NCBI GenBank assembly: GCA_025839675.1
Contig: CP104013.1
Location: 2,700,001 to 2,732,000 of the forward strand
Reading direction: 5' to 3'
Length of the DNA stretch: 32,000 nt
Source of the DNA: Candidatus Lokiarchaeum ossiferum
Lineage (GTDB): Archaea > Asgardarchaeota > Lokiarchaeia > Sigyniarchaeales > Promethearchaeaceae
Position 1 is the stretch's first letter. The number at the start of each line of letters is the position of its first letter. The notes below the pieces were generated by a model. That model made no database searches. It was not told the DNA's origin and was given only the letters and a program-made list of their open reading frames with translations. The position numbers and the translations under genes were made by a program. Positions 1 through 32,000 of the stretch are shown piece after piece.

Positions 1-231
1 TTCATCTAATATATCATTACACAACATTCCAGCCATATAGACTTGAGAAAGAGCGACATCCCCCGTTTCCCACAGATCTCCAATCCTTTTTTGACTTTCA
101 ATTAAAATTCGCTCATTTCCAGAAAATTCAGATGAATTTGGGGACAGGGAAGCTTTAAAAATATTTTTTACTAAATCAATATCCAAATTAATAAGAGCTT
201 GTGTAAGATCTGAAATCACCTGTTCTTGCAT
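1..231 (-). CDS. cobalamin (B12)-binding domain protein, N-terminal part; the gene runs off the left edge
   Basis: Not in the ORF track because it is truncated. A reverse-strand ATG at 231..229 opens an uninterrupted frame to position 1: MQEQVISDLTQALINLDIDLVKNIFKASLSPNSSEFSGNERILIESQKRIGDLWETGDVALSQVYMAGMLCNDILDE. The segment IGDLWxxGxxxxSQVYMA resembles the helical cap (B12-binding_2) that precedes the Rossmann-like B12 domain of corrinoid proteins. Confidence 0.4.
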   Translation of the reverse strand, partial: MQEQVISDLTQALINLDIDLVKNIFKASLSPNSSEFSGNERILIESQKRIGDLWETGDVALSQVYMAGMLCNDILDE

Positions 232-316
232 AGGGAAACTAGTTGGTTCGAACCTAAATTACTTACTTGGTTTCCTAAAAATTTTTTAACGGGAATTTAT
301 TACCAGAATATCCAAG

Positions 317-712
317 ATGAATTTAATTGAAAAGAAAAGTATTAGCGCGATTACATTCTATTGCTTAAGCATTATTTGCTTTGGTCTTACGGTGTTTTTT
401 AATTTGTTTGAGAACCAAAACACCCCATCAATGTTCAAAAAGTATCAATCCACTCTAATTTTAGCAAATATTCTTGGTATTATTGGATATTGTGATGTTA
501 CATCAAAGAAAACAGAAAAAGAGCCGCAAATATTATTTGTTCTGTTCTGTTTCGTATTGTGTGGAAGCTCATTCATCTATGTTCTTAATATTAATCTAAT
601 TGTCAAATCTATTTCGATTTCAGCAATGATATATTTTGGTATTCAAACATTGCTTTACGGTGCCACTTTACTTAAAGTGAGGAAAAAAAACCATCAATTC
701 TCTAATAAATAG
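317..712 (+). CDS. small integral membrane protein, function unknown
   Basis: 131-aa ORF with about four hydrophobic helices (e.g. ISAITFYCLSIICFGLTVFF, LFVLFCFVLCGSSFIYVL). No recognisable motif. Confidence 0.5.
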   Translation: MNLIEKKSISAITFYCLSIICFGLTVFFNLFENQNTPSMFKKYQSTLILANILGIIGYCDVTSKKTEKEPQILFVLFCFVLCGSSFIYVLNINLIVKSISISAMIYFGIQTLLYGATLLKVRKKNHQFSNK

Positions 713-780
713 CTTAATAAAGATAAACAAACAAATTCAAAAAATAAGCTTTCTTTAGCAAGGTAGGAAGGTATTACAAA

Positions 781-1353
781 ATGAGCTTAGATCACGAAGT
801 AAAGGAAGGAGAATATTATTTTACTTACACTCAAATGCATCGACTTGTACAAAAATTGGCCGAAGAGATTAAGAAGGACGGATTTAACCCCGATTTTATG
901 ATCGCAATTGGTACAGGCGGCTTTATTCCAGCCCGGATGCTTAAAATCTACATAAATAAGAAAGTTCTGACAGTCGGACTTTCCTACTATGATGATGATA
1001 ATAATCCGATGGAACATCTACAAAAAATCCAATGGTTAGAAAATGATCAAGAAAAGCTACGAGGAAAAAAAGTTCTCTTAGTGGATGAAGTAAATGACTC
1101 CGGTTCTACCCTTGAATATACCTTAAAGGAATTATTGGCATGCGATCCAGAAGAAATTGCAGTTGTTGTGTTGCATGATAAGGAAAAAGAGAAGAAAGGT
1201 CATATTCCTCCAGAAATCAAGAAATATTATGTTGGAGAAAAAACGGGTCCAGGCTGGATCCATTACCCATGGGAAGCAGAGGATATCGACTATCAAAACT
1301 ATATGGCCGCTAAATTTGTGCGAAAAGCAGGGCGTTACATTTTTGAACATTAA
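781..1353 (+). CDS. purine phosphoribosyltransferase (xanthine-guanine/hypoxanthine PRT-like)
   Basis: PRPP-binding motif KVLLVDEVNDSGSTL. IAIGTGGFIPARML flexible-loop region. C-terminal WIHYPWE resembles the WIEQPWD of Gpt-type PRTs. A T9 run follows the stop codon. Confidence 0.8.
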   Translation: MSLDHEVKEGEYYFTYTQMHRLVQKLAEEIKKDGFNPDFMIAIGTGGFIPARMLKIYINKKVLTVGLSYYDDDNNPMEHLQKIQWLENDQEKLRGKKVLLVDEVNDSGSTLEYTLKELLACDPEEIAVVVLHDKEKEKKGHIPPEIKKYYVGEKTGPGWIHYPWEAEDIDYQNYMAAKFVRKAGRYIFEH

Positions 1354-1385
1354 TTTTTTTTTCAATTTATTTTAGATGGTTGAGG

Positions 1386-2135
1386 ATGACAAATACAAAT
1401 CTTGAATATATACAGATAAATTCAAATTTATCTATGTGGATCAATCATTTTTCAGATGAAATCCAAAATTACTATCCAATTTCATCCTCTGAAACATCCT
1501 ACGGAGAAATACCCGATATTATTCCACCATTTAAACAAATTCAAGATCAATTATGGTCAAAATATCACGTCCATTACCAAATTTTTAATCCCACCATGAT
1601 ATTAAACCTTGAACAAATTAGATGGGCATTATATCATAGTAATAAAACATTTTCAACCAATGCCAATATCTCAAACAATGAAGGTGTAGAATTTTTGTTA
1701 TATCTCGCCCAAGAGCGCCAAATAAAGTTAGCTTTTGAAAAGGTTGGAGTCAGTGCACCAGCAAAATTTACCGATATAATTTCTCTGGGAGAACTATTAT
1801 TTGGGGATCCAATTCAACTCCCCAAAGCAGTAGAAATGTTGCAAAATATTCACAAAAAAACAAAATTTAGTGGAATTCCTTATATTCCAGAAACAAAATG
1901 GGGGTTGTTTGTGCAACATTACGATATTCCTGTAAACCAAATCTTAACAACGTTGAAATCCTATAATTGCACAAATGAGATTTTGCATGCAAATGATTTA
2001 CCAATTGATTTTACTCAAATTCAACAGCATATTACCAAACCAGAATTAGAAAAGGCGATAATAGACATTTATAATCACGGGTTAATCTCTCTCTATTTGA
2101 CCAATATGAAAGGATTAGCTCTATCACAAACATAG
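1386..2135 (+). CDS. KEOPS subunit Cgi121-like protein with an N-terminal extension
   Basis: VEFLLYLAQERQIKLAFEKVGV matches the Cgi121 signature (compare archaeal ..MEILVRASGQRQIHEAIKIIG..). QIFNPTMILNLEQI also fits the family. The track ORF starts at a TTG at 1380. The first ATG is at 1386. Confidence 0.55.
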   Translation: MTNTNLEYIQINSNLSMWINHFSDEIQNYYPISSSETSYGEIPDIIPPFKQIQDQLWSKYHVHYQIFNPTMILNLEQIRWALYHSNKTFSTNANISNNEGVEFLLYLAQERQIKLAFEKVGVSAPAKFTDIISLGELLFGDPIQLPKAVEMLQNIHKKTKFSGIPYIPETKWGLFVQHYDIPVNQILTTLKSYNCTNEILHANDLPIDFTQIQQHITKPELEKAIIDIYNHGLISLYLTNMKGLALSQT

Positions 2136-2146
2136 AAAGGAATTTA

Positions 2147-3232
2147 ATGATGCAAGTTATATTTGATAATACAAAAAATGGCGAATTAAAAGTACTCATT
2201 GATTGTTTAGACGATCTTTGGGTATTATATAATATTTTGCAGCCCGAGGATCAAATAAAGGGGCGAACTATACGGAGAGTTGTTAAAAGAGAAGGAGACC
2301 CTGGAATTCGAAAACCAATGACTTTAACGATCACTGTGGAAAAAGTCGAATTTCACGAATTTACGAATCGTTTACGAGTATTAGGTGCAATTATAGATGG
2401 TCCAGAAGATTATGTCTCTACCGGACAGCATCACACATTCAATTTAGAACCGACTTCTAAAATCACAATTTTTAAAGAAAAATGGTATAGAAATGATATA
2501 CAACGAATTCGACGGAATTTAGATAAGAAAGAAAATTCCATGATATTGTGTGTTGCTATTGAATCAGGATTGGCCAATTTAGCCTTATTGTCAAATTACT
2601 CTCTAACTCCAATAACCGAAGTAAAAGAAAATATTCCTGGCAAGCGGTATAAAAAACAAGCCCATAAAGAATATTTGACTCGTTTCTACGAGAATGTTAA
2701 ACAAGTCATAAATGAAAATTTGGAACGCCACCCTATTGGTTTAATCATTGTTTGTGGTCCAGGATATTTTAAAGAACACTTCATCGAAGAATTTGGAGAC
2801 CAATTGAAATTAGGTAATCAAATTATTCAGTCAAGAGCATTGAATGCAAGTTCGGGAGAAATTAGTTCGATTTATGAAGTATTGCGAAATGGAGCGATTG
2901 CCAATCATAAAGTTGATTTTAAAATCGCCCAAGATGAAATGATTATGAACGAATTTGTGGAACATTTGGGAAAAGATCAAGGAACTGCAATGTATGGAAT
3001 AGAACAATCTCAATTATGTGCCCAAATGGGAGCAGTCGAACATTTGCTCATCTGCGATGTTTTGTTACGAACTGCTGATTCAACACTCCGCACTCAAATT
3101 GAAAGTACCCTAAATGATACGGAAAAAAACCGTGGTGAGGTTCATATTCTCAGCACTGCGAATCCGGCGGGAGAACAATTAGAATCCTATGGAAAAATTG
3201 CCGCAATTTTGCGTTATAAGGTGGATTTATAA
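2147..3232 (+). CDS. pelA: Pelota (Dom34 homologue), ribosome rescue / no-go decay factor
   Basis: 361 aa. The N-terminus, ..GELKVLIDCLDDLWVLYNIL..D.I.G.T.RRV, is typical of Pelota. The central and C-terminal eRF1-like domains are present (LIIVCGPGYFKE, VEHLLICDVLLR). Confidence 0.9.
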   Translation: MMQVIFDNTKNGELKVLIDCLDDLWVLYNILQPEDQIKGRTIRRVVKREGDPGIRKPMTLTITVEKVEFHEFTNRLRVLGAIIDGPEDYVSTGQHHTFNLEPTSKITIFKEKWYRNDIQRIRRNLDKKENSMILCVAIESGLANLALLSNYSLTPITEVKENIPGKRYKKQAHKEYLTRFYENVKQVINENLERHPIGLIIVCGPGYFKEHFIEEFGDQLKLGNQIIQSRALNASSGEISSIYEVLRNGAIANHKVDFKIAQDEMIMNEFVEHLGKDQGTAMYGIEQSQLCAQMGAVEHLLICDVLLRTADSTLRTQIESTLNDTEKNRGEVHILSTANPAGEQLESYGKIAAILRYKVDL

Positions 3233-4275
3233 TGGATGATGAAAATCTGAACTTGAAAGAACAAATTTCAAAACGATTCATTGTAGATGAAAACAGCCAT
3301 ATACCCCTATTTGGGTTAGATTTTTTAGGGATATTGGATCGTGGTACTAATGTGTTAGAAGTTAAGCCGATAACCGTATGCAATCTGAAGTGCAAATACT
3401 GTTTTGTATCGGCAGGTGATTACAATTATAATTTTATTGCCGATCATGAATATTTACTAACTTGGGTCAAAAAGGCGATTGGTATCAAAAAATGTGATGA
3501 TATTGAAATTCATCTAGCCCCCTATGGAGAAATTTTTCTCTATCCTCATTTAGAAGAATTAGTAAAAGGATTAAAACAAATTCCGGAAGTCAAAATCGTC
3601 TCAATCCAATCGAATGGCTTATTATTAACTCCCGATAAAATTAAAATGTTGGAGACTGCAGGTGTGGATCGCTTGAATTTGTCTCTCAATAGCATGGATC
3701 CAGAAAAATGTGCCGATTATTGTGGAGTAAAAAAGTATAACCTCGCACATCTATTAAAGATGTTTGATCTTGTATTGGCGAGCAATATGGAGTTATTAGT
3801 GGCTCCAGTATGGTTCCGAGGTACCAATGATGATGGTATCATGGCTGTAATTGATTATATTAAGCAAAAAAAAGTAGAAGGGTTTGATTGGCCGAAATTA
3901 CGGCTGGGTATTCAAAATTACTTGACCTATTCTTCTGGTCGAAAAATAAAGAAAGCAAAAATGCGAGAATTTGCATTTTTCTATAAAGTTTTGAAAAAAT
4001 TAGAGAAAGAACATCAGTTAAAACTCAAATTAGGCCCAAAAGATTTCAATATTCACCGTACCGATGCAGTTCATCCTCCAGTCAAATTGAATGAAACGGA
4101 TACCGTGGAAATAATCAAAAAAGGGCGCTATGATAATGAATATATTGCTCGATTAAATGAAACATGGGCAGTGAAAGTGTTGATTAAAGGAGAACTACCC
4201 ATTGGGGAAAAACTGCGAGTAAAATTTATAAAAAGCTCTCTTCGCGGGAATTTACTAACAGCAATTCCCATCTAA
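3232..4275 (+). CDS. radical SAM protein with a C-terminal TRAM-like region
   Basis: Canonical CX3CX2C (CNLKCKYC). Downstream GEIFLYP and SIQSNG motifs. The C-terminal beta-rich tail (VEIIKKGRYDNEYIARL...KVLIKGELPIGEKLRVKFIK) looks TRAM/PUA-like. The start overlaps the Pelota stop (ATAATGG). Confidence 0.75.
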   Translation: MDDENLNLKEQISKRFIVDENSHIPLFGLDFLGILDRGTNVLEVKPITVCNLKCKYCFVSAGDYNYNFIADHEYLLTWVKKAIGIKKCDDIEIHLAPYGEIFLYPHLEELVKGLKQIPEVKIVSIQSNGLLLTPDKIKMLETAGVDRLNLSLNSMDPEKCADYCGVKKYNLAHLLKMFDLVLASNMELLVAPVWFRGTNDDGIMAVIDYIKQKKVEGFDWPKLRLGIQNYLTYSSGRKIKKAKMREFAFFYKVLKKLEKEHQLKLKLGPKDFNIHRTDAVHPPVKLNETDTVEIIKKGRYDNEYIARLNETWAVKVLIKGELPIGEKLRVKFIKSSLRGNLLTAIPI

Positions 4276-4313
4276 AGGTTTTTGTCAATTAATATTATAA
4301 AAAAAGATAGAAA

Positions 4314-5942
4314 CTACTGATTGTTTTTTTTAAGCCTAATTTTTTTTGTGGCCCATTGTTCCCCAAGATACCAGATAATGCCTAAGGGTACACAGATGGT
4401 CCACATTAACATGGTATATATCCAAACTGCAGAAGTGTAATTGGAAGGATCTGTCAAGAACTGGGATTGTAATGTTCCTGTGAAATAATGTTCCCCATAA
4501 ATGGCTTCCATAATGGCAAAAATTAACATTTGGGATAGCAAAATATGATAGGATGCTTTTCCAACCAAGCTAAATTTCTTTAGTGTAAAATTTCTGCATT
4601 TAATTATCTTAGTATTTTTCAGACTTGAAGAAATATTGTGAGGAAATACGGTCAATACCATCAAAACTATTAATGCTGAATATGGATAAACCAAGAAGTG
4701 ATAATCACCCATAATTTCATGATAACGAACATTATCATATTGATAAACGCATAAGTATAGCCCACTTACTAGCGAAAGTACCCATATTACCCAATTAGTA
4801 TTCTTTGGAGAGAAAAATATTTGAAGGAGATAAGGGAGTGTGAAAATCGCTCCTATTAAAATAAAAAGGAAAGTTGCATGCTCAGCCTGGAATGTTTCAT
4901 AATTAATTGAAACAGTGTTAAAATAAAGGTTGGTTAGAATTCCCATGGAAGCACACATGATAAATGAGAAAATGAATGTTATCAAAAACTCTACACGGGG
5001 TTTATAGAAATATAAGCCCGTTGTAAGCCAAATGAGCAAAATTGTGACAAATGCCGAGACCCAACGGGGATCTGGTAAAACACTCATGATAATATCATCG
5101 ATAAATGGACTTAAGGCAAGTTCGCTAATTGATATGATCAAAATTAACACAGGTAAGAAATGAACTTTTCGGTAATCCTTCGAGTCTTTGGCAATTTCTG
5201 GGATCTGAGAGGGGTCACTTAATTCTTGTTCCAATTTCTGTTTAGGAACACTCAAATTAACATGATCAGCGATCCAAAAACCAATGACTAAAGCATTGAT
5301 ATAAAGAAAAATACTACTCTGGATAAAACGTCGCCCAAGCGGGATTTCAGGCCACCATTCCGTCCAATGTCCAAAAATTAAAAAGACACCCACTTGAACT
5401 AATATTTCCCATGCGAGACTCCCTAAAAGAGCTAATTTTGGATGTTTGAGATATAATTTGTAGAGAAAAGGGAGAATAATCGCAGCTTGAAATAACACCG
5501 GAATGAACCAATTCCCCGGTCCATAGAAGGGAAGAATAAAATAAGCCAGAAATGAACGATCCCAATGAGGATCAAATTGTTCGGCTAACATTGTTGAAAA
5601 ATTACCATAAATAATTAAACCGATTACTGTAGAAATGATCAACAAAACGATGAAAGGAATTCCATATCGTTTTGCTTTGTGCACCAAATAGTTTCCATAG
5701 GATTTTTTAGATTCTATAGGTATCCCTCGTTTTTTAAAGGAATAGGCTGCATTGAAACCCAACAAGATCATAAAAACGGGAATCGATATACGTTCCCAAA
5801 GTGAATGTCCCCACTCACTTCTCACGATGGTTGGAATGGCATGATCAATGATAACAAGTAAGATCATTGCACCTTTTAATAGATCTACTTGAGGGAAGTA
5901 CTTCTGAGTTTCTTTCGTAATAATTTTTTGATTAGATAACAT
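4314..5942 (-). CDS. polytopic membrane protein, acyltransferase-3 family-like
   Basis: 542 aa with more than 10 hydrophobic helices. The N-terminal VDLLKGAMILLVIIDHA resembles the Acyl_transf_3 signature (..D.lRg.a...Vv..H). Confidence 0.5.
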   Translation of the reverse strand: MLSNQKIITKETQKYFPQVDLLKGAMILLVIIDHAIPTIVRSEWGHSLWERISIPVFMILLGFNAAYSFKKRGIPIESKKSYGNYLVHKAKRYGIPFIVLLIISTVIGLIIYGNFSTMLAEQFDPHWDRSFLAYFILPFYGPGNWFIPVLFQAAIILPFLYKLYLKHPKLALLGSLAWEILVQVGVFLIFGHWTEWWPEIPLGRRFIQSSIFLYINALVIGFWIADHVNLSVPKQKLEQELSDPSQIPEIAKDSKDYRKVHFLPVLILIISISELALSPFIDDIIMSVLPDPRWVSAFVTILLIWLTTGLYFYKPRVEFLITFIFSFIMCASMGILTNLYFNTVSINYETFQAEHATFLFILIGAIFTLPYLLQIFFSPKNTNWVIWVLSLVSGLYLCVYQYDNVRYHEIMGDYHFLVYPYSALIVLMVLTVFPHNISSSLKNTKIIKCRNFTLKKFSLVGKASYHILLSQMLIFAIMEAIYGEHYFTGTLQSQFLTDPSNYTSAVWIYTMLMWTICVPLGIIWYLGEQWATKKIRLKKNNQ

Positions 5943-6180
5943 TACCTACCAAATTTCACTTTTTAATTAAAAATAATGCATACTCCGATTGTTAGCAAAG
6001 ATATGTTTTCATGAACTTCGGTTTCCATCCCTAGGATGGAATTATGATTTACCATTAAACAAATCAGTATACCATCTATCATTTAGTTCTTTTACTATTT
6101 TCCAAAAATCGAAGATAAGAAAAGTAAAAATGGATGAAATAAAGAAAATATACTCAATGAAGGTATTAAAAGAAAAAAAA

Positions 6181-6576
6181 TTAATTAAATATAAAGGAAA
6201 TCTCTCGATTGGCAGATTCTGGTGAATCTGAAGCATGAATGGCATTTTGAGGCATTTCACCGCCAAATAAATTTCGAATCGAACCTGGTTTTGCTTTTGC
6301 CGGATTTGTATTACCGATAAATTCCCGAAAATCGAGGATGCAATTTTCTTTTTCAATCACCATGGCAAATACGGGGCCGGAGGTCATAAACTCAACTAAT
6401 CCTTTGAAGAAGGGTTTTCCATCATGTTCGGCATAAAATTTTCCCGCAAATTCAGGAGTCATTTGCATTTCTTTAGATTTGATAATTGTATATCCCGCTT
6501 TTTCAATCATGGAGATAATTTTATCTTTATTTGCAAATGCATCGGGTTTGATCATAGTATAACTTTGTTGGGTCAT
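6181..6576 (-). CDS. ndk: nucleoside diphosphate kinase
   Basis: YTMIKPDAF, GPVFAMV, TNPAKAKPGSIR and the active-site NAIHASDS (NxxH[GA]SDS). Confidence 0.9.
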   Translation of the reverse strand: MTQQSYTMIKPDAFANKDKIISMIEKAGYTIIKSKEMQMTPEFAGKFYAEHDGKPFFKGLVEFMTSGPVFAMVIEKENCILDFREFIGNTNPAKAKPGSIRNLFGGEMPQNAIHASDSPESANREISFIFN

Positions 6577-6711
6577 ATTGATTCTTAAAATGTAGCAAGC
6601 ATTTTATGTTTTTCTCCAAGATTTCCTCATTACTTTATTCCGTTTTTTCTGGATACTATCCTACAAATTTCATAAAAACCTTAAATAAAACATTTTATTT
6701 CTTCCTTTATC

Positions 6712-7707
6712 ATGAAAGAAGATATTCTTCTGACTGAAAAACAAATTAATACCGTCTTGAACAATATTGGGGAAGAAATACTCAGTTTTCATTTATTTGA
6801 GGGGGGATTTATTAATCCGATTTACTTCATAACCACAAAATCTCAGTTAGAATTGGTTCTTCGTATTACAAATCCTTTACCAAAATGGAGACACTGGAAA
6901 ACACTTAATGAGATAGAGGTAATGAAATTCCTCCGAACTAATACAAGTATCCCTGTGCCAAAGGTTTGGGACAGTTCAGTTGCAACTGATCTCATTGGTT
7001 ATGAGTATATCTTGATGGAAAAAATTGAAGGGATACAGATGAATATTGTTTATCCAGATGCTTCATATGATTTGAAATGCTCATTAATATCCCAGATTTT
7101 ATCTTTCATTAAAGAAATGCAAAAATTCACTTTTCTAAAAATTGGATCCTTTCAAGAAAATATGGTACTTGGCCCTAATTATGATATAGAGGCGGGTCCA
7201 TTCGAATCAATAAATCAATTTCTTAGCGCGGCATTGGAAAGTAGAATGAATGATATAGCAGACAATTCCCGATATTTTCATTTCATTTCTCGATTGGTCA
7301 AATTGAAAGAAAAAATGGGAGAGATGAAATTGAAACAATTTCCATTCGTTTTAACTCAATGTCTTGAGGATAAAAACATTCTAATTAAAAATGGGAAGAT
7401 TTCCGCTCTATTGGATTATGAATGGTCCGGTTCCTATCCCATATACACCGATCTTATGAATTTTGAAGAAATTTTGCAATTTCCTCAATTTCCCAGAATT
7501 GAAAAATATTATCGCGAGCAATTAAACGAATTACAGCTCGAATATAGCATTCCAGAGAATATACAAGATTTTCAAGAGATTGAATTTTTAGCGATGTGTT
7601 TAGGTTCGTATAAGGCTTGGTTTGTCGGAAAAGAGGCCGAAGGGGAAGAATTCATTCAAAAGAGATCTCAACAGTTAAATGATTTGCTCAAGAAATATAA
7701 TTGCTAA
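6712..7707 (+). CDS. aminoglycoside/choline-kinase-like phosphotransferase-fold protein (atypical catalytic loop)
   Basis: YEYILMEKIEG hinge. FVLTQCLEDKNILIKNGKISALLDYEWSG aligns residue for residue with the APH(3') segment VFSHGDLGDSNIFVKDGKVSGFIDLGRSG. Confidence 0.65.
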   Translation: MKEDILLTEKQINTVLNNIGEEILSFHLFEGGFINPIYFITTKSQLELVLRITNPLPKWRHWKTLNEIEVMKFLRTNTSIPVPKVWDSSVATDLIGYEYILMEKIEGIQMNIVYPDASYDLKCSLISQILSFIKEMQKFTFLKIGSFQENMVLGPNYDIEAGPFESINQFLSAALESRMNDIADNSRYFHFISRLVKLKEKMGEMKLKQFPFVLTQCLEDKNILIKNGKISALLDYEWSGSYPIYTDLMNFEEILQFPQFPRIEKYYREQLNELQLEYSIPENIQDFQEIEFLAMCLGSYKAWFVGKEAEGEEFIQKRSQQLNDLLKKYNC

Positions 7708-7730
7708 GTAAGAATGAAAATTGATGATTT

Positions 7731-7901
7731 TTATCGGTAGGAGTTCATACCCAACTTGATATCTAAAACGGGTGTGCCATCAACAGCATCTAAACCTTTA
7801 ACATATAAGGTAGTTTCTTGGATTTTCAACAAATCAACGTTAGTAATGGCTATTGGTGTTAATCGGTCCGGGGTCCGGGATGCAAAAACACCTACTTTAA
7901 T
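7731..7901 (-). pseudogene. C-terminal remnant of a TrmO/TsaA (YaeB, UPF0066) family gene
   Basis: The reverse-strand frame reads IKVGVFASRTPDRLTPIAITNVDLLKIQETTLYVKGLDAVDGTPVLDIKLGMNSYR*. This matches the family signature GVFAtRSPxRPNPIG...glDxxDGTPvLDIKPY. There is no start codon, and the frame is closed by a stop overlapping the NUDIX stop region. It is a locally GC-rich island in otherwise AT-rich spacer. Confidence 0.45.
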
Positions 7902-7911
7902 TCTAAAAAAA

Positions 7912-8460
7912 CTAAACTAATTTCATATTTTTTGCTAAATTCCACCCAACTAAGGTTGAGGCGTGAATTAAATCACCTTCATCTTGTAATAAATCGATTT
8001 CTTCTGGAGTAAATAGTTGCATCTGAAGAAATTCATTAGGGTCTAATGCCTGGCCATTTCCCTCTTCTACATCTGCATAAAAGAGATAGCACCAACCTTT
8101 GGCGATCCCAAAAGGATGGAATTTCATTAAAAACCGAAGATTAGTTACTCGATACCCTGTTTCTTCTTCTACTTCGCGCACGGCCGCATCTTCGGGTAAT
8201 TCTCCAGGATCAATGATACCCGATGGAATTTCCCAACTCGCAGCCATCCAAGGATAACGAAATTGTCTAACCATAGGCAACTTATGATCCTTGGTTTTGC
8301 ATATCACTGAAGCAAAGCTTTTATTCTCGACCACGATAAAATCTACATTTACACCATCGGGGCGAGAGGCTATATCATTACGAAGTCGAATGAATTTGTT
8401 TTCGAACACTACTCTTTCTTCGACAGTTTTCCATTTTAATTCTGAATCATCAAATTTCAT
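7912..8460 (-). CDS. NUDIX hydrolase (ADP-ribose pyrophosphatase-like)
   Basis: Complete Nudix box GIIDPGELPEDAAVREVEEETGY (GX5EX7REUXEEXGU). Confidence 0.85.
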   Translation of the reverse strand: MKFDDSELKWKTVEERVVFENKFIRLRNDIASRPDGVNVDFIVVENKSFASVICKTKDHKLPMVRQFRYPWMAASWEIPSGIIDPGELPEDAAVREVEEETGYRVTNLRFLMKFHPFGIAKGWCYLFYADVEEGNGQALDPNEFLQMQLFTPEEIDLLQDEGDLIHASTLVGWNLAKNMKLV

Positions 8461-8487
8461 TTTAATATCGTGCCTCTATTACTTTGA

Positions 8488-9702
8488 TTACTTCTCTTTT
8501 CTTAATATACGAGAAGCTATATTATTCATTAAAGGAGTATATTCTCGAATTTGGGAGAGATTTGGTTCTCTAAAGGGAATTATTTCCAAAATACCCGCCT
8601 TTAATTTGTATTCATTTAATAAATCGATAAAATTCTCATCCTCAGCCAAAAAAGAGGGTACATCCAAAACACCACGGGCTAAATTCAAGCCAATCATAGA
8701 TTCAGGCATCCCTGCAGATTCCAAAAGAGCTAAATTCAATTGTGAGAGCTCACTCGCAGCTCCTTCAATCCGTATAAATAATAGACATCCATCTTCATTA
8801 ACAACTTCGTAAGGAAATCGTATTTTATTCGCTCTGCGAAGATAGCGTTGTCGGATTTGTACACTATCTTTTGATAATACGGAGCAAAAATGAATAGATA
8901 AACCTCCACGGGGAGAAAATTCAGATAAAAACTTGTTAGCATATTCATGAGAATGCGCAACCGTTGCTAAAGAATTTTCTTTGAGTGTAAATCCTCGAGC
9001 AATCAGAGCATCTCGATTGGTAGCACACATCTCAAACTCATTTAGATTTAGAAAGTCTGCTCCAATCATATCAAGGTGATCTGCTAAATGCAATAAATAT
9101 GCATGATTTTCGAGAGTCGGTATCACAGGAACTTCTGCTGCAACAGTATAGTGTCTACCGGTAGCAAATTCTAAGCGATGAAAATCTTTTTCTGCGGGAT
9201 GAAAACGTAAATCGTCTAACCCCGCTTGTTCGAGTTTATCGGCAGTAAGATTATCAAAAACGGTACCAGAAGTATACAAATGCACATGAAATTCATCTGT
9301 CAGTTCAATTTTAATAGCTTTAATAATAGCACACACCCAATCAACTTTTGCGGAAGTGGAAAGTGGGTCACCTCCAGTGATGCTCATCCCCGCAGCATCC
9401 ATTGCTTTAGCTTCTAAAACTAATTGTTTTACTACAGCAGTAAGGTTCGTAGGGTTTTTAATTGGTAGCTCATTAATAAAATGGGCGGAACTAGACTTCC
9501 GTTCATCGGAGAGAGGGCAATACCATTTACAACGTGAAGGAAGCGAACAATCTCCTCCCATGAAATACACCATTTTCATGCCATGAATACAGAGGCGACA
9601 GCCTTCGGGAAGAGAACCTTGCACCCAACTTCCAGCTACGGATGGAGTTATTGGAGAATCAATAAGGTGAATATTTTTATCTTTTGGTGTCATTTTCATC
9701 AT
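8488..9702 (-). CDS. radical-SAM-like Fe-S enzyme (PFL-activase-related, COG2108-like) with a non-canonical Cys motif
   Basis: Cys cluster CRLC...CSLPSRCKWYC (CX2C then CX5CX3C), followed about 45 aa later by SITGGDPL (a GGE-type SAM motif) and a TIM-barrel-like alternation. Confidence 0.55.
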   Translation of the reverse strand: MMKMTPKDKNIHLIDSPITPSVAGSWVQGSLPEGCRLCIHGMKMVYFMGGDCSLPSRCKWYCPLSDERKSSSAHFINELPIKNPTNLTAVVKQLVLEAKAMDAAGMSITGGDPLSTSAKVDWVCAIIKAIKIELTDEFHVHLYTSGTVFDNLTADKLEQAGLDDLRFHPAEKDFHRLEFATGRHYTVAAEVPVIPTLENHAYLLHLADHLDMIGADFLNLNEFEMCATNRDALIARGFTLKENSLATVAHSHEYANKFLSEFSPRGGLSIHFCSVLSKDSVQIRQRYLRRANKIRFPYEVVNEDGCLLFIRIEGAASELSQLNLALLESAGMPESMIGLNLARGVLDVPSFLAEDENFIDLLNEYKLKAGILEIIPFREPNLSQIREYTPLMNNIASRILRKEK

Positions 9703-9725
9703 TTTTTTTAGTAAAATTCATTAGC

Positions 9726-10436
9726 TTACCGATTTAATCTTCGACGAATCATAGGATTCTTTCGAGCAAGATTTCTTAGCGTTTCTTCGATATTTTCGGA
9801 CAAAGCCAGAGAGTGATTCAAAAAGACTCCTGTACGACCCACTTTATCCCGCCGAGTTAAAACTCGCATTCGCTGCGAAACCATAGAAGCAGAAACCCCA
9901 ACAACTTTTGCAATAAGATGTGCGTTATTCTCAATAGAACGCTCAACGTGACCAGTTTCGGTAGGTTGAATTAATACTAAACGCTTATCTACTCCAGGCA
10001 CCCGAATATTATCTTGTAGTTGGTTGAAGGAGAGGGCTCCCCCAAACTTATAAAACTCAAAGGGCATTGAAGTAAAATCAGTTAACAATAGAGTAAGGCA
10101 AATCTCCCCTTCCAACTCAAAATGAGCTTTGATGACATCATTTGGAGTTGCTTGAATTAGTTTTTTAGAGATAAGCGGAAATGGAATTTCATCAAGAATT
10201 AATTCAACACGATAACTTGGAATGAGAGTAGTTAGAATAATATCTATATCGCTTGTTGGTTTGACATCTCCTCGTGCAATAGAACCATAAGTAAGCGTAT
10301 CAAACCCATGACGGGCAAATGCTTGAGTTACTTCAATCGCCCGAGAGCGTATCGAATTTAGCAAATCCCAATGATCCGGGGTGTAAATAATCTGAGATTC
10401 TTCATGTTGCTTGACTTTCATTCGTGGCATATTCAT
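9726..10436 (-). CDS. Pol-beta superfamily nucleotidyltransferase with a basic helix-turn-helix-like C-terminus
   Basis: NTase motif YGSIARGDVKPTSDIDI (GS...DxD). C-terminal IAKVVGVSASMVSQRMRVLTRRDKV. The track ORF starts at 10493 and overlaps the upstream gene. ATGs at 10436 and 10430, just past the upstream stop at 10444, are more plausible starts. Confidence 0.65.
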   Translation of the reverse strand: MNMPRMKVKQHEESQIIYTPDHWDLLNSIRSRAIEVTQAFARHGFDTLTYGSIARGDVKPTSDIDIILTTLIPSYRVELILDEIPFPLISKKLIQATPNDVIKAHFELEGEICLTLLLTDFTSMPFEFYKFGGALSFNQLQDNIRVPGVDKRLVLIQPTETGHVERSIENNAHLIAKVVGVSASMVSQRMRVLTRRDKVGRTGVFLNHSLALSENIEETLRNLARKNPMIRRRLNR

Positions 10437-10443
10437 CACATGG

Positions 10444-11376
10444 TTAAACTTCATATAAAAATTGAGCAATATATCCCAAGACAACGGTTTCATTGCGAAA
10501 GAAACACCAATTTCCTTTTGTAAACGTGATACATTGGATATTTGGTACCGTAAGCGTTTGTTCCATCCAATCTTGCTGCACTTTTAAAAACTTGGGAGAG
10601 ATCCAAGTAAAACTTGGATTGATAAAACGAATAGAATCTTTGAAGAGAGTGGGGGATGGTAAAGATTGCATATCTACTGATATATTTAGTTTGGAATTAA
10701 GAGGAAATAATGAGAAATACCAAGAACTATATTTTGAAAGTTTTTTGCGTGAAATCCAAGGATATGTGAACGGCAGTAAATGATTGCTTGGCTGAATAAA
10801 ATTCCAATTTAATGTAGGACGTATAAAAATCCATTTCAGCTTCAATTTTTCTCTTTCCAGTGTGGAAATATTGGAATAGATCTGCATGATAGGAGAAATT
10901 GCATAATCAAAAGCAATCACCTTTGATATTTTTAATTCTTGTAGGATAGTTTGGAATGTTTTAGAAGATCCATGAGCATTGGGAAAGAGTTTACAAAGCT
11001 GATCCGCCGAAATTGTTATGACATCAAACCCCAAGAGAGCTAAACTCATAGATAAATAATATTTCTGCTGAGTTTTAGCAAATATTGGGGGAAAAAATAA
11101 GATTTTGGGGCAAGAATTTTGATTAATCGGTCGATATGGAACATTTTTTGCTGTCACTTGTGAAGTTTTTTCTCGATTTGGAGAAGATTTAACATAGCAG
11201 GGAATTTTTTGATCTTGAAAATGCCAATATTCCTCGTGTACATGGCTTACTTCAATTGGGCCCCACCGATGTCTTCGGCGTAATAATCTTAAGATGAATA
11301 TTAGAATAATAATAATAATAATTTGTATCGGCATCCATACCAACCAATTCACCGTCACCCAATTAAAGAAAATCAT
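10444..11376 (-). CDS. N-terminally membrane-anchored hypothetical protein
   Basis: 310-aa ORF. One N-terminal TM helix (WLVWMPIQIIIIIILIFIL) followed by RLLRRRHR. The remainder is soluble-looking with no motif I recognise. Confidence 0.5.
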   Translation of the reverse strand: MIFFNWVTVNWLVWMPIQIIIIIILIFILRLLRRRHRWGPIEVSHVHEEYWHFQDQKIPCYVKSSPNREKTSQVTAKNVPYRPINQNSCPKILFFPPIFAKTQQKYYLSMSLALLGFDVITISADQLCKLFPNAHGSSKTFQTILQELKISKVIAFDYAISPIMQIYSNISTLEREKLKLKWIFIRPTLNWNFIQPSNHLLPFTYPWISRKKLSKYSSWYFSLFPLNSKLNISVDMQSLPSPTLFKDSIRFINPSFTWISPKFLKVQQDWMEQTLTVPNIQCITFTKGNWCFFRNETVVLGYIAQFLYEV

Positions 11377-11416
11377 CTTGATTCACACTCCATCTGCATA
11401 TATGATTAGATTTGTA

Positions 11417-11956
11417 TTACATAAAACTAATCGGTTTTGGAGAAGGTAATATCTTTTGAAAAAAAATATGATTGGTTTCATAAAAAGGGGCCATAACCCC
11501 TCCTTCCATATTGCAAATTTCAGTAGCATCGGAAGATAGGATAGAAAATCCCATTTTCAAATAAGCTTCAATAGCCCATTGTGCGTTCTTATTACTGAAT
11601 AACCGTAAATCGGTGAGCTTATCTTGGTAAGTTCGCATTTCCAAAAATTGCAGCATTTTTTTACCATATCCTTGGCGATGATAACCATCTTGAACAAACA
11701 AATAACCGATGTATGCAAAGGATCCGATTTTTTGGTAAGAACACATGCCCACATATTCTCCTTGATCCCGTGCGACATAAAATTCACGACGAGCAAAATT
11801 TTTTTCAACCCAGGCTTCATCCACTTGATGTTCGGAAATATCTTCTGGATGAACAATGATATCTTTATAAAGGTAAAAATTACTATTAATGATCCTCTGA
11901 ACCTCAACCATTAAAGTACGGGAAGCACGTATGACTGAAAATACCATGTTATCCAT
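11417..11956 (-). CDS. GNAT family N-acetyltransferase
   Basis: Acetyl-CoA-binding motif A: YIGYLFVQDGYHRQGYGKKML (Q/RxxGxG/A). Confidence 0.8.
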   Translation of the reverse strand: MDNMVFSVIRASRTLMVEVQRIINSNFYLYKDIIVHPEDISEHQVDEAWVEKNFARREFYVARDQGEYVGMCSYQKIGSFAYIGYLFVQDGYHRQGYGKKMLQFLEMRTYQDKLTDLRLFSNKNAQWAIEAYLKMGFSILSSDATEICNMEGGVMAPFYETNHIFFQKILPSPKPISFM

Positions 11957-12323
11957 TGATTAAATGCGACTTCAGTTTAAAATTTCATTTTTTATTAAGA
12001 CTTTCATAAGAAATCCACAGAAAAAAATAAAGGTCTCTTAAATATAGATTGTTTCAATATACGTACCATGGAAAGATTCTAAAATTAGGGGTTGTATTTT
12101 AGAAATATCACAATGAATATTGATCAAAAAGAGAATCTTTCTAAAGAAACATCTATTATTCGATAAAATTCCAAATTGAACCTATTTTTAATAATGGGTT
12201 AAGAATGGGAGAGATATTCCATAAAACTTATAAGGCACTTTTGAATTTTTTGGTTATAACCAACTTAAATCTTACGGTTTTTTTTTCTCGAACTAAGATG
12301 GTTTTAATTTTCAGGTAAGAATT

Positions 12324-13244
12324 ATGACAACACCCTATGGACTTAACTTTGATGATTTTGATGATGCCTCCAATGATTGTTGTACTACACCCAATGTGAC
12401 TATAACGGACGATGGATTTCGCGTCTGTCAAAACTGTGGGTTAGTTTTCGGTCAAGAATTTGTATCTTCTGAACGAAGGGCATATACTGCAGATGAAGTG
12501 AAGAATCGACGCCGTACCGAACCTCGTTGGCGAAGTTATGGCCCACGCACGGTGATAGGCATTTCTAAAACTGATTGCAAAGGCGCCACATTAGACAGTA
12601 AACGAGCTCAACTTTTTTCTCGACTATCGAAAATTCAAGGCTCCCTAATCAATAGTATTGAACGAAATTTCTGGGAATCTAAGCCCAAACTAATGAGCCT
12701 TTGTCAAAAATTACAAATACCTCAATTTATCGAGGAAAGTGCATGGAAAATTTATTCTCAAGTCGCTCGACAAAAACTCACCATGGGTCGTTCAATTGAA
12801 TCCTTCGTGACTGCATCATTATACGCAGCCATCCGGATTCACAATTTTCCACGATTATTAGAAGAAATTGTGGAAGTGGCTTTGATCCCCCTCAGATCTG
12901 TCCACCGCAGTTTGGGGTTGATTGTTCGCTTGATTTTGCCACCAATGGGTTTCAAATACAAACCAATTTCACCCAACCCTCTAATTTATCGTTTTGGTGC
13001 AGAATTAGGATTAACCATTACCACCCAAAAGGATGCCTATTCGATTTTACAAACCGCATCAAAACGTGGATTGAAACGTATGGGTAAAGATCCAAAAGGT
13101 ATTGCTGCTGCGGTATTATATCTGGCGGCGAAACAAAATGGAGAGCGAAAAACCCAAACTCAAATTGCAAATATTGCCCGAATTACAGAAGTAACTTTAC
13201 GAACAAGGGCAAAACAAATTCGTGGGCACATATTAGTTCGATAG
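12324..13244 (+). CDS. tfb: transcription initiation factor B (TFIIB homologue), paralogue 1
   Basis: N-terminal zinc-ribbon region CCTTPNVTITDDGFRVCQNCGLV. B-reader/linker SERRAYTADE. Two cyclin-like repeats (GRSIESFVTASLYAAIR; GKDPKGIAAAVLYLAAK; ARITEVTLRTR). Confidence 0.9.
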   Translation: MTTPYGLNFDDFDDASNDCCTTPNVTITDDGFRVCQNCGLVFGQEFVSSERRAYTADEVKNRRRTEPRWRSYGPRTVIGISKTDCKGATLDSKRAQLFSRLSKIQGSLINSIERNFWESKPKLMSLCQKLQIPQFIEESAWKIYSQVARQKLTMGRSIESFVTASLYAAIRIHNFPRLLEEIVEVALIPLRSVHRSLGLIVRLILPPMGFKYKPISPNPLIYRFGAELGLTITTQKDAYSILQTASKRGLKRMGKDPKGIAAAVLYLAAKQNGERKTQTQIANIARITEVTLRTRAKQIRGHILVR

Positions 13245-13421
13245 AGTCTTGCAGATCAGTATCAACATTTTTTTCCTCTTCCTCTATTTTAATAAAAAAA
13301 AACACCCTAAATTTGATTTTCCCGTTTTTCATGGGATTAATATGAAGCATTAAATAGGGTCGAAGCATAGATGTTTATATAAGTATATTTAAAAACACAC
13401 TTGTGTGGAGTTGATTGTTCG

Positions 13422-13559
13422 ATGACAGAAACTGCAGATTTGGTTAAGGAAGAACCAAGAGATAAGGTAGAAATTCGAAAACGATTAATTATTATTGAAA
13501 ATCAAATCAAATGGTTAAAGAAAATTAGAGAAACACTTCAATTGCAGTTAAAGCAATGA
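13422..13559 (+). CDS. candidate 45-aa coiled-coil micro-protein
   Basis: Below the ORF-track cutoff. ATG at 13422, TGA at 13557-13559: MTETADLVKEEPRDKVEIRKRLIIIENQIKWLKKIRETLQLQLKQ (heptad-like). TTTATATAA lies about 45 nt upstream and GGAG about 12 nt upstream. Confidence 0.25.
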   Translation: MTETADLVKEEPRDKVEIRKRLIIIENQIKWLKKIRETLQLQLKQ

Positions 13560-13625
13560 AAATTTTTTACTAAGTTCAATTTTTAAAACAAGAAGGAAAA
13601 AAGAGGTATTCAACCCTTTTATCAT

Positions 13626-14534
13626 TTATAGATAAGATTTAATTTGTTTTACCCGAGTTCGCAAAGTAACTTCAGTGATTCGCGCCACATCGGCGATTTG
13701 GGCTTGTGTACGTTTTTCGTTTGAATTCTTACATGCCATGTATAATGCAGCAGCAGCTAATCCCTTAGGATCCTTACCCATTGATTTTAAACCTGCTTTT
13801 CGACTTTTGTCCAACATACCTGCTGCTTCCGTTTGAGTAGACATCGAAAGTTTTAGCTCATTACCAAATCGATATACCAGTGATTTTGTTGTGACAGGTT
13901 TGTATTTCATTTTCAAAATTGGGAATACATTCCTAACAATTAATCCTAAAGATCGATGGACACTTCGTAATGGAATGATAGCCACTTCAACGATTTCTTC
14001 TAATAATCGTGGAAATTCATGAATTCGAATGGCAGCATACATGGAGGCAGTCACAAAACCATCAATGGAGCGACCCATGGTAAGTTTTTGTCGGGCAACT
14101 TCAGTATAGATTTTCCAGGCAGTTTCTTGGATTTGAGCGGGGATATTTAGTTTCAAACTTAAGGCATTTAATTTTGGCTTAGCTTCCCAGAAGTTCCGTT
14201 CCAGACTCGAAACGAGAGATCCTTGAATTTTACTAAGACGACTAAACAAAGCTTGTTTTTTAGCTCCAAGTTGATGGCCTCGAGCATCAGCTTGAACACC
14301 AGTAATTACTGTACGTGGTCCGAAAGAGCGCCATTTTGGTTCAGTACGGCGACGAGATTGTACTTCTTCGGAGGTATAAGCCCGACGTTCAGAATCAACA
14401 AATGCTTGTCCAAAAGTTAAACCACAATTTTGGCAGACCCGAGTACCATCATCATTAACAATGACATCAGGGCTTGGACAACAAGGTTCATCATCGTCGT
14501 CTTGATCTTTAAACATATTTCTTCGATAGGACAT
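13626..14534 (-). CDS. tfb: transcription initiation factor B (TFIIB homologue), paralogue 2
   Basis: Same architecture as paralogue 1 (PCCPSPDVIVNDDGTRVCQNCGLT; SERRAYTSEE; GRSIDGFVTASMYAAIR; ARITEVTLRTR). Roughly two-thirds identical to paralogue 1 by eye. Confidence 0.9.
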   Translation of the reverse strand: MSYRRNMFKDQDDDDEPCCPSPDVIVNDDGTRVCQNCGLTFGQAFVDSERRAYTSEEVQSRRRTEPKWRSFGPRTVITGVQADARGHQLGAKKQALFSRLSKIQGSLVSSLERNFWEAKPKLNALSLKLNIPAQIQETAWKIYTEVARQKLTMGRSIDGFVTASMYAAIRIHEFPRLLEEIVEVAIIPLRSVHRSLGLIVRNVFPILKMKYKPVTTKSLVYRFGNELKLSMSTQTEAAGMLDKSRKAGLKSMGKDPKGLAAAALYMACKNSNEKRTQAQIADVARITEVTLRTRVKQIKSYL

Positions 14535-15362
14535 AGATTTTCAACACTTATAAGGATTAATAATGAAAGGACAATTATCATGAGATTAAAACGTAATTTT
14601 TAGTAGTTCACCACGAAATTTTCCAGCACATTAATAAATCCATATTCAACTTTTAAATGTTATTTTTAGACATTTTGCAAATTTACAGAATACATTCATG
14701 GTTCACTTTCAAAAAAGTTCAGAATGAACAAATGTTTTTCTAACAAGATAAAGCGTTTTAATCCCCATAGGATTGTTTTCGTTTGAGAATTGATTTAGAC
14801 TCAATGAAAGAATGTGCAACAAAAAGACCTAAGTATATTAAAATTTATACATTTGAAAATTTACATTTTCATAATATTTATATTTCCGAACGTTATATGA
14901 AATACTATAGTGAAATTATTTTTTTTTCTCATAAAAAAATAAAATTTCATGTCTATTGGTGAAACTCAATGTATTATTACTTTGATGAACAGATTAAGTT
15001 AAATGGGAGATTTGTGCATTTTAAAGACACTAAAATTAAAGAAAAACCAAAATTGGCATCCCAGACATATAAAAATGATGTAAATTTTCAGTTCTTGAAA
15101 GTGAAATCAAGTTAAAAAAAACCTAGGTTTCATTATATTTAAATTTTAATTTCCTTAAACAAAAAATCACAGATTAAAAACCCTTAACATCCGCATTTTT
15201 ACCTTTCATAAGATTTTTAAGCATAATTGTATCCAATCTTATTCTTTCTTTCATTTTGAAAATAATGTCTTATTTTACTTATTTTTATTCAAAAATGAAT
15301 ATATTCAGAAAATAGTTTTCATTTTACTAAACACGATTTTTATTGAATTAACTTATTTTCAA

Positions 15363-15375
15363 TTTTGGGCCAAAA
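15363..15375. promoter_or_regulatory. palindrome TTTTGG-g-CCAAAA (TTGG-N-CCAA family)
   Basis: Perfect 6+1+6 palindrome about 300 nt upstream of the SBP-1 start. Same core as 15431-15439 and 17733-17741. Confidence 0.25.
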
Positions 15376-15430
15376 ATAATATTTTGACAAATATTGAAAA
15401 TCAATTTTCCAAAATAATGAATCTGATAAA

Positions 15431-15439
15431 TTGGACCAA
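15431..15439. promoter_or_regulatory. palindrome TTGG-a-CCAA inside a block conserved between the two SBP upstream regions
   Basis: ATAAATTGGACCAACT here versus CATAATTGGGCCAACT at 17728-17743. The surrounding sequence has diverged. Confidence 0.3.
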
Positions 15440-15560
15440 CTTTGAAGTGATTTGGAAAAAAATATCAATCTTCATTATAATTTCAAGCCCTCAACATCAA
15501 TCAATAATTTTCATTATTCAATTACTTTGGCAGACCACATAAATGAAACATAGTTTATAG

Positions 15561-15580
15561 GCGAGGATTTAAATAATAAA
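15561..15580 (+). promoter_or_regulatory. BRE/TATA-like promoter block of SBP-1
   Basis: GCGAGGATTTAAATAATAAA aligns without gaps with GCAAGGATTTATATAGTAAT upstream of SBP-2. The conserved block continues (TTCTATG..TGTTCTTA). Confidence 0.4.
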
Positions 15581-15664
15581 GCTTCTATGATTACAATGTT
15601 CTTAGAAAAAAATTGTTAAAAAAAATGCCTTTTTTTAATAATGAATAAGAACAAAGTGATTGAA

Positions 15665-17413
15665 ATGAAACACACCAAAATGTATGTCGTAATGGCAGCT
15701 CTTCTTTTTAGCACCATGATCCCCTCAATGGTCATGGCAGAAGAAGAAGCAGCCGAACGACCATTTATATATGGGGTGGGTTCCCTAGTAGTGGATTTAG
15801 ATCCACAAACCGCTTGGGACAGTGCCTCCGGAGATATGATTTCTCAAATTAGTGAAGGTCTTCTCTCTTACGATTTAACCGATCCTAATTTGGCCCTCCA
15901 ACCACAGCTTGCCAAAGATTTTGGAAATTGGTCTGAAGATGCAACAGAATACACCATTGAACTCAAACAAGGAGTAAAATTCCATGATGGGGAAGAAATG
16001 ACTGCTGATGATGTTGTATTTACCTTCGATCGATTGAACTATTTCTGTTCTAATGAAACTCCAACCCAAATTGCAGAATTATACGAACCACTAGCTTCTA
16101 TATATCCTGATACACCTCTTTTAATCAACAAAACCGAAGCTATCAACGATTATACTGTGAAATTCACACTTAACTATCCATATGTTGCTTTTGAACCTTT
16201 GTTATGTTTCTATGGATCAGTTATTTTGTCTGAAAAAAGTACACCAGCTAGAGAGTATTTAATTACTGCCACAGACACTTTAATTGGAACGGGCCCATAC
16301 TATCAAGAATCAAATAGTGATCGATTAACCGTCTACAAATATTTTGAAGATTATTATGGGGAACACATTCCTGAGATTAAAGAAATGCACTGGGTGTTAT
16401 ATGACGATGCTACCACTCAAAACCAAGCATTTTTATCCGGTGATGTTGATGCTGTTGATGGAATTAGTTTAGAATTTATGTCAGAATATGAAGGTAGTGA
16501 GTACCACACAGTTGGAGATCGATTGCAATCGACAGTTATTGTTTATTTAGGTATGGATAACACTGTAATCAAGCTTAATACTCGACTTGCTATTCAGGAT
16601 GCTATTAACTACACCTATATTATTGATGAAATTGGAAAGGGTGAACTAGCTCAAATGACTTCTATCGTTCCAAAAGGTATTATGTATCATGATACAAGCA
16701 TTGAAGCGCCCGTTCAAAATCTTACCGCCGCTCGGTTACATATATTAGATGCAATCGCCGCTGGAGAATTAACTGCACCAGCCGGATTTGATTTGGATGA
16801 AACTAGTCCCGATGAAGAATGGGCCGCTGTTGCAATCGAGAGTTATTCCTATACTTACAACACTGGAAACGCTAATCGAGAAGCAGTTGGCGAATTATGC
16901 AAAGCGAACTTAGATAAAATCGGAATCGATGTAGCAGTCAATGGAAAAACGTGGGGAGAATTCCTCAACGATTTAGATGAAGGAAATGTAGAAATTTATA
17001 TGCTTGGATGGGGACCAGACTATAACGATCCTAGCAATTTTATCAACCCCTTGATGTCTAATACATCTTCAGCGAACGCAGCTCACGTTAATGACTCCCA
17101 ATTACAAACTATGATGTCTGATGGTTTAACTGAAACAAATATGACTAAACGTGAAGAGCTCTATCATGAAATTCAGCAATATATTGCATATGATATTGTC
17201 CCATGGGCTTATTTGTATACTGGAAACGCTCGATCAGTTCGTTATAATGGTGCTGAAAATACTTGTCGTAATGCGATGGGAATTCCATATTTCTACCTAT
17301 GGACCTTTGATTACTCTTCAATTCCAAAAGGTATTCCAGGATTTAACATTCTTGCCCTATTTGGTGTTGCAGCAATTACTTTTTCAGCGTTAATTTATAA
17401 AAAACGCCACTAA
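15665..17413 (+). CDS. ABC-type solute-binding protein, family 5 (peptide/nickel/oligosaccharide class), secreted, PGF-CTERM-like anchor; paralogue 1
   Basis: Family-5 signature AKDFGNWSEDATEYTIELKQGVKFHDGEEMTADDVVFTFDRL. Signal peptide MKHTKMYVVMAALLFSTMIPSMVMA. C-terminus GIPGFNILALFGVAAITFSALIYKKRH. The track ORF begins at 15641. I prefer the ATG at 15665 because it is preceded by GTGAT (SD-like) and is the start conserved in paralogue 2. Confidence 0.85.
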   Translation: MKHTKMYVVMAALLFSTMIPSMVMAEEEAAERPFIYGVGSLVVDLDPQTAWDSASGDMISQISEGLLSYDLTDPNLALQPQLAKDFGNWSEDATEYTIELKQGVKFHDGEEMTADDVVFTFDRLNYFCSNETPTQIAELYEPLASIYPDTPLLINKTEAINDYTVKFTLNYPYVAFEPLLCFYGSVILSEKSTPAREYLITATDTLIGTGPYYQESNSDRLTVYKYFEDYYGEHIPEIKEMHWVLYDDATTQNQAFLSGDVDAVDGISLEFMSEYEGSEYHTVGDRLQSTVIVYLGMDNTVIKLNTRLAIQDAINYTYIIDEIGKGELAQMTSIVPKGIMYHDTSIEAPVQNLTAARLHILDAIAAGELTAPAGFDLDETSPDEEWAAVAIESYSYTYNTGNANREAVGELCKANLDKIGIDVAVNGKTWGEFLNDLDEGNVEIYMLGWGPDYNDPSNFINPLMSNTSSANAAHVNDSQLQTMMSDGLTETNMTKREELYHEIQQYIAYDIVPWAYLYTGNARSVRYNGAENTCRNAMGIPYFYLWTFDYSSIPKGIPGFNILALFGVAAITFSALIYKKRH

Positions 17414-17439
17414 GTACTGAAATAAATAATTTTCAATAC

Positions 17440-17448
17440 TTTTTTTTT
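17440..17448 (+). terminator. oligo-T tract (T9) after SBP-1
   Basis: T9 run 27 nt after the stop codon. Archaeal terminators are oligo-T tracts. Confidence 0.35.
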
Positions 17449-17494
17449 CCAATCATACTCATAAAACATGAAATATAACCAAAATTATATTGAT

Positions 17495-17572
17495 TTAATC
17501 ACACAATCGATCCTCTAGATCGGATCACCACACCGTTTGATAGCAAACAACTCCCATCTAGAGGATCACCAC
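17495..17572 (+). repeat. conserved-box / variable-stem hairpin element, copy A (78 nt)
   Basis: TTAATCACAC-aatc-[GATCCTCTAGAT]-cgg-ATCACCAC-acc-(GTTTG-atag-CAAAC)-aactccc-[ATCTAGAGGATC]-ACCAC. 12/12 bp basal stem and a 5-bp apical stem. About half G+C by hand count, in very AT-rich flanks. Confidence 0.7.
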
Positions 17573-17732
17573 TGGTAAATCAATGCAAAATTATTGCAGT
17601 AATGGGAATTTTGTTTAGTGAATTTTTTTCATTTGAATGTAATTATGAAAAATGACGAAAAAATCATAATTCACTTTTTTTATCTATATTATTAAGTTAT
17701 TTTAAATTATTTCAGATTTTTAATATTCATAA

Positions 17733-17741
17733 TTGGGCCAA
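17733..17741. promoter_or_regulatory. palindrome TTGG-g-CCAA upstream of SBP-2
   Basis: Counterpart of 15431-15439 in the paralogous upstream region. Confidence 0.3.
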
Positions 17742-17910
17742 CTAAGTCTTTCCATTTTTCATATATTTTGAAATACCTTGAATAGAATAACCATCTAATC
17801 AATTTGGTAAATATTCTATTCTTAAAATTAATAATATTCGGCCTTTTCTCGGTTTTATTTTTGCCGAATTTTAATTTGGATAAACTAGATTGATGAACAA
17901 GGGTCAAAAA

Positions 17911-17930
17911 GCAAGGATTTATATAGTAAT
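17911..17930 (+). promoter_or_regulatory. BRE/TATA-like promoter block of SBP-2
   Basis: GCAAGGATTTATATAGTAAT, the paralogous counterpart of 15561-15580. It lies about 75 nt upstream of the ATG at 18000. Confidence 0.4.
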
Positions 17931-17999
17931 TTTTCTATGTTTATCTTGTTCTTAAATCTCACCATTTCTAAAAATCGAAATTAAGAACATGTGATTGAA

Positions 18000-19748
18000 A
18001 TGAAACACACGAAAATGTATGTCGTAATGGCTGCCCTTCTCTTTAGCACTATGATCCCAGCAATGGTCATGGCTGAAGAAGAAGTAGCTGAACGACCGTT
18101 TATATATGGCGTTAGTTCTTTGGTGGTAAATTTAGATCCACAAAATGCTTGGGACAGCGCTTCAGGAGATATGATCACGCAAATCAGCGAAGGTCTTTTT
18201 TCCTATGACTTAACCGATCCTAACCTAGCGATCCAACCACAACTTGCCAAAGACTTTGGAAATTGGTCTGAAGATGCAACAGAATACACAGTTGAACTCA
18301 AACAGGGAGTAAAATTCCACGATGGAGAGGATTTCACAGCAGATGATGTTGTATTTTCTTTTGAACGCTTAGAATTCTTTTGCGTGAATGAAACACAAAC
18401 CCAAATTGCAGAATTATATGAACCATTAGCTTCCTTATATCCAAATACACCTCTTTTAATCAACAAAACCGAAGCTATTGATGATTATACAGTCAAATTC
18501 ACCTTAAACTACCCATATGTAGCATTTGAACCTTTGTTATGTTTCTATGGATCAGTTATTTTGTCTGAAAAAAGCACACCCGCTGAAGAATATTTAGTTA
18601 CTGCCACAGACACTTTAATTGGAACGGGACCATATTATCAAGAATCAAACAACGACCGATTGACTGTCTACAAATATTTTGAGGATTATTACGGCGAACA
18701 CATTCCTGAAATTAAAGAAATGCACTGGGTACTATATGATGATGCCACCACCTTAAATCAAGCATTTTTATCTGGAGATGTGGATGCTGTTGGTGCAATC
18801 TCCCTAGAATTTATGAGTGAATATGCAGGGAGTGAATTCCATGAAGTTGGCGACCGCTTACAAGGAACAGTAATCATCTATTTAGGGATGGATAATGATG
18901 TAATTGGTGTTAACACACGTTTTGCAATACGAGACGCCATTAACTATACTTACATTATTGAAGAATTAGGAAAGGGTGAATTAGCCCAAATGACTTCCAT
19001 TGTCCCAAAAGGTATCATGTATCATGATGAAAGCATTAAAGCACCTGTTCAAAACATAACATCTGCCCGATTGCATATTTTAGATGCAATTGCTGCTGGA
19101 GAATTAACAGCCCCATCAGGCTTTGATTTAGACGAGACTAGCGCCGATGAAGAATGGGAAGCTGCCGAAATTGCCAGCTATTCATATACCTATAATGCAG
19201 GAAATGCGATGCGAGAAGGAGTTGGAGAACTATGCAAAGCAAACTTGGCCAAAATTGGTATTTCCGTCGCGGTCACTGGAAAAACATGGGGTGAATTCTT
19301 AAACGATTTAAACAATGCAGAAGTTGAAATCTACATGCTTGGATGGGGTCCGGATTATAATGATCCAAGTAATTTTATCAACCCTCTCATGTCAAATACC
19401 TCTTCAGCTAACGCAGCTCATGTAAACGACAGCAAATTGCAAAAAATGATGTCTGATGGTTTAACTGAAACAAATATGACTGCCCGTGAAGAAATTTACA
19501 AGGAAATGCAAAATTATATCAATGACGAAATTGTTCCATGGGCCTACTTGTACGTCTCAAATAGTCGATCAGTAAGATACATTGGTGTCGAAAACACTTG
19601 TCGTAATGCAATGGGAATTCCATATTTCTACTTATGGACGTTTGATTACACAAAAATACCAAAAGGGATCCCTGGTTTCAATATATTAGCAATCTTCGGA
19701 ATTGCAGCTATTTCCTTTTCAGGATTGATGTATAAAAAACGAAACTAA
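18000..19748 (+). CDS. ABC-type solute-binding protein, family 5, secreted, PGF-CTERM-like anchor; paralogue 2
   Basis: Collinear with paralogue 1 over the full length, roughly 85-90 percent identical by eye. Same signal peptide, and C-terminus GIPGFNILAIFGIAAISFSGLMYKKRN. The track ORF starts at a GTG at 17991, which I read as the SD-like GTGAT. Confidence 0.85.
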   Translation: MKHTKMYVVMAALLFSTMIPAMVMAEEEVAERPFIYGVSSLVVNLDPQNAWDSASGDMITQISEGLFSYDLTDPNLAIQPQLAKDFGNWSEDATEYTVELKQGVKFHDGEDFTADDVVFSFERLEFFCVNETQTQIAELYEPLASLYPNTPLLINKTEAIDDYTVKFTLNYPYVAFEPLLCFYGSVILSEKSTPAEEYLVTATDTLIGTGPYYQESNNDRLTVYKYFEDYYGEHIPEIKEMHWVLYDDATTLNQAFLSGDVDAVGAISLEFMSEYAGSEFHEVGDRLQGTVIIYLGMDNDVIGVNTRFAIRDAINYTYIIEELGKGELAQMTSIVPKGIMYHDESIKAPVQNITSARLHILDAIAAGELTAPSGFDLDETSADEEWEAAEIASYSYTYNAGNAMREGVGELCKANLAKIGISVAVTGKTWGEFLNDLNNAEVEIYMLGWGPDYNDPSNFINPLMSNTSSANAAHVNDSKLQKMMSDGLTETNMTAREEIYKEMQNYINDEIVPWAYLYVSNSRSVRYIGVENTCRNAMGIPYFYLWTFDYTKIPKGIPGFNILAIFGIAAISFSGLMYKKRN

Positions 19749-19760
19749 GGTATTATTAGA

Positions 19761-19776
19761 TTTTTTTTTTTTTTTT
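19761..19776 (+). terminator. oligo-T tract (T16) after SBP-2
   Basis: Uninterrupted T16 beginning 13 nt after the stop codon. Confidence 0.5.
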
Positions 19777-19813
19777 GAATATACCCTATCACACTGCTCA
19801 AATCACTTTGTTT

Positions 19814-19884
19814 TTAATCACACTCGATCTTCAGGACAGGTCACCACTTTGCTTTGGAAAGCATTCCTGTCCTGAGGGTCCCAT
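19814..19884 (+). repeat. conserved-box / variable-stem hairpin element, copy B (71 nt)
   Basis: TTAATCACAC-tc-[GATCT TCAGGACAGG]-TCACCAC-tt-(TGCTT-tgga-AAGCA)-tt-[CCTGTCCTGA GGGTC]-CCAT. 15-bp basal stem, two of whose pairs are T-G (G-U only on the + strand). 5-bp apical stem. Confidence 0.7.
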
Positions 19885-19975
19885 TTTAAAATAATTAGCT
19901 TATATCCAAAGGAATTTTGATGTCTGCAATAGATTCAAGCAATATTAAGAAGGAAAAAAAAAAAATGATTGAAAT

Positions 19976-20034
19976 TTAATCACACAATAGATCAATAGAA
20001 AAAAGTCACCACACTCTTTTCTAAGGGTCACCAC
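19976..20034 (+). repeat. conserved-box / variable-stem hairpin element, copy C (59 nt, short form)
   Basis: TTAATCACAC-aata-[GATC-aa-TAGAAAAAAG]-TCACCAC-a-[CTCTTTTCTA-ag-GGTC]-ACCAC. 9/10 upper-stem pairs plus a GATC/GGTC base. The loop is just TCACCACA. Confidence 0.65.
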
Positions 20035-20280
20035 TATACACAATCTATCTATAAAATATTAAGAGATATCAACTTTTAAAATTATTTTATTACGATGGTT
20101 TTCGGTAAAAAATCAAGTAAAAATAATCAAATTTCGAATTTTATGAGCTGAATGTATATCACAAAATTGGGGATTTAGAGTAGAAGGTCATTTCTGGTTA
20201 GAAAATTGGTTAAAACGTCCCCTTTTATATATTTGAGATAAATTCAATAATAACATCCTTTTTTCGGATATTCATTCACT

Positions 20281-20296
20281 AAAAAAGAAAAAAAAG
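20281..20296 (-). terminator. oligo-T tracts (minus strand) after the oxidoreductase operon
   Basis: The plus strand reads AAAAAAGAAAAAAAAA, giving T9 and T6 runs on the minus strand about 25 nt downstream of the beta-subunit stop at 20319-20321. Confidence 0.4.
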
Positions 20297-20318
20297 GTTT
20301 TTTTGCAATATTTTGTGT

Positions 20319-21242
20319 CTACTCAAGATCGCCTTGTAAACGAAGTTCATTTTCCAATTCTGCCCAGAGGTCATCAATATATTGATTCCATTGACCAATT
20401 ATTTCTTCAGACATACCCTTGAATCGATTTTGCTTAGCTAAATAATCTCGAATATCCTTGCGCTTTTCTTTATTTAGATAGCGTTTACTTGGTTGAGAAA
20501 TAGTTAATTTTCCATTCTCACGTTCGAATAGAGGCCAATATCCTGATTCAACAGCCATTCGTGTCATTTGAATCGAATCACTCATTGGAAATCCCCAACC
20601 TGGTGGACAAGATCCGAGAATTTCAATATAGCGAACACCTTGACCATTATATTCACGAGCTTTCTTGAATTTTTCATAAATATCCCGTGGATGACTAATT
20701 GAACAGGTGGCAATATAACTTAACCCATGAGCAGCCATAATTTTAAGCATATTCTTTTTGACTTGCACTTTTCCTTTAATTGGAGTGGTTGTAGTCTTTG
20801 CACCAAAAGGCGTAGCACCAGATCTTTGAATTCCAGTATTCATGTATGCCTCATTGTTAACACAAGCAAAAATGAAGTTATCACCCCGTTCAGCAGCACC
20901 ACTTAATCCTTGAATTCCAATATCATAAGTTCCCCCATCACCAGCCCATGCGAGAACAACAATTTCTTTATCTTTCCCTTGAGCTTTAAGTGCTGCAGAA
21001 GCTCCGGCAGCATTAGCTGCTACGGTTTCAAAACAACAATAAAAAGCTGGAACCTTCATAGGAGTATAACCACCAACACCACCGCACACAGTAGAGCATG
21101 ATGCTGGATTAGTTATGATTGTTTTTGGACCAAGAGCTTTAAGTGCCCAGCGATAGGCAAGTTGAATTCCACATCCGGAACATAATCGAGTTCCCGATTG
21201 AATATATTCTTCTTCAGGCAATTCAGAAATTTTTAAGACCAT
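20319..21242 (-). CDS. 2-oxoacid:ferredoxin oxidoreductase, beta (TPP-binding) subunit (pyruvate or 2-ketoisovalerate type)
   Basis: CSGCG N-terminal Cys motif. TPP motif WAGDGGTYDIGIQGLSGAAERG..........NNEAYMNTG. Confidence 0.9.
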   Translation of the reverse strand: MVLKISELPEEEYIQSGTRLCSGCGIQLAYRWALKALGPKTIITNPASCSTVCGGVGGYTPMKVPAFYCCFETVAANAAGASAALKAQGKDKEIVVLAWAGDGGTYDIGIQGLSGAAERGDNFIFACVNNEAYMNTGIQRSGATPFGAKTTTTPIKGKVQVKKNMLKIMAAHGLSYIATCSISHPRDIYEKFKKAREYNGQGVRYIEILGSCPPGWGFPMSDSIQMTRMAVESGYWPLFERENGKLTISQPSKRYLNKEKRKDIRDYLAKQNRFKGMSEEIIGQWNQYIDDLWAELENELRLQGDLE

Positions 21243-21243
21243 T

Positions 21244-22506
21244 TTAATTTTCCTCCTTTTTATAACCCAACTCTTCTAATTGAGTTCCTATAAATTCAGT
21301 ATGTACATTTGCTTGGATATCATGATTTCCTTGTTCTGCAATGGATTTTTTAACACTATTGTATAAATCATCATGGGTTACATCCCGTCCACCGAGCCCA
21401 ACAATGAAGCTCCGAATTTCGGGGTGATTATTTCCAGCATACAAAGCAGCTTTTAATTCATACGATAAGATTCCTTCGTATCCATAACCTACATCACGAT
21501 CGAAGACCACAATAAGTTTTGCATTGCTGAAGGCTTCTCGCAAATATTTTACCGGGAAAGGACGGAAAAGTTTTAGACTGATTAAACCTACTTTTAATCC
21601 ATCTTCTCGGAGAGTATCGACCACACCACGGGATTCAGAAGCAACCGATCCAACACCAAAAATTAGCACTTCGGCATCTTCGGCTTTATAGGCTTTGTAG
21701 ATCCCATTTCCATAAGATCGTCCAAACTTGGCTTCAAAATCTTTAGCTACTTCTTCAATGACTTCAAATGCGTATTCATGGGCCTTTTGCATGGAATATC
21801 GGAATTCGTAATAACCTGGAGTTTTTCCTTCGGGGCGTACTGACATTCCTGGAGGAGTCACAGCATTGACACTTTTAATATTGTTAAAATCTGTTAAATT
21901 AATGTGGTGTTTTAATGGGGGAAGAAATTCATCTACTTTTTCTTGGTCCTCAATTTGCACAGGCATCATAGTATGAGATAAAATATAACCATCATAACTG
22001 ACAAATGCAGGTAAATAAACACGTGGATCTTCAGCAACGCGATATGACATTAAAACAGTATCATATGCCTCTTGATTTGTTTCAACAAATTGTTGGATAA
22101 ATCCCACATCTCTCACAGAGAATGCATCTTGATGGTCTGTCCAGACCGACCACGGAGCACCTAATGCACGAGTTGCAATACACATGACGACAGGTAAACG
22201 AGATCCAGCAGCCCAACATAGCAATTCGTACATATAGGCAAGACCATTTGCACTAGATGCAGTAAAAACACGAGAACCCATTTGACTGGCTGCTATAACA
22301 GCTGCAATCGCGCTTTGTTCGCTTTCGACGGTAACAAATTGGGTATTTCCCATTTCTTCTGCTTCAACAAATTCAGATATTTTTTCAACAACAGGACTTT
22401 GAGGAGTAATCGGATAGGCGGCGACTACTTCAACACGCGCACTTCTGCACGCATAAGCCGCTGCATGATTACCAGTAATTACTTTTTTTTCGGGCACTTT
22501 TAGCAC
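21244..22506 (-). CDS. 2-oxoacid:ferredoxin oxidoreductase, alpha subunit
   Basis: ITGNHAAAYACRSARVEVVAAYPITPQSPVVE, typical of the POR/VOR alpha N-terminus. 420 aa. One-nt gap to the beta subunit. Confidence 0.9.
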   Translation of the reverse strand: MLKVPEKKVITGNHAAAYACRSARVEVVAAYPITPQSPVVEKISEFVEAEEMGNTQFVTVESEQSAIAAVIAASQMGSRVFTASSANGLAYMYELLCWAAGSRLPVVMCIATRALGAPWSVWTDHQDAFSVRDVGFIQQFVETNQEAYDTVLMSYRVAEDPRVYLPAFVSYDGYILSHTMMPVQIEDQEKVDEFLPPLKHHINLTDFNNIKSVNAVTPPGMSVRPEGKTPGYYEFRYSMQKAHEYAFEVIEEVAKDFEAKFGRSYGNGIYKAYKAEDAEVLIFGVGSVASESRGVVDTLREDGLKVGLISLKLFRPFPVKYLREAFSNAKLIVVFDRDVGYGYEGILSYELKAALYAGNNHPEIRSFIVGLGGRDVTHDDLYNSVKKSIAEQGNHDIQANVHTEFIGTQLEELGYKKEEN

Positions 22507-22844
22507 ACTCCATCACGGGATTCTTTTTCAGAAACCATTTCAATACATTTTGTTGGACATTCAGTCGCACAGATCCCACAACCTTTACAATAATCAAGAT
22601 TAAAGGTCGGAGGGATTGTTCGAGTGACAGTATTTTCTGGACAATACATCCAGCAAAAATGGCAAGTAGGTTTCCCAGTTTTCACAACCGTACATCGACT
22701 TGCATCAATTACTGGGCGAACTGTTCGCCAAGAACCGGTTTTTCCAGCTTCCCCAACAGCAGGAGTCTGCATTGAGGCAAGAATGGAACGAGAAATATTT
22801 TTCTCATAGTTTGCATCTTTTTCTGTAAATACCATTTTTATCAT
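22500..22844 (-). CDS. 2-oxoacid:ferredoxin oxidoreductase, delta (2x[4Fe-4S] ferredoxin-like) subunit
   Basis: GSWRTVRPVID, then CxxC...CP and CKGCGICATECP motifs. Overlaps the alpha-subunit start by 7 nt. Confidence 0.85.
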   Translation of the reverse strand: MIKMVFTEKDANYEKNISRSILASMQTPAVGEAGKTGSWRTVRPVIDASRCTVVKTGKPTCHFCWMYCPENTVTRTIPPTFNLDYCKGCGICATECPTKCIEMVSEKESRDGVC

Positions 22845-22855
22845 CCCTTAGTAAA

Positions 22856-23443
22856 TTAATTAACTTCTCCCACTTCAGCAAGTTCAGCAGCCATTTGAGC
22901 CGCTTTCACATTTAGGGCCGTTTTTGAACTAGCTCCAAATTTATTTTCAATAGCCTTTTGTGCATCAGCTAAATTGATCTTCACCGATGATTTGGTAATA
23001 ACGCCTAATACCGAAGTATTCACAATTGGTTGATTTTCTTTGGTTGTTAATTTCAAATCAAAAGCAATCTGGGTTAAATCCGCAGTAACAATCGTAATTT
23101 TTGAATCTCCAAAATCATAAGTTTCTCGAATTTCACTAGGACATTTGGGAGTATTTAAGATAAGAGCACCTGTTTCTTTTATACTGCTTATAATATGTGT
23201 TCCAAAAACGGTTTCATCTAAAACAATGGCATAATCTGCTTTTTCAATATGGGCACGAGTCCAAATTGGAGTATCTGAGATCCTACAAAATGCTTGAACA
23301 GGCGCACCACGCCGTTCGGTCCCAAAACTTGGAAAAGCAGACACTTCGGGATAGTTTCCACTAAGGATTGCCGCATCTGCAAGAATTTTACCTGCAGTCA
23401 CAGCACCCATCCCACCTCTTCCGTAAAATATAATTTCTATCAT
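22856..23443 (-). CDS. 2-oxoacid:ferredoxin oxidoreductase, gamma subunit
   Basis: MIEIIFYGRGGMGAVTAGKILADAA...FPSFGTERRGAPVQAFCRIS. The track ORF starts 24 nt further upstream (23467). The MIEI start at 23443 fits family N-termini. Confidence 0.85.
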   Translation of the reverse strand: MIEIIFYGRGGMGAVTAGKILADAAILSGNYPEVSAFPSFGTERRGAPVQAFCRISDTPIWTRAHIEKADYAIVLDETVFGTHIISSIKETGALILNTPKCPSEIRETYDFGDSKITIVTADLTQIAFDLKLTTKENQPIVNTSVLGVITKSSVKINLADAQKAIENKFGASSKTALNVKAAQMAAELAEVGEVN

Positions 23444-23980
23444 GTTCGTCACCAAGCAATTCCACAAATATGTGAAAATTTGTTGCTTTTTTCGTACATT
23501 GGATCATTTTTCAATCCGGATTTATTAAAATACACCATTATCCCCGCAAAAATAACCATTCTAAAATATCCTCGATACGGGGAATGCATCGGATTAACGA
23601 TTAATCATAATACTTATTTACATTTAATTTTTCTATTTATGATGATTTTGGGAGAAAGAACCCACTTTCTAAAAAATTTCCATGAAAAAATATCTTCAAC
23701 TTTTTATTGGTTGGGTTTTAATGAACTTGTTTTGGAAAGGGAACAACTGAGTTTTGAGAGAATTTAAAGCACAATAATTCCATTTCTAATGATTTTAATG
23801 AGTACCCTAGAAAAATACTCTTAATAACTCCTTCCGATTGGCACTAATAAAAATAAACGATTGTTCCAAATGAAAAAATAGTTTTACCCATTATAATTCT
23901 CAAGAAATACCGACAAATAGTTTTTAATTTAAATGCACAGATTTTTTACAAATAATTCATTTTAATCATTTGTATAAAAT

Positions 23981-25096
23981 ATGACAGACTCAGAATTGAA
24001 AAAAACGAGGGAGCAACTTGCCCGTGCTTTGCGCGAGCGGGACAGATATCGTAATGAATTGGATAGACTCCAACGTAGAATACAAAAAATGGCGATTCCT
24101 CCTTTGCTTTTAGCAACTGTCTCCCGAATAGTTGATGATAGCTTCGTTGTTATTCATACTCCTTCTGGAAATGACTTTTTGGTCGCTTCTCCCTTTGAAA
24201 CCTTAAAATCTGGAGATGTAGTGGGAGTCGACCAACAAACTTTAAAAATCGTTAAAATCTTACCTCCAAATGTAGATGCTTTCGTTGCTGGGATGGAATT
24301 GGATTCTAAACCAGAAGAAACCTATGAAGACATTGGTGGATTAGACGACATTATTCTTACAATCCGTGAAGTAGTCGAACTTCCTTTAACAAATCCAGAA
24401 ATTTTTGATATAATAGGAATCGATCCTCCAAATGGAGTATTATTAGAAGGACCACCAGGAACGGGAAAAACATTGATCGCACGCGCAGTAGCTAATGCCA
24501 CGAACGCAACCTTTATCCGATTAGTGGGATCAGAATTAATCCAGAAATACATTGGAGAAGGTGCCCGATTAGTCAGGGAATTATTTTCCTTAGCTCGCGA
24601 AAAAGCCCCAGCCGTTCTGTTTATTGATGAAATCGATGCAGTTGCATCCAAACGAACTCAGGATTCACAAGTCTCAGATCGTGAAGTTCAACGAACTTTA
24701 ATGCAATTATTAGCTGAAATGGATGGATTCGAAGTTAATCAACAGGTTAAAATTATCGCTGCCACTAATCGCCCAGATATTTTAGACCCTGCCATTATGC
24801 GTCCAGGTCGCTTTGATCGTATTATAAAAGTTGGATTACCAGACGTTAAAGGACGAAGTGATATCTTCAAAATTCATACCAGAAACATGCCTCTTCAAGA
24901 TGTTAATTTAGATAAAATTGCGATGAATTTAGATGAACTTTCTGGAGCTGATATTAAAAGTATTTGTACTGAAGCAGGAATGAATGCAATCCGAGCAAAT
25001 CGTAAAGTCGTACTTCGAGAAGATTTCCACAATGCTTACAACAAATATATTAAGAAAGTCCGTGAAGGACGCCCAGCAGCACCAGTCTATTCCTAA
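23981..25096 (+). CDS. pan: proteasome-activating nucleotidase (PAN, Rpt-like AAA+ ATPase)
   Basis: N-terminal coiled coil ([28 protein letters not shown]) and an OB region. Walker A GPPGTGKT and Walker B LFIDEIDA. Second region of homology [20 protein letters not shown]. The C-terminal ..PVYS fits the HbYX docking motif. Confidence 0.9.
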
Positions 25097-25166
25097 TTTT
25101 TTTATCCTTTTATTACCACACTTCTACTGCAAAAAGTTATTAATTTTGAGAGAAGAATATAGATCG

Positions 25167-26165
25167 ATGGTAACAATTCTAACCCACTTAGATGCCGATG
25201 GAATTTGTAGTGGATCCTTAATCAAAATGACGAAGAAATATAAAAATGCACGGGTTTTTTTTACTCATCCAGCGGGTTTAGCAAAAGATCTCAAGGGAAT
25301 AAATGATGATCTGCTAATTTGTGACATCGCAATTGATATTAAATCCTATCATAAAACATATGCCCTACTAGAAAAAATATCCCAAGAGCATGAAATCTAC
25401 TACTTTGATCATCACCATCTTCCGGAAGCACTTCCAGAAAAAGTCATCAATATCCATAATGAAAGTATTTCCGCCACCGAAATAGTTTATCGGTATTTTT
25501 ATCATGCTCTTCCCAGTTATGCAGATCATATTGCTCTTTTAGGGGCAATTTGTGATTATTTGGACAATTCTCCTTTAATGAAGGAATTATTGCACCATTA
25601 TGAACGTCGCACTTTATTTCTCGATGCAGGATTATTAGCGGAAGGGTTGAAAAAATTTTCTCATGGTCCGAACTATGATGATCTCCGAAAAATCGTTCAG
25701 CGATTAAGTCAAGGAGAATATCCTTGTGAAATTCGGGAATTGACTCGAGCCGCTTTAAGCAGTACACGAAGGGATAAATTGCAACGTAAGAATATTCTCG
25801 AAAACTATGAAAAACGATTAAATTTTGCCTATATCATGGATCCAGATGCAGGGTCAAGATCGAAAGTCGCCCATTGGATCATGGGGCATTCCGGAACATT
25901 ACTTGGTATTGTAATAATTCAATTACGATCAAAACCCGATATGGTCGATTTGACGATTCGAGGGCGACAGTTGATCGATTTAAGAACGATTATTCCAGAA
26001 ATAGCCCAATCTATTGGAGGAAATGCAGGTGGTCATTCGAATGCAATTGGATGCCGAATCCCGAAAAACAAGTTGAATAGATTTCTCACGATTCTTGATG
26101 AAAAATTATCGCAACTTCACATCCCAAAACCCTTTAGAATTGCAGAATTAATTCAATTTGATTAA
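25167..26165 (+). CDS. DHH/DHHA1 family phosphoesterase (NrnA/RecJ-like)
   Basis: HLDADGICSG (motif I), CDIAID, YFDHHH (the DHH motif), and the DHHA1 motif GGNAGGHSNAIG. The track ORF (24984) extends upstream into the PAN gene. The ATG at 25167 (MVTILTHLDADG) is the plausible start. Confidence 0.8.
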   Translation: MVTILTHLDADGICSGSLIKMTKKYKNARVFFTHPAGLAKDLKGINDDLLICDIAIDIKSYHKTYALLEKISQEHEIYYFDHHHLPEALPEKVINIHNESISATEIVYRYFYHALPSYADHIALLGAICDYLDNSPLMKELLHHYERRTLFLDAGLLAEGLKKFSHGPNYDDLRKIVQRLSQGEYPCEIRELTRAALSSTRRDKLQRKNILENYEKRLNFAYIMDPDAGSRSKVAHWIMGHSGTLLGIVIIQLRSKPDMVDLTIRGRQLIDLRTIIPEIAQSIGGNAGGHSNAIGCRIPKNKLNRFLTILDEKLSQLHIPKPFRIAELIQFD

Positions 26166-26190
26166 AAAAATGAAATTTTTTTTTAGAAAT

Positions 26191-27135
26191 TTAAGAATTT
26201 TTGATGATTTCTAAAGCTGCTATCGTTCCATCAGCAACGGCGGTTGTAATTTGACGGTAGGATTTGTCTCGGATATCTCCCGCAGCATAGACTCCTGAAA
26301 GATTTGTTTTCATATGTAAATCGGTCTTGATATAGTGATATGAATTCAAAGCCAAATTCACAGGGCGATTTAAAAGAAAATCACTATTAGGAAGCATACC
26401 TACAAAAATAAATACCCCATCACGACTTATAGTCGTTTTTTCTCCAGTCTTTAAGTCTTCTATCTCAACAGAAATTTTATCACCCTCAAGATTAAAGGAA
26501 CGGGGTTCATGAGACCATAGAACTTGAACTTTCGGATTAGAGAGAACTTTATCTGCGGTGATTCTTTCTGCTTGCAGATGATCAAATTGATGAATAACCG
26601 TGAGAGAACGAACATGTTTCAAAAGTAAAAGGGATTCTTCCATGGCACTATTACCTCCACCGATGACAAAGATATCTTTATCCTTATAAAATTCGCCATC
26701 ACAAGTAGCGCAATAAGAAAGTCCATTTCCTCGTAATTCCTTTTCACCCGGCAAACCTAAAAATCTGGGAGAAGACCCAGTAGCAACGAGGATAAATTTA
26801 GAATAAAATTTTTCATCCTCATCAATTTCAATCCATTTGATTTCATCTTTAAAGCAATAATCTGTGATATCTGAAGCCAATTCGAATTTAGTTCCAAAAA
26901 TCTCTGCTTGTTCCTTCATATTAGAAGATAATTGTAATCCAGATATGGGTTCAATAAATCCGGGGTAGTTAGCAACAATCGATGTTGTTTTTACTTGGCC
27001 ACCGGCGGGAGCTGATTCATCAACGATAAGTGTAGATAACCCTGCCCGAGAAAGATAAATTGCTGCAGATAATCCTGCTGGTCCAGCGCCTATCACAATT
27101 ACGTCAAAGGAATTCGATTGATGATCTTGTATCAT
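26191..27135 (-). CDS. trxB: thioredoxin-disulfide reductase
   Basis: FAD motif DVIVIGAGPAGLSAAIY, redox-active CATCDG, NAD(P)H motif VIGGGNSAMEE, C-terminal AAGD. I prefer the ATG at 27135 (MIQDHQ...) to the track start at 27180. Confidence 0.9.
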   Translation of the reverse strand: MIQDHQSNSFDVIVIGAGPAGLSAAIYLSRAGLSTLIVDESAPAGGQVKTTSIVANYPGFIEPISGLQLSSNMKEQAEIFGTKFELASDITDYCFKDEIKWIEIDEDEKFYSKFILVATGSSPRFLGLPGEKELRGNGLSYCATCDGEFYKDKDIFVIGGGNSAMEESLLLLKHVRSLTVIHQFDHLQAERITADKVLSNPKVQVLWSHEPRSFNLEGDKISVEIEDLKTGEKTTISRDGVFIFVGMLPNSDFLLNRPVNLALNSYHYIKTDLHMKTNLSGVYAAGDIRDKSYRQITTAVADGTIAALEIIKNS

Positions 27136-27172
27136 TGTTGAAATCTCCAGTGAAATGTTCAAAAAAAAAAAC

Positions 27173-27559
27173 TTAAGCATACACTTCTTTCAAAATCGAT
27201 TTAACATCTTTGGCAGACTGAATACTGGAAGTTGCTTTAACGACTTTTCCATCTTGATAGTAAATTGTGAAAGGTAGACCCCGAAAATTTTGAGCTTCCG
27301 GTAAATTTCGAATAACTGCAGCATCGGGATTATCGAACTCAAAATCGCTAAACGCAATATTTTCAAATTTAGGTTCCAAGGCTTTCATAACACCATAAAC
27401 TGGAAGACACATAGGACCGTTTCGGCCACATACGACCACAGCATTTTTGTTTTCTGAAATGAACTTTGAATGTTCATCTTTAGACATAATATGTTTTAAT
27501 TGAGATTGTAACATTTTCCACACTTTGTATGTGCAATAATTATGCACACCCTTAACCAT
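27173..27559 (-). CDS. thioredoxin-fold protein with an atypical CX6C site
   Basis: Aligns with thioredoxin (AVVVCGRNGPMCLPV versus ILVDFWAEWCGPCKMIAP). The cis-Pro region is conserved (FRGLPFTIYY versus IRGIPTLLLF). Start ambiguous (M1, M16 or M25). Confidence 0.6.
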   Translation of the reverse strand: MVKGVHNYCTYKVWKMLQSQLKHIMSKDEHSKFISENKNAVVVCGRNGPMCLPVYGVMKALEPKFENIAFSDFEFDNPDAAVIRNLPEAQNFRGLPFTIYYQDGKVVKATSSIQSAKDVKSILKEVYA

Positions 27560-27828
27560 TAAAAATATTTATAGTATTTAAATATGTGCTTTTTTTTTTC
27601 ACAACCTTCAATCATCAAAAGAATTTTTTTAATCCACAATATTCTTTTCTGGAAAATATCCACTTATTGACACTTTTAAGTTGGAATAATAAGGTTTTAA
27701 TTCAAACTCCTTAAAACTGCAGAGAATTTTAAAAAAGGGGATATTTTACAAAATTTGGGAAGGTCACTGATTTTAGGAAAATATGGACTAGCATGTATAA
27801 AAAGAAAAAGAGCATATAGATGATAATA

Positions 27829-29949
27829 ATGTACGGTGTAACAGGTAAAATATTGAACATCAATTTAACCGATCAGTCTGTTAAGGTCGAATCCCTCTCT
27901 GAAGAATTATATCGGAAATACTTGGGAGGATATGGGCTGGGTGCCTATTATATATACAATCATATTAAGCCAGGATGCGATCCCTTAGGACCTGATAATA
28001 TTCTCGGGTTTATTCCAGGATTATTAACAGGTTCTGTAGCTCCTATGACTGGGCGGTTTATTGTCTGTGGAAAAAGTCCGCTTACAGGAAAAGGAAAGCG
28101 AACAAATGGAGAAGAATGTACTGGCGGATGGGGAAATGCAAATTCAGGTGGTACCTTCGGACCAGCGATTCGAAAAGCAGGATTTGATGGTATTTTCATT
28201 ACAGGGGTGGCTGCGAATCCAACTTATTTGCTAATTGAAAAAGATTCAATAACTTTAGAATCCGCAGCCAGTTTATGGGGAAAAGATTGTGTTGAAACGG
28301 AAGAAATTTTGAAAGAACGGCATGGGAAATCGGTAAAAGTTTCTTCGATAGGACGAGCAGGTGAAAATAAATCCTTAATTGCAGGGATAGTGAATGATAA
28401 GGGACGAATTGCTGCCCGCAGTGGGTTAGGTGCAGTCATGGGGTCAAAGAATTTAAAAGCTCTTTGTCTAAAGGGAAATACTAAGGTTGACTTTGCAGCA
28501 AAACCTCACATGCTTGAACTTAGTAAGGCATACAACAAAAAAATTAAGTCTCAACTCAAATCCAAAATGATCCGAGGTATGATTCCCATGTTTGATGTTA
28601 TGACTCCCTTAATCCGAGTATTAAAAATGCCAATTGGCGGAGACGGGCCACTAATGTCCCGAATTGTTTCCAATGGGTTTGGAGGAGCGGCGATGGGTAC
28701 CACCATGGTGAATGTCCTATCATCCCAAAATGGTGATTCTCCAGTCAAGAACTATAAAGGAGTCGGATACAAAGATTTTCCATGGAAATCAGCAATGAAT
28801 TTTCGAGGAAAAACATTGAAATCCAAAATGAAACGCCAATATGGGTGTTTTTCATGTCCCGTTCGATGCGGAGCGATTCTCGAACATGATGAATTACCTT
28901 ATGATGATAAAGAAACTCATCGTCCCGAATATGAAACGTGCGCTGCCTTTGGATCGCTTATTTTAAATTATGATTTGGATGTGTTAATGCAAGCGAACGA
29001 GTATTTGAATCGAACTGGGATGGATACAATTTCTGCAGGCAATATCGTCGCATATGTGCATGAATGTGTCGAAAACCAAATATTTACCAAAGACGATTTC
29101 AAGTGCAATGCCTATCCCGATGGATTTCTTCCTAGCTGGGGAGAATCTCAATTTATTTTACCCCTTCTGAAAATGATAGTTAATCGGGAAGGCTTAGGAG
29201 ATAAACTTGCTGATGGATTGTATATGATCAAACAACATTTTCCACAAACTGCTGCCTATGCGATTACCTCCAATGGCCAAGAACTTCCAATGCACGATCT
29301 CCGTTTGGATCCAGGACTGGGATTAACTTATTTGACCGATCCAACACCTGGACGACATACGGCGGGGACCATTGATTTTGAAGGAGGAATGGGACTAAAC
29401 TATTTCTTGAAGGAAGTCGAGTTTAAAAACTCCAAGGATCCCTATCAAAAAGGATTTCACTCGGCAGATGTAGTTAAAGTCCATCAATTGATCGAGACCC
29501 TCGGATTTTGCATTTTCGGGAATAACTTCGGCAGATATCCATTTGTGGAAATGATTGAAGCGGCTTTTGGTTGGAAATTCACAGCGGAAGAAATTTTGAC
29601 AACGGGACAACGAATCCAAACATTGCGCCAAATGTTTAATGCGCGAGAAGGAGCAATTCGCCATGAACTCAATCAACGTACGCTTGGCAACCCACCCTTA
29701 GAAAAGGGGCCTTTGAAGAAAATTTCTGTCGATTTAGAAATAATGGCCCAGGGTTATTATGAAGGGATGGGATTTGAAACAAATGGCGTCCCAAAGAAGT
29801 CAACCCTTGAAAAATTAGGATTGGAAGCACTCGTATCCGATTTAGAACACTGTACAGGCGCCCCAGAAGCACTAGTGAATCAATATCTCTCTTCGGGAGA
29901 TAAATCGGTGAAGTCTAGCCCAGATGTAACACCTCTTCGCGGAGGCTAA
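27829..29949 (+). CDS. aor: aldehyde:ferredoxin oxidoreductase family (tungstopterin/[4Fe-4S]) enzyme, long form
   Basis: N-terminus MYGVTGKILNINLTD is typical of AOR. GSKNLKAL. Cluster motif CFSCPVRCG (CxxCxxxC). About 700 aa, longer than the classical enzymes of about 600 aa. Start taken at the MYG ATG (27829) inside the track ORF (27820). Confidence 0.85.
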   Translation: MYGVTGKILNINLTDQSVKVESLSEELYRKYLGGYGLGAYYIYNHIKPGCDPLGPDNILGFIPGLLTGSVAPMTGRFIVCGKSPLTGKGKRTNGEECTGGWGNANSGGTFGPAIRKAGFDGIFITGVAANPTYLLIEKDSITLESAASLWGKDCVETEEILKERHGKSVKVSSIGRAGENKSLIAGIVNDKGRIAARSGLGAVMGSKNLKALCLKGNTKVDFAAKPHMLELSKAYNKKIKSQLKSKMIRGMIPMFDVMTPLIRVLKMPIGGDGPLMSRIVSNGFGGAAMGTTMVNVLSSQNGDSPVKNYKGVGYKDFPWKSAMNFRGKTLKSKMKRQYGCFSCPVRCGAILEHDELPYDDKETHRPEYETCAAFGSLILNYDLDVLMQANEYLNRTGMDTISAGNIVAYVHECVENQIFTKDDFKCNAYPDGFLPSWGESQFILPLLKMIVNREGLGDKLADGLYMIKQHFPQTAAYAITSNGQELPMHDLRLDPGLGLTYLTDPTPGRHTAGTIDFEGGMGLNYFLKEVEFKNSKDPYQKGFHSADVVKVHQLIETLGFCIFGNNFGRYPFVEMIEAAFGWKFTAEEILTTGQRIQTLRQMFNAREGAIRHELNQRTLGNPPLEKGPLKKISVDLEIMAQGYYEGMGFETNGVPKKSTLEKLGLEALVSDLEHCTGAPEALVNQYLSSGDKSVKSSPDVTPLRGG

Positions 29950-30088
29950 TCTTCACAATTAACTATTTTAATCCTTTTTTGCTATTTTATTCCACTATCA
30001 ATTAAATCTATGACCACTTTTTCAATACATATAATTCAAAAGTGCAGTAGATCAAAAAATTTTAATCAGTATTGAAATACTTCCAGTT

Positions 30089-30724
30089 ATGTCTTCCACG
30101 AACTATAAAGAAATATGTATTTGGAAAGACGAAAGTAATTGCGAAGGCTGTGAAGTTTGCCAACACATATTTTGCCGGTATACTTCCAAATATCGTCTGA
30201 TGTACGCAGCATCGTTCATTCCCATGTTGTTTGCGGGATTAACAATTGGCTTTTCAGCTTTATCACTAACCCTAAAATTAGTGAGTTTAATTGGCTGGAT
30301 AGTATACATGTTTTTCTTTCTCAATGTCTGGGAAAGCCATATGTTGTGTAACCATTGCGTCTACTACGCCAATCCCAATGAGAAAACCTTAAACTGCCCG
30401 ATTGATAAAGGAAAAATGAAAACTGGAACTTACAATCCAGGACCTCTAACAATCAGTGAAAAAATCCAATTTTTCACGGGTTTTGCGCTCTTTGCAGGGT
30501 TTCCAATCCCCTTCATGATTATTGGAAAACTTTATGTCGTTCTTGCTATATATGTGGCATTATTTGCACTCTGGATCTTATTAATTCAAACGAAAGTGTG
30601 TAATGCGTGTGTCAATTTTGCCTGTCCCATCAATAGAGTAGATCCGAAAATTCGAGCCGAATTTATGAAGCGGAATCCGTTGATTCGTAAGGCATGGGAA
30701 GAAAAAGGATATCATTTTGATTAG
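30089..30724 (+). CDS. Cys-rich polytopic membrane protein (possible Fe-S/metal-binding), function unknown
   Basis: N-terminal CEGCEVCQHIFC, central CNHC...C, C-terminal CNACVNFACP (ferredoxin-like C..C....CP). These flank about four TM helices. Same strand as AOR, 140 nt downstream. Confidence 0.5.
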   Translation: MSSTNYKEICIWKDESNCEGCEVCQHIFCRYTSKYRLMYAASFIPMLFAGLTIGFSALSLTLKLVSLIGWIVYMFFFLNVWESHMLCNHCVYYANPNEKTLNCPIDKGKMKTGTYNPGPLTISEKIQFFTGFALFAGFPIPFMIIGKLYVVLAIYVALFALWILLIQTKVCNACVNFACPINRVDPKIRAEFMKRNPLIRKAWEEKGYHFD

Positions 30725-30944
30725 CATATTTAAAATTCAAAAACATCCAATGAAGGCTTCATAATGCCTATTTCACTCTAAAAAATCTGTGAATCATCTT
30801 TTCCAAATTATCATTTTTTCAATTATTGTTTTTATTCTTCTTTATCAAGTATTTTTTAATCCAAACATTAAAAGAATAAATTTTTAAAATTATTTCAAAA
30901 TATTAAAGAAAAAGGGGAAAATAGCATGTTGAGTTCAAAATTAC

Positions 30945-31343
30945 CTATTTTCTTAAATCTCGTGTCTTATAAAATCCATATAGATAAGCACTGAAGATAA
31001 AGATTAAAATAATCCATAAAGGAATTAATGCGTTGAAAGTATAAATCATAACATTTAGGATGAGCCCCAAAATGACGGGAACAGCCGTAATTATTAGAAG
31101 AGCAGATCTTTCAATTGGTTTTCGAGTCCCCCAATAGAGTAAGAGTGTCCATCCCCACATGAGGGTAGCAGCAAACCCCATTGAGTACTTGTAGGCCAAC
31201 GAATTTTCAACAGCAATGAACACACCAGTTCCAGTAAGAGCTTCGTATGACAAAAATATTGCAGCAAAAAAATCTGCAATGCAACCTTTCCAAAATAGAA
31301 ATTTGGTCAACTTAATTTTTTTTTTTTTGGTTTCAAACATCAA
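30945..31343 (-). CDS. small integral membrane protein, function unknown
   Basis: 132 aa, four hydrophobic helices. The N-terminal MMFETKKKKIKL is encoded through an A13 (minus-strand) homopolymer. Confidence 0.5.
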   Translation of the reverse strand: MMFETKKKKIKLTKFLFWKGCIADFFAAIFLSYEALTGTGVFIAVENSLAYKYSMGFAATLMWGWTLLLYWGTRKPIERSALLIITAVPVILGLILNVMIYTFNALIPLWIILIFIFSAYLYGFYKTRDLRK

Positions 31344-31360
31344 AAAGCACCTAATTATAA

Positions 31361-31393
31361 ATTGCGTATTTCGTAAATTACGATTTTCGCAAT
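31361..31393. promoter_or_regulatory. 33-bp imperfect palindrome, candidate MarR operator
   Basis: ATTGCGtAtTTCGTAA-A-TTACGAttTtCGCAAT. The inner TCGTAA-A-TTACGA is perfect and the outer ATTGCG/CGCAAT is perfect. An extra half-site TTACGAA lies at 31424-31430. It sits in the divergent spacer between the membrane-protein gene and the MarR gene. Confidence 0.35.
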
Positions 31394-31527
31394 AATAAAT
31401 TATGGTTTCTGATATATTTCAACATTACGAATTTGGAAATATATGAAAACAGAAACATTAAAATCGACTAATTCCTTCAAAAGCTAATTCCTTCCTTATC
31501 AATTTTAAGAAAGAATATAATTTTAGA

Positions 31528-31965
31528 ATGGGGATATCAATGTTCGAAAATATGAATAAGGCTTTTCTACTCGCGGGTATCACAGTCAATAAATTTCTTG
31601 CTAAAGAAGAAAACAACAAAGAATTTATCAAAATAAAAAAGCATCTATTTATTATTGGCTTAATTGGATCGAAATCCGATTGTACAATTAAGGACATTGT
31701 ATCATTTCTTCAGATTCCTCCCAGTACCGCTACAAGTCGCCTTAATGGTTTAGTGAAAGATGGGCTAATCAATCGGGAAACGTCGTCTACCAACCGTCGG
31801 TACATGGCACTTTCTCTAACTGAGAAGGGAGAAAAAATCCACCAACACCTCAATCAACATTTAAAAGCCCATATTCAGCAATTGATCCAACCCCTTTCCA
31901 TGAAAGAACAACAAACATTTCTTGCTTTATTTGATAAGATTTTAAACTCCATCGGTGAAGAATGA
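31528..31965 (+). CDS. MarR family winged-helix transcriptional regulator
   Basis: IKDIVSFLQIPPSTATSRLNGLVKDGLINRETSSTNRRYMALSLTEKGEKI, the MarR recognition helix plus wing. Start uncertain (31528 or 31540). Confidence 0.8.
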   Translation: MGISMFENMNKAFLLAGITVNKFLAKEENNKEFIKIKKHLFIIGLIGSKSDCTIKDIVSFLQIPPSTATSRLNGLVKDGLINRETSSTNRRYMALSLTEKGEKIHQHLNQHLKAHIQQLIQPLSMKEQQTFLALFDKILNSIGEE

Positions 31966-32000
31966 AAGAAATTTCCTTAGAGGACATCATAAATTATTGA

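Follow-up and report, generated by a model that had tools for sequence, protein, structure and literature searches.

Three covarying hairpin elements beside duplicated transporter-binding-protein genes of Candidatus Lokiarchaeum ossiferum: probably an undescribed small structured RNA

In the genome of Candidatus Lokiarchaeum ossiferum, an Asgard archaeon, two duplicated genes for transporter-binding proteins (SBP1 and SBP2) are accompanied by three hairpin elements of 60-80 bases, which raises the question of what kind of element keeps its boxes invariant while its stems change, and what it might do beside these genes. The locus lies around NEF87_002286 and NEF87_002287 of CP104013. A reading made from the sequence alone had described the three copies, their covarying stems and their placement, and had assigned them to no described family. 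In this paper we have re-examined these claims in the window, i.e. the whole stretch of 32,000 nucleotides of DNA that was analysed, as well as in related DNA and in a second strain, and have weighed the possible functions of the elements.

The three copies and their stems

Three copies of the element, A, B and C, are present on the plus strand where the sequence-only reading had located them (Table 1), and the combined pattern TTAATCACAC-N0-8-GATC-N6-20-TCACCAC occurs three times in the window as against none in 100 shuffles. TCACCAC by itself is found seven times in the window (1.9 expected), five of them within the elements. Common to the copies are an invariant 5' box, TTTAATCACAC, the length of which is 11 nt and not the 10 nt first given, a GATC/GRTC stem base, the TCACCAC that opens the loop, and an ACCAC tail. 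The 3' side of the stem base reads GGUC, not GAUC, in B and C. The ACCAC tail follows the stem in A and C, whereas copy B has CCAT and then T4 only; the 3' end GGGTC-CCAT earlier assigned to copy B is correct for the window, where it is degenerate, but the second strain has GGGTCACCAG there. In copy A, GGATCACC is present twice, both times beside a helix. The G+C content of the elements is 0.44 (A), 0.47 (B) and 0.35 (C), compared with about 0.30 in the surrounding kilobase, and the spacing from B to C is 91 nt. All three copies are kept in the second L. ossiferum strain (CP163304.1), their positions, order and content being unchanged; copy C is 100% identical, and the changes in the hairpins are confined to loop bases: in the apical loop of A, ACAA stands in place of ATAG, and a single base of an internal loop differs.

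Table 1. Positions of the elements, their parts and the neighbouring features in the window
Feature	Position	Strand	Remarks
Copy A, whole element	17494..17572	+	MFE -24 kcal/mol, z -7.6; 84.7 bits
Copy A 5' box TTTAATCACAC	17494-17504	+	then linker AATC
Copy A 5' arm GATCCTCTAGATCGG	17509-17523	+	
Copy A loop motif A-TCACCAC	17524-17531	+	
Copy A apical mini-hairpin GTTTG-ATAG-CAAAC	17535-17548	+	
Copy A 3' arm CCCATCTAGAGGATC	17553-17567	+	
Copy A tail ACCAC	17568-17572	+	
Copy B, whole element	19813..19884	+	MFE -29.1 kcal/mol, z -5.6
Copy B 5' box	19813-19823	+	then linker TC
Copy B 5' arm GATCTTCAGGACAGG	19826-19840	+	
Copy B TCACCAC	19841-19847	+	
Copy B mini-hairpin TGCTT-TGGA-AAGCA	19850-19863	+	
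Copy B 3' arm CCTGTCCTGAGGGTC	19866-19880	+	
Copy B degenerate tail CCAT	19881-19884	+	ACCAG in strain 2
Copy C, whole element	19975..20034	+	without apical mini-hairpin; MFE -11.4 kcal/mol, z -4.7
Copy C 5' box	19975-19985	+	then linker AATA
Copy C stem base GATC	19990-19993	+	then 2x2 internal loop AA/AG
Copy C upper stem TAGAAAAAAG with CTCTTTTCTA	19996-20005 with 20014-20023	+	
Copy C loop TCACCAC-A	20006-20013	+	
Copy C GGTC	20026-20029	+	then tail ACCAC 20030-20034
SBP1	15641..17413	+	family-5 solute-binding protein with Loki-CTERM sorting domain; probable start ATG 15665
SBP2 (NEF87_002287)	17991..19748	+	start codon ATG 18000
T9 tract	17440..17448	+	between SBP1 stop codon and copy A
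T16 tract	19761..19776	+	between SBP2 stop codon and copy B
SBP1 ribosome-binding region GTGATTGAA	15656..15664	+	directly 5' of ATG 15665; complementary to 5' box, -9.8 kcal/mol
SBP2 ribosome-binding region TGTGATTGAA	17990..17999	+	directly 5' of ATG 18000; -10.3 kcal/mol
Copy B 5' flank and box start	19801..19820	+	18/20 complementary to SBP1 15642-15661; E 0.005; duplex -21.7 kcal/mol
Copy C 5' flank	19945..19975	+	direct near-copy of SBP1 5' leader 15635-15666

Copies A and B lie on the SBP strand, 65-82 nt past the SBP stop codons. It had been stated that all copies stand behind SBP genes and their oligo-T tracts, which is true of A (SBP1, T9) and B (SBP2, T16) but not of C, which is preceded by copy B and an A12 tract (19954-19965, plus strand). 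The two genes have ORFs of 1.75 kb, each preceded by a conserved promoter-like block of its own and by a long 5' spacer. The remnant of an SBP promoter between B and C, suggested by collinearity to the eye, was rejected, the match being non-significant in blastn. SBP1 and SBP2 share 86% amino acid identity, while the identity of their third-codon positions is just 60%; neutral sequence of the same age has thus been scrambled, yet the boxes of the elements are unaltered.

The stems comprise 15-16 layers and are longer than the 8-12 bp first reported. Of the 15 layers of stem A, one is a C x C mismatch, and the first 12 from the base are paired without interruption; stem B is paired in 15 of 15 layers, uninterrupted from the base; and 13 of the 16 layers of stem C are paired, the interruption from the base being a symmetric 2x2 loop. 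Nor are the upper stems unrelated in sequence, as had been thought: A and B align without gaps across 15 layers, are identical at 10 of 15 positions in each arm, and differ at the same layers, i.e. they are homologous and diverged. At three of these layers the pair has changed in a compensatory way, at two a one-sided change has given G.U, and at one a mismatch of A is paired in B. These layers put the claimed covariation on firmer ground than the sequence-only reading had done. In a simulation, the probability that pairing survived by chance was 2.4e-5 (main stem) and 0.009 (mini-hairpin). Furthermore, pairing is found in 94.8% of cells as against 38-47% when the partners are slid, both sides are altered in 10 of 21 pairs, and the covariation score, obtained from three independent sequences only, is 0.524 compared with 0.213 in shuffles, none of 500 of which reached it. 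The elements fold on the plus strand as had been described (z-scores in Table 1), and they are the strongest perfect intergenic hairpins within 76 kb. As compensating mutations have kept the stems paired, the elements probably represent an undescribed small structured RNA, and it is very likely that they are, at the least, a nucleic-acid structure under selection.

Further copies, known families and readings at the DNA level

Further copies were searched for with a covariance model built from the elements (R1), and with motif clustering as a second search. A covariance-model search had been proposed earlier as a check. In all, 213 kb of Lokiarchaeal DNA gave no further copy, an outcome that the sequence-only reading had counted as one half of a refutation. 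Neither motif clustering nor R1 found one in L037-L041, five further SBP loci of the species (143 kb with the window included), nor in 48 kb of relatives (the related Lokiarchaeal contigs L042-L044); nine other SBP paralogues of the same genome are without such an element, and none was found upstream of SBP1. A 15-bit R1 match in L037 was rejected as lying inside an ORF. A possible degenerate relative at L038:15986-16060, the boxes of which are alike, was not counted either, its fold z-score being only -1.2 and R1 matching its 5' box alone. A reading of the arms as antisense copies of another gene was dismissed, since neither arm matches the window a second time. Exact-pattern scans gave 11 matches in genome contigs, 24 in metagenome contigs and 0 in viral contigs, all of them unrelated, mostly bacterial and without a hairpin, and viral contigs scanned for the 3' arm of copy B gave no match; since the public collections missed the window's own copies, the source genome is apparently absent from them or masked, and the negative therefore says little about the rest of that genome. 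As far as searched, the family is restricted to this locus.

The earlier view that no described family fits is upheld by Rfam 15 (0 matches in the window), by ARAGORN (no tRNA or tmRNA in the window) and by an intrinsic-terminator scan, which needs a T run of five and called none of the elements. At E <= 10, the Rfam 15 scan of the region gave one unrelated 15.8-bit match, inside the SBP2 ORF; the Rfam negative covers the histone 3' stem-loop, C/D and H/ACA sRNAs and small ribozymes. C/D box, H/ACA, K-turn and BHB-intron identities were rejected, as their defining boxes are absent on reading and Rfam is silent; likewise a histone-type stem-loop with an ACCCA tail, as the stems of the elements have 15 bp as against 6 bp and Rfam gives no match. 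The defining boxes of origin ORB elements are likewise not apparent in the three copies. Their helix with ACCA may resemble a minihelix, which is a lead only. It was also considered that the 5' box might be a TATA element, transcription then starting at TCACCAC after a spacing of 27-31 nt; the idea was rejected, since the 5' arm would then be untranscribed, leaving the covariation unexplained.

Multiple copies in a single orientation, with conserved ends around a hairpin, could be expected of a small mobile or transposon-derived repeat as well, for example a MITE or a palindromic end of the IS200/IS605 type. However, there are three copies only, all within a 2.6-kb stretch and none in the five other loci of the species, their positions are identical in both strains, their interiors have diverged as much as the old gene duplication, and they show neither target duplications nor terminal inverted repeats. 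Moreover, the 28 window ORFs of at least 80 aa, compared with Pfam, include no transposase, no integrase and no PF00589 tyrosine recombinase, and we regard a mobile repeat as exceedingly improbable. The lack of a tyrosine recombinase in 32 kb also weighs against a folded single-stranded DNA recombination site, similar to attC, in an integrase-less cluster (CALIN). An enrichment of integrons and CALINs among Asgard archaea has been reported (PMC9668308). The layout of the locus (gene-site-gene-site-site) is in line with such sites, as A and B are each 3' of a gene in the same orientation, B and C are separated like an empty cassette, the flanks are conserved around a variable stem and apical structure, and G.T pairs are tolerated in DNA hairpins too. 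On the other hand, the elements have no RYYYAAC/GTTRRRY boxes, their stem base being GATC/GRTC with no AAC/GTT triplets on either strand, and A and B are without extrahelical bases or an unpaired central spacer; the SBP genes have their own promoter-like region and long 5' spacer, order and content are equal in both strains, and SBP1 has no site upstream. We thus consider attC-like sites very unlikely. It is also conceivable, if barely, that new non-canonical folded single-stranded DNA recombination sites, following the logic of attC but with GATC/GRTC-ACCAC ends and no known recombinase, have driven the tandem amplification and partial deletion of SBP gene units, in which case copy C fused to a geneless SBP leader would be the scar of such an event.

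Strand and possible action on the SBP messages

The argument from G.U pairs in favour of the plus strand, made in the sequence-only reading, is valid for copy B, whose two U.G pairs would be A.C on the minus strand, but fails for copy C, whose A x C mismatch becomes a G.U pair there. The fold z-scores are better on the plus strand for all three copies, and the case for this strand comes mainly from them and from copy B. An RNA read from the minus strand, whether independent or antisense to the 3' regions of the SBP genes, would carry strongly Shine-Dalgarno-like motifs (GUGGUGAYC); copies A and C fold with slightly lower energy on that strand (-29 and -14.2 kcal/mol), a T12 tract follows copy C, and GGTGATCC of copy A stands 5 nt upstream of an ATG opening a 10-codon reading frame. 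However, copy B loses two pairs, its z-score dropping to -2.1, and the micro-ORF was rejected as a candidate, because it is gone in strain 2 (ATG to ATA) and is not common to the other copies, C having no equivalent. We find a minus-strand transcript rather improbable, and lean, with some confidence, towards an RNA of the plus strand.

Such an RNA might be a passive 3' stabiliser or processing hairpin, read-through SBP transcripts being trimmed to the hairpin and the message thereby protected, with the boxes as processing or protein-contact sites. The shared strand and short distance from the stop codons of A and B agree with this proposal, as does the high stability of the hairpins. Archaeal transcription terminates at U-tracts (PMC8716108), and the T9 tract is likely such a terminator; with the T9 and T16 tracts between stop codon and element, most transcripts should end earlier, and simple read-through is less favoured. 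Furthermore, no gene directly precedes copy C, the nine other SBP paralogues do without the element, and the three invariant single-stranded motifs and the 11-nt 5' box would be left unexplained; we therefore think a mere stabiliser unlikely.

The reading that we prefer, at a probability of roughly three in ten, is that the elements are sibling small or 3'-region RNAs with an anti-Shine-Dalgarno action on the SBP mRNAs. They would be paralogous copies of one small structured RNA of the plus strand, transcribed by read-through or from promoters of their own that lie behind the SBP terminators; no promoter or terminator of the elements was called confidently. The helix of 15-16 layers, closed by GAUC/GRUC, would provide a scaffold and block 3' exonucleases, and would keep three motif copies single-stranded, i.e. 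AAUCACAC in the 5' tail and RUCACCAC twice, at the 5' side of the loop and as the 3' tail; in the minimum-free-energy folds all three are unpaired. The AUCAC(C) in the motif corresponds to what we take to be the archaeal 16S rRNA 3' end (GGAUCACCUCC; the identity of GGAUCACC is assumed), which makes it complementary to Shine-Dalgarno sites of the GGUGA/GUGAU type. The RUCAC(C)AC motifs may thus pair with the ribosome-binding regions of the SBP1 and SBP2 mRNAs (UGUGAUUGAA-AUG), and thereby tune their translation or stability.

Complementarity of the 5' box to both ribosome-binding regions is observed (Table 1). Positions 1-10 of the box form 10 bp, one of them G.U, with that of SBP2, and among the best non-self sites of the box in 287k positions, the SBP2 region ranks 4th and the SBP1 region roughly 12th. 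The complementarity is just 8-10 bp long, and within the 143 kb about twelve unrelated sites do equally well in this post hoc test; the loop and tail motifs pair with no more than about 5 nt at the SBP sites. In addition, the 5' flank of copy B is antisense to the SBP1 leader at 18 of 20 positions. GTGAT/GGTGA stands upstream of 12 of 113 start codons, including those of r-protein genes and of both SBP genes. The resemblance of the copy C flank to the SBP1 leader (81% over 32 nt, E 0.005; score 42, shuffles 25 +/- 4, maximum 37) is in the sense orientation, so that duplication history or a mimic may fit it as well as antisense action.

The same motif could serve a protein. KH-domain proteins bind UCAC-type tetranucleotides, and archaeal Dim2 binds the 16S 3' end; RUCACCAC, which is invariant and unpaired, might mimic the 16S rRNA 3' tail (GGAUCACC...) and titrate or recruit a protein that recognises it, such as a KH-domain factor (Dim2/Pno1) or a processing nuclease, and the placement of GGATCACC next to a helix at both its occurrences in A is consistent with this. 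However, there is no candidate protein gene nearby, B and C have GGUC in place of GAUC, and the likeness to the (assumed) 16S end stops after ACC (CAC vs UCC), which leaves a protein-binding RNA quite unlikely. The sequence-only reading had left the function open between a small RNA, a read-through 3' element and a single-stranded DNA or protein site. Taken together, the evidence narrows it modestly, towards an RNA with anti-Shine-Dalgarno-like single-stranded motifs, and we tentatively suggest that the elements might be the first family of Asgard translational riboregulators, acting as decoys of the 16S 3' end.

Comparison with known systems

No characterised regulatory small RNA of any Asgard archaeon was found in the literature, as far as searched. 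L. ossiferum is among the few cultured Asgards, and a candidate backed by covariation is therefore directly testable in it; the elements are short, with clear boxes and obvious candidate targets adjoining, and RNA-seq data of the species (strain B35), made from RNA extracted with a kit that keeps small RNAs, are public (PRJNA1054498; PMC11216029). If the anti-Shine-Dalgarno reading is true, it bears on the regulation of the expanded, surface-anchored SBP family in Lokiarchaea; if the elements are unexpressed, they are still a clean conserved DNA/RNA structure without a known reader.

REP hairpins, for example in malE-malF of E. coli, also place a stable hairpin directly behind a highly expressed binding-protein gene. 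REPs, however, are scattered by the hundred, each copy nearly identical to the next, and lack invariant single-stranded boxes, whereas the elements described here are few, local and diverged, and A and B lie behind oligo-T tracts. The attC sites of CALINs, 57-141 nt long, likewise stand behind genes in one orientation, are strand-specific, and have conserved ends, a stem that keeps its complementarity while its sequence varies, and a terminal structure that varies too (PMC9668308); the Loki elements differ from them in having no AAC/GTT boxes, extrahelical bases or integrase, and in flanking genes that are long, promoter-bearing and stable between strains. Within the archaea, sRNA154 and sRNA41 of Methanosarcina mazei have been shown to mask ribosome-binding sites with anti-RBS sequences and to repress translation (PMC5867862), but they belong to another phylum, share no sequence or structure similarity with the elements, and are not members of a covarying family with several copies next to the target genes.

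The closest likeness is to LhrC1-5 of Listeria monocytogenes, a set of multicopy sRNAs that use three redundant UCCC motifs to block the oppA RBS (PMC8079631), and with which the RsaE and GcvB-type regulators of opp/dpp genes can be grouped for comparison. As with our candidate, homologous hairpin copies are clustered in the genome, and three redundant short pyrimidine-rich motifs (in a loop, a single-stranded stretch and a 3' hairpin) pair with Shine-Dalgarno regions, as is proposed for the elements; in addition, oppA encodes an oligopeptide transporter's substrate-binding protein, i.e. a protein of the same class as the SBPs beside the elements. On the other hand, LhrC is bacterial, shows no sequence similarity, uses UCCC instead of UCAC(C)AC and has an intrinsic terminator, and its transcription and targets are proven whereas those of the Loki elements are predicted. 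If the anti-Shine-Dalgarno reading holds, sibling sRNAs with redundant anti-RBS motifs directed at peptide-binding proteins would have arisen independently in Archaea and Bacteria.

The elements and their locus

All three copies located by the sequence-only reading were found at their positions, and the hairpin drawn for each folds with z-scores of -7.6 (A), -5.6 (B) and -4.7 (C). The composite pattern of box, GATC and TCACCAC occurs three times in the window versus none in 100 shuffles, and no clean intergenic hairpin in 76 kb of L. ossiferum genome is longer than those of A and B. Some measurements had to be corrected: the 5' box, TTTAATCACAC, has 11 nt rather than 10, and the helices comprise 15 (A), 15 (B) and 16 (C) layers. 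The 3' end of B is a degenerate CCAT, which is ACCAG in the second strain (CP163304.1). The placement of all copies behind SBP genes and oligo-T tracts held for A and B; C is preceded by B and an A12 tract. An outer 9-bp helix is special to copy A, where ATTGATTTA upstream pairs perfectly with TAAATCAAT downstream; it would bury the 5' box at its first bases. Its counterpart in C is only a 5-bp GATTG/CAATC, and B has none.

SBP1 and SBP2 encode family-5 (Opp/Dpp/Nik-type) solute-binding proteins of 582-590 amino acids with a Loki-CTERM sorting domain, and since no permease or ATPase gene adjoins either, they are orphan surface-anchored binding proteins. The best match of SBP2 is NEF87_002287 of the cultured Asgard archaeon Candidatus Lokiarchaeum ossiferum (100% identity). 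The two genes are tandem paralogues with 86% amino-acid identity, and their duplication is old, as only 60% of third-codon positions are identical. The promoter-like block conserved before both, which holds AGGATTTAAATAA and AGGATTTATATAG followed by TTCTATG...TGTTCTTA, lies ~140 nt ahead of the start codons and marks the duplicated unit's left edge. Ordinary housekeeping genes surround the locus, among them two TFB paralogues, a pyruvate:ferredoxin oxidoreductase cluster of four genes, and the genes for an AAA ATPase, eRF1 and NDK. An integrase, a transposase and a reverse transcriptase were looked for among the window genes and not found.

Features of the SBP locus and candidate relatives (window positions unless a locus of the second strain is named)
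Feature	Position	Strand	Remark
TFB (TFIIB) paralogue	12324-13244	+	full-length; convergent (tail to tail) with next, directly upstream of SBP locus
TFB (TFIIB) paralogue	13626-14534	-	full-length
Non-coding stretch	14535-15640		1.1 kb, between second TFB gene and SBP1
Fourth motif site	14606-14614	+
Promoter-like blocks	15522-15604; 17871-17954		E 1e-8
SBP1 leader segment	15635-15666
SBP1	15641-17413	+	likely start ATG 15665
Loki-CTERM (NF033507), SBP1 end	17330-17413		25.9 bits
Outer helix of A	17489-17497/17576-17584
Copy A	17494-17572	+	behind SBP1
SBP2	17991-19748	+	ATG 18000
Loki-CTERM (NF033507), SBP2 end	19665-19748		17.8 bits, below 19.9-bit cut-off
Copy B	19813-19884	+	behind SBP2
B-C spacer	19885-19975
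C 5' flank	19945-19975
Copy C	19975-20034	+
Possible degenerate relative	L038:15986-16060
Hairpin of similar layout	L037:12465-12497

Stem covariation and the folded strand

The element is real and supported by covariation. The upper stems had been called unrelated; the arms of A and B (15 nt, gapless) are in fact identical at 10 of 15 positions each, and so homologous. The covariation itself was borne out, the arms diverging at the same layers with pairing kept. Between A and B both sides have changed in three layers (U-A to A-U, A-U to G-C and U-A to C-G), two layers show a one-sided change to a G.U pair, and where A has its single C x C mismatch, B has an A-U pair; in the apical 5-bp mini-hairpins four of five pairs differ, with pairing fully kept. 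In a hand-made structural alignment of the five distinct sequences, 94.8% of the cells are paired, versus 38-47% with the 3' partners slid by 1-3 columns; 10 of the 21 pairs have changed on both sides, and the covariation score is 0.524 versus 0.213 in shuffles, none of 500 scoring as high. When the observed number of substitutions was placed at random on copy A, a fully paired 15-layer stem resulted in 2.4e-5 of the trials, and the figure for the mini-hairpin was 0.009. Given that neutral sites of the same age as the SBP duplication are ~40% diverged, purifying selection acts, to judge from the sequence, on the invariant box, GATC/GRTC base, TCACCAC and ACCA tail, and the stem appears to be selected for pairing, not sequence. 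The same locus in the second strain (L036) is 95-98% identical, too close to add much on covariation; its differences in A (three) and B all lie in loops or the 3' tail, none in stems, and C shows no difference. Between the strains, divergence is greatest in the B-C spacer (84.6% identity versus 95-99% elsewhere).

The folded strand is probably the + strand. The G-U argument offered for B and C holds for B, in which the minus strand would turn two U.G pairs into A.C, and fails for C, whose single A x C mismatch would become G.U there. A minus-strand RNA, to which this mismatch and the slightly lower raw fold energies of A and C on that strand would point, is quite improbable in view of the pairs of B and the better + strand z-scores of all three copies. 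RNA and single-stranded DNA cannot be told apart by covariation alone.

Known families and distribution

Consistent with the view that no described RNA family has this architecture, no Rfam family matched at the gathering score, and none of relevance did so at E <= 10; ARAGORN found no tRNA, and an intrinsic terminator scan called none of the hairpins, which lack following T runs. As far as can be told, the element is undescribed. An enrichment of integrons and of attC clusters lacking an integrase is reported for Asgard archaea (PMC9668308), and for that reason the attC reading was given a real test: AAC/GTT boxes, extrahelical bases, an integrase, promoterless cassettes and between-strain cassette differences are all absent, which makes an attC-like single-stranded DNA site very improbable. 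A mobile repeat is very unlikely: the copies number only three and share one 2.6-kb stretch, their positions agree between the two strains, and their interiors have diverged as much as the old SBP duplication.

Exact-pattern scans of genome, metagenome and viral collections returned chance matches only, none with the element's hairpin; the copies of the window itself were not recovered either, which suggests that these collections lack the source genome or mask it. When five other SBP loci of the second strain (L037-L041) and 48 kb in three related Lokiarchaeal contigs were added to the search, motif clustering and R1, a covariance model made from the structural alignment, recovered the known copies (49-85 bits) and no others; the match that scored next, with 15 bits, lies inside an ORF. 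The further copies hoped for from such a model were thus not found in the DNA searched (~2% of the genome plus relatives), and the family is, as far as searched, private to this locus; its reach is small, with three copies, one locus and one species so far.

A possible degenerate relative follows a cluster of five SBP genes (L038), 140 nt after the last of them; it has TTTAATTACACAC, TTTCACACAC and a hairpin of 7 bp whose loop contains CATCACACAC (TTTAATTACACAC ... AGAAGGA-aCATCACACAC-TCCTTCT). Its fold is not significant, and the candidate lacks statistical support. Among the other paralogues, only the SBP gene before it has a GTGAT ribosome-binding site (RBS). A hairpin of nine perfect base pairs (CTCTTCTCA/TGAGAAGAG) stands behind another SBP pair (L037) and 83 nt upstream of an r-protein gene; CAACTTACAC comes before it and CAACC after it. 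It shares only its layout with the elements, and R1 gives no match.

Anti-Shine-Dalgarno-like motifs and a candidate role

A single motif makes up the conserved single-stranded parts, in three versions: the 5' tail has AAUCACAC, the 5' side of the loop has (G/A)(A/G)UCACCAC, and the latter recurs as the 3' tail directly after the helix. The 3' end of archaeal 16S rRNA (GGAUCACCUCC, a general archaeal form that may not be L. ossiferum's own) has the core AUCACC, and GGTGA/GTGAT stands 3-20 nt upstream of 12 of the 113 start codons in the loci examined, including those of ribosomal-protein genes, SBP1 and SBP2; in view of both, the motifs read as anti-Shine-Dalgarno-like. A protein decoy imitating the 16S 3' tail is distinctly unlikely. 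A fourth + strand occurrence, GTTCACCAC, one mismatch from GRTCACCAC and without an accompanying hairpin, lies ~75 nt upstream of the opposite-strand TFB gene and ~20 nt from a promoter-like GGATTTATTAAT; its minus strand reads GUGGUGAAC, and the loop motifs pair with that site at about -13 kcal/mol.

Immediately before the SBP2 AUG, UGUGAUUGAA can pair with the 5' box (10 bp, -10.3 kcal/mol), and so can the equivalent SBP1 site (-9.8 kcal/mol); of 287,000 non-self positions, the two come 4th and about 12th. This complementarity is short and was found post hoc, and about a dozen unrelated sites score equally. The 5' flank of B is an 18/20 antisense match to the SBP1 leader (duplex -21.7 kcal/mol). 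The SBP start region is partly palindromic (GTGATT...AAACAC), and the box is similar as well as complementary to parts of it, which weakens any simple antisense argument. The 5' flank of C is a direct near-copy of the SBP1 leader (local alignment score 42 versus 25 +/- 4 in shuffles), the box of C occupying the position of ATGAAACACAC, the first SBP codons. By eye the B-C spacer is collinear with the SBP promoter and leader, with a significant match only in the last 31 nt. One explanation for the flank is a scar left by a third SBP unit whose ORF was lost by recombination between the two similar sequences; alternatively, it could reflect selection for a leader mimic.

A T9 tract separates the SBP1 stop codon from A, and a T16 tract the SBP2 stop codon from B. 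U-tract termination is described in archaea (PMC8716108), and with such tracts the elements would need their own promoters or leaky termination. That they are 3' stabiliser hairpins is rather unlikely. A function as regulatory RNA is what we infer from the sequence: with a probability of about 0.3, the elements would be sibling RNAs pairing with the SBP ribosome-binding sites, a reading to which we commit because of the anti-Shine-Dalgarno-like motifs, the box and flank complementarity, the LhrC-type architecture and the archaeal precedent for RBS masking. Public L. ossiferum RNA-seq exists (PRJNA1054498; PMC11216029).

Archaeal sRNAs that mask the RBS are documented (PMC5867862). In Listeria, the sRNAs LhrC1-5 block the RBS of oppA, which encodes an oligopeptide transporter's substrate-binding protein (PMC8079631); the elements likewise come as sibling copies in a cluster, each a hairpin scaffold that bears redundant anti-Shine-Dalgarno-like motifs at three places: tail, loop and 3' end.
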